Sequence record: SRR22947725_578
Reading direction: 5' to 3' (one strand)
Length of the DNA: 37,644 nucleotides
Shown here: piece by piece, positions 1 through 37,644 of the stretch
How positions within the stretch are numbered: the stretch's first letter is position 1
Layout of the letters: each line of letters opens with the position of its first letter
Translations under genes and position numbers: made by a program
The notes under the pieces: model-generated
Databases searched by the model: none
Told to the model about the DNA's origin: nothing
Seen by the model: the letters and a program-made list of their open reading frames with translations, nothing else

Positions 1-1152
1 GAAGAAATGAAGAGTATTTATTTCCAACAATGGCTTATGGTAGATCATGTGAGCCGCATAAAAGACCCCGGTAATTATTTTGTCTTTGAGGCTGAAAAAG
101 AATCTATAATTATCATACGGGGAAAAGATAATGAGATTAGAGCTTTTTATAATGTGTGTACTCATCGTGGATCAAGAATATGCCTTGATGAAGAGGGGTC
201 AAAAAATCTTTTAGTTTGCCCTTATCATGCGTGGAGTTTTTCATCAGAGGGTAAGCTGAAGGCTGCACGTTATATGCCAGATGATTTTGTTAAAGAAGAC
301 TATGGATTAAGGAAATGCCATTTAAAAATTTATGAAGGACTAATCTTTATTAATCTTTCTATGGACACTCCAATAGATTTTGATGAATTTATTGCACCTT
401 TAAAAGAAATAGTAGGATTTCATAACACAGGTAAATCTAAAATTGTGTCTCGAAAAAAATATCCAACAAAGGCAAATTTCAAATTAGTTTTAGAAAATTT
501 TCAAGAATGTTACCATTGTGGAAATGCTCATTCTGAGTTTAGCGCAATTCATGAAAAAGATTGGGTATACACTATGGGGGCAGGTTTGGGAACCGCACCA
601 GAAAAAGACACTGAAGAATATCTAAAAAAAATTAGTCCATGGTTAGAAGACTGCAAAAAAAAAGGTATCCCATCTGAAACTTATTTAGAGACTGAAGGTG
701 GCTTAAAACTTGGTTTAAATCGTTATGCCGATCGCACCCCAATTGGAAATGGTCACTTATCACAAACTAAAAGTGGTAAACCTGCTTCAACATTGATGGG
801 AAAGTTTAAAGACTTTGATGGAGGCTTATCACAAGTAAGTTTTAATCCATTTAGCTGTTGTTACTTTACCAATGACTTTGGAGTTATGTTTGTGTTTAAG
901 CCAAATTCTACTCTCGAATCTGAAGTAGAACTTATTTGGTTAGTAAATGAAAATGCAAAAGAAAATGATGACTATAATATTGATGACATTACTTTTATTT
1001 GGGATGTTACAACTCAAGAAGATACGATGATTATTGAGAACAATCAGAAAGGCCTACTTTCTCAATCTTTTACCCCAGGGGTATTATCTCAAAATGAGTC
1101 AGCGGTCACTTATTTTTATAATTGGTATTTTACCAATATGCAGTTACCATAA
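1..1152 (+). CDS. Rieske non-heme iron oxygenase alpha subunit (GbcA/CntA/choline-monooxygenase-like), probably 5'-truncated by the window edge
   Basis: Rieske motif CTH...CPYH, mononuclear iron motif ENFQECYHC-x3-H and C-terminal TQED. The frame is open upstream of the ATG at 7, and the paralog at 8115 has about 33 more N-terminal residues. Confidence 0.9.
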   Translation, partial: EEMKSIYFQQWLMVDHVSRIKDPGNYFVFEAEKESIIIIRGKDNEIRAFYNVCTHRGSRICLDEEGSKNLLVCPYHAWSFSSEGKLKAARYMPDDFVKEDYGLRKCHLKIYEGLIFINLSMDTPIDFDEFIAPLKEIVGFHNTGKSKIVSRKKYPTKANFKLVLENFQECYHCGNAHSEFSAIHEKDWVYTMGAGLGTAPEKDTEEYLKKISPWLEDCKKKGIPSETYLETEGGLKLGLNRYADRTPIGNGHLSQTKSGKPASTLMGKFKDFDGGLSQVSFNPFSCCYFTNDFGVMFVFKPNSTLESEVELIWLVNENAKENDDYNIDDITFIWDVTTQEDTMIIENNQKGLLSQSFTPGVLSQNESAVTYFYNWYFTNMQLP

Positions 1153-1161
1153 TCTTAGATT

Positions 1162-2508
1162 ATGAAGCAGTTATATGATAAAGCGATATATGACTTTAAC
1201 ACACCCATTAAAAGCTATTGGGAAGATGTAAGTCATTTTGATCAGAGTCGTTTTCCAAAATTAGTTGGAGACCACTCATGTGATGTATGTGTTATTGGAG
1301 GTGGTTTTACAGGAATTAGTACCGCTTACCACATTGCAAAGAAATACGGTGGGGATGTTAGACTCCTTGAAGCTGGACATTTTGGATTTGCAAGTAGTGG
1401 AAGAAACGCTGGTTTTTGCTGCCTTCCATCAACAAAACTATCCGTTAACCAGTTAATAAAAAGATATGGAATGGATGAAACTAAAAAGTTTTTTGCATCT
1501 CAAATTGAAGGAGTCGATCTTCTTGCATCTTTAATAGCTGACAATAATATTGAGTGTGAAAAAATTGGTACGGGCAATCTAGACGTTGCTCATCATCCAA
1601 GCAGTATTGAAGAGTTAAAAGAATGGGGTAATGATCTAAAAAATCACTTTGGTATTAATACTAGATGGATTCCCAAAGAAGAATTTGATGAGGTTGGTCA
1701 TCAATCAACAGAACAGTTTGGGGCAGTATTTACTGAAGCGGGCTTTGCAATGAATCCAATGGCATTTTTAAATGGATTTGCCAATGCCACAGTTGATGCA
1801 GGAGCACAACTACATTCTCATTCAAGAGTTAAAAAATGGGAAAGAAATGGTAAGCATAAACTTATTACTGAAGAAGGATCTTTAACTTGCGATAAAGTCG
1901 TTGTCGCAACTAATGGTTATACAGACGAGTCACTACATTCAAGTTTTGCAAATAGAATGGTTCCAGTGTTATCAAATATTATTGTAACAAGGGAGATGAG
2001 TGAGGATGAATTTCAAATGCAAAATTACAAAACACTTAATCCAATCTGTAACTCAAGAGAGATTTTATATTATTATAGAAGAATGCCATCCAATAGAATG
2101 CTTTTTGGAACTCGAGGTGACACATTTGGAGATGATAAAAGTGCCTTAAAAATGAGAAGTATGATGACTAAACAGTTTCAAGGTGTATTTCCTAATTGGA
2201 ATGATATTGATGTTGAATATTATTGGAGAGGTACAGTTGTAATGAATCGTGATCTGGTTCCAGCTTTTGGAAGTCTTGAAAATGATAAGTCTGTTTTTTT
2301 TTCTTATGGCTACCATGCAAATGGTAATAACAGTACTGTCTATTGTGGAAAAAAATTAGCAGAAATGATTTATGAGTCAAATAGCGGTGAAACAAATATT
2401 TCAAAGGTATATCAAGGTCTTTCACCTAAAATTCCATTTGCTTTTTTAAGATTATGGTATCTTAGAATTTATCTTTGGTACTCTAGATTTACAGATAAAA
2501 GTAAATAA
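1162..2508 (+). CDS. FAD-dependent oxidoreductase, DadA/PuuB (gamma-glutamyl-amine oxidase)-like
   Basis: SYW N-terminal motif, VIGGGFTG dinucleotide fold, ASSGRNAG, VVATNGY; lies next to Pot and PuuA-like genes. Confidence 0.85.
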   Translation: MKQLYDKAIYDFNTPIKSYWEDVSHFDQSRFPKLVGDHSCDVCVIGGGFTGISTAYHIAKKYGGDVRLLEAGHFGFASSGRNAGFCCLPSTKLSVNQLIKRYGMDETKKFFASQIEGVDLLASLIADNNIECEKIGTGNLDVAHHPSSIEELKEWGNDLKNHFGINTRWIPKEEFDEVGHQSTEQFGAVFTEAGFAMNPMAFLNGFANATVDAGAQLHSHSRVKKWERNGKHKLITEEGSLTCDKVVVATNGYTDESLHSSFANRMVPVLSNIIVTREMSEDEFQMQNYKTLNPICNSREILYYYRRMPSNRMLFGTRGDTFGDDKSALKMRSMMTKQFQGVFPNWNDIDVEYYWRGTVVMNRDLVPAFGSLENDKSVFFSYGYHANGNNSTVYCGKKLAEMIYESNSGETNISKVYQGLSPKIPFAFLRLWYLRIYLWYSRFTDKSK

Positions 2509-2518
2509 GAGATTTAAA

Positions 2519-2547
2519 TTGCATCTATCATTTAGATAAATTAGAAT
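2519..2547 (+). promoter_or_regulatory. Sigma70-type promoter, likely producing a leaderless potB transcript
   Basis: TTGCAT(2519-2524)-N17-TAGAAT(2542-2547), then 6 nt to the ATG at 2554; no Shine-Dalgarno. Confidence 0.55.
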
Positions 2548-2553
2548 TTTTGT

Positions 2554-3438
2554 ATGTTACATGCATTGCAAAAATTTTATGCAAAAAGTGAGTCAGTACG
2601 AGCTTATATAATGCTTTCTCCTGCCTTAATCTTAATCTTTTTGCTCATGCTTATCCCAATGATACTAATGTTGAGTTTTAGTTTTTTTACTCAAATAAGT
2701 TTTGTAGAAATTGATTATACTTTTACAATACAAAGATATATTGATTTTTTTCAAAAAAATCTTCTTGTTTCACTTCTTATAAAGTCTCTTAAGATATCAT
2801 TTCTTGTAACCCTAATTACCCTGCTTACGGCCTATCCTGTCTGTTATTACATAGCTTTTTATGTCAAAAAAAACAAAATGTTATGGCTAGTCATGCTAAC
2901 ACTCCCCTTTTGGACATCTTATCTTTTAAGAGTTTTTTCTTGGAAAATTATTTTAGGAACAAAGGGAGTCATAAACTCATCTTTGATTAATGCTGGACTT
3001 CTCTCAGAACCTCTTACTTTTCTAATGTATTCAGAAACTGCCGTCATCATTACTCTTACGCATGCATATGCCGCTTTCGCCTTGCTCCCATTATATGTAT
3101 CACTCGAAAAAATAGACTTTTCTCTAATTGAGGCTGGTAGAGATTTAGGGTTATCACGACTCGAAGTATTTTGGAAAATCACTTTTCCACTGTCAATGCC
3201 AGGTGTGATTGGCGCAATTTTAATTATCTTTATTCCTACTGTTGGTGACTATGTAACTCCTGCACTCTTAGGAGGAACTGATGGAAGAATGTTGTCTAAT
3301 ATGATCCAAGCTTATTTTGGGAAAATAAATAATATCCCCCTTGGTGCTGCCTCAGCGACGATAATGTTATTTACGGTTGCTCTAGTAACAATGATAGTCT
3401 CGTATACAACAAAAAAACTTACTCAAAGGATATCCTAG
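2554..3438 (+). CDS. potB: Polyamine-type ABC transporter permease (PotB/PotH family)
   Basis: Multiple TM helices, LPFWTSYLLR and the EAA loop EAGRDLG. Confidence 0.88.
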   Translation: MLHALQKFYAKSESVRAYIMLSPALILIFLLMLIPMILMLSFSFFTQISFVEIDYTFTIQRYIDFFQKNLLVSLLIKSLKISFLVTLITLLTAYPVCYYIAFYVKKNKMLWLVMLTLPFWTSYLLRVFSWKIILGTKGVINSSLINAGLLSEPLTFLMYSETAVIITLTHAYAAFALLPLYVSLEKIDFSLIEAGRDLGLSRLEVFWKITFPLSMPGVIGAILIIFIPTVGDYVTPALLGGTDGRMLSNMIQAYFGKINNIPLGAASATIMLFTVALVTMIVSYTTKKLTQRIS

Positions 3439-4254
3439 ATGGAACAGAAAAATAATACATTATTATTTTATACATTGTTATATTTTGTATTTTTATACCT
3501 ACCTGTGTTATTTTTACCCCTCTTCAGCTTTAATGATGCAGATTACATGTCATTTCCTCTTTCAGGATTTACTACTGAGCATTATGAAGAAATGTGGGGA
3601 AGTGTAAATTTACATAAAGCACTTTGGGCAAGTATTAAAGTAGGTGTAGTTGCTAGTATTGTTAGTACAATAATAGCTCTTTTTGCAGCCAAAGCATTTG
3701 CACGTTACAAGTTTAGAGGTGAAAATATTTCTTATGGAGCAATAATGATGCCCTTCTTAATTCCTGAAATTATCTTAGCAGTATCAATACTTGTAATTTG
3801 GCTAAGCCTTGGTTTTAAACTAGGACTGATACCAGTTACTTTGGGTCATATACTTTTCTGTACACCATTTGCAATGCTAATTTTAATTGCTCGCATTGAA
3901 GGATTTGACTTCTCTCTTGAGGAGGCATCAAGAGATCTTGGTGAAAATGCTTGGGGCACCTTCTATCGAGTATCTCTTCCATTATATTTACCAGGTATAA
4001 TTGCCTCACTACTGTTAAGCTTTATAATCTCTTTTGATGAATTTATCCTTGCATTCTTCTTGACAGGAAGTGACGCAACGTTGCCAATGTATATGTGGGG
4101 TCAAATGAGATTTATTCAGAAATTACCTCATGTATTAGCACTTGGCGCTGTAATAATTGTGTTTACTACTATGATTGTTCTGTTAGCATTTTGGTTAAGA
4201 AATATTGGACAAGGAAAAGACAAGGCTGAACTTGGAATAAAAATACATGAATAA
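3439..4254 (+). CDS. potC: Polyamine-type ABC transporter permease (PotC/PotI family)
   Basis: FLYLP..LFSFN, EAA loop LEEASRDLG, SFDEF and TLP motifs. Confidence 0.88.
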   Translation: MEQKNNTLLFYTLLYFVFLYLPVLFLPLFSFNDADYMSFPLSGFTTEHYEEMWGSVNLHKALWASIKVGVVASIVSTIIALFAAKAFARYKFRGENISYGAIMMPFLIPEIILAVSILVIWLSLGFKLGLIPVTLGHILFCTPFAMLILIARIEGFDFSLEEASRDLGENAWGTFYRVSLPLYLPGIIASLLLSFIISFDEFILAFFLTGSDATLPMYMWGQMRFIQKLPHVLALGAVIIVFTTMIVLLAFWLRNIGQGKDKAELGIKIHE

Positions 4255-5329
4255 TTCTTTTATACAGATAAATCAGATATCTAAGCATTTTGGTGATGTG
4301 AAAGCAGTGGATAATGTTTCTTTTGAAATTCAAGAAGGAGAGTTTTTTTCACTTCTTGGACCATCAGGTTGTGGTAAAACGACTTTGTTGAGATTATTAG
4401 CGGGCTTTGAGTATCCAACAAGTGGAAACTTATTACTTGATGGAAGTGATATTACTGCGTTACCTCCAGACAAAAGACCGACAAATATGGTTTTTCAAAA
4501 TTATGCAATATTTCCACATATTGATGTAGAAAAAAACATTCAGTTTGGCTTAAGGAAGCTTGGCTTAACTAGCGAAGAAATTCGTGAAAGAGTAAATGAT
4601 GTTTTGTCTTTAGTTAAACTAGATGGTTATGAGAAAAGATTTAGTAGCCAACTATCAGGAGGTCAAAGACAAAGAGTTGCATTAGCTAGAGCTCTAGTAA
4701 GACAACCCAAAGTACTATTGCTAGACGAACCACTGGGCGCATTAGATAAAAAATTACGTGATGAAATGCAACTTGAACTTAGAACACTTCAAAAAAATAT
4801 TGGAATTACTTTTGTATTTGTCACGCATGATCAGCAAGAAGCTATAAGTATGTCTGACCGAGTGGCTGTAATGAGTGAGGGAAAAATACAACAATTATCA
4901 ACTCCAAATGAATTATATAAAAATCCTCATAATATATTCGTAAGTGATTTTATTGGTGAAACTAACTTTCTAAAATCTGAGACGAAGTCACAAGATGGGG
5001 AACATATTAATGTCTCTATTGAAAAATTAGGTGAATTTAAGATTAAGAATAGTCTCAATATAAGTGAAAACTCTTCAAATGTTATATGTAGCGTCCGTCC
5101 AGAAACAATGATGATAGATAAAGTAAAATCAGACTGGGACATTTGCTTAGAGGGCAAAATTAAACAAACATCGTATTTAGGCGAAATGACAAAATTTTAT
5201 ATTGAAACTAAAGAAATAGAAAAAATTATAACTGTTTCATCTCAATATTTTGATAATCAGTCTTTTAAAAATAATGATTGTTTTATAAGTATTAACTTAA
5301 ACGATATTTCTCTATTAAATAAAAAATAG
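4247..5329 (+). CDS. potA: Polyamine-type ABC transporter ATP-binding protein (PotA/PotG family)
   Basis: Walker A GPSGCGKT, signature LSGGQRQR, Walker B LLLDEP, VTHDQ and a C-terminal TOBE-like region. Confidence 0.92.
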   Translation: MNNSFIQINQISKHFGDVKAVDNVSFEIQEGEFFSLLGPSGCGKTTLLRLLAGFEYPTSGNLLLDGSDITALPPDKRPTNMVFQNYAIFPHIDVEKNIQFGLRKLGLTSEEIRERVNDVLSLVKLDGYEKRFSSQLSGGQRQRVALARALVRQPKVLLLDEPLGALDKKLRDEMQLELRTLQKNIGITFVFVTHDQQEAISMSDRVAVMSEGKIQQLSTPNELYKNPHNIFVSDFIGETNFLKSETKSQDGEHINVSIEKLGEFKIKNSLNISENSSNVICSVRPETMMIDKVKSDWDICLEGKIKQTSYLGEMTKFYIETKEIEKIITVSSQYFDNQSFKNNDCFISINLNDISLLNKK

Positions 5330-5358
5330 CCTGTTCCCTAAAAGAGAACAGGCTATTT
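5324..5358. terminator. Probable bidirectional intrinsic terminator between convergent potA and potD
   Basis: Perfect 13-bp inverted repeat AAATAGCCTGTTC(5324-5336)/GAACAGGCTATTT(5346-5358) with a 9-nt loop and A/T flanks. Confidence 0.8.
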
Positions 5359-5381
5359 AAAGATTAAACAATCTTTTTTGA

Positions 5382-6467
5382 TTAACCGCCAGCAACCATT
5401 TCAGCCCATTGAGCTTCCATATAGTCAGTTACTTCATCTGTAGGCATAACTGAAAACATTCCATTTGAAAGGTGCTCCGCAGGATTTGCTGCAACGCCTC
5501 GCTCAGCTAACTCATCTGCAGTTAATGTACTAAAGCCTGCTTTATTAGAGTGTCCATAACCCCATTCACTTAGCAAGTAAGCTGAAGTTTCAGCACTAGT
5601 AGCTCCATTTATCATTGCGTATGCTTTATCAAGGTCTGCACCTTTTACAATCGCAAGTCCACAAGCCCATGTCATTGTTCCATTAGAAGGCTGCATCATT
5701 TTTGCTCCAGCATTCCATGCAATTTCATTCCACCCAAGAGCAACGTCAATTTCTTCATTACCTAACGCTTCTACCATTGAAGAAGTATCTCCAAAGAATG
5801 CACGAATTTGTCCATTGTCTCTCATTTCACGAAATTTATTGATACCTTGATCAATAGCAGCTTTGGTTAATTGATCTTGTTCTCTAATATCAATTCCAAG
5901 GTGATGCATCATTAAAAATAATGAGTCTGCAGCTGAGTCTAGTATACCAACTTTACCATTAACTCTTGGATCTTCCATTAGATCAAAGCTTTCATTATCA
6001 TCATTCATCCATGTAACTCGATCAGCCATGTAAAATAATGTTGTATCTCCCCAATCTACAGGTGCGAAATAGTTCTTACCATCAACCATACCACTTGGCA
6101 GGTCTCTAACTTCAGGGAACATATCTTTCCAGTTATCTATTCTAGATGTATCAAGTGGCTCTAGCACACCTGCTCTTACCCATCGTTTTATTTCACCTTG
6201 GCAAGGCCATGCTAAATCGAATTCAGCACCAGCTCTTAGTTTTTGTAGTCCTTCTTCTGCATCACCAAATGTGGTATATGCAGGAGATCCATGTTCTTCC
6301 GCGTATGATCCAAATAGACCATCATCATCGTAGCCTCCCCATAGAAAAACAGATCCAGGTTCTGCAAAAGCTTTAGTTGTAGAAACTATTCCAGCAATAA
6401 AAACCACTGATAGCGATACGACCATAGCTCTTACAAAAAAATTTTTTATTTCATTGTACTTTGGCAT
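5382..6467 (-). CDS. potD: Polyamine-type ABC substrate-binding protein (PotD/PotF family)
   Basis: Signal peptide ending AFA, W-GGY N-terminal motif, LEPLDTSRIDNW, PVDWG and WGY motifs; adjacent to potBCA. Confidence 0.82.
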   Translation of the reverse strand: MPKYNEIKNFFVRAMVVSLSVVFIAGIVSTTKAFAEPGSVFLWGGYDDDGLFGSYAEEHGSPAYTTFGDAEEGLQKLRAGAEFDLAWPCQGEIKRWVRAGVLEPLDTSRIDNWKDMFPEVRDLPSGMVDGKNYFAPVDWGDTTLFYMADRVTWMNDDNESFDLMEDPRVNGKVGILDSAADSLFLMMHHLGIDIREQDQLTKAAIDQGINKFREMRDNGQIRAFFGDTSSMVEALGNEEIDVALGWNEIAWNAGAKMMQPSNGTMTWACGLAIVKGADLDKAYAMINGATSAETSAYLLSEWGYGHSNKAGFSTLTADELAERGVAANPAEHLSNGMFSVMPTDEVTDYMEAQWAEMVAGG

Positions 6468-6503
6468 AATTAATTATCCTTTTTTTATATTTAATCGTAA
6501 AAA

Positions 6504-6531
6504 ATTGTACACCGTCACTTACTTCCGTCAA
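6504..6531 (-). promoter_or_regulatory. Sigma70-type promoter for potD
   Basis: Minus strand TTGACG-N16-TACAAT; SD-like AAAGGA upstream of the ATG at 6467. Confidence 0.6.
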
Positions 6532-6571
6532 TGTGAATCGTGGTAAATATGATTGATTAAATGCAATAAAA

Positions 6572-8062
6572 TTATATTTTTGGCTGTTTTTCTGGATTTT
6601 GAAGCCATGGATCTATGTTTTCATAGTTATATGCAGCCTGAAATACTAGATTATCAGTATAAGAACGGCTTATAATTTGTATTCCAGTTGGGACTTCATT
6701 TGAAGCAAATCCCGATGGAACGCTAATTACTGGCAGTCTACCTAGCATATTAAACGGATAGGCCATAGTCCAACACATGTCTCTTCCAGTCACTTCTTTT
6801 CCATTGATTACAACAGGATCTTTCAACAAATCCACATCTGCTGCAACAGCTGGTAAATTATTTGCTGGGCATATAAATACATCGTATTGATCAAGTAATG
6901 GACCTAATTCACTATACATTTTACCAGCAATTTCTCCGCACTTAAGTGGCGAGTATCCTAATGTTGCACCTAGCTCTGGATAAAATTCCTCTCTGTTCTC
7001 TGCAATTGCTTTTGCATGGACTTCTGCTGATCGTGCATTCATTAGGGCGTAACTTGTTAATTGATCTTCGTACTGAGGTAAAAAATTAGCCACAGTTCTT
7101 GCAAATATATTTGCATAATGACTATAGCAGGCAGATTCAATTTCTTGTTTTTTCCAATTTAGCTTAACTTCAGTTACTGACGCTCCTAATGATTTAAATT
7201 TTTCAAGAGCCGATAAAGTATTTTTTTCGACTTCCTGGTCAACTTCAAAATATCCAAGATCCATAGAGTAAGCAATTTTCCAATCTTTAATATTTTCATA
7301 TTCAAGTGGTAAAGAAATTGCAGGACGCAAACTCGAAATATCTTTTGCATGTGGTCCACACATAATATTCTGCATTAGCGCACAATCTGAAACAGTACGT
7401 GCCATTGGCCCAATAACACAATACTGATCAATGTTATATGGAGCACTTTGAGGATTTCTACCAAAGGGTGGTTTGTATCCAACTATACCACAAGCTGATG
7501 CTGGGATTCTTATTGAGCCACCAATATCACTACCTGTTGCCAACATTGTACAGCCAGTAGCTAAAGCAGCAGCGCTACCACCACTAGATCCTCCTGGAGT
7601 CATATCTAAGTTCCAAGGATTTCTTGTTACTCCATTTACCTTTGAATGACAGAAAGATGTTAATGAAAATTCGGGATTGGTAGTCCGACCATGAATTATT
7701 GCTCCAGAATTTGTAAGAGACTCAACATCAATATCAGTTTGATCAGCAACATAATCTTTAAAAATTAAACTCCCATTTTTATTGGGCTGTCCTTTTATAT
7801 CGACTTCATCTTTAATTGCCAAGGGTATGCCTTCTAAAGGTAAAGTTTCTTTATCTTGCGAATATTTTATTTCTGCAGCTTTAGCCTGCTTAAGAGATTC
7901 TTCAAATTGAATAAAGTTAAAAGCATTTATTTTTGGATTTACATCATCAATTCTTTTTTTTATTTCTATTAGAAGCTCAACTGGAGATAATGTTTTATTC
8001 TTAAACATCTCTAAGGCCTGTGAAGCCGATAAATAACAAATCTCAAGGTTTAAATCACTCAT
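6572..8062 (-). CDS. Amidase signature family hydrolase
   Basis: Catalytic triad motifs intact: GIPLAIKD, PGGSSGGSAAA and GSDIGGSIRIPAS. Confidence 0.92.
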   Translation of the reverse strand: MSDLNLEICYLSASQALEMFKNKTLSPVELLIEIKKRIDDVNPKINAFNFIQFEESLKQAKAAEIKYSQDKETLPLEGIPLAIKDEVDIKGQPNKNGSLIFKDYVADQTDIDVESLTNSGAIIHGRTTNPEFSLTSFCHSKVNGVTRNPWNLDMTPGGSSGGSAAALATGCTMLATGSDIGGSIRIPASACGIVGYKPPFGRNPQSAPYNIDQYCVIGPMARTVSDCALMQNIMCGPHAKDISSLRPAISLPLEYENIKDWKIAYSMDLGYFEVDQEVEKNTLSALEKFKSLGASVTEVKLNWKKQEIESACYSHYANIFARTVANFLPQYEDQLTSYALMNARSAEVHAKAIAENREEFYPELGATLGYSPLKCGEIAGKMYSELGPLLDQYDVFICPANNLPAVAADVDLLKDPVVINGKEVTGRDMCWTMAYPFNMLGRLPVISVPSGFASNEVPTGIQIISRSYTDNLVFQAAYNYENIDPWLQNPEKQPKI

Positions 8063-8114
8063 ATAATTATTTTATTTTAATTTACTCATTAATAAAATAT
8101 ATTGAATTTATCAA

Positions 8115-9209
8115 ATGATTGAACAAAATATTAAAAATTTAATTTATAAGCAAGATCCACACGCTGGTATGGACCAGCTGTTTTTTACTAATAAAGATCT
8201 ATTTAACCTCAGCTATGAGGCTATGTTTAAAAAACAATGGGTATGCCTTACGCACCTGTCCTACTTTGATGAGAATGAAGTTTTTACTTATCAAATTAAT
8301 GATAGTTTTATTGAAATTAAGAAACTAAAAAATAAAAATCTTTCCATTTCATCCCCTAAATTAAACAGCCATTGTCATATTAAAGTTTATGAAAGTTTAG
8401 TATTTATTAATTTATCTGAGTTTCCATACTCATTTGAGGAATTTATAAACCCTTTGGAACCATATATAAAAATGCATGGTCTTAATGACGGTAAAATTGC
8501 TTTCAAGAAAGACTATATATTTAATGCTTCACATTTAGCAGCTATTCATAATTTTAAAGAATGTGCACATTGTTGGGGAGGTGAGTTTACTCATAAAGAT
8601 TATCTAAGTGTTCATGGAGAGGAATACTGTAATTCATATGGGGCAGGAGTAGGGTCAGGAATTGAATCACCTAAACTTGATCAAAGGATTAAAGATTGGA
8701 CGCTGGAGACAAAAAATAAAGGTTTATTTGTTGGTGAATATAATGAAGACACAAATAAATTTTTTCGTATAGCTGAGCGTACCCCCCTAGCTGAAGGTAT
8801 AAAGTCAGAAACTATTGATGGAAGTTATTCATGTTCATCGTTGATGGGGGATTTTAGAACGATTGGACCTGATAACGGCTACACTGCAATTGGATTTAGT
8901 CCATTTAATAGTTTTATTGCTAATAATGAATTTGTAATTCTTTTTTTATTTTCTCCAGTAAGTCAAAGTAAAACTATCGTTACTCAATACTGGATAAAAC
9001 ATAAAGAGGCAGATGTTGATATTGAGAAAATGATTTTTCTATGGGATCAAACATCTAAGGAAGATTCCCAGTTGTGTGAAATGAATCAAAAAGGAATTGA
9101 GAGTCAAGCCTATCAACCTGGTAGGTACGGCGATCTTGAAATAAGCCTTGTTCATTATCAAAAGTTTTACTTGGACCATTTGCAAAATTATATCAAAGGG
9201 CTTGTCTAG
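8115..9209 (+). CDS. Rieske-oxygenase alpha-subunit homolog retaining the catalytic domain but lacking the Rieske cluster-binding subdomain
   Basis: Collinear with the 7..1152 product (CHIKVYESLVFINLS, NFKECAHC, YGAGVG, ERTPL, LMGDF, FSPFNS, WDQTSKED) but has no CxH/CxxH motifs. Confidence 0.82.
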   Translation: MIEQNIKNLIYKQDPHAGMDQLFFTNKDLFNLSYEAMFKKQWVCLTHLSYFDENEVFTYQINDSFIEIKKLKNKNLSISSPKLNSHCHIKVYESLVFINLSEFPYSFEEFINPLEPYIKMHGLNDGKIAFKKDYIFNASHLAAIHNFKECAHCWGGEFTHKDYLSVHGEEYCNSYGAGVGSGIESPKLDQRIKDWTLETKNKGLFVGEYNEDTNKFFRIAERTPLAEGIKSETIDGSYSCSSLMGDFRTIGPDNGYTAIGFSPFNSFIANNEFVILFLFSPVSQSKTIVTQYWIKHKEADVDIEKMIFLWDQTSKEDSQLCEMNQKGIESQAYQPGRYGDLEISLVHYQKFYLDHLQNYIKGLV

Positions 9210-9223
9210 GTAAGTATAGTATT

Positions 9224-10573
9224 ATGGAGATTGCTAATGAATCTGAGTTAGAAAAACTTTTAAACAAAAAGGGCATTGAGTATCTAGATGCTATTTTTAC
9301 TGATTTATGTGGTTACGTCAGGGGTAAAAGATTTCCTTTAAATGAAGCGAGTAAAATATTTAAAGATGGATTTCAGTTGCCGTATTCAGTCTTCTATCTA
9401 GATGCATTAGGTGGAGTTACCAATAACCTTGAACTAGGTTGGGCTGATGGGGATCCAGATGGACTATTTTTTCCTATTACTAACACTATAAAAAAAGTTC
9501 CTTGGAATGATAATACCCTTCAAATACTAGTATCGATGTGCGATGAAGATAAAAAACCTTCTATTCTCGATCCAAGAAATATGTTGGCTTCAATTTTAAA
9601 AAAATTTGATGCTATTAATTTAAAACCTGTAGTTGCCTTTGAGCTTGAGTTTTATTTACTAGATAAGAATAAAGATAACTTAGGAAAACCTTTACCAGCC
9701 ACAGGAGTAGACAAAACAAATGTCTATGGGATGCGTGAGCTCGATATCTTTAAAAAACTTCTAGAAGATATAAATGAAAATTGTAAAATACAAAATATTC
9801 CAGCTTCCACATTTACAAGTGAGTTTGCTCCAACTCAATATGAAATAAATCTATCGCACACTAGTGATTTACTGAAAGCTGCTGATGATGCATCTCTTCT
9901 TAGAAGAATAATACACGAAACAACTTTAAAGCATGGTTATGAAGCAACATTTATGGCAAAGCCATTCTTAGAGCAAACTGGAAGTGGCATGCATATACAT
10001 ATGTCAATGTATGATGATAAAGACAAAAATTTATTTTCGTCAGGTGATAATCTTGGGACCGATTTATTAAAAAATGCAATAGCTGGAATGCAATCAACTC
10101 TTTATGATAGTTTCCCAATCTTTATTCCAAATCGGAATGGTTTTAGAAGAATTAAACCAGATCAATTTGTGCCAGTGAATAAATCATGGGGATATAATAA
10201 TAGAACAGTTGCCTTAAGAATTCCGTCAGGAAAAGATGATGCTAGGCGTATTGAGCATCGTGTAGCATCAGCTGATGCGAACGCCTACTTAACATTAGCT
10301 AGTATTTTGGCTGGTGTACTTAATGGTATCAATAATAAATTACAACCGACACACTTTATAGAATATGGCACTAACGCTGGAATTCAAACCCAGGCTGATC
10401 CAGAAATTCCTACTTCATTAGAAAATTCCCTAATTAGATTTGAAAACTCAAAAATTTTAAAAGAATATTTTGGAGAAAACTACCTCAAGCTTTATGCTTC
10501 TGTTAAAAGAGGTGAGGAAAATTTATATAATTCTACCTTTATACCAAAAGAAGAATATGATTATTACTTATAG
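9224..10573 (+). CDS. Glutamine synthetase-like gamma-glutamyl-amine ligase (PuuA-like)
   Basis: RGKR, FELEFYL, QYEINL, FMAKPF, GSGMHIH, WGYNNRT and RIEHR motifs; PuuA-type length and context. Confidence 0.88.
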   Translation: MEIANESELEKLLNKKGIEYLDAIFTDLCGYVRGKRFPLNEASKIFKDGFQLPYSVFYLDALGGVTNNLELGWADGDPDGLFFPITNTIKKVPWNDNTLQILVSMCDEDKKPSILDPRNMLASILKKFDAINLKPVVAFELEFYLLDKNKDNLGKPLPATGVDKTNVYGMRELDIFKKLLEDINENCKIQNIPASTFTSEFAPTQYEINLSHTSDLLKAADDASLLRRIIHETTLKHGYEATFMAKPFLEQTGSGMHIHMSMYDDKDKNLFSSGDNLGTDLLKNAIAGMQSTLYDSFPIFIPNRNGFRRIKPDQFVPVNKSWGYNNRTVALRIPSGKDDARRIEHRVASADANAYLTLASILAGVLNGINNKLQPTHFIEYGTNAGIQTQADPEIPTSLENSLIRFENSKILKEYFGENYLKLYASVKRGEENLYNSTFIPKEEYDYYL

Positions 10574-10580
10574 GATTTAA

Positions 10581-11366
10581 ATGACTGAAAAATTAATTAG
10601 AACTGACAAAGATTACATTGCTTATTTAAAACTCAACGACAATCCAGCAAATAGTCTTTCATCAGAAATGATGGGTGCAATTCAAGCTGAGTTAACAGAA
10701 ATAGACACAAATCCTGCTATTAGGGTTGTAGTTTTTGAGTCAGCAAGTGAAAAAATATTTTGTTCTGGACATAGCTTAACAGAAGTCAAAGGTATGATGA
10801 GTGATAAAGATGTGCAGGCTCAAGAAAAATTATTTGCCCAGTGTTCTATGATGATGAAACAAATTCAACAAATTTCTAAACCAGCAATTGCTAAAGTAAG
10901 AGGCGTAGCTACTGCTGCAGGAAATCAACTAGTAGCATCTTGTGACCTTGCCTATGGTTCAGAGGATTCAAGGTATGCATTACCAGGGGCAAATATAGGA
11001 TTATTTTGTCATACACCACAAGTTGCCGTTTCTAGAACAGTAGGTCGTAAAGCGACAATGGAAATGTTATTAAGTGGCCAAATGATTAATTCTGCAAAAG
11101 CTGAAAAAATTGGATTAATAAATAAAGTAGTTAGTTCAGCTGATTTAGACAGTGAAGTAGAAATGGTTTGTGCAACTATTAATCAGAAATCTGCTGAAGT
11201 AATTGCTCAAGGCAAAAGAAGTTTTTATCGACAAATTGAAATGGGATTGACTGACGCGTATGCTGCAACTAGTCAAAATATGGTAAAAAATCTTGAATTA
11301 AATGATGCCAATGAAGGTATAAGTTCTTTTTTAGAAAAAAGACAGCCTGAGTGGACTAACGATTAA
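10581..11366 (+). CDS. Enoyl-CoA hydratase/isomerase (crotonase) family protein
   Basis: FCSGH, ATAAGNQLVASCDLA, PGANIGLFC and EGISSFLEKR motifs. Confidence 0.9.
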   Translation: MTEKLIRTDKDYIAYLKLNDNPANSLSSEMMGAIQAELTEIDTNPAIRVVVFESASEKIFCSGHSLTEVKGMMSDKDVQAQEKLFAQCSMMMKQIQQISKPAIAKVRGVATAAGNQLVASCDLAYGSEDSRYALPGANIGLFCHTPQVAVSRTVGRKATMEMLLSGQMINSAKAEKIGLINKVVSSADLDSEVEMVCATINQKSAEVIAQGKRSFYRQIEMGLTDAYAATSQNMVKNLELNDANEGISSFLEKRQPEWTND

Positions 11367-12261
11367 CAGCTAAAGTTTCTGGTTGAATATCTTTTTTTAA
11401 CACGGTTTCTCTTCTAATAATAATTAGTGAAGAAATTACAATTAAAGCAGCACCAAAATAAGTATTCCAAGTTGGAACCTCTCCCCAAATTAAATAACCA
11501 AATATTATTGCATAAATAAGGCTTAAGTATTTTAATGGAGTAACAATTGAAACTTCAGCATTTTTAAAGGCTGCTGTAAGTGCAAGATTACCTATACCAC
11601 CAGAAACCCCAACACATGTTAGAATAAATAAATCAAAACCAGAAACTGGCATTTTCCAATCTCCAAATAATGGAATAGTCACTAATGAAGCAATAATTCC
11701 AAATATGGTGAAATATAGTGCGACCAAATAAGTTGGCTCGGTTTCACTAAGTTTTCGAATTGAAATAGATACCATTCCAAAGAAAAAGCAGAAAGTAAGA
11801 GGTAGGAACATATAAGCAGTAAAATCTGTTGAAAGTGGATTGACCAAAACACACACACCAATAAACCCAAGAATTATCGCCATCCAGCGTCTCATTCGAA
11901 CTACTTCATGGAGGATAAGTATTGATAAGATAGTTGAAAAGATTGGGGAGGCGAAGGTTAGGGATACTGTTTGTGCCAAGGGCAGATAATGTAATGATGC
12001 ATAAACAGCAAAAAGAGCACAAGTTCCTGTAATGCATCGAATAAAATGTAATCCAGGTTTTTTAGTTTCAAATAAGTTTTTCCATCGTTCCTTGGGGACC
12101 ACAAAAACTAAAGGGATGATGCCAAAAATCATTCGAAAAAATATAACTTCGCCAATGGGATAGCTTGCAGTAGTCCATTTTACTGATAAATCCATTATAG
12201 AAAAGCCTGTAACAGAAATAAACATAAAGAAGGCAGCTGCTTGAATGTTATTTTTATTCAT
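11356..12261 (-). CDS. DMT/EamA family transporter
   Basis: About 10 TM helices with EamA motifs (FFR, LPLA, SPIF, ILHEVV, WGEVP). The start is placed at MNKNN (12261) because the longer ORF overlaps djlA. Confidence 0.88.
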   Translation of the reverse strand: MNKNNIQAAAFFMFISVTGFSIMDLSVKWTTASYPIGEVIFFRMIFGIIPLVFVVPKERWKNLFETKKPGLHFIRCITGTCALFAVYASLHYLPLAQTVSLTFASPIFSTILSILILHEVVRMRRWMAIILGFIGVCVLVNPLSTDFTAYMFLPLTFCFFFGMVSISIRKLSETEPTYLVALYFTIFGIIASLVTIPLFGDWKMPVSGFDLFILTCVGVSGGIGNLALTAAFKNAEVSIVTPLKYLSLIYAIIFGYLIWGEVPTWNTYFGAALIVISSLIIIRRETVLKKDIQPETLAVNR

Positions 12262-12319
12262 ATTTCTGTTTTTAATAAAGTTGATATAATAGAATTTGAA
12301 TATTAACAGTAATTGAAAA

Positions 12320-13054
12320 ATGAGCGTCTGGAAATACTTAATGGCAGCGTCTTTGGGCAATATGATTGCAGGCCCATTGGGAGCTTTAGCATTTACTGCT
12401 GGAGCTTTTTTTCTTGGTGGCAAAAAAACTCTTAATAATACTGGCAATAAGTTTAACCAACAGCAGAGTGTTTATGCAATTGGCTTAATTGTACTTGCTG
12501 CAAAATTAGCTAAAGCAGATGGTACTGTAACTTCAGATGAAATAGCTAAGTTTAAAAAGATTTTTAGAATTCCACAATCTGACTTCAAGCAAGTTGCTGC
12601 TATTTGGAAGCAAGCCGCAGAAACTAGCGATGGTTTTGAGATGTACGCAGAACAACTTTATCAAACATTTAGACGTTCACCGCAAATGCTAGAACAGATT
12701 ATCTTAGGTCTTTTTGAAATAGGCTATGCCGATCATGAGTTATCATCTCCAGAGTTAAAATTTATTAAAAAAGTTAGTAATATTTTTAGATTAGACCAAC
12801 AAACCTTTAATCGTCTTCGCAATTCAAGACCAGAGTTTGTTAAGGAAGATCCATACAAGGTATTAGGCGTAAAAAAATCAGATAGTATTAATGATATTAA
12901 AAAAGCCTATCGAGCACTAGCTCGAAAAAATCATCCTGATGTTATGCGTGCTAAAGGAATAACTGACACAAGTATAATTCGAAAAGCTAAAGAAAAATTT
13001 CAATTAATTAATGATGCTTATGAACAAATCTTGAAAATAAAGGGTGTGAAATAG
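12320..13054 (+). CDS. djlA: DjlA-like co-chaperone (TM anchor + TerB-like domain + C-terminal J domain)
   Basis: Gly-rich N-terminal anchor, AKLAKADG, DPYKVLGV and the HPD motif. Confidence 0.88.
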   Translation: MSVWKYLMAASLGNMIAGPLGALAFTAGAFFLGGKKTLNNTGNKFNQQQSVYAIGLIVLAAKLAKADGTVTSDEIAKFKKIFRIPQSDFKQVAAIWKQAAETSDGFEMYAEQLYQTFRRSPQMLEQIILGLFEIGYADHELSSPELKFIKKVSNIFRLDQQTFNRLRNSRPEFVKEDPYKVLGVKKSDSINDIKKAYRALARKNHPDVMRAKGITDTSIIRKAKEKFQLINDAYEQILKIKGVK

Positions 13055-13118
13055 CTAAAACTTAGAATATTTCTAAACAAGGACTAGATTGTTTGAATAT
13101 CAAGGCTATAGTTAGTTT

Positions 13119-13274
13119 ATGAGTTTTTTAATTTTTGTAGCACTTTTAGTACTGATTTATATCCTGTACTTAATTAGACAAGACCTGCAAGATCATCACG
13201 TTAGAACCGAGTCTATGTTACAACGCATCTCAGAGACAGTTGTTAAGTCAGCAGATTCTGAAAAAGACGATTAA
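13119..13274 (+). CDS. Small hypothetical single-pass membrane protein (51 aa), not in the ORF track
   Basis: Translated by hand as MSFLIFVALLVLIYILYLIRQDLQDHHVRTESMLQRISETVVKSADSEKDD. TATAGT lies 6 nt before the ATG. Confidence 0.6.
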   Translation: MSFLIFVALLVLIYILYLIRQDLQDHHVRTESMLQRISETVVKSADSEKDD

Positions 13275-13276
13275 AC

Positions 13277-13402
13277 TTAATTTTTTTTACTCCACTTACT
13301 TCTCTTCCGATTACGAATAAATGGTGGATATACTCCAGTATTAAGAAATATTTTGATATATCTTTTTTGGAGCCAGAAGATTTTTTTAAGTGTTTCAAAC
13401 AT
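13277..13402 (-). CDS. Small basic hypothetical protein (41 aa), not in the ORF track
   Basis: Translated by hand as MFETLKKIFWLQKRYIKIFLNTGVYPPFIRNRKRSKWSKKN. Its stop lies 2 nt from the stop of the convergent small ORF. Confidence 0.4.
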   Translation of the reverse strand: MFETLKKIFWLQKRYIKIFLNTGVYPPFIRNRKRSKWSKKN

Positions 13403-13457
13403 ATTATTGCTAACAAATTAATTAGTTTTTAAAAAAAATATATACTATATTTCAGCT

Positions 13458-14066
13458 ATGAATGAACAAGATATTTTAGAAAATCGCAACTGGCTCGAGG
13501 TATGGCATCATTACTATGATCCTGAATTAAAGTTAGAGCCGAATGATCCTAATGCTATATGCATTAGTTCAGTTGATGCCTCAGGAATGCCCAATGGTCG
13601 ATACGTTTTATTAAAAGATGTATCTGAAAAAGGCTTTTTATTTTATACCAATTTAAAGAGTCAAAAAGGCAAGGAGTTGTTTGAAGCAGGTAAGGGTGCA
13701 TTAACTTGGTGGTCACGAGCACAGAATAAATCAGTACGGTTACAGGGAACGGTAGAACAAGTAAGTGATGATATTGCAGATACTTATTGGGCTTCTCGAA
13801 AGGAAGATGCAAAAATTTCTGCAATTTTATCCAAACAAAGTGATGAGGTTGCAAGTCGAGAACAGTTAGAGGAAGAATTTGCTAAGCTTAAAGCAGAATA
13901 TGCTGGTAAAGATATTCCACGCCCAAAACATTGGTCAGGTGTAATTATTTGTCCACAAAAAATAGAATTTTGGGAAGCAACATCCGCTTACACATCGCGA
14001 CTACACAATAGATTTGTATTTGAACTTAATAATAATCAATGGATTACAAAAAGGCTGTACCCATAA
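13458..14066 (+). CDS. pdxH: Pyridoxamine 5'-phosphate oxidase
   Basis: DPNA, PNGRYVLLK, FYTNLKSQKG, RPKHWSG, IEFW, RLHNR and RLYP motifs. Confidence 0.92.
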   Translation: MNEQDILENRNWLEVWHHYYDPELKLEPNDPNAICISSVDASGMPNGRYVLLKDVSEKGFLFYTNLKSQKGKELFEAGKGALTWWSRAQNKSVRLQGTVEQVSDDIADTYWASRKEDAKISAILSKQSDEVASREQLEEEFAKLKAEYAGKDIPRPKHWSGVIICPQKIEFWEATSAYTSRLHNRFVFELNNNQWITKRLYP

Positions 14067-14069
14067 TTC

Positions 14070-14561
14070 ATGCTTAAGAAGATTATAATCTGTATAGTGG
14101 CACTAACAATTTCCCCACTGTACGCATTCGCCAAAGAAGACTTACCAGTTCCACGATGGGTTAGTTTAAATGCTGAGGCTAATATGCGCAAAGGCCCAAA
14201 CACTAACGCATCTATCATGTACCACTATCAATTTGAAGGTTATCCAATGGAAATAATTCGACAAATCGATGGTTGGCGATATGTGCGTGATCCATTAGAT
14301 GGCACTGAAGGTTGGATGAGCCACATACTATTTAATGGTGCACGCCATGTGATAACTTCAAATAAAGACATTAGCTATGGTTATAAAACAACCAATAAAA
14401 GTAAGATTGTTGCAAAATTAGCTTTTGGGGTACATGGCAAAATTTTAAACTGTAATTCCAATTGGTGTTATGTTGCTGTTAACACTAATGCGAAATCTAG
14501 TAAAATGTACCTTGAAAAGAAAAATCTCTATGGAGTTTATGCCCACGAAATTATTGATTAA
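14070..14561 (+). CDS. Secreted bacterial SH3-domain protein
   Basis: Signal peptide, LPVPRWVSL, ANMRKGP, WRYVRD..GTEGW and C-terminal LYGVY. Confidence 0.8.
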   Translation: MLKKIIICIVALTISPLYAFAKEDLPVPRWVSLNAEANMRKGPNTNASIMYHYQFEGYPMEIIRQIDGWRYVRDPLDGTEGWMSHILFNGARHVITSNKDISYGYKTTNKSKIVAKLAFGVHGKILNCNSNWCYVAVNTNAKSSKMYLEKKNLYGVYAHEIID

Positions 14562-14612
14562 TTTCTTTTTTTGAACACACTTTCTCCATAATAAAGGCTC
14601 AATTTCCTACTA

Positions 14613-14687
14613 TCTTTTAAAGCAGTAGACAGAAAGATTTCCTTTTCTCCATATGTTTCTCCTTACTTTCTGTCTACTTTTATAAGA
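14613..14687. repeat. Long intergenic inverted repeat/hairpin with a CU-rich loop (candidate ncRNA or cis-element)
   Basis: Perfect 13-bp arms AGTAGACAGAAAG(14624-14636)/CTTTCTGTCTACT(14666-14678), extendable imperfectly to 14613/14687, with a 29-nt loop. Confidence 0.7.
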
Positions 14688-14742
14688 ATCAGATACTAAT
14701 CAATTTCAAATAATATTTATTAAAAGATAAAAGGATTACAGC

Positions 14743-16167
14743 ATGAAATATGTATTTTATGATTTTGAGACTAGTGGATTATCAGCTGAATTTGATAGCA
14801 TAATACAAGCAGCAGCAATTCTGACAGATCAAGATTTTAATATTATTGATAGTTTTGATATGCGTGGACGTATGAAAAAAGAGTACCCTGTTCCGCATCC
14901 AAAAGCATTGCTAGTAAATGGAACGGGAGTAGATCTTCTAAAAAATCATGAGGATTCTAACTTTAGTCTAATAAGAAAAATGCAGCAAAAATTTCTATCT
15001 TGGGGGGAGACAACTTATATTGGTTATAACTCATTAGGATTTGATGAGAGATTTTTAAGACAAAGCTTGTATCAAAGTGCATTACCTCCTTATTTAACGA
15101 ATACGAATGGCAACAAACGTGGTGATGCTCTAAAAATAATTCATTCTGCCGCTGCAGTTGCACCCAACTCATTTGTACGACCTCTTAATGATGACAATGG
15201 CAAAATCACTTTTAAGCTCGATCGTTTTGCACCTGCAAATGGAATTGATCACTCTAATGCACATGATGCCTTAAGTGATGTTGAGGCAACTATAGGTGTT
15301 TGTAAACTTGTTAAAGATAGATGTCCTGATGTATGGGAAGCTGCTATGAAAACAACTTCAAAACAGGATGTTTACAAATTCATAAATCAAGATCGTATAT
15401 TTTGTGCCAGTAGATATTTTAGAGGTAAGGAATATACGAATGGATTGGCATATTTAGCAGTAGACCCAACGTATCAAAATTATGTTTATTGTTTTGATCT
15501 CAAGACTGATCCTGATTTAATTTTTGATTTAGATTGTGCGGAGCTAAAAAAATTATTTAAAGGCAAAAAGAAATGTTTTCAATTGATAAAAGCTAATGAG
15601 CAGCCAATATTACTTGATGAAAAATATTTAATGCAATCTGAAGAGTTCAAAGAAGATGATTTAAAAGTTTTACAAGAACGAATGGAAAAAGTTCGCAATA
15701 ATAAAAATTTTATTGAAAAGTTTACCAACCTTCTAATTGACATGAGTGAGGAAAAATCGTTTGTTGAAGATCAATCAGAAAGAACTGTGGAACAAAGAAT
15801 CTTTGATGGATTCCCTGACAGTAAAGACAATTACTTGATGCAAGATTTCCAGGCAGCTGAATGGGAAAAGCGATATGACATTGCATTAAAAATAACTGAT
15901 AGCCGTATTCAAGAATTTGCTAAGCGTGCAATCTATAATGAAAAACCAGATTTATTACCAAAAAATGAACTTTTAAAAAGAGATCAGGATGTTGCCACAA
16001 AATTATTAACTATGGATAAAGTTCCATGGAATACTATTCCAGATGCAATGAAGGAAATTGATGACCTTAGAGAGTCTGAAAATGAATATAATATGGATAT
16101 ATTAGAAGAAATTGATGAATATATTCAAGAACTTGAAGAGACACATAGCAACATTTTAAAGCAGTAG
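14743..16167 (+). CDS. sbcB: Exodeoxyribonuclease I (DEDDh 3'-5' exonuclease)
   Basis: YDFETSG, GYNSLGFDERFLR and HDALSDV motifs; about 474 aa. Confidence 0.85.
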   Translation: MKYVFYDFETSGLSAEFDSIIQAAAILTDQDFNIIDSFDMRGRMKKEYPVPHPKALLVNGTGVDLLKNHEDSNFSLIRKMQQKFLSWGETTYIGYNSLGFDERFLRQSLYQSALPPYLTNTNGNKRGDALKIIHSAAAVAPNSFVRPLNDDNGKITFKLDRFAPANGIDHSNAHDALSDVEATIGVCKLVKDRCPDVWEAAMKTTSKQDVYKFINQDRIFCASRYFRGKEYTNGLAYLAVDPTYQNYVYCFDLKTDPDLIFDLDCAELKKLFKGKKKCFQLIKANEQPILLDEKYLMQSEEFKEDDLKVLQERMEKVRNNKNFIEKFTNLLIDMSEEKSFVEDQSERTVEQRIFDGFPDSKDNYLMQDFQAAEWEKRYDIALKITDSRIQEFAKRAIYNEKPDLLPKNELLKRDQDVATKLLTMDKVPWNTIPDAMKEIDDLRESENEYNMDILEEIDEYIQELEETHSNILKQ

Positions 16168-16181
16168 GATAGAAAGTAAGT

Positions 16182-17348
16182 ATGGGTGATTTAAGTATAT
16201 TAAGTTTTATAGCAGGTGCTGTAATAGCAATAGTTGGAGCATGGATTGTGTTCTCTATAAAAACACGTGCATTAAATGAAAAAATAATCAGACATCAGGC
16301 TGAAACAGATGCGCGCGCATCCTTTTCAGATGAGCTTAAACAAAAATTAACTACTGCAACTGATGAAGTTATTAATCCGGTCAAAGATTATATGACCAAA
16401 GAAGTTGGAAGAGTTGAGCAGCTTAAGATAGAAGCTGCAGCAGGCTTAAAAAATCTAAATGAAAAACAAGCTGATGCGATGAATACGATGTGGCATAAAT
16501 TTGAAGAAACAAAGATTAAAACTGAATACTCAGCTAACACCCGCGGTAAGAACAATGAATTACTAATGCAGGAGTTGGTAAAAAATACTAAATTTGTTGA
16601 AGGTAAGAATGTTTTTTATAATACCAAAATTCCAGAAATGTCAGTAATACCAGATGCACAATTTATTTTGTCTAAAACACACAAATTAATTGCAGATGCA
16701 AAAGCACCGTTAGATCCATTTGATGAATATTTTGATGCACAAGAAAAAGGTGATTATGAAACTATTAAATTGATTAAAACTAAAATTGGAAAAGCAATTA
16801 AAGATCATATCGATGAATTATCCAAAAAGAATTATCACAAAGCTAAGGGTTCATTCAAATTTATCCTGATGTTTTTACCAAGTGAAAACCATCTTCAGAT
16901 TGCACGTGAGAGTTCTAAATATATGCAAATTGATTTAGAAAATTATGCAAGAAATAAAAATATCCTCATTACAGGACCAAGAAATTTTTTAATCGACTTA
17001 GATTGGTTTGATAAATTAATGTCGATGGAAGAAAATAATAAATTAGCTAATGAATTAATGGATACAATCAATCCACTCTTTTCAGCATCAAAAGTTTTAT
17101 TCAGTCACTTTGCTGATCACTCAAGAAGCATAAATCAAGTAGTTAAATCAGCAGAAAAAATTAATAGCTCTTTTTCGAAGACCCTTATTAATGCGCTGCA
17201 GAAAGTAAAAGATAAAGGCTATAAAAATCCAGATATTGAAACAACTTTAGAAAACTCTGAAAAACTCTCTGAATCTGGCCTAGATCAAGTTTCCGAACCT
17301 CAAGATAATCTTTACAAATTAGATATAATTAAAAGGAAAAAAGATTAA
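16182..17348 (+). CDS. rmuC: RmuC-family DNA recombination protein (divergent)
   Basis: N-terminal TM helix, coiled coil, PD...DAK nuclease-fold motif, HIDELSKKNY, FILMFLPSE and ILITGP. Confidence 0.75.
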   Translation: MGDLSILSFIAGAVIAIVGAWIVFSIKTRALNEKIIRHQAETDARASFSDELKQKLTTATDEVINPVKDYMTKEVGRVEQLKIEAAAGLKNLNEKQADAMNTMWHKFEETKIKTEYSANTRGKNNELLMQELVKNTKFVEGKNVFYNTKIPEMSVIPDAQFILSKTHKLIADAKAPLDPFDEYFDAQEKGDYETIKLIKTKIGKAIKDHIDELSKKNYHKAKGSFKFILMFLPSENHLQIARESSKYMQIDLENYARNKNILITGPRNFLIDLDWFDKLMSMEENNKLANELMDTINPLFSASKVLFSHFADHSRSINQVVKSAEKINSSFSKTLINALQKVKDKGYKNPDIETTLENSEKLSESGLDQVSEPQDNLYKLDIIKRKKD

Positions 17349-17398
17349 AAATATATAGTTAATTCAATAACTTAGTATTATTTTTAATACCCTTAGGA

Positions 17399-17427
17399 CT
17401 TGACTTGGTCGTATTAATACCTACATT
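17399..17427 (+). promoter_or_regulatory. Promoter of trxA (sigma70- or RpoH-like)
   Basis: CTTGAC-N15-CCTACAT, also readable as TTGACT-N16-TACATT; SD AGAGGA before the ATG at 17454. Confidence 0.5.
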
Positions 17428-17453
17428 ACAATTAACTTTAAGAGGATAAAATT

Positions 17454-17777
17454 ATGGCTACAATTAATATTACTGACGCAACATTTGAACAAGATGTTCT
17501 AAATTCTGACAAACCTGTCGTTCTAGATTTCTGGGCTCCATGGTGCGGACCTTGTAAGCAAATAGGACCATCTTTAGAAGAAATCTCTGATGAAATGAAA
17601 GATGACATTATTGTAGCTAAAGTTAACATCGATGAAAATCCAGTAACACCGACTAAGTTTGGTGTGCGTGGCATTCCTACAATGCTAGTATTTCAAGGTG
17701 GTGAGGCTAAAGCAACAAAAGTTGGTGCAGTTTCAAAATCTGCAATCGTTGAATGGATTAAAGATTCAATCGCTTAA
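17454..17777 (+). CDS. trxA: Thioredoxin
   Basis: WCGPC active site and GIPT motif. Confidence 0.97.
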   Translation: MATINITDATFEQDVLNSDKPVVLDFWAPWCGPCKQIGPSLEEISDEMKDDIIVAKVNIDENPVTPTKFGVRGIPTMLVFQGGEAKATKVGAVSKSAIVEWIKDSIA

Positions 17778-19063
17778 TTATTTTTAAGTACTTCTCCAGC
17801 TAGATATAATGATCCGCAGATTAGAACGCGTGCATTAGGGTGTTCTTTGCCAATAGATTGTATTGCTGTCTCTAAACTATCTGCTGGTGATACACTAATA
17901 CCTATATCTTTTAATTTAGTGCTAAGAGTGTCTGCAGGTATTGCACTCTCTTCATTAGGTATTGTTATAGTTTTAATTTCCTTAATATCTTCAAACTGCT
18001 CAATGTAGCTCTTAGGATCTTTTGTATTGATCATTCCTAAAACAATAATTAAGTCCTTCTTATTTGTTAAATTTTGTAGTGTTTTATTGAGTTGAAAAGC
18101 TGCATCTGTATTGTGTGAACCATCTAAAAATAATTCATTATCAGCTGCCAACATATCTAAATATTTACCGCTCTTTATTTGTTGTACTCTACCAGGTAAA
18201 ACAAGATCAAGATGGCAGTTTTTTTTCAAAGCAGTATCTACGTTTGTAGCTTCAATTTGCATAACAGATGCTATAGCTAAACCTAAATTGTATAGTTGAA
18301 AATCGCCATGAATATTTAATAGTTCTAAAATTATTTCATTATTATTATCAGAATAACAAATTTTATTATTTTTTAATTCTATATTCCAATCTTGTTTATA
18401 GATAAATGTAGGCGCATTACGTTGGTTAGCTTGCTCAATTAAAACTTCTAAGGCTTCCTCAAATGGCTGTCGACCAATAATGACTGGAATACTTGGCTTT
18501 ATAATACCAGCTTTTTCGAATGCAATTTTTTCGATGGTGTCGCCTAGAAAGTCATGATGATCGTTAGAAATTGAAGATATAACTGATATTTTCGGCAACA
18601 TTACATTAGAACTATCAAGCCTACCACCTAGACCAACTTCGAGTAATGTGTAATCAGCTATAGTCCGAGCTGCAGCTAAAAAAAAGCATGCAGAGGTAAT
18701 TTCAAAAAAAGTTATAGGCTTGTCATTATTAATATTTTTAACTTCATTCAACAGTGATGATAAAGCTTCATTGCTAATAGTATTAGTTCCTAATTCAAAT
18801 CGTTCATTAAATTTAATTAAGTGTGGTGAGATGTATGCATTAGTCACCTTATCCATGGCTTGAAGAATAACTTGGATAAATTTTAATGTAGAGAATTTAC
18901 CGTTAGTACCAGCGATATGAATAATATTCTTAATTTTATCTTGAGGATTTTCGAGTTTAGCTAAGAGTGACTGAATTCGATCTAATGATAAATCAATTCG
19001 CTTTGGATGAAGCTTTAAAAGTTGATTGAGTTGCTCCTCAATCTGCAAGTCTGTAATATTCAA
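17774..19063 (-). CDS. folC: Folylpolyglutamate synthase/dihydrofolate synthase
   Basis: IAGTNGK, SPHL, TFFE, EVGLGGRLD, EKAGI and GSLYLAG motifs; TTG start. Confidence 0.95.
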   Translation of the reverse strand: MNITDLQIEEQLNQLLKLHPKRIDLSLDRIQSLLAKLENPQDKIKNIIHIAGTNGKFSTLKFIQVILQAMDKVTNAYISPHLIKFNERFELGTNTISNEALSSLLNEVKNINNDKPITFFEITSACFFLAAARTIADYTLLEVGLGGRLDSSNVMLPKISVISSISNDHHDFLGDTIEKIAFEKAGIIKPSIPVIIGRQPFEEALEVLIEQANQRNAPTFIYKQDWNIELKNNKICYSDNNNEIILELLNIHGDFQLYNLGLAIASVMQIEATNVDTALKKNCHLDLVLPGRVQQIKSGKYLDMLAADNELFLDGSHNTDAAFQLNKTLQNLTNKKDLIIVLGMINTKDPKSYIEQFEDIKEIKTITIPNEESAIPADTLSTKLKDIGISVSPADSLETAIQSIGKEHPNARVLICGSLYLAGEVLKNN

Positions 19064-19924
19064 TTAAGCTACTCGTTTTAATAATAAAGATAATAAGTTT
19101 ACTAGTTTATCTTTAAGGTCTTTTCGATGAATAATTTGATCAATAAAACCATGATCAAGTAAAAATTCAGAACGTTGAAAACCATCTGGTAAAGTCTCTC
19201 CAACAGTATTTGCAATTACTCGTGGGCCTGCAAAACAGATTAAAGCTTTTGGTTCAGCAATAGTTACATCACCCAGCATAGCAAATGAAGCAGTAACTCC
19301 ACCTGAAGTAGGGTCGGTAAGAATAACAATATATGGCAACTTAGCATCTTTTACCATTTGAACTGCTATAGTAGTCTTTGGTAAAGCTTGAAGGCTTAGC
19401 TGATTTTCTTGCATTCTAGCACCTCCACTTGAGGTGATCATAATGAAAGGAGTATTATAAGAAATGGCATGTTCAGCTGCCTTAACCATTGCTTCGGCAC
19501 CAGCGGAAGACAAGCTTCCACCCATAAATTTAAAGTTCATTGCAACAACAGTTGTTGAAATACCTTTCATCTTTCCATAACCAATAAGAAAAGCATCTTG
19601 CATTTCAGTTTTAGCCTGGGCTTCTTTAAATTTTTCTTTATAGGAATTTGTATCTTTAAAATTTAGAGGATCTAGCTGGACAGTTGGGTAAGGTATTTCC
19701 TCATAAATACCTTCATCAAATAGATTTTTCATTCTGGTTCTAGGATGAATATACAAATGCAAATCACAATTTGGGCACACATAATAATTTTTTTCCAAAT
19801 CATCAGAGTACAGCATAGTTTGACATTGAGAACATTTGACCCAAGAGTTATCAGCAACTTTTAAGCTTTTTTTACCACCTAAAATAGATTTTATTTTTGG
19901 TGCTAATTTTGTTATCCAATTCAT
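19064..19924 (-). CDS. accD: Acetyl-CoA carboxylase carboxyltransferase beta subunit
   Basis: Cys4 zinc finger, FMGGS, SGGARMQE and GGVTASFA motifs. Confidence 0.96.
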   Translation of the reverse strand: MNWITKLAPKIKSILGGKKSLKVADNSWVKCSQCQTMLYSDDLEKNYYVCPNCDLHLYIHPRTRMKNLFDEGIYEEIPYPTVQLDPLNFKDTNSYKEKFKEAQAKTEMQDAFLIGYGKMKGISTTVVAMNFKFMGGSLSSAGAEAMVKAAEHAISYNTPFIMITSSGGARMQENQLSLQALPKTTIAVQMVKDAKLPYIVILTDPTSGGVTASFAMLGDVTIAEPKALICFAGPRVIANTVGETLPDGFQRSEFLLDHGFIDQIIHRKDLKDKLVNLLSLLLKRVA

Positions 19925-20751
19925 GAGTTTAGATTCTCAATCAATTCAGAACAAAAGTCTTCTACAAATTTAGCAATATTTTTTTTATCAGTATCTTTTT
20001 TTGAAACTTCTTGAATTTTTTCAACAATAGCTGAGCCAATAACCACACCATCAGCATTTGATTGAGAGAAGTTCTTTACATCTTCGACTGTCTTAATTCC
20101 AAATCCAGAGACTACAGGCAGATCTGTATATTTCTTAATTCTTAAAATTTGTGAATTAACTTTATCTATTTCTGCAGACTTAACACCAGTAATACCTGCA
20201 ACATTTACGCTATAAATAAAACCTTCTGCATCTTCTACTAATGTTTTAATTCTCGCATCAGAAGTTGTTGGAGTGATTAGTTTTATTAAAGCTATATTTT
20301 CATTTTTTAAAGCTTGTTTGAGCTGAGCTTCTTCTACAACATCAGCTGGTAAGTCGACGCATATAACAGCATCTATAATACCACTAACTTCTTTAGCAAA
20401 TTTTTCTATACCATATATAAAAATATTATTTAGATAGCCCATCATGACCAAGCCAATCTCTTGATTATATGCCCTCATTTCTTTTGCAATGCCAATAACC
20501 TTATCAAAATTAATTCCATTTTTGATGCTCTCAATATTTGCTAGTTGAATAATTGGACCATCAGCCTGTGCTTCAGCATGTGGAAAAGATATCTCATGAA
20601 TGTGCGCACCTGAATCTGCTATCGATTTCATTATCTCGAGACTAGTATCCTCATTTGGAAAACCAGCTGTAGTAAAACTTATGAAAGCTTTTTTATTTTC
20701 TAATTTTAAGTTTTTAAAAATGTTACTTATTCTATTTTCCAAGTTTATCAC
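19921..20751 (-). CDS. trpA: Tryptophan synthase alpha chain (divergent); start is GTG 20751 or TTG 20742
   Basis: E...ADGPIIQ, GITG, GFGI and ADGVVIGSAIV motifs; lies between trpB and accD. Confidence 0.9.
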   Translation of the reverse strand: MINLENRISNIFKNLKLENKKAFISFTTAGFPNEDTSLEIMKSIADSGAHIHEISFPHAEAQADGPIIQLANIESIKNGINFDKVIGIAKEMRAYNQEIGLVMMGYLNNIFIYGIEKFAKEVSGIIDAVICVDLPADVVEEAQLKQALKNENIALIKLITPTTSDARIKTLVEDAEGFIYSVNVAGITGVKSAEIDKVNSQILRIKKYTDLPVVSGFGIKTVEDVKNFSQSNADGVVIGSAIVEKIQEVSKKDTDKKNIAKFVEDFCSELIENLNS

Positions 20752-21943
20752 CTAACATTCTTTCAGCAGTATCAATATCCTTATCACCTCGACCACATAT
20801 ATTAATTACAACAATCTTATCTTTACTCATATCTTTAGCTAACTTTATTGCCTGTGCTATGGCAAAACTTGGCTCAAATGCTGGCAAAATGCCTTCTGAT
20901 TTACAAAGTAGCTGAAAGGCATCAAAGGCCTCTTCATCAGTTGCATAAGTGTAATTTACCCTGCCTATACTTTTAAGATATGAATGCTCTGGTCCACATG
21001 AATAAAAGTTAATGCCTGAAGCTAAGCTTTTAGTATCTAACGTTGCAGAACCATCATCTGATTGAAGCATAAAGGATTTAAAGCCTTGCATGATTCCTAC
21101 TGAGCCATTGGTTAGTGCAGAACTATGCTCTGCTTCTACACCATATAAAGCAACTTCATGATCATCTAAAAATTCGTGAATTGATCCAATTAAATTAGAA
21201 CCACCTCCAATGCACGCAACTATTGCATCAGGCAGTCTATTTTCTTTTTCTAAAATTTGTTTTTTAATCTCTTTTCCAATTATTGATTGTGCAAACTGTA
21301 CAATTTTTGGAAAAGGGTGAGGTCCAATAGCAGAACCACAACAATAAAATGCCTCTGGATCACTCGACCATGCCTTAAGTACAGACGTGCAGGCATCTTT
21401 GAGAACCCCTTTTTCTCCTGTACCATCGACACACTCAACAACTTCAGCACCAAATAATTTTGCCTTTAAAACATTGGTTGATTGCAGAAATATATCATCT
21501 TTACCCATATATCCAATTACAGGTAAATTAAATCTTGCTCCACAAGCAGCTGTGGCAATAAGGTGGGCGCCTGCACCTGTTTCACAGTATATTTTTGTTT
21601 TACCCATATACTTTGCTAAAAGTATTTGGAATAGTGAGTTATTTATTTTATGTGCACCTAAATGATTTAAATGGTCAGATTTTAAGTAAATTTTTGCACC
21701 ACCAATTTTCTTAGTTAATTGTTCGGCATAATAAAGTGGATTTGGTCGACCAACATACTCTTTAAGATAGTATTCAAATTCATCAATAAATTTTTTATCA
21801 TTAATTGCTGCATCAAAAGCTTCTTCTAGCTCTATTAGATTCGGCATTAATATTTCAGGAGCATATCTTCCACCAAAATCACCATAGTAACCCTTTTCGT
21901 TTGGCCCACTTCTTAATGAATTTTTTATTTCTTCAGTAGTCAT
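20732..21943 (-). CDS. trpB: Tryptophan synthase beta chain (TrpB1 type, divergent active site)
   Basis: FGGRY, GAHKINN (PLP Lys), ETGAG, GPHP, GGGSN, GPEH and GRGDKD motifs. Confidence 0.9.
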   Translation of the reverse strand: MTTEEIKNSLRSGPNEKGYYGDFGGRYAPEILMPNLIELEEAFDAAINDKKFIDEFEYYLKEYVGRPNPLYYAEQLTKKIGGAKIYLKSDHLNHLGAHKINNSLFQILLAKYMGKTKIYCETGAGAHLIATAACGARFNLPVIGYMGKDDIFLQSTNVLKAKLFGAEVVECVDGTGEKGVLKDACTSVLKAWSSDPEAFYCCGSAIGPHPFPKIVQFAQSIIGKEIKKQILEKENRLPDAIVACIGGGSNLIGSIHEFLDDHEVALYGVEAEHSSALTNGSVGIMQGFKSFMLQSDDGSATLDTKSLASGINFYSCGPEHSYLKSIGRVNYTYATDEEAFDAFQLLCKSEGILPAFEPSFAIAQAIKLAKDMSKDKIVVINICGRGDKDIDTAERMLGDKLGK

Positions 21944-22578
21944 TTAGTCTTAACCTTGTTGATAAAATCACTTATTTTGACTTTATCTTTTACTCCAGGA
22001 CTGCTTTCAACGCTAGAGGATACGTCAAAAAATGATGTAATATTGTTTTTTAGGGCTATTTCAAGGTTGTCTATATTTAACCCACCAGATAAAAAGAATT
22101 CTTTTTTAAGGTTTTGACCACCTAATAGGCTCCAATCAAATTTTTTTGCATTACCACCCGGCATTTCTGTCTCTTCAGGTTTTGCATCAAGCAAGAAATA
22201 ATCGCACAAATCGCTATAATCATTAACATTATTAAAATCAGCTTGAGTAGAAATACCAAAAGCCTTTATAATTTTTAATTGTGTATTTTTTTTGATTGCA
22301 CCTAAGTAACTAAGATCTTCAGATCCATGAAGCTGAATATAATTAAATCCAGAATCTTCTATTTCCTTAATATCATTGATATTTGCATTCACAGTCACAG
22401 CAACCGTGTCGATTGGTTTAGATAATTTAGAGATAATATCTTTACTGTCATGTAAGGATATGTTTCTAGGAGAGTGTTCATATGAGACAAAACCAAGATA
22501 ATCAGCGTCATTATCTATACAAAAATTAGCGATAGATAAATCTGTAATTCCACAGATTTTAATTTTATTAGGTTTCAT
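21940..22578 (-). CDS. trpF: Phosphoribosylanthranilate isomerase
   Basis: KICGIT, SPRN, QLHGSE, GG..FDW, LSGGL, DVSS.VE and PGVKD motifs. Confidence 0.94.
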   Translation of the reverse strand: MKPNKIKICGITDLSIANFCIDNDADYLGFVSYEHSPRNISLHDSKDIISKLSKPIDTVAVTVNANINDIKEIEDSGFNYIQLHGSEDLSYLGAIKKNTQLKIIKAFGISTQADFNNVNDYSDLCDYFLLDAKPEETEMPGGNAKKFDWSLLGGQNLKKEFFLSGGLNIDNLEIALKNNITSFFDVSSSVESSPGVKDKVKISDFINKVKTK

Positions 22579-23267
22579 TATAGTGATTGAAATATTTTTT
22601 GTGCTGCTTTAGCTGGATCTAAGGCTTTAGTGATTGGTCTGCCTATAACTAAAATGTCTGCGCCAGCTTCAACTGCCTCTTTAGCACTCATAGTTCTTTT
22701 TTGATCATTAGAATTATCTTCGTTATTTCTTATGCCTGGAACAATCAACTTTAAACTATCATTAATTTCTGATCTTATTATTTTAATTTCGTGTGGAGAA
22801 CAGACAATTCCGTCTAATTTATTTGCTACAGCTAATCTTGCAAGTTTAATGACTTGATCACTTAGTGAGCTATTTAACCCAACTTCCTTTATTCCATTTT
22901 CATCAAAACTTGTTAAAACAGTTACGCCGATTAATTTTGTTTTGCTTTTATTTGAGTCTCTAATATCAACACAATCTCTAAGCATTTCTGATCCACCGGA
23001 AATATGTAGAGTGGTTAATTCTGGTTCGGATGCTAGTATTCCCTGAAGTGCAGATTTAGTTGTATTAGGAATATCAAATAATTTAAGGTCTATAAACATG
23101 GGTAAACCCAGTTCTTTGATTTTGTTTACTCCCTCAATTCCACAGTGAGTATAAAATTCAAGTCCAAGTTTTATACCTCCAATAAAAGGTCTAATTTTTT
23201 CAATCAAAGCAATTGCTTGCTGGGTATCACTTGTATCTATAGCGCAGTAGATTGGATTATTGGTCAA
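22578..23267 (-). CDS. pyrF: Orotidine-5'-phosphate decarboxylase
   Basis: KLGLE, DLKLFDIPNT, VTVLTS, PGIR, DQKR and VIGRPIT motifs; TTG start. Confidence 0.95.
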   Translation of the reverse strand: MTNNPIYCAIDTSDTQQAIALIEKIRPFIGGIKLGLEFYTHCGIEGVNKIKELGLPMFIDLKLFDIPNTTKSALQGILASEPELTTLHISGGSEMLRDCVDIRDSNKSKTKLIGVTVLTSFDENGIKEVGLNSSLSDQVIKLARLAVANKLDGIVCSPHEIKIIRSEINDSLKLIVPGIRNNEDNSNDQKRTMSAKEAVEAGADILVIGRPITKALDPAKAAQKIFQSL

Positions 23268-23281
23268 TTTTTTTGTTTTTT

Positions 23282-23620
23282 TTAAAGCTCTGAATCCATG
23301 TCAGTATTTGAGGATAAAGAATTATCAATTTTATTTGCAGAATTAAGCTTAATTCTGAGTTCTTTTCCAGATTTAAATCTAGGAATATGTTTTTCAGAAA
23401 CTTTTACCGCATCGCCTGTTCTTGGATTTCTTCCAACTCTTTCTTTCCTTTTTTGAACTGAGAATGCACCAAAACCTCTGAGCTCGACTCTTCTGCCGTC
23501 AGCTAAAGATTTAGTAATTTCAGAAAAAATTGTATTAATAATTCTCTCTACATCTTTGATGTATAGGTGTGGATTTTGATCTGTTATATTTTGAATTAAC
23601 TGACTTTTAATTAAGCTCAT
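23282..23620 (-). CDS. ihfB: Integration host factor beta subunit
   Basis: [23 protein letters not shown] and FKSGKELR motifs; downstream of rpsA. Confidence 0.95.
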
Positions 23621-23626
23621 GGTTTA

Positions 23627-23654
23627 ATTATAGAGCTAACTAATCTTTTGTAAA
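23627..23654 (-). promoter_or_regulatory. Sigma70-type promoter, likely producing a leaderless ihfB transcript
   Basis: Minus strand TTTACA-N16-TATAAT, then 6 nt to the ATG at 23620. Confidence 0.55.
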
Positions 23655-23673
23655 CTATTGATTAAGATGAGTA

Positions 23674-25383
23674 TTATTCTTCAGATTCAGTTTTTTTATC
23701 ACTTATAGCTTTACCAAGAATATCTCCTAGAGATGCCCCAGAATCCTTAGCCCCATATTTACTGATCGCTTCTTTTTCTGTTGCTTCCTCAAGGGCCTTG
23801 ATTGACAATGAAACCTTGAAATTTTGAACATCAATCTGTGATATCATTGCATCTAATTTGTCATTTCGTGCCCATCTTTCTGGTCTAGCATCAGGCTTTC
23901 TAAGAGCAAGGTCATTCTTTTTAATAACAACTTTAGGACCATTTACACCAACCATGACTTTAACACCATAGTCAGTAACTTCAGAAACTGTACATGTAAC
24001 AGTATCACCTACTGATTTATCTTTTATTTCATCAAATGGGTTTCCATCTACTTCTCTTATAGACAATGCAATCTTATCATTTTTATTTTCAATGATTTTA
24101 GCTTTTATTTTATCACCTACATTGAATTTTTGCATTTGATCTTTTGAATCTTCATGCGAATCCCATGATATGTTCTGACTGAAAATAGCTCCATCAATAT
24201 CCTCTTCAAGACTACAGAATATAATATTATCTTTAATAGCTTTAATTTCTGTATCTACGATAGTACCAATTGGATTAAGCTCATTATATTTTTCAAATGG
24301 ATTAGCTGTTAACTGTTTAACACCAAGACTTAATCTTTTCTTAACGTAATCAACTTCTAGAACAATACATTCTACTGATTGAGATCTGGCGTATAAGTTA
24401 CCAGGCTGAGAATTTTTCTTAGATGACCAAGTCAGCATATCTCGGTGAGCCAATCCTTCAATTCCATTGTCTACTTCGATAAAAATTCCGTAGTCGGTAA
24501 CATTAGTGCATGTACCTTGTAATTTATCACCAATATTAAATTTGCCTTCTATCTTAGTCCAAGGATCTTCTTCGAGTTGTTTTAATCCGCATGATACACG
24601 GTTTTTTTCAGGGTCAACTTTAATAATTTTTACTTTTACAATTTGATCGATCTTCAGAATTTCTGATGGATGTCCTATTCTACGATATGTAATGTCCGAA
24701 CTATGTAATAATGAATCGTAACCACCAAGGTCTACAAACGCACCGTAATCAGTAATAGCTTTAACTCTACCTTCAACTACATCACCTAAAGCTAATTGAG
24801 AAAATCTTTCTTCTCTTAGTTCTTTATGAGTTTCCTCTAATACGGCCCTACGACTCACAACGATATTATTACGCTTCGCATCCATTTTAAGCACTTTAAA
24901 TTTTTGTGGAACATCCAAGAGATGACTTACATCTCTTAATGGTCGTGTGTCTATTTGACTTCCAGGAAGGAAGGCTGTAATTCCAATTTCCGCTGAAAGA
25001 CCACCTTTAACCTTACCAGTGATGACACCATCAACAAGTTCTCCGGCATTAAATGATTTTTCTATTTCTGCCCAAATTTCCTTATTTTTTGCCTTTGATC
25101 TACTTAAAATACAATCACCATAATGGTTCTCAATTTTTTCTAAATAAACATCAATTATATCACCAATCTCTAGTTCTTTTTTATCTTTTGAAAAAATGAA
25201 TTCTCTTTTAGCTATTCTACCTTCAACTTTGGCACCAATGTCTACAGTTACAGCATCGTCATCTAAGTCAGATATAGTACCTTTTATTATTGTACCTTCT
25301 TTTAATTCGGAATTGAGTTGAGATTCGGCTAATAGCTTCTCAAATTCGTTAGAAGCTTGTTCAGGGTTTGTTAATTCGTTCAT
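23674..25383 (-). CDS. rpsA: 30S ribosomal protein S1
   Basis: Six S1 repeats (AFLPGSQID, YGAFVDLGG) and C-terminal GASLGDIL. Confidence 0.97.
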   Translation of the reverse strand: MNELTNPEQASNEFEKLLAESQLNSELKEGTIIKGTISDLDDDAVTVDIGAKVEGRIAKREFIFSKDKKELEIGDIIDVYLEKIENHYGDCILSRSKAKNKEIWAEIEKSFNAGELVDGVITGKVKGGLSAEIGITAFLPGSQIDTRPLRDVSHLLDVPQKFKVLKMDAKRNNIVVSRRAVLEETHKELREERFSQLALGDVVEGRVKAITDYGAFVDLGGYDSLLHSSDITYRRIGHPSEILKIDQIVKVKIIKVDPEKNRVSCGLKQLEEDPWTKIEGKFNIGDKLQGTCTNVTDYGIFIEVDNGIEGLAHRDMLTWSSKKNSQPGNLYARSQSVECIVLEVDYVKKRLSLGVKQLTANPFEKYNELNPIGTIVDTEIKAIKDNIIFCSLEEDIDGAIFSQNISWDSHEDSKDQMQKFNVGDKIKAKIIENKNDKIALSIREVDGNPFDEIKDKSVGDTVTCTVSEVTDYGVKVMVGVNGPKVVIKKNDLALRKPDARPERWARNDKLDAMISQIDVQNFKVSLSIKALEEATEKEAISKYGAKDSGASLGDILGKAISDKKTESEE

Positions 25384-25394
25384 TTATTGTTGTT

Positions 25395-26030
25395 TTAATT
25401 TTTTTTAATTATCTTCAATATTTTATTGAAGCACTGTTCTATATCTAAATTTGAGTTATCAATCAAGTAAGAATCTTCAGCAGGTTGTAATGGAGCTGCT
25501 TTTCTAGTCATATCTCTCATATCTCGAATCTCGATTTCTTTTAAAATTTCATCAAATTTGTTACTTTTTCTGACTTTTTTAACCTGTAAATACCTTCTTT
25601 GAGCTCTTATTTCTGCTCTTGCCCATAAAAATATTTTTATTTCTGCTTTTGGAAAAATCACTGTTCCCATGTCTCTTCCTTCTGCAATTAGCAGTTTGGA
25701 AGCACAGCTATTTAATTTAGTAAAATTACGCTGTATTTTAACAGTTAATTTTCTTAGTTCAGGGATACTAGAAATCTGTGATGAAATTAGATCTATACTC
25801 TTATTATATAATTTTTTGGAAGATTTTTTTATATAAATATAATTTTTAACATGAGTGATTACACTAGCCACATCCTCAGGATTAATATGATTTTCTTTTA
25901 TGTCATGAGCAATACTTCTATAGATTTCTCCGCTATTTAAAACTGGTGCATCCAAAGATTTACTGAGTAGTTTACAGATGGTACCTTTACCTACGCCCGC
26001 AGGTCCATCAATTGTAATTATTTTATGCAT
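25395..26030 (-). CDS. cmk: Cytidylate kinase
   Basis: IDGPAGVGKGT, SG.IYR, EGRDMGTVIFP and RDMRD motifs; aroA-cmk-rpsA synteny. Confidence 0.93.
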   Translation of the reverse strand: MHKIITIDGPAGVGKGTICKLLSKSLDAPVLNSGEIYRSIAHDIKENHINPEDVASVITHVKNYIYIKKSSKKLYNKSIDLISSQISSIPELRKLTVKIQRNFTKLNSCASKLLIAEGRDMGTVIFPKAEIKIFLWARAEIRAQRRYLQVKKVRKSNKFDEILKEIEIRDMRDMTRKAAPLQPAEDSYLIDNSNLDIEQCFNKILKIIKKN

Positions 26031-27327
26031 TCAATAATATACTTTTTAAATCTTGATTGAATTTAGGATAACTTATGTCAATACATTTTAGATTATTAAT
26101 TTTTAGAGGTTTTTTACAAATTAAGTTCAATATAGAAAATGACATTGCAATCCTATGGTCATGAAAGCTGTTAATCTTATTGCCACCATTAATCTCATTA
26201 GTTGATCCATTTATTATTAAATCATCTTTCATAATATTTGTATCAATACCAGAATTTAATAGATTTTCATGTATGCTTCTTAATCTATCACTTTCTTTAA
26301 ACCTTAATTCAGCAAGACCTTTCATGATAGTAGTACCCTTTGCTTGTGAGGCAGCTATAGCTAAAATTGGATATTCATCAATAAGATAAGGAGCTAGCTT
26401 TTTTGGAATAACAATTGATTTTAACTTACTATATCTAACCTTAATATTGCCAACTATCTCGCCTGACATTTTACCAGTTTTTTTAATTTGAATTTTACCA
26501 CCCATTTTTTTTAGAATATTGATATAAGCAACTCTAGTTTTATTGAGACATACATTTTTTATTTCAATGTTTGAGCCAGGTATAATAAGAGCACCTACAG
26601 TAAAAAATGCTGCTGATGAGGGATCAGAGGCAACGTAAATATCTTTAGCCTTAATTTCAGCTGGCCCCATGATCTTTAACTTAGTTTTTCCATTTCTGTA
26701 TTTTTCTGATTTGAAATTTATTTTTAAATATTTAAATAAAATTTCTGTATGATCTCGAGTTGATTGGTTTTCAACAATTGTTGTTTGACCTGAAATATTC
26801 AAAGCAGCTAGCATTATACTCGATTTAATCTGTGCAGATGGCTTAGTAATAATATGTTTTATTGGCAAAGAATTTAAATTGCCCTCAATAGATAATGGTA
26901 AGTAATTACCTTTAGTTAAAGTTGTTTTAGCTCCAATATTTTTTAAAAATTCAGTTACTCTTAGCATAGGTCGGCCACTTAATGAGCGGTCTCCCGTAAA
27001 AGAACATAAAATTGGGTTTGTTGCTACAGCGCCAAACATTAGACGTGAAGTTGTTCCAGAATTACCAGCATCTAAAACCTGATTAGGCTGCTTAAAACCG
27101 CCTGTACCAACACCATTTACAGTCCAGCTATCTTTTTTCTTTTTAATCTTAACACCTAGTTTTCTCAAAATACTTACGGTGCTAAGTATATCTTGTGACT
27201 CAAGTAAATTATAAATCTTAGTCTCTCCAATAGACATTGCTCCCATTATAACCGATCGATGAGATATCGATTTATCACCACTTATGTTAAGTGATCCTTT
27301 TAATTTATATTTTGCTTGTATTGTCAA
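26023..27327 (-). CDS. aroA: 3-phosphoshikimate 1-carboxyvinyltransferase (class II EPSP synthase)
   Basis: GDKSISHR, GNSGTT, SAQIKS, RDHTE, DPSSAAF, ELRFKESDR and DHRIAMS motifs. Confidence 0.96.
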   Translation of the reverse strand: MTIQAKYKLKGSLNISGDKSISHRSVIMGAMSIGETKIYNLLESQDILSTVSILRKLGVKIKKKKDSWTVNGVGTGGFKQPNQVLDAGNSGTTSRLMFGAVATNPILCSFTGDRSLSGRPMLRVTEFLKNIGAKTTLTKGNYLPLSIEGNLNSLPIKHIITKPSAQIKSSIMLAALNISGQTTIVENQSTRDHTEILFKYLKINFKSEKYRNGKTKLKIMGPAEIKAKDIYVASDPSSAAFFTVGALIIPGSNIEIKNVCLNKTRVAYINILKKMGGKIQIKKTGKMSGEIVGNIKVRYSKLKSIVIPKKLAPYLIDEYPILAIAASQAKGTTIMKGLAELRFKESDRLRSIHENLLNSGIDTNIMKDDLIINGSTNEINGGNKINSFHDHRIAMSFSILNLICKKPLKINNLKCIDISYPKFNQDLKSILLNA

Positions 27328-27427
27328 ATTTAGAACTTAAAATATTGAGTATTAATAATATTCACATTATACAATATATATTAAAGATCTATTATTTAAC
27401 AAAAAAATTTGGAGTAAAAAAAATCAT

Positions 27428-27808
27428 ATGCCTAAACCAGAATGGGGTAAAAAAATTGTTTGTCCGGAGTGTAGCTCTAAATTCTACGATTTAAATAAAA
27501 AATATCCCGTTGAATGTACTGGATGTGGTGTATTTATAGCCTTAAATGAAATGTTGCAATATGGATCTGACGCAAAAAAAGTTCATGAAGATAATCTTGA
27601 TGCAGAAGAAGTAGGCAATTTAGTTGGTGATGATGCAACTGAATCAATGACAGATGTAGACATATTAGATGATGAAACAGAAAATATAAGTGATGATGAA
27701 ACTATCAGCCTAAATGATGCCGATGATGATTTAGGTGTTATTGATAATGAGGATGATGATTTAAATATTGAAGATTCTGTATCGGTTCCAATAGACGAAG
27801 ACGAATAG
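27428..27808 (+). CDS. FYDLN-acid (TIGR02300-like) zinc-ribbon protein
   Basis: MPKPEWG.K..CPEC..KFYDLN....C..CG followed by a very acidic tail. Confidence 0.9.
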   Translation: MPKPEWGKKIVCPECSSKFYDLNKKYPVECTGCGVFIALNEMLQYGSDAKKVHEDNLDAEEVGNLVGDDATESMTDVDILDDETENISDDETISLNDADDDLGVIDNEDDDLNIEDSVSVPIDEDE

Positions 27809-27816
27809 TTTTATTA

Positions 27817-27892
27817 GGGGCTATAGCTCAGCTGGGAGAGCGCATCGCTGGCAGTGATGAGGTCATCGGTTCGATCCCGATTAGCTCCACCA
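27817..27892 (+). tRNA. tRNA-Ala (GGC)
   Basis: Acceptor stem GGGGCTA/TAGCTCC with G3:U70, anticodon loop CTGGCAG, TTCGATC T-loop and encoded CCA. Confidence 0.97.
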
Positions 27893-27897
27893 AAGAG

Positions 27898-28644
27898 CTA
27901 TACTTTAAATGTATCTCCTAGATATAGTTTTCTAGCTTCTTTATTATCTATAATTTTATTGCTATCACCCTCTGCTATAATTTCACCTGAGTGCATTACA
28001 TATGAATAATCACAAATATCTAGCACTTCACGAACATTGTGATCTGTAATAAGTACACCAATATTTCTTTTAATAAGTTGCTTTATTAAATTTTTAATAT
28101 CACTAATACCTATGGGATCCACACCTGCTGTTGGTTCATCCATTAGTATTAATTTTGGATCTGCAGCTAAACATCTTGCGATTTCTGTTCTTCGTCTCTC
28201 ACCTCCACTTAACATATATGGCATCGCTCTTCTAAGATGAGTAAGGGAAAATTCAGTCAATAATTCTTCTAAATTATTTTGCATTTGTTCCATGCTATAT
28301 TTTTTTGTTTCAAGAATTGACATAATATTATCTTCTACTGATAAGCCTCTAAATATAGAGGGTTGCTGTGGCAAGTAGCCAATCCCAAGTTTTGCTCGTT
28401 CGTGCATTGGCAATGATACAATATTACAATCATCTAAATTAATTTCACCACTATCAGGCTGGATCAATCCCATTATCATATAAAAAGTAGTAGTTTTACC
28501 TGCACCATTTGGACCTAATAAACCAATAGTTTGACCTCTTTGAACATGAAGAGACACATTCCTTACAATAGTTTTTTCAGAGAGAGATTTTCTTAAGTTT
28601 TTTATAACTAAACCATTATTTGAAGATATTAATTTAGGCTTCAT
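27898..28644 (-). CDS. lptB: LPS export ABC transporter ATP-binding protein
   Basis: GPNGAGKTTTF, GYLPQ, LSGGERRR, GVDP, ITDHNVRE and YLG motifs. Confidence 0.95.
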   Translation of the reverse strand: MKPKLISSNNGLVIKNLRKSLSEKTIVRNVSLHVQRGQTIGLLGPNGAGKTTTFYMIMGLIQPDSGEINLDDCNIVSLPMHERAKLGIGYLPQQPSIFRGLSVEDNIMSILETKKYSMEQMQNNLEELLTEFSLTHLRRAMPYMLSGGERRRTEIARCLAADPKLILMDEPTAGVDPIGISDIKNLIKQLIKRNIGVLITDHNVREVLDICDYSYVMHSGEIIAEGDSNKIIDNKEARKLYLGDTFKV

Positions 28645-28646
28645 TT

Positions 28647-29096
28647 TTATTTTGCCACTTTAACAGAAACTTGTTTATCATTATTTCCTTCGATAATACT
28701 TGTTGAATTGATTAAATCTACAATTAATTCACTGCCACTCAATATATTGCCATCTTGTATTACTGAAACATTACCACTGAGTTTAATTTTTTCTAATTTT
28801 GGATCATATACAGCTTTATCACCAAATATTTCTTCATTAAGCCGTACAATTTTTACATTTCTAATTATTGTGATTAATTTAATCTTTTTATCATTATCAT
28901 AATTTACTAAAATTTTATTGCCCCAAAAATGATTTTCGCCATTTCTTGCGTAAGCATTGCCAATGAATTCTGATATAAGTTGATTTTCTTTGATAATCAA
29001 TTTATCTGAATTTATATAAAAATAATTATCATTTTTTTCTTCACTAAAAACATTTGTGTTTAAAAAAATAATAAATACGAAATAAATTGATTTCAT
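28647..29096 (-). CDS. lptA: LptA/OstA-like LPS transport periplasmic protein
   Basis: Beta-jellyroll pattern (GDKAVYD, LSGNVSVIQDGN.LSG); lies between lptC and lptB. Confidence 0.8.
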   Translation of the reverse strand: MKSIYFVFIIFLNTNVFSEEKNDNYFYINSDKLIIKENQLISEFIGNAYARNGENHFWGNKILVNYDNDKKIKLITIIRNVKIVRLNEEIFGDKAVYDPKLEKIKLSGNVSVIQDGNILSGSELIVDLINSTSIIEGNNDKQVSVKVAK

Positions 29097-29647
29097 TTAT
29101 CTTTAACTTTTACCCTAACATTACCTGAATACACTATAGTATTATTTTTTTCATCTACTACAGATGAGTTAGACTTAATTATTGAGGCACCTGATACTGA
29201 GATAACTTCATCTATAAAATTCATTTTTTTATTATCTATGTCTATTATAGCAAACTTTGCTGAAGTTTTATTTTCCATGTCATCATAAATTGTAACATTA
29301 TCTATCAGTTCTATTGTTTGATTAATTTGATTATAGAGACCCTTATCAGCTTTGACATAAATTATCTCACCATTATCATTTGTAAATGTCCCAAAAACTT
29401 CGTAAAGCTCTATATCATTTTTAATTTGAATTCCTTTTTTGGCAATAATTTCATAGGGATTTGTATTTAATCCTTTATTTTTAAAAACAGGATTTGATAT
29501 TTCAATTGTTCCAGGAGTTGATGTTTCTTTTAAATTATTAACTTTGGTCTCAAGCATTTTTGAATCATTATTAAAATAATTTAATACAATTAAGCTTAGA
29601 ATTATTAATAAAATAATTATAATTATTTTGTTCAAGTATTTTCTCAT
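29093..29647 (-). CDS. lptC: LPS export protein LptC
   Basis: N-terminal TM, NPVFK..PYEIIA and ADKGLYN; kdsD-lptC-lptA-lptB synteny. Confidence 0.78.
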   Translation of the reverse strand: MRKYLNKIIIIILLIILSLIVLNYFNNDSKMLETKVNNLKETSTPGTIEISNPVFKNKGLNTNPYEIIAKKGIQIKNDIELYEVFGTFTNDNGEIIYVKADKGLYNQINQTIELIDNVTIYDDMENKTSAKFAIIDIDNKKMNFIDEVISVSGASIIKSNSSVVDEKNNTIVYSGNVRVKVKDK

Positions 29648-29662
29648 AATACTTAGTATTAT

Positions 29663-30622
29663 TTAATGTTTATTAATTTTTAAACAATCATGAATATGAA
29701 TTATTCCAATTGGCTTTTGATTTTTCTCAATAAACAGGCAAGATATTTTTTTGCTATTCATCAATTCAAGTGCATCTGAGCATAATTCATCTTCTTTAAT
29801 TAATAGTGGGGGTGACTTCATTACCAGTTTAACTTTTTTATCTAATAAATTATTATTTATTGATCTTCTGAGGTCTCCGTCAGTTACTATACCTATAATC
29901 TTTTTTGCCTTATTAATTACGCCAACGTGCCCAAAAGATTTTTTAGTTATCTCTAAAACAGCATCTTTCATTGATGCATTTTCGTCTATTAATGGTAATT
30001 TCTTTCCAGTGTGCATTATTTTTTTTACTTGGATTAGGCTTTCTCCTAGACTTCCACCAGGGTGAATATTTCTATATTCCTTAGTCGAAAACTTCTTTTT
30101 CTTCATCAGACTTACACAAATAATATCTCCTAAGACCAATGTCATCGTAGTGGAGGTTGTTGGCGCCAAGCCAATTGCACAAGCTTCATCAGCCGATGGA
30201 ACAATCAAGCTCATATTAACTGATTTGCTTAGATTACTATTTTTAGCAGAAGAAATTCCTATAGAAAATATTTTATGTTTTTTACAAAAATTAATTATAC
30301 CTTCAAGTTCTATACTATTTCCTGAATTTGATATTATTATGACAATATCATTTTTTGAAATTATACCTAAATCACCATGAGACATTTCAGTTGAATGGCA
30401 AAACTGTGAGGGAGTACCAGTTGAACTCATTGTACTTGATATTTTTTTTGCAATATGTCCTGATTTACCAATACCTGTAAATATTACTCTACCTTTAACT
30501 TTTGATAGCTTATTTATGATATTTGAAAAATCACTATTTAAAACTTTTGATAATTTTTGAATTCCATTTAACTCAGTTTTTAAAACATCATTAGCAGTTT
30601 TAATAATAAGTTTATTTTCCAT
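29663..30622 (-). CDS. kdsD: Arabinose-5-phosphate isomerase (KpsF/GutQ family, SIS + CBS domains)
   Basis: GIGKSGHIA, SHGDLG, APTTST, HPGGSLG and TDGDLRR motifs. Confidence 0.93.
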   Translation of the reverse strand: MENKLIIKTANDVLKTELNGIQKLSKVLNSDFSNIINKLSKVKGRVIFTGIGKSGHIAKKISSTMSSTGTPSQFCHSTEMSHGDLGIISKNDIVIIISNSGNSIELEGIINFCKKHKIFSIGISSAKNSNLSKSVNMSLIVPSADEACAIGLAPTTSTTMTLVLGDIICVSLMKKKKFSTKEYRNIHPGGSLGESLIQVKKIMHTGKKLPLIDENASMKDAVLEITKKSFGHVGVINKAKKIIGIVTDGDLRRSINNNLLDKKVKLVMKSPPLLIKEDELCSDALELMNSKKISCLFIEKNQKPIGIIHIHDCLKINKH

Positions 30623-30627
30623 AAATA

Positions 30628-31245
30628 TTATGATGAATGTGAGAATATATCTTTATCAACCCAGCCCTTTAAATCTAATTCGACTCGAGTTGGCAGAAAT
30701 TTAAAACAAGCATCAGCTAATTCAAATCTTTTTTCACGTTCCAATATTTCATTTAGTTTGATTCTTATATTGTGAAGGTGAACTACGTCATTTGCTGCAT
30801 AAGTGACTTGTTCTTTTGAAAGGGCTATATTTCCCCAATCGCTACTTTGCTTCTTTTTAGATATTTCTACGTCTAAGAGTTCTTTGCAGATATCCTTAAG
30901 ACCATGTGAATTTGTATAAGTTCGAGCAATCTTACTTGCAATTTTGGTGCAATAAATATTATCTAAACTAACTCCAAGAGCATATTTTATTGCGGCCATG
31001 TCAAATCGAGCATAGTGAAAGATCTTAATTTTACTTTTATCATCAAGAATTTTTTGTAAGTTTGGACTATCATAATCAAAGCCATCAAATTGAACTAAAT
31101 GACAATCACCTTCTCCATCATACATCTGTATTAGGCATAATCTATCTCTAGCAGGATTCAAGCCCATTGCCTCAGTATCAATTGCTATAATGTCACCAAA
31201 AGTAACATGATCAGGAAGATCATTTTTGTATAAATGTGTTTGCAT
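30628..31245 (-). CDS. rnd: Short ribonuclease D-like 3'-5' exonuclease
   Basis: IDTEAMGL, DRLCLIQ, FHYARFD, CTKIAS, QSSDWG and YAANDV motifs. Confidence 0.88.
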   Translation of the reverse strand: MQTHLYKNDLPDHVTFGDIIAIDTEAMGLNPARDRLCLIQMYDGEGDCHLVQFDGFDYDSPNLQKILDDKSKIKIFHYARFDMAAIKYALGVSLDNIYCTKIASKIARTYTNSHGLKDICKELLDVEISKKKQSSDWGNIALSKEQVTYAANDVVHLHNIRIKLNEILEREKRFELADACFKFLPTRVELDLKGWVDKDIFSHSS

Positions 31246-31311
31246 TGTTGAGTAATTAGCCTATTTGGTAGAATAATTTAAAAGAGTATATATCATCAAA
31301 ACAATTAAAAA

Positions 31312-32214
31312 ATGAATAATAAAGTAATAACTATATTTGGAGCAGGATTTATAGGTAAAAGCCTAATTTTTGAGCTTTTACAAAAAGGCTATATTGTTAA
31401 GGCCATATGTAGAAATCCATATTTAAGAGGAAATTTAAGATCTATGGCCAATATTGGCCAACTTGATATTAAGTATGGTGACATAACAAAAAGTAATTCA
31501 ATTGAAAGTTATTTTGAGTCTTCAGACATTATTATTAATTTAGTAGGTGTATTAGCTGAAAATTCTAAAAATAAATATCAGCAAGCTCATGTTATTGGGC
31601 CAAGCAATATTGGAAAACTATCAAAAAAATATAATATTAAACGCTTAATTCATATTTCGTCAATTGGTGCGGATATTAAAAGTAATATTAACTATCAGAA
31701 AACTAAAGGTGAGGGTGAACTTGCATTAAAAGATAATTTCAATGATGTGAGTATAATTCGTCCATCAATTGTTTTTGGTCCAGAGGATGGGTTTTTTAAC
31801 GTGCAAGCAAAGCTTTTAAAACTTAGCCCAGTTATTCCACTATTTGGAGGCGGAAAAAATAAATTTCAGCCTGTTTATATAAATGATCTTGTTAATGGAA
31901 TAATTAAAATATTTGAAGATGATAGTCACAAGGGTAAAATTTTTGAATTTGGAGGTCCAGATATAATGACTATGAAGGAAGTATATCAATTTATTTTAAA
32001 GGAACTAAAAATTAAAAGGCTATTAATTCCTGCACCAATTTTCACTGCCTCAGTGATGGCAAAGTTTATTCAACTTCTTCCTAATCCTATTATAACTTCT
32101 GACTTAGTAAAAGCTTTGGAAATTGATAATATTATTAGTGGCACTTATGAAGAAATAACATCGTTAGGTATTGAACCTAAATCTCCTTACTCCATAGTTC
32201 CAACGTATCTTTAG
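31312..32214 (+). CDS. Complex I NDUFA9-like atypical SDR (NAD(P)-binding)
   Basis: IFGAGFIG, INLVG, HISSIGA, Y..TK.GE, RPSIVFGPED and FQPVY motifs. Confidence 0.88.
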   Translation: MNNKVITIFGAGFIGKSLIFELLQKGYIVKAICRNPYLRGNLRSMANIGQLDIKYGDITKSNSIESYFESSDIIINLVGVLAENSKNKYQQAHVIGPSNIGKLSKKYNIKRLIHISSIGADIKSNINYQKTKGEGELALKDNFNDVSIIRPSIVFGPEDGFFNVQAKLLKLSPVIPLFGGGKNKFQPVYINDLVNGIIKIFEDDSHKGKIFEFGGPDIMTMKEVYQFILKELKIKRLLIPAPIFTASVMAKFIQLLPNPIITSDLVKALEIDNIISGTYEEITSLGIEPKSPYSIVPTYL

Positions 32215-33026
32215 TTAGCAAGAATTAGAATTATTGATCCAAGGATTATCCTATAAATTACAAATGGAAGCATTGTATGGTTTGACACCCATTTAATTAA
32301 AAAGTTTATTGCAAACATAGCGGTAATGAAAGATACCAAAATAGCGGCTATTGCATCACCAGTAAAAGTTACATCCTTTTTATCAATAATCTCAATCAAT
32401 GGAATAAATGAAGATATTAAAATTGTTGGTATAGATAACAACATTGAAAATTTAGCTGCTTCAACCCTAGAGACTTTATAAAATCTACTTGTGGTGTAAA
32501 TTATTCCAGCCCTACTTGTGCCTGGTATAATTGCTAATATTTGTGAACAACCTATGATAAAAACTTTTTTAAAACTTATTTTAGATAATTCATTAGGTTT
32601 ATTTGTAGTATTGATTTTATTACTCTTTATGTCTGCAAAATATAATAGTATTCCAAAAAAAATAGTTGCAAGGCCTATTACTTGAAAATTTCTTAAAAGA
32701 TAAGTTAAGTCTAATAAAAATATCAATCCACCAACAAACACAATTGGAATAGTAGCTATAATAAGATTTTTTAAATTCCTAGTTTCTTGATTACTATCTG
32801 AGTTAAAGAGTTTTGGGATGGCCATAAAATAATCAAAAACTTCTTTTTTAAAGTAAAAAATAACGGCTAAAAGGGTTCCAATGTGAAGACAAATATCAAT
32901 AACTAAGCCTTGATTCTCAAAATTAAATAAATACGGAGCTATAATAAGATGAGCAGAGGAGCTAATTGGAAGAAATTCGGTGATTCCTTGAATGATTCCT
33001 AAAATTATAATTGGTAATATTGGCAT
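32211..33026 (-). CDS. uppP: Undecaprenyl-diphosphate phosphatase (BacA)
   Basis: QGITEFLPISSSAHL, PGTSR, FSMLLSIP and FVIYRI motifs. Confidence 0.94.
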   Translation of the reverse strand: MPILPIIILGIIQGITEFLPISSSAHLIIAPYLFNFENQGLVIDICLHIGTLLAVIFYFKKEVFDYFMAIPKLFNSDSNQETRNLKNLIIATIPIVFVGGLIFLLDLTYLLRNFQVIGLATIFFGILLYFADIKSNKINTTNKPNELSKISFKKVFIIGCSQILAIIPGTSRAGIIYTTSRFYKVSRVEAAKFSMLLSIPTILISSFIPLIEIIDKKDVTFTGDAIAAILVSFITAMFAINFLIKWVSNHTMLPFVIYRIILGSIILILAN

Positions 33027-33069
33027 GTATTTTTTTATATTATTACTTTTTTACCTAATTTTAGAAGAT

Positions 33070-33098
33070 TTTATATAAATATATTAAAACTATGTCAA
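33070..33098 (-). promoter_or_regulatory. Sigma70-type promoter for uppP
   Basis: Minus strand TTGACA-N17-TATAAA. Confidence 0.4.
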
Positions 33099-33188
33099 TA
33101 ATACTGACTTGTTTTAATAATATAATTATGTGATGTTATCATATTAAATTTAATTATTAAAAAAATAAGTAATAGATACTGACATAAT

Positions 33189-34628
33189 ATGGCAAAAATG
33201 CTTAAATTCATAGACTTACCTCAAGCTTATCCTGATAAAGAAGATGCAAAGCTTAGGAAGAAAAAGTTCAAGGAAATTTATCAAGGTTATATAAAGAATA
33301 AAGCGGTTGAGCAATCTAGTCGTTGTTCGCAATGTGGAGTTCCATACTGCACAGTACATTGTCCTTTGCATAATCATATTCCTGATTGGCTAAAACTGGC
33401 GGCAGAGGATCGCTTGGAGGAAGCTTATCATCTTTCAGCTAGTACAAACAATATGCCTGAAGTCTGTGGAAGGATTTGTCCTCAAGACCGATTGTGTGAA
33501 GGAAATTGTGTTATTGAACAATCTGGACATGGAGCGGTAACTATTGGTTCTGTGGAAAAATATATAACTGATACCGCATTTGAAAATGATTGGATTAAAC
33601 CAATTCAATTATTACCTCATCAAGTTAAAAAAGAGTCTATTGGAATTATTGGAGCAGGCCCAGCTGGTTTAGCTGCAGCAGAGCAATTAAGAAAACAAGG
33701 ATATGAGATCGAAGTTTACGATCGTTATGATAGAGCTGGTGGATTATTAATTTATGGAATACCAAGCTTTAAACTGGAAAAAGATATTGTGCAAAGGCGA
33801 ACAAAGTACTTAGAGGATAGTGGTATAAAATTTAATTTCAATATTGAGATTGGAAAAGATCTATCCTTTGAAGATATAAAATTGAAACATGAATCAGTTT
33901 TAATTGCAACTGGTGTATATAAGGCAAAAAAACTTAGTATAGAAAAAGATTTTTATAATATTGTACCTGCTTTAGACTTTTTGATTGCTTCTAATAAAAA
34001 AGGACTAGGGGATGAAGTTCCATCGTTTGATAATGGACAACTTAATGCTGAAGGTAAAAATATAGTTGTTATAGGGGGTGGGGATACTGCCATGGATTGT
34101 GTTAGAACAAGTATTAGACAAAAAGCAAAATCAGTTAAATGTTTGTATAGAAGAGATAGGGAAAATATGCCTGGATCAGCAAGAGAAGTTCTCAACGCTG
34201 AAGAGGAAGGAGTAGAATTTTTATGGAAATCTGCACCTAAAGATTTTATAGGCAATGAAAATGTTTCTGAAGTTTTATGTTCACGTATGCAATTAAGTGA
34301 ACCAGACTCATCTGGTCGCCAAGTTCCAGAAATAATTGAAGGTGCTGATTATAACATTAAGACTGATATGGTTATAACAGCATTAGGCTTCGATCCAGAA
34401 AATATTCCTAAGATGTTTGGCGTTGAAGAGCTTAAAGTCACTAAATGGGGTACTTTAAAAACAGAATTTAAATCAATGATGACTGATATTGAAGGGGTTT
34501 TTGCTGCTGGGGATATTGTAAGAGGAGCTTCTTTAGTAGTCTGGGGAATTAGAGATGGAAGAGATGTAGCAGAATCAATTCATAGCTTTATTCAGGCAAA
34601 AAATGAAAGTGTAAAAAAAGTATCATGA
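33189..34628 (+). CDS. gltD: Glutamate synthase small subunit
   Basis: RCSQCGVPYC..HCP, GRICPQDRLCEGNC, IGAGPAG, GGGDTAMDC and AAGDIVRGASLVVW motifs. Confidence 0.96.
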   Translation: MAKMLKFIDLPQAYPDKEDAKLRKKKFKEIYQGYIKNKAVEQSSRCSQCGVPYCTVHCPLHNHIPDWLKLAAEDRLEEAYHLSASTNNMPEVCGRICPQDRLCEGNCVIEQSGHGAVTIGSVEKYITDTAFENDWIKPIQLLPHQVKKESIGIIGAGPAGLAAAEQLRKQGYEIEVYDRYDRAGGLLIYGIPSFKLEKDIVQRRTKYLEDSGIKFNFNIEIGKDLSFEDIKLKHESVLIATGVYKAKKLSIEKDFYNIVPALDFLIASNKKGLGDEVPSFDNGQLNAEGKNIVVIGGGDTAMDCVRTSIRQKAKSVKCLYRRDRENMPGSAREVLNAEEEGVEFLWKSAPKDFIGNENVSEVLCSRMQLSEPDSSGRQVPEIIEGADYNIKTDMVITALGFDPENIPKMFGVEELKVTKWGTLKTEFKSMMTDIEGVFAAGDIVRGASLVVWGIRDGRDVAESIHSFIQAKNESVKKVS

Positions 34629-37600
34629 CAAGCTGGCTAGAAAGATACAATAAAAATAAAAAAACTTTAATGGATGCAAATCTTTACCATCCATCACAAG
34701 AACATGATGCTTGTGGAGTAGGCTTTATAGCTTCTATAGATGGTATCCCTAATCGTCGTGTAGTCATAAGTGGAATTGAAGCATTAAAAGCTGTTTGGCA
34801 TCGTGGTGCAGTCGATGCGGATGGAAAAACAGGTGATGGCGCTGGTATCCATGTTGAAATTCCAAAATTATTTTTTGAAGAGGAAGTTAAAAAGACTGGT
34901 CATGAAATTATGGAGGGCGATCTTGGTATAGGGATGATTTTCCTTCCACGTAATGATTATAGTGCCTTAGAAAAATGTAGAACAATTGTTGAGTCAGAAT
35001 TACTCAATCATGGATATTATATTTATGGATGGAGGCAGGTGCCTTTAAATACAAGCGTTCTAGGCAGAAAAGCTAATTCTACTAGACCTGAAATTGAACA
35101 GGTTATGTTTGTAAATAATATTGAGCGATCAAAAGAAGAAGATCTTGATAAAGAGTTATTTTTAATTAGACGTAAAATAGAGAAAAGAATTTTAAATTTG
35201 CAAATATCAGAATTTTATATTTGTTCATTAAGCTTCAATACTGTTATTTATAAAGGATTGTTCTTGGCGGAACATTTATCAACTTTCTTTCCTGATCTTG
35301 AAGATGATAGGTTTATCTCTTCGTTCTCAATCTTTCACCAAAGGTATTCCACAAACACTTTTCCAAGCTGGGCACTGGCTCAACCTTTTAGAACATTGGC
35401 ACATAATGGAGAAATTAATACGATTTCAGGAAATACTAACTGGATGAGAAATCATGAAACAAGAATTGCTTCAGAACTGTTTGGAGAAAATAGTGATCAA
35501 ATTAAACCTATTATTGTTCGTGGAAGTTCAGATTCTTCAGCATTAGATGCTGCTTTCGAAATGTTTGTTAGGGCTGGAAGATCAGCTCCTTTAACGAAGA
35601 CTCTTTTAATGCCAGAAGCTTGGTCAAAACGAAGCAAACTTATTCCAGAAAGTCACAGGAATATGTATGAGTTTGCTAATGCTGTAATTGAACCTTGGGA
35701 CGGACCTGCTGCTATTGCGGCATATGATGGTGAATGGGTAATAGGAGGAATGGATAGAAACGGTCTACGACCAATGAGGTACACAATAACTGATAGTAAT
35801 CTAATTTTTGCAGGATCAGAAACAGGAATGGTTCCAGTTAACGAAGAGGAAATAATTTATAAAGGTAGACTAGGGCCTGGAGATATAATTGGTGTAAATT
35901 TAAAAGAAGGAAAATTATACGAAAACTTTGATTTAAAAGACAAATTAGCAAATGAGCATCCTTATCATGAGTGGGTAAAAAAAATTATTCGTATAGATAA
36001 GCAAATTACTTCTAAAAAAGAATCATCACTATTTAACTCTCAAAATTTAAGACAACGTAAGATTGCTGCTGGTTATACTATGGAAGAACTTGAATTGATC
36101 TTACATCCAATGGTCGATGAGGCAAAAGAATCTACTGGAAGCATGGGTGATGATACACCAATTGCGATCCTGTCTGATAAGTATAGACCTCTATCACATT
36201 TTTTTCGTCAAAAATTTAGCCAAGTTACAAATCCACCAATAGATAGTATTAGAGAGCAGTCCCGAATGAGTTTAAAAACTCGTTTTGGTAATTTGAGAGA
36301 TGTCTTGGACTCAAACTCTTATCAAGAAAGTGTTTTTGTAATGGATAGCCCTGTAGTTACAAATAGCATTTTCAATAAGATGCTTAAATTTGGAAAAGAT
36401 GAGTCAGTCACAATTGATTGTTGCTTTCCAGTAAAAGACACCGCTCTGAAAGAAAATATTAAAAGAATTCAAGACGAAGCAGAAGCCGCTGTTCTAAGTG
36501 GTAAACAACATATTGTACTAACAGATATGAATGCTGATAGTGACAATGTTTCTGTACCAATGATATTAGCTACCGCAGCAGTACATAGCTCATTAACAAG
36601 AAAAGGAATAAGATCATTTATTTCACTTCATGTTCAATCAGCAGAATGTTTGGATACTCATTATTTTGCTGTTTTAATTGGAGTTGGAGCTACGACGGTA
36701 AATCCATACTTAGCGCAAGAGTGTATTCGAGAGCGTCATAGTAAAGGCCTGTTTGGTGATTATAGTTATGAAGAGTGTGTAGCTAGGTTTAAAAAAGCTG
36801 TTGATCAAGGGTTATTAAAAATAATGGCTAAGCTAGGAATTTCAGTCGTCAGTGCTTATCGAGGTGGGTTTAATTTTGAAGTAGTTGGTTTAAGTCGTTC
36901 AATGGTCAACGAATATTTCCTTGGTGTACAAAGTAGAATATCTGGAATTGGATTAAGTGGCATAGAACATAAAATTAAAGAATTACATAAGTACGCATTT
37001 TCTGGAGATGTAGCAACTTTACCAATTGGTGGAATTTATAGATATAGAAACGGTGGTGAAGCTCATGCATATGATGGTAAATTGATTCATTTGCTCCAAG
37101 CTGCTGTCAGTAAAAATTCTTATGATATGTTTAAAACGTATTCCGAAGCGCATAAAAATTTTTCACCTATTAATATTAGAGATTTACTTGCTTTTAAATC
37201 TAAAAAAGAATTACAAAATATCAATAATGTAGAGTCTATTACTTCTATTAGGAAAAGGTTTGGAAGTGGAAGTATGTCTCATGGATCATTATCAAAAGAA
37301 GCCCATGAAACATTGGCGATTGCAATGAATCGAATTGGAGGCTCATCTTGTAGTGGTGAAGGTGGAGAGTCTATTGAAAGATCCATTACTAGAAAGAATG
37401 GTGATAATGCTAATTCAAGAGTTAAACAAGTTGCTTCAGCAAGATTTGGAGTAACAGCAGAATATTTAAATAACTGTGAAGAAATTGAAATTAAAATTTC
37501 TCAAGGGGCAAAGCCTGGTGAAGGTGGACAATTACCAGGATTTAAAGTTACAGCAGAAATTGCCAAACTCAGACATTCAACAATTGGAGTTACATTAATA

Positions 37601-37644
37601 TCACCACCACCTCATCATGATATTTATTCTATTGAGGATTTAGC
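34625..37644 (+). CDS. gltB: Glutamate synthase large subunit, 3'-truncated by the window (absent from the ORF track)
   Basis: ATGA overlap with gltD. Reads MTSWLE...EHDACGVGF, HRGAVDADGKTGDGAG, HQRYSTNT, EPWDGPA and QGAKPGEGGQLPG; SPPPHHDIYSIEDL at the window end is in the same frame as the start. Confidence 0.96.
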   Translation, partial: MTSWLERYNKNKKTLMDANLYHPSQEHDACGVGFIASIDGIPNRRVVISGIEALKAVWHRGAVDADGKTGDGAGIHVEIPKLFFEEEVKKTGHEIMEGDLGIGMIFLPRNDYSALEKCRTIVESELLNHGYYIYGWRQVPLNTSVLGRKANSTRPEIEQVMFVNNIERSKEEDLDKELFLIRRKIEKRILNLQISEFYICSLSFNTVIYKGLFLAEHLSTFFPDLEDDRFISSFSIFHQRYSTNTFPSWALAQPFRTLAHNGEINTISGNTNWMRNHETRIASELFGENSDQIKPIIVRGSSDSSALDAAFEMFVRAGRSAPLTKTLLMPEAWSKRSKLIPESHRNMYEFANAVIEPWDGPAAIAAYDGEWVIGGMDRNGLRPMRYTITDSNLIFAGSETGMVPVNEEEIIYKGRLGPGDIIGVNLKEGKLYENFDLKDKLANEHPYHEWVKKIIRIDKQITSKKESSLFNSQNLRQRKIAAGYTMEELELILHPMVDEAKESTGSMGDDTPIAILSDKYRPLSHFFRQKFSQVTNPPIDSIREQSRMSLKTRFGNLRDVLDSNSYQESVFVMDSPVVTNSIFNKMLKFGKDESVTIDCCFPVKDTALKENIKRIQDEAEAAVLSGKQHIVLTDMNADSDNVSVPMILATAAVHSSLTRKGIRSFISLHVQSAECLDTHYFAVLIGVGATTVNPYLAQECIRERHSKGLFGDYSYEECVARFKKAVDQGLLKIMAKLGISVVSAYRGGFNFEVVGLSRSMVNEYFLGVQSRISGIGLSGIEHKIKELHKYAFSGDVATLPIGGIYRYRNGGEAHAYDGKLIHLLQAAVSKNSYDMFKTYSEAHKNFSPINIRDLLAFKSKKELQNINNVESITSIRKRFGSGSMSHGSLSKEAHETLAIAMNRIGGSSCSGEGGESIERSITRKNGDNANSRVKQVASARFGVTAEYLNNCEEIEIKISQGAKPGEGGQLPGFKVTAEIAKLRHSTIGVTLISPPPHHDIYSIEDL

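Follow-up and report, generated by a model that had tools for sequence, protein, structure and literature searches.

A probable SAR11 tryptophan synthase variant with replaced closed-state residues, encoded in a trpB-trpA cassette at a fixed locus

Introduction

Tryptophan synthase is the standard example of substrate channelling under allosteric control, and Gln114 and the Arg141-Asp305 pair are central to the accepted model of β-site closure. For the Salmonella enzyme, excerpts of PMC9512447 describe Gln114, Arg141 and Asp305 as stabilising the closed state, with the closed-state hydrogen bonds of Gln114 going to Asn145/Arg148; they assign Glu109 to the catalytic site and Phe306/His115 to the indole sub-site, and describe the monovalent-cation cavity as formed by the backbone carbonyls of residues 231, 232, 268, 304, 306 and 308. 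In the same source, the Salmonella Q114A, R141A and D305A mutants have an impaired or shifted β reaction, and the alanine mutants of Arg141 and Asp305 are altered in substrate specificity. Besides the canonical TrpB1 of Salmonella and E. coli (TIGR00263), the PALP superfamily contains the TrpB2 group, i.e. the TrpB-like PLP enzymes of TIGR01415 and NF009057. In-situ xenologous gene displacement within operons, in which one or two operon genes are swapped for distant homologues between orthologous flanks, is also a concept already in print.

As regards SAR11, the preprint 'Pelagibacter, resolved' reportedly mentions tryptophan solely for trpD-trpE gene order. A 2008 study of trp genes in the Sargasso Sea placed the TrpB of HTCC1062 in a 'distinct cluster' and argued that, being the sole copy, it is functional (excerpts of PMC2395257). 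This strain grows on glycine, glycine betaine, pyruvate, DMSP and vitamins according to the methods section of PMC5069961 (vitamins itemised in its Table S1), and excerpts of PMC9300024 mention pyruvate and glycine. The 'trpB motif' of PMC11109978, to judge from excerpts, is an RNA in Firmicutes and is unrelated to the gene considered here.

Results

The reading frame encodes a TrpB1-type protein

The trpB gene lies on the minus strand at 20732..21943 of the window (the whole analysed stretch of 37,644 nucleotides from record SRR22947725_578) and, as the initial annotation stated, is unbroken, encoding 403 amino acids. Its product belongs to a clade of TrpB variants occurring in Pelagibacteraceae (SAR11), to which we give the name class B. 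It contains a PALP domain (domain search) and scores 467.8 bits against TIGR00263 in a profile search, above the curated equivalog cut-off of 392.45; other class-B proteins score 460-468 bits and canonical SAR11 relatives 634-648. The top PDB match is 5ey5_B (E 2.8e-128), and E. coli- and Salmonella-type chains match at ~45-50% identity (E ~1e-104). An AF2 model (pLDDT 91.1, pTM 0.91), least confident at residues 301-320 (block means 74-80), aligned to TrpB structures in Foldseek with TMq 0.91 and rmsd 1.1-1.3; the best 50 PDB matches were all TrpB (TMq 0.89-0.93) and the topology was that of fold-type II PLP enzymes. The protein is of the TrpB1 type. Membership of TrpB2 was rejected: although the superfamily is shared, the query scores 138.8 bits against TIGR01415 (cut-off 518.85) and 143.6 against NF009057 (cut-off 366), and TrpB2 chains in the PDB match it only at E ~1e-21.

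Closed-state residues are replaced and the catalytic core is kept

Residues are numbered by alignment to E. coli K-12 TrpB, whose numbering is identical to that of Salmonella, and on this alignment every sequence difference listed in the initial annotation was found. The PLP-lysine segment KSDHLNHLGAHK (21647..21682, minus strand) keeps His86 and Lys87, has Leu at residue 83 and includes the motif KSDHL, i.e. R77S, E78D and D79H; Ser77, His79 and Leu83 occur in 32/32 class-B sequences. The segment CETGAGAHL (21560..21586, minus strand), comprising the catalytic Glu109 and the substrate-carboxylate loop, carries Q114A and G116L. Ala114 and Leu116 are universal in class B (32/32), as are Gln114 and Gly116 in the canonical sequences (34/34 from classes A, alpha and other, plus E. 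coli). Of the two closed-state partners of Gln114, Asn145 is retained and residue 148 has become Lys.

The Arg141 latch position lies in DIFLQ (21482..21496, minus strand). The reported R141L change is present in the query but is not clade-wide, since Leu141 occurs in 6 of the 32 class-B sequences and the other 26 have Lys. Asp305 lies in the 300s loop, ASGINFYS (20999..21022, minus strand), which carries S301A, A302S, L304I, D305N and P307Y and keeps Phe306; Ile304, Asn305, Phe306 and Tyr307 are found in 32/32 class-B sequences. Both partners of the salt bridge have thus changed, as had been proposed: Arg141 to Leu in the query, and Asp305 to Asn throughout class B (32/32). An eight-residue deletion (E. 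coli 258-265) falls between GVEA and EHSS (21119..21142, minus strand) and adjoins cation-site residue 268, which is Ser here. The gap is present in 32/32 class-B, 2/2 intermediate and 15/15 class-C sequences (class C is described below) and in 0/53 others. The loops of the cation site are altered by the 258-265 deletion, G/A268S, L304I and P307Y, and it is in this region that the AF2 model has its lowest confidence.

Elsewhere, VLKDACTSV comprises T165V, N171T, E172S and A173V, NICGRGDKD comprises L376I and S377C, and EPSFA (20861..20875, minus strand) keeps Glu350 and carries the class-specific H353F next to Pro351, which is normal for the lineage. Two of the changes originally listed as remodelling, S351P and S377C, do not belong to it: Pro351 and Cys377 occur in 6/6 SAR11 class-A sequences and 6/7 other Alphaproteobacteria, i.e. 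they are the alphaproteobacterial canonical norm and therefore fall outside the remodelling.

The retention of Lys87, Glu109, GGGSN and Glu350, also claimed at the outset, holds for the query, which keeps His86, Lys87, Glu109, Thr110, Gly111-Gly113, His115, Lys167, Gly232-Asn236, Glu350 and Arg379. His86, Lys87, Glu109, Thr110, Gly111-113, His115, Phe306, GGGSN, Glu350 and Arg379 are invariant in 32/32 class-B sequences. The query resembles canonical TrpB1 in fold (TMq 0.91), in its above-cut-off HMM score, in Lys87/His86, Glu109, T110-G113, His115, GGGSN, Glu350 and Lys167, and in a trpF-trpB-trpA setting with an intact set of TrpA catalytic residues, whereas class B departs from canonical TrpB1 in Q114A, G116L, R141K/L, D305N, P307Y, L304I, H353F, R77S, D79H, H280Q and the eight-residue 258-265 deletion. 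In total, 19 of the 128 sites that are conserved at >=90% in 35 canonical TrpB1 proteins are replaced in class B, a degree of replacement at conserved sites that, judged from the alignment, is far beyond chance. As the β reaction is impaired or shifted in the corresponding Salmonella mutants (Q114A, R141A and D305A), fully canonical behaviour of class B is not to be assumed.

Class B is conserved and under purifying selection

An alternative explanation is a decaying gene, or an assembly or sequencing artefact. Three singleton clusters (P0021, P0022 and P0024) look like inter-class chimeras, and some assemblies of the locus are therefore unreliable. However, the frame of the query is intact, and the variant was seen at 11 loci in 10 independent assemblies, single-cell genomes included, and in 90%-identity clusters with 325, 298 and 203 members. 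The substitutions are not private to this genome, the class-defining residues being invariant in 32/32 class-B sequences with the exception of position 141. The dN/dS of trpB was 0.026-0.068 in 5/5 pairs, i.e. not near 1, and in the same pairs was exceeded by that of pyrF (0.10-0.57) and trpF (0.08-0.51), although dS is near saturation (0.9-2.8) and all of these values are therefore rough. We regard the probability of decay or artefact as negligible, and this explanation as refuted as far as sequence data allow.

Contigs from RNA libraries (four runs from four studies) map to trpA-trpB with >=95% identity, and one of 1591 nt bridges the trpB/trpA junction; these libraries may hold DNA, so that the contigs are no proof of transcription, and their gaps over trpF carry no meaning.

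A single trpB in a split operon with its trpA

The initial annotation placed the gene in a canonical trp operon, which needs correction: the arrangement is a split operon, trpF-trpB-trpA, between pyrF and accD, rather than a whole trp operon. All five genes are on the minus strand. The upstream gene trpF (21940..22578; PF00697, 134.3 bits) lies outside the swapped cassette described below, and is preceded by the conserved 5' flank pyrF (22578..23267). Downstream are trpA (19921..20751; 209.7 bits against TIGR00262, cut-off 102.35), the cognate α subunit of the cassette, which overlaps trpB by 20 nt if its start is the GTG at 20751, and accD (19064..19924), the conserved 3' flank.

Copy number and the presence of trpEGDC were read from relatives of the genome from which the window comes. 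In the class-B genomes G001, G003 and G005 there was one match each at E<=0.001 and one TIGR00263 match each, i.e. the second trpB that had been suggested as a check was not found in them. Across 301 Pelagibacterales genomes, the 283 with a match at E<=1e-40 had exactly one apiece. The other check concerned trpEGDC: G005 (87% complete, with a TrpB 94% identical to the query) carries trpE (cut by a contig end), trpG, trpD and trpC in addition to trpF-B-A. In the nearest relative, G001, which is 65% complete, trpD and trpC were not found.

These data bear on what the enzyme does. The initial annotation proposed an altered amino-acid donor, nucleophile or allostery. If donor or nucleophile had changed, class B would be a neofunctionalised β-replacement enzyme that uses O-phosphoserine, O-acetylserine, Thr or Cys, or another nucleophile, and L-Trp would not be its main product. 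Such a shift would fit the replacement of all three closed-state residues (Gln114, Arg141 and Asp305), the rebuilt cation-site loops with 19/128 conserved canonical TrpB1 sites changed, and the altered specificity of the Salmonella Arg141 and Asp305 alanine mutants (PMC9512447, in part). However, the gene is the sole TrpB-like gene in genomes of the same class, and trpEGDC and trpF are retained in G005; in a genome of 1.2-1.3 Mb, these six genes would serve no purpose if tryptophan were not made. Glu109 is kept, as are His115 and Phe306 of the indole sub-site, the accompanying TrpA has intact catalytic residues and is always co-inherited, canonical trpBA fills the same slot in genus-mates, and the TrpB2 score is far below its cut-off (138.8 against 518.85 bits). 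With TrpB present once, trpE-G-D-C and trpF retained and the TrpA catalytic residues kept, new β-replacement chemistry is improbable. The allosteric part of the proposal fares better: Gln114, Arg141 and Asp305 are closed-state residues, and altered allostery of class-B TrpB is plausible.

The TrpA partner also bears on a second alternative, namely a synthase that, as is reported of TrpBA in Chlamydia trachomatis, mainly salvages exogenous indole and has TrpA chiefly for allosteric control. Loop 2 of the query TrpA reads PHAEAQADGP, and loop 2 and β helix 6 vary together by class; alterations in both α loop 2 and the β latch could weaken the control of channelling, and a catalytically impaired chlamydial TrpA is in print (excerpts of PMC8376405). 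Indole salvage is nevertheless highly improbable here, given that the catalytic and phosphate-binding residues of TrpA (Glu49, Asp60, Thr183, Gly184, Gly211, Gly213, Gly234 and Ser235) are kept in 6/6 class-B sequences and that G005 has the full upstream pathway.

trpB-trpA is exchanged as a unit at a fixed locus

Comparison of the query with two other genomes separates the inner genes from their flanks. G004, which carries a class-A TrpB, is 69% identical to the query in pyrF, 71% in trpF and 80% in accD, with 51% in TrpB and 43% in TrpA; the class-B genome G005 has similar flank values (71%, 71% and 83%) with 94% in TrpB and 84% in TrpA. TrpA identity tracks TrpB class and not the flanks, and trpF identity follows the flank phylogeny. 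Between genus-mates of differing class, DNA similarity ends at the trpB start and returns at the trpA end, and a canonical trpBA pair is found in sister genomes and genus-mates at exactly the same locus. In SAR11 this one locus is occupied by one or another of at least four trpB-trpA types (the canonical class A, and B, C and D), which are deeply divergent and exclude one another, with up to three inside one genus and at least four in one bacterial order.

On the flank tree, seven class changes are needed against a minimum possible of three, class B appears in at least three places, and the AU test rejects a tree in which the class-B-bearing flanks form one clade (delta lnL 714, p 1e-82). This scatter of types over the flank phylogeny indicates repeated in-situ displacement of the trpB-trpA cassette in SAR11. 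The locus has orthologous flanks, non-orthologous inner genes and a conflict with the flank tree, as in known in-situ xenologous displacement, from which it differs in that the swapped unit is exactly two interacting subunits. A whole-library representative search (50% clustering) gave no donor lineage outside SAR11, the only full-length match above 50% identity being the class-C-like P0121 at 57%. The TrpB tree is a quick tree with long stems at B/C and D, and we do not use it to name donors or to order the events.

Class C is related to class B and class D is separate

Class C (e.g. P0035 and P0040, and the complete genomes G028, G030 and G040) is the sister clade of class B (support 99) and is found at the same locus. 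It shares 14 of the 19 class-B-specific sites. Like class B, it lacks residues 258-265, Asp305, Arg77 and His353, and it has H280Q, a bulky residue at 116 and an aromatic one at 307. It differs from the query in being 52-57% identical to it, in keeping Gln114 and Arg141, in its own changes T110S, D305Q and Q142V, in an N-terminal insertion in most members and in a TrpA with Glu at α-60. The existing annotation of class C reads 'tryptophan synthase subunit beta [Candidatus Pelagibacter sp.]'.

Class D, the majority type in SAR11, is likewise present as the sole copy and strongly remodelled, but forms a separate clade (stem 1.11) with 36-41% identity to the query TrpB. Its set of changes is E109D, Q114Y, H115A, K167V, N236S and R379D, and in it Arg141, Asp305 and residues 258-265 are all present. 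Assignment of the query to class D was rejected, as it has Glu109, Ala114, His115, Lys167, Asn236 and Arg379. From prevalence and identity ranges we take class D to be the HTCC1062-like type; HTCC1062 itself is not among the 120 class-D matches listed, the names listed all being 'Candidatus Pelagibacter sp.'. Our literature search, which turned up the HTCC1062-like type in a publication of 2008, gave none on class B, on class C or on exchange of the cassette, and to that extent class B is a previously undescribed SAR11 lineage.

Discussion

We consider it likely, with a probability of roughly three in four, that the class-B reading frame encodes a working tryptophan synthase β subunit with a rebuilt closed state, which is part of a co-adapted and displaced cassette. 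Class-B TrpB would act with the product of the trpA gene that follows it: this α subunit would cleave indole-3-glycerol phosphate, and the β site would join the indole to the PLP-bound aminoacrylate formed from L-serine. The closed, catalytically competent state would be held differently from that of the enteric enzyme, without its polar latch (the salt bridge between Arg141 and Asp305, and the hydrogen bonds made by Gln114), with the loops of the monovalent-cation cavity rebuilt (the eight-residue deletion before residue 268, and Ile304, Asn305 and Tyr307) and with nearby small or polar residues changed to bulky hydrophobic ones (Leu83, Leu116, Leu237, Tyr307 and Phe353). In our reading the two genes make up a 2-kb cassette of co-adapted subunits, which has undergone several in-situ displacements at a fixed locus. 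The data show the sequence features and their conservation, the purifying selection, the single copy, a complete pathway in one genome of the same class, the limits of the cassette and its conflict with the flank phylogeny; from them we infer that the enzyme is active, that serine is its donor and that its closure mechanism has been rebuilt. Class B is a real and conserved SAR11 variant of tryptophan synthase, and one that probably works.

A broader proposal is more speculative, and we think it rather less likely to be right than wrong. SAR11 may keep ancient, mutually exclusive and incompatible trpB-trpA cassettes that are shuffled by homologous recombination at the trpF/accD flanks; class B (with class C) would lack the canonical latch and the cation-dependent switch and would work with a different allostery or ionic dependence, or prefer another donor, and the types would differ in function and be held by niche or balancing selection rather than being neutral.

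An ocean-abundant lineage that is under strong purifying selection without Gln114 and the Arg141-Asp305 pair would reveal an alternative switch in an enzyme whose closure has been modelled around these residues, and TrpB engineering would gain a scaffold that already exists in nature. In the most abundant bacteria of the sea, one locus holds an essential enzyme of two subunits in four or more deeply diverged versions, and the exchange of α and β always as a pair is a clear case from nature in which co-adapted subunits move together. SAR11 trpB-trpA also offers a test of whether genes of core metabolism can differ in "type" within a genus.

Results

The ORF at 20732-21943 (minus strand, 403 aa) lies in a minus-strand series cmk, rpsA, ihfB, pyrF (22578-23267), trpF (21940-22578), the ORF itself, trpA (19921-20751), accD and folC. 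It contains a PALP domain (Pfam) and scored 467.8 bits with the NCBIfam trpB equivalog TIGR00263 (cut-off 392.45); with the TrpB2 model it scored 138.8 bits, below the cut-off of 518.85. The closest solved structures were TrpB1 chains (5ey5_B, E 2.8e-128; Salmonella chains, ~1e-104). An AlphaFold2 model of the ORF built from a 35-sequence alignment (pLDDT 91.1, pTM 0.91) matched known structures with TMq 0.89-0.93 and rmsd 1.1-1.9 Å, all 50 matches listed being TrpB. Near-identical loci came from Pelagibacteraceae (SAR11), and G001, the nearest genome searched, encodes an identical protein. The window trpF scored 134.3 bits with PRAI (Pfam) and 203.6 bits with its best NCBIfam equivalog, NF002295, just under the cut-off of 216. 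Junctions in the window are tight: pyrF and trpF have 1 nt in common, trpF and trpB overlap by 4 nt, and trpB and trpA overlap by 20 nt if a GTG start is used.

TrpB of SAR11 relatives sorts into four classes, all at one common locus, pyrF-trpF-trpB-trpA-accD. Class A is canonical and nested within Alphaproteobacteria (TIGR00263 634-648 bits); class B is the variant found here (460-468 bits); class C (402-405 bits) is the sister of B (support 99), having in common with it a deletion and the loss of Asp305; and class D (399-405 bits, barely above the cut-off) is the majority type, with changes that include E109D, Q114Y, H115A and K167V. Class D (L012-L030, e.g. L028:1501-2682) is more remodelled than the window protein, with 37 of 128 conserved canonical sites changed, and also carries N236S and R379D. 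Close to its N terminus, class C TrpB carries an insertion of four residues (GEGENAMGG-type), and in TrpA of the class C loci L005, L006 and L007, and of L020, Glu replaces the catalytic Asp at alpha-60. The otherwise conserved F9, R77, G93, F204 and F241 are replaced in B, C and D alike, although class D falls outside the B and C grouping in the tree; this could reflect SAR11-specific adaptation, convergence, or a common ancestry that long branches obscure.

We aligned 103 sequences, using E. coli K-12 TrpB for numbering, and recovered every substitution listed in the initial annotation. The remodelling that it described was confirmed, the changes being clade-defining except for Pro351 and Cys377, which are normal for the lineage (6/6 canonical SAR11 and 6/7 other alphaproteobacterial sequences). 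All 32 class B sequences have S77, H79, L83, A114, L116, T171, K175, C188, S268, M279, Q280, I304, N305, F306, Y307 and F353, and position 141 is Lys in 26 and Leu in 6, including the window protein. The deletion corresponds to E. coli residues 258-265 and is present in 32/32 class B sequences, both intermediate forms and 15/15 class C sequences (0/53 others). Conservation among 35 canonical TrpB1 sequences reaches at least 90% at 128 sites, and class B alters 19 of these. The residue table was compiled without suspected chimeric singletons (P0021, P0022, P0024), fragments (P0023, P0025, P0028), partial loci (L059, L071, L072), a 31% partial match (L074) and loci duplicating included rows (L001, L039, L043, L047, L049). 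The three singletons are chimera-like metagenome proteins (P0021, class A then B; P0022, class B then A; P0024, class C then B with a garbled stretch); they arose either in assembly, from SAR11 types that co-occur, or by natural recombination inside trpB.

Eleven loci from 10 assemblies of a species-level genome collection, single-cell genomes among them, carry the variant at 80-100% identity, and it is also found in 90%-identity clusters, the largest having 325, 298 and 203 members. The dN/dS ratios (Nei-Gojobori) between the window trpB and five other class B genes were 0.026-0.068, rough values because dS was 0.9-2.8, and were lower than those of pyrF and trpF for the same pairs. Together with the invariant residues, these ratios identify a conserved clade under purifying selection, and decay of class B trpB is excluded. 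Four metatranscriptome libraries (four studies) contained contigs matching trpA-trpB at 95% identity or more, one of them crossing the trpB/trpA junction; this fits expression of the genes without proving it. One class B locus (L040, 84% identity, ihfB-pyrF-trpF-trpB of SAR11 type) lies on NYYU01000013.1, titled 'Parcubacteria group bacterium', a contig that is likely mis-binned or mislabelled.

A second, canonical trpB was sought in three class B genomes, and each gave a single match to the window protein (E≤0.001) and to TIGR00263. Among 301 Pelagibacterales genomes (300 at least 80% complete, plus G001), 283 had a match at E≤1e-40, exactly one in each. Class B was rare in this sample: the matches listed comprised G001 and G005 (class B), two class A genomes, 19 genomes of another family at 52-57% (class C-like by identity) and the rest at 36-41% (class D-like); the tally includes the unpublished G092 and G292 as class D-like rows, on which no claim rests. 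One class D-like match (G145:C1:154990-156171, genome 94% complete) has one in-frame TAA, which may be a sequencing error or mark a pseudogene. The MAG G019 has two class B trpBA loci (contigs C12 and C10; L004/L047 and L036/L042), 94% and 84% identical to the window protein; the flanks come from two different genera, so this bin is probably a mixture of two populations. A further, only distantly related PALP-family ORF (454-475 aa) is present in some SAR11 genomes with class A or D (G008:C6:11965-13008, G011:C8:29772-30815, G015:C16:14369-15412; 31-32% identity to the window protein, E ~1e-25), and none was seen in the class B genomes G001, G003 and G005.

The remaining pathway genes, trpE, trpG, trpD and trpC, were found in a row in the class B genome G005 (87% complete), trpE being cut by the contig end. 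Class B TrpA retains alpha E49, D60, T183, G184, G211, G213, G234 and S235 (6/6 sequences), and its loop 2, which touches the beta COMM domain, reads PHAEAQADGP in place of PFSDPMADGP.

TrpA identity tracks TrpB class, whereas flank identity does not. Two genomes of the window's genus, one of class A (G004) and one of class B (G005), are equally close to it at pyrF, trpF and accD (69-83% identity), but TrpB is 51% and 94% identical, respectively, and TrpA 43% and 84%. In another genus, classes A, B and D occur in three genomes with near-identical flanks (AccD 98% identical, A vs D; PyrF 93%, B vs D), TrpB being only 37-52% identical among them. In comparisons of different-class pairs, DNA similarity breaks off no more than ~50-75 nt from the trpB start and picks up again no more than ~35 nt from the trpA end. 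On a pyrF+accD tree of 33 loci (without duplicates and L040, L045, L046 and L048, which lack pyrF or accD), class has to change 7 times, where 3 would be the fewest possible, and class B appears in at least three places; forcing class B-bearing flanks together changed the log-likelihood by -714 units (AU p 1e-82), for a group chosen once the tree had been seen. These patterns indicate that trpB and trpA form a cassette, probably co-adapted, which has undergone repeated displacement in situ.

Discussion

A review of the canonical enzyme (PMC9512447) describes a closed (R) beta conformation stabilised by the Arg141-Asp305 salt bridge and by hydrogen bonds from Gln114 to Asn145 and Arg148; Ala at any of Arg141, Asp305 or Gln114 changes specificity and moves the balance of intermediates to the open external aldimine, without abolishing chemistry. 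The same source bounds the cation cavity by the carbonyls of 231, 232, 268, 304, 306 and 308, and attributes the shape of the indole sub-site to Phe306 and His115. Compared with canonical TrpB, class B retains the catalytic residues along with the indole sub-site, but all three latch residues are replaced and the loops around the cation cavity are rebuilt; several nearby positions have become bulky and hydrophobic. From these sequence comparisons we infer that class B closure would be stabilised in another way than in the canonical enzyme, possibly with a different cation or allosteric dependence.

The altered residues had also raised the idea of a novel beta-replacement activity. This is improbable: tryptophan synthesis is much the most parsimonious explanation for a 1.2-1.3 Mb genome that has one TrpB, the whole pathway and an intact TrpA.

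A 2008 study of Sargasso Sea trp genes (PMC2395257) described a distinct cluster for Pelagibacter ubique HTCC1062; judging by prevalence and identity ranges, we presume that this type is class D. The HTCC1062 growth medium contains glycine, glycine betaine, pyruvate, DMSP and vitamins (PMC5069961). Our literature search found no paper on class B, class C or SAR11 trpBA cassette exchange. The E. coli-numbered alignment and the 32/32 conservation of the clade-defining changes confirm a remodelled TrpB, and we predict, with a probability of about 0.75, that it is a functional tryptophan synthase of a new SAR11 type, one that is conserved and whose closure mechanism has been rebuilt.
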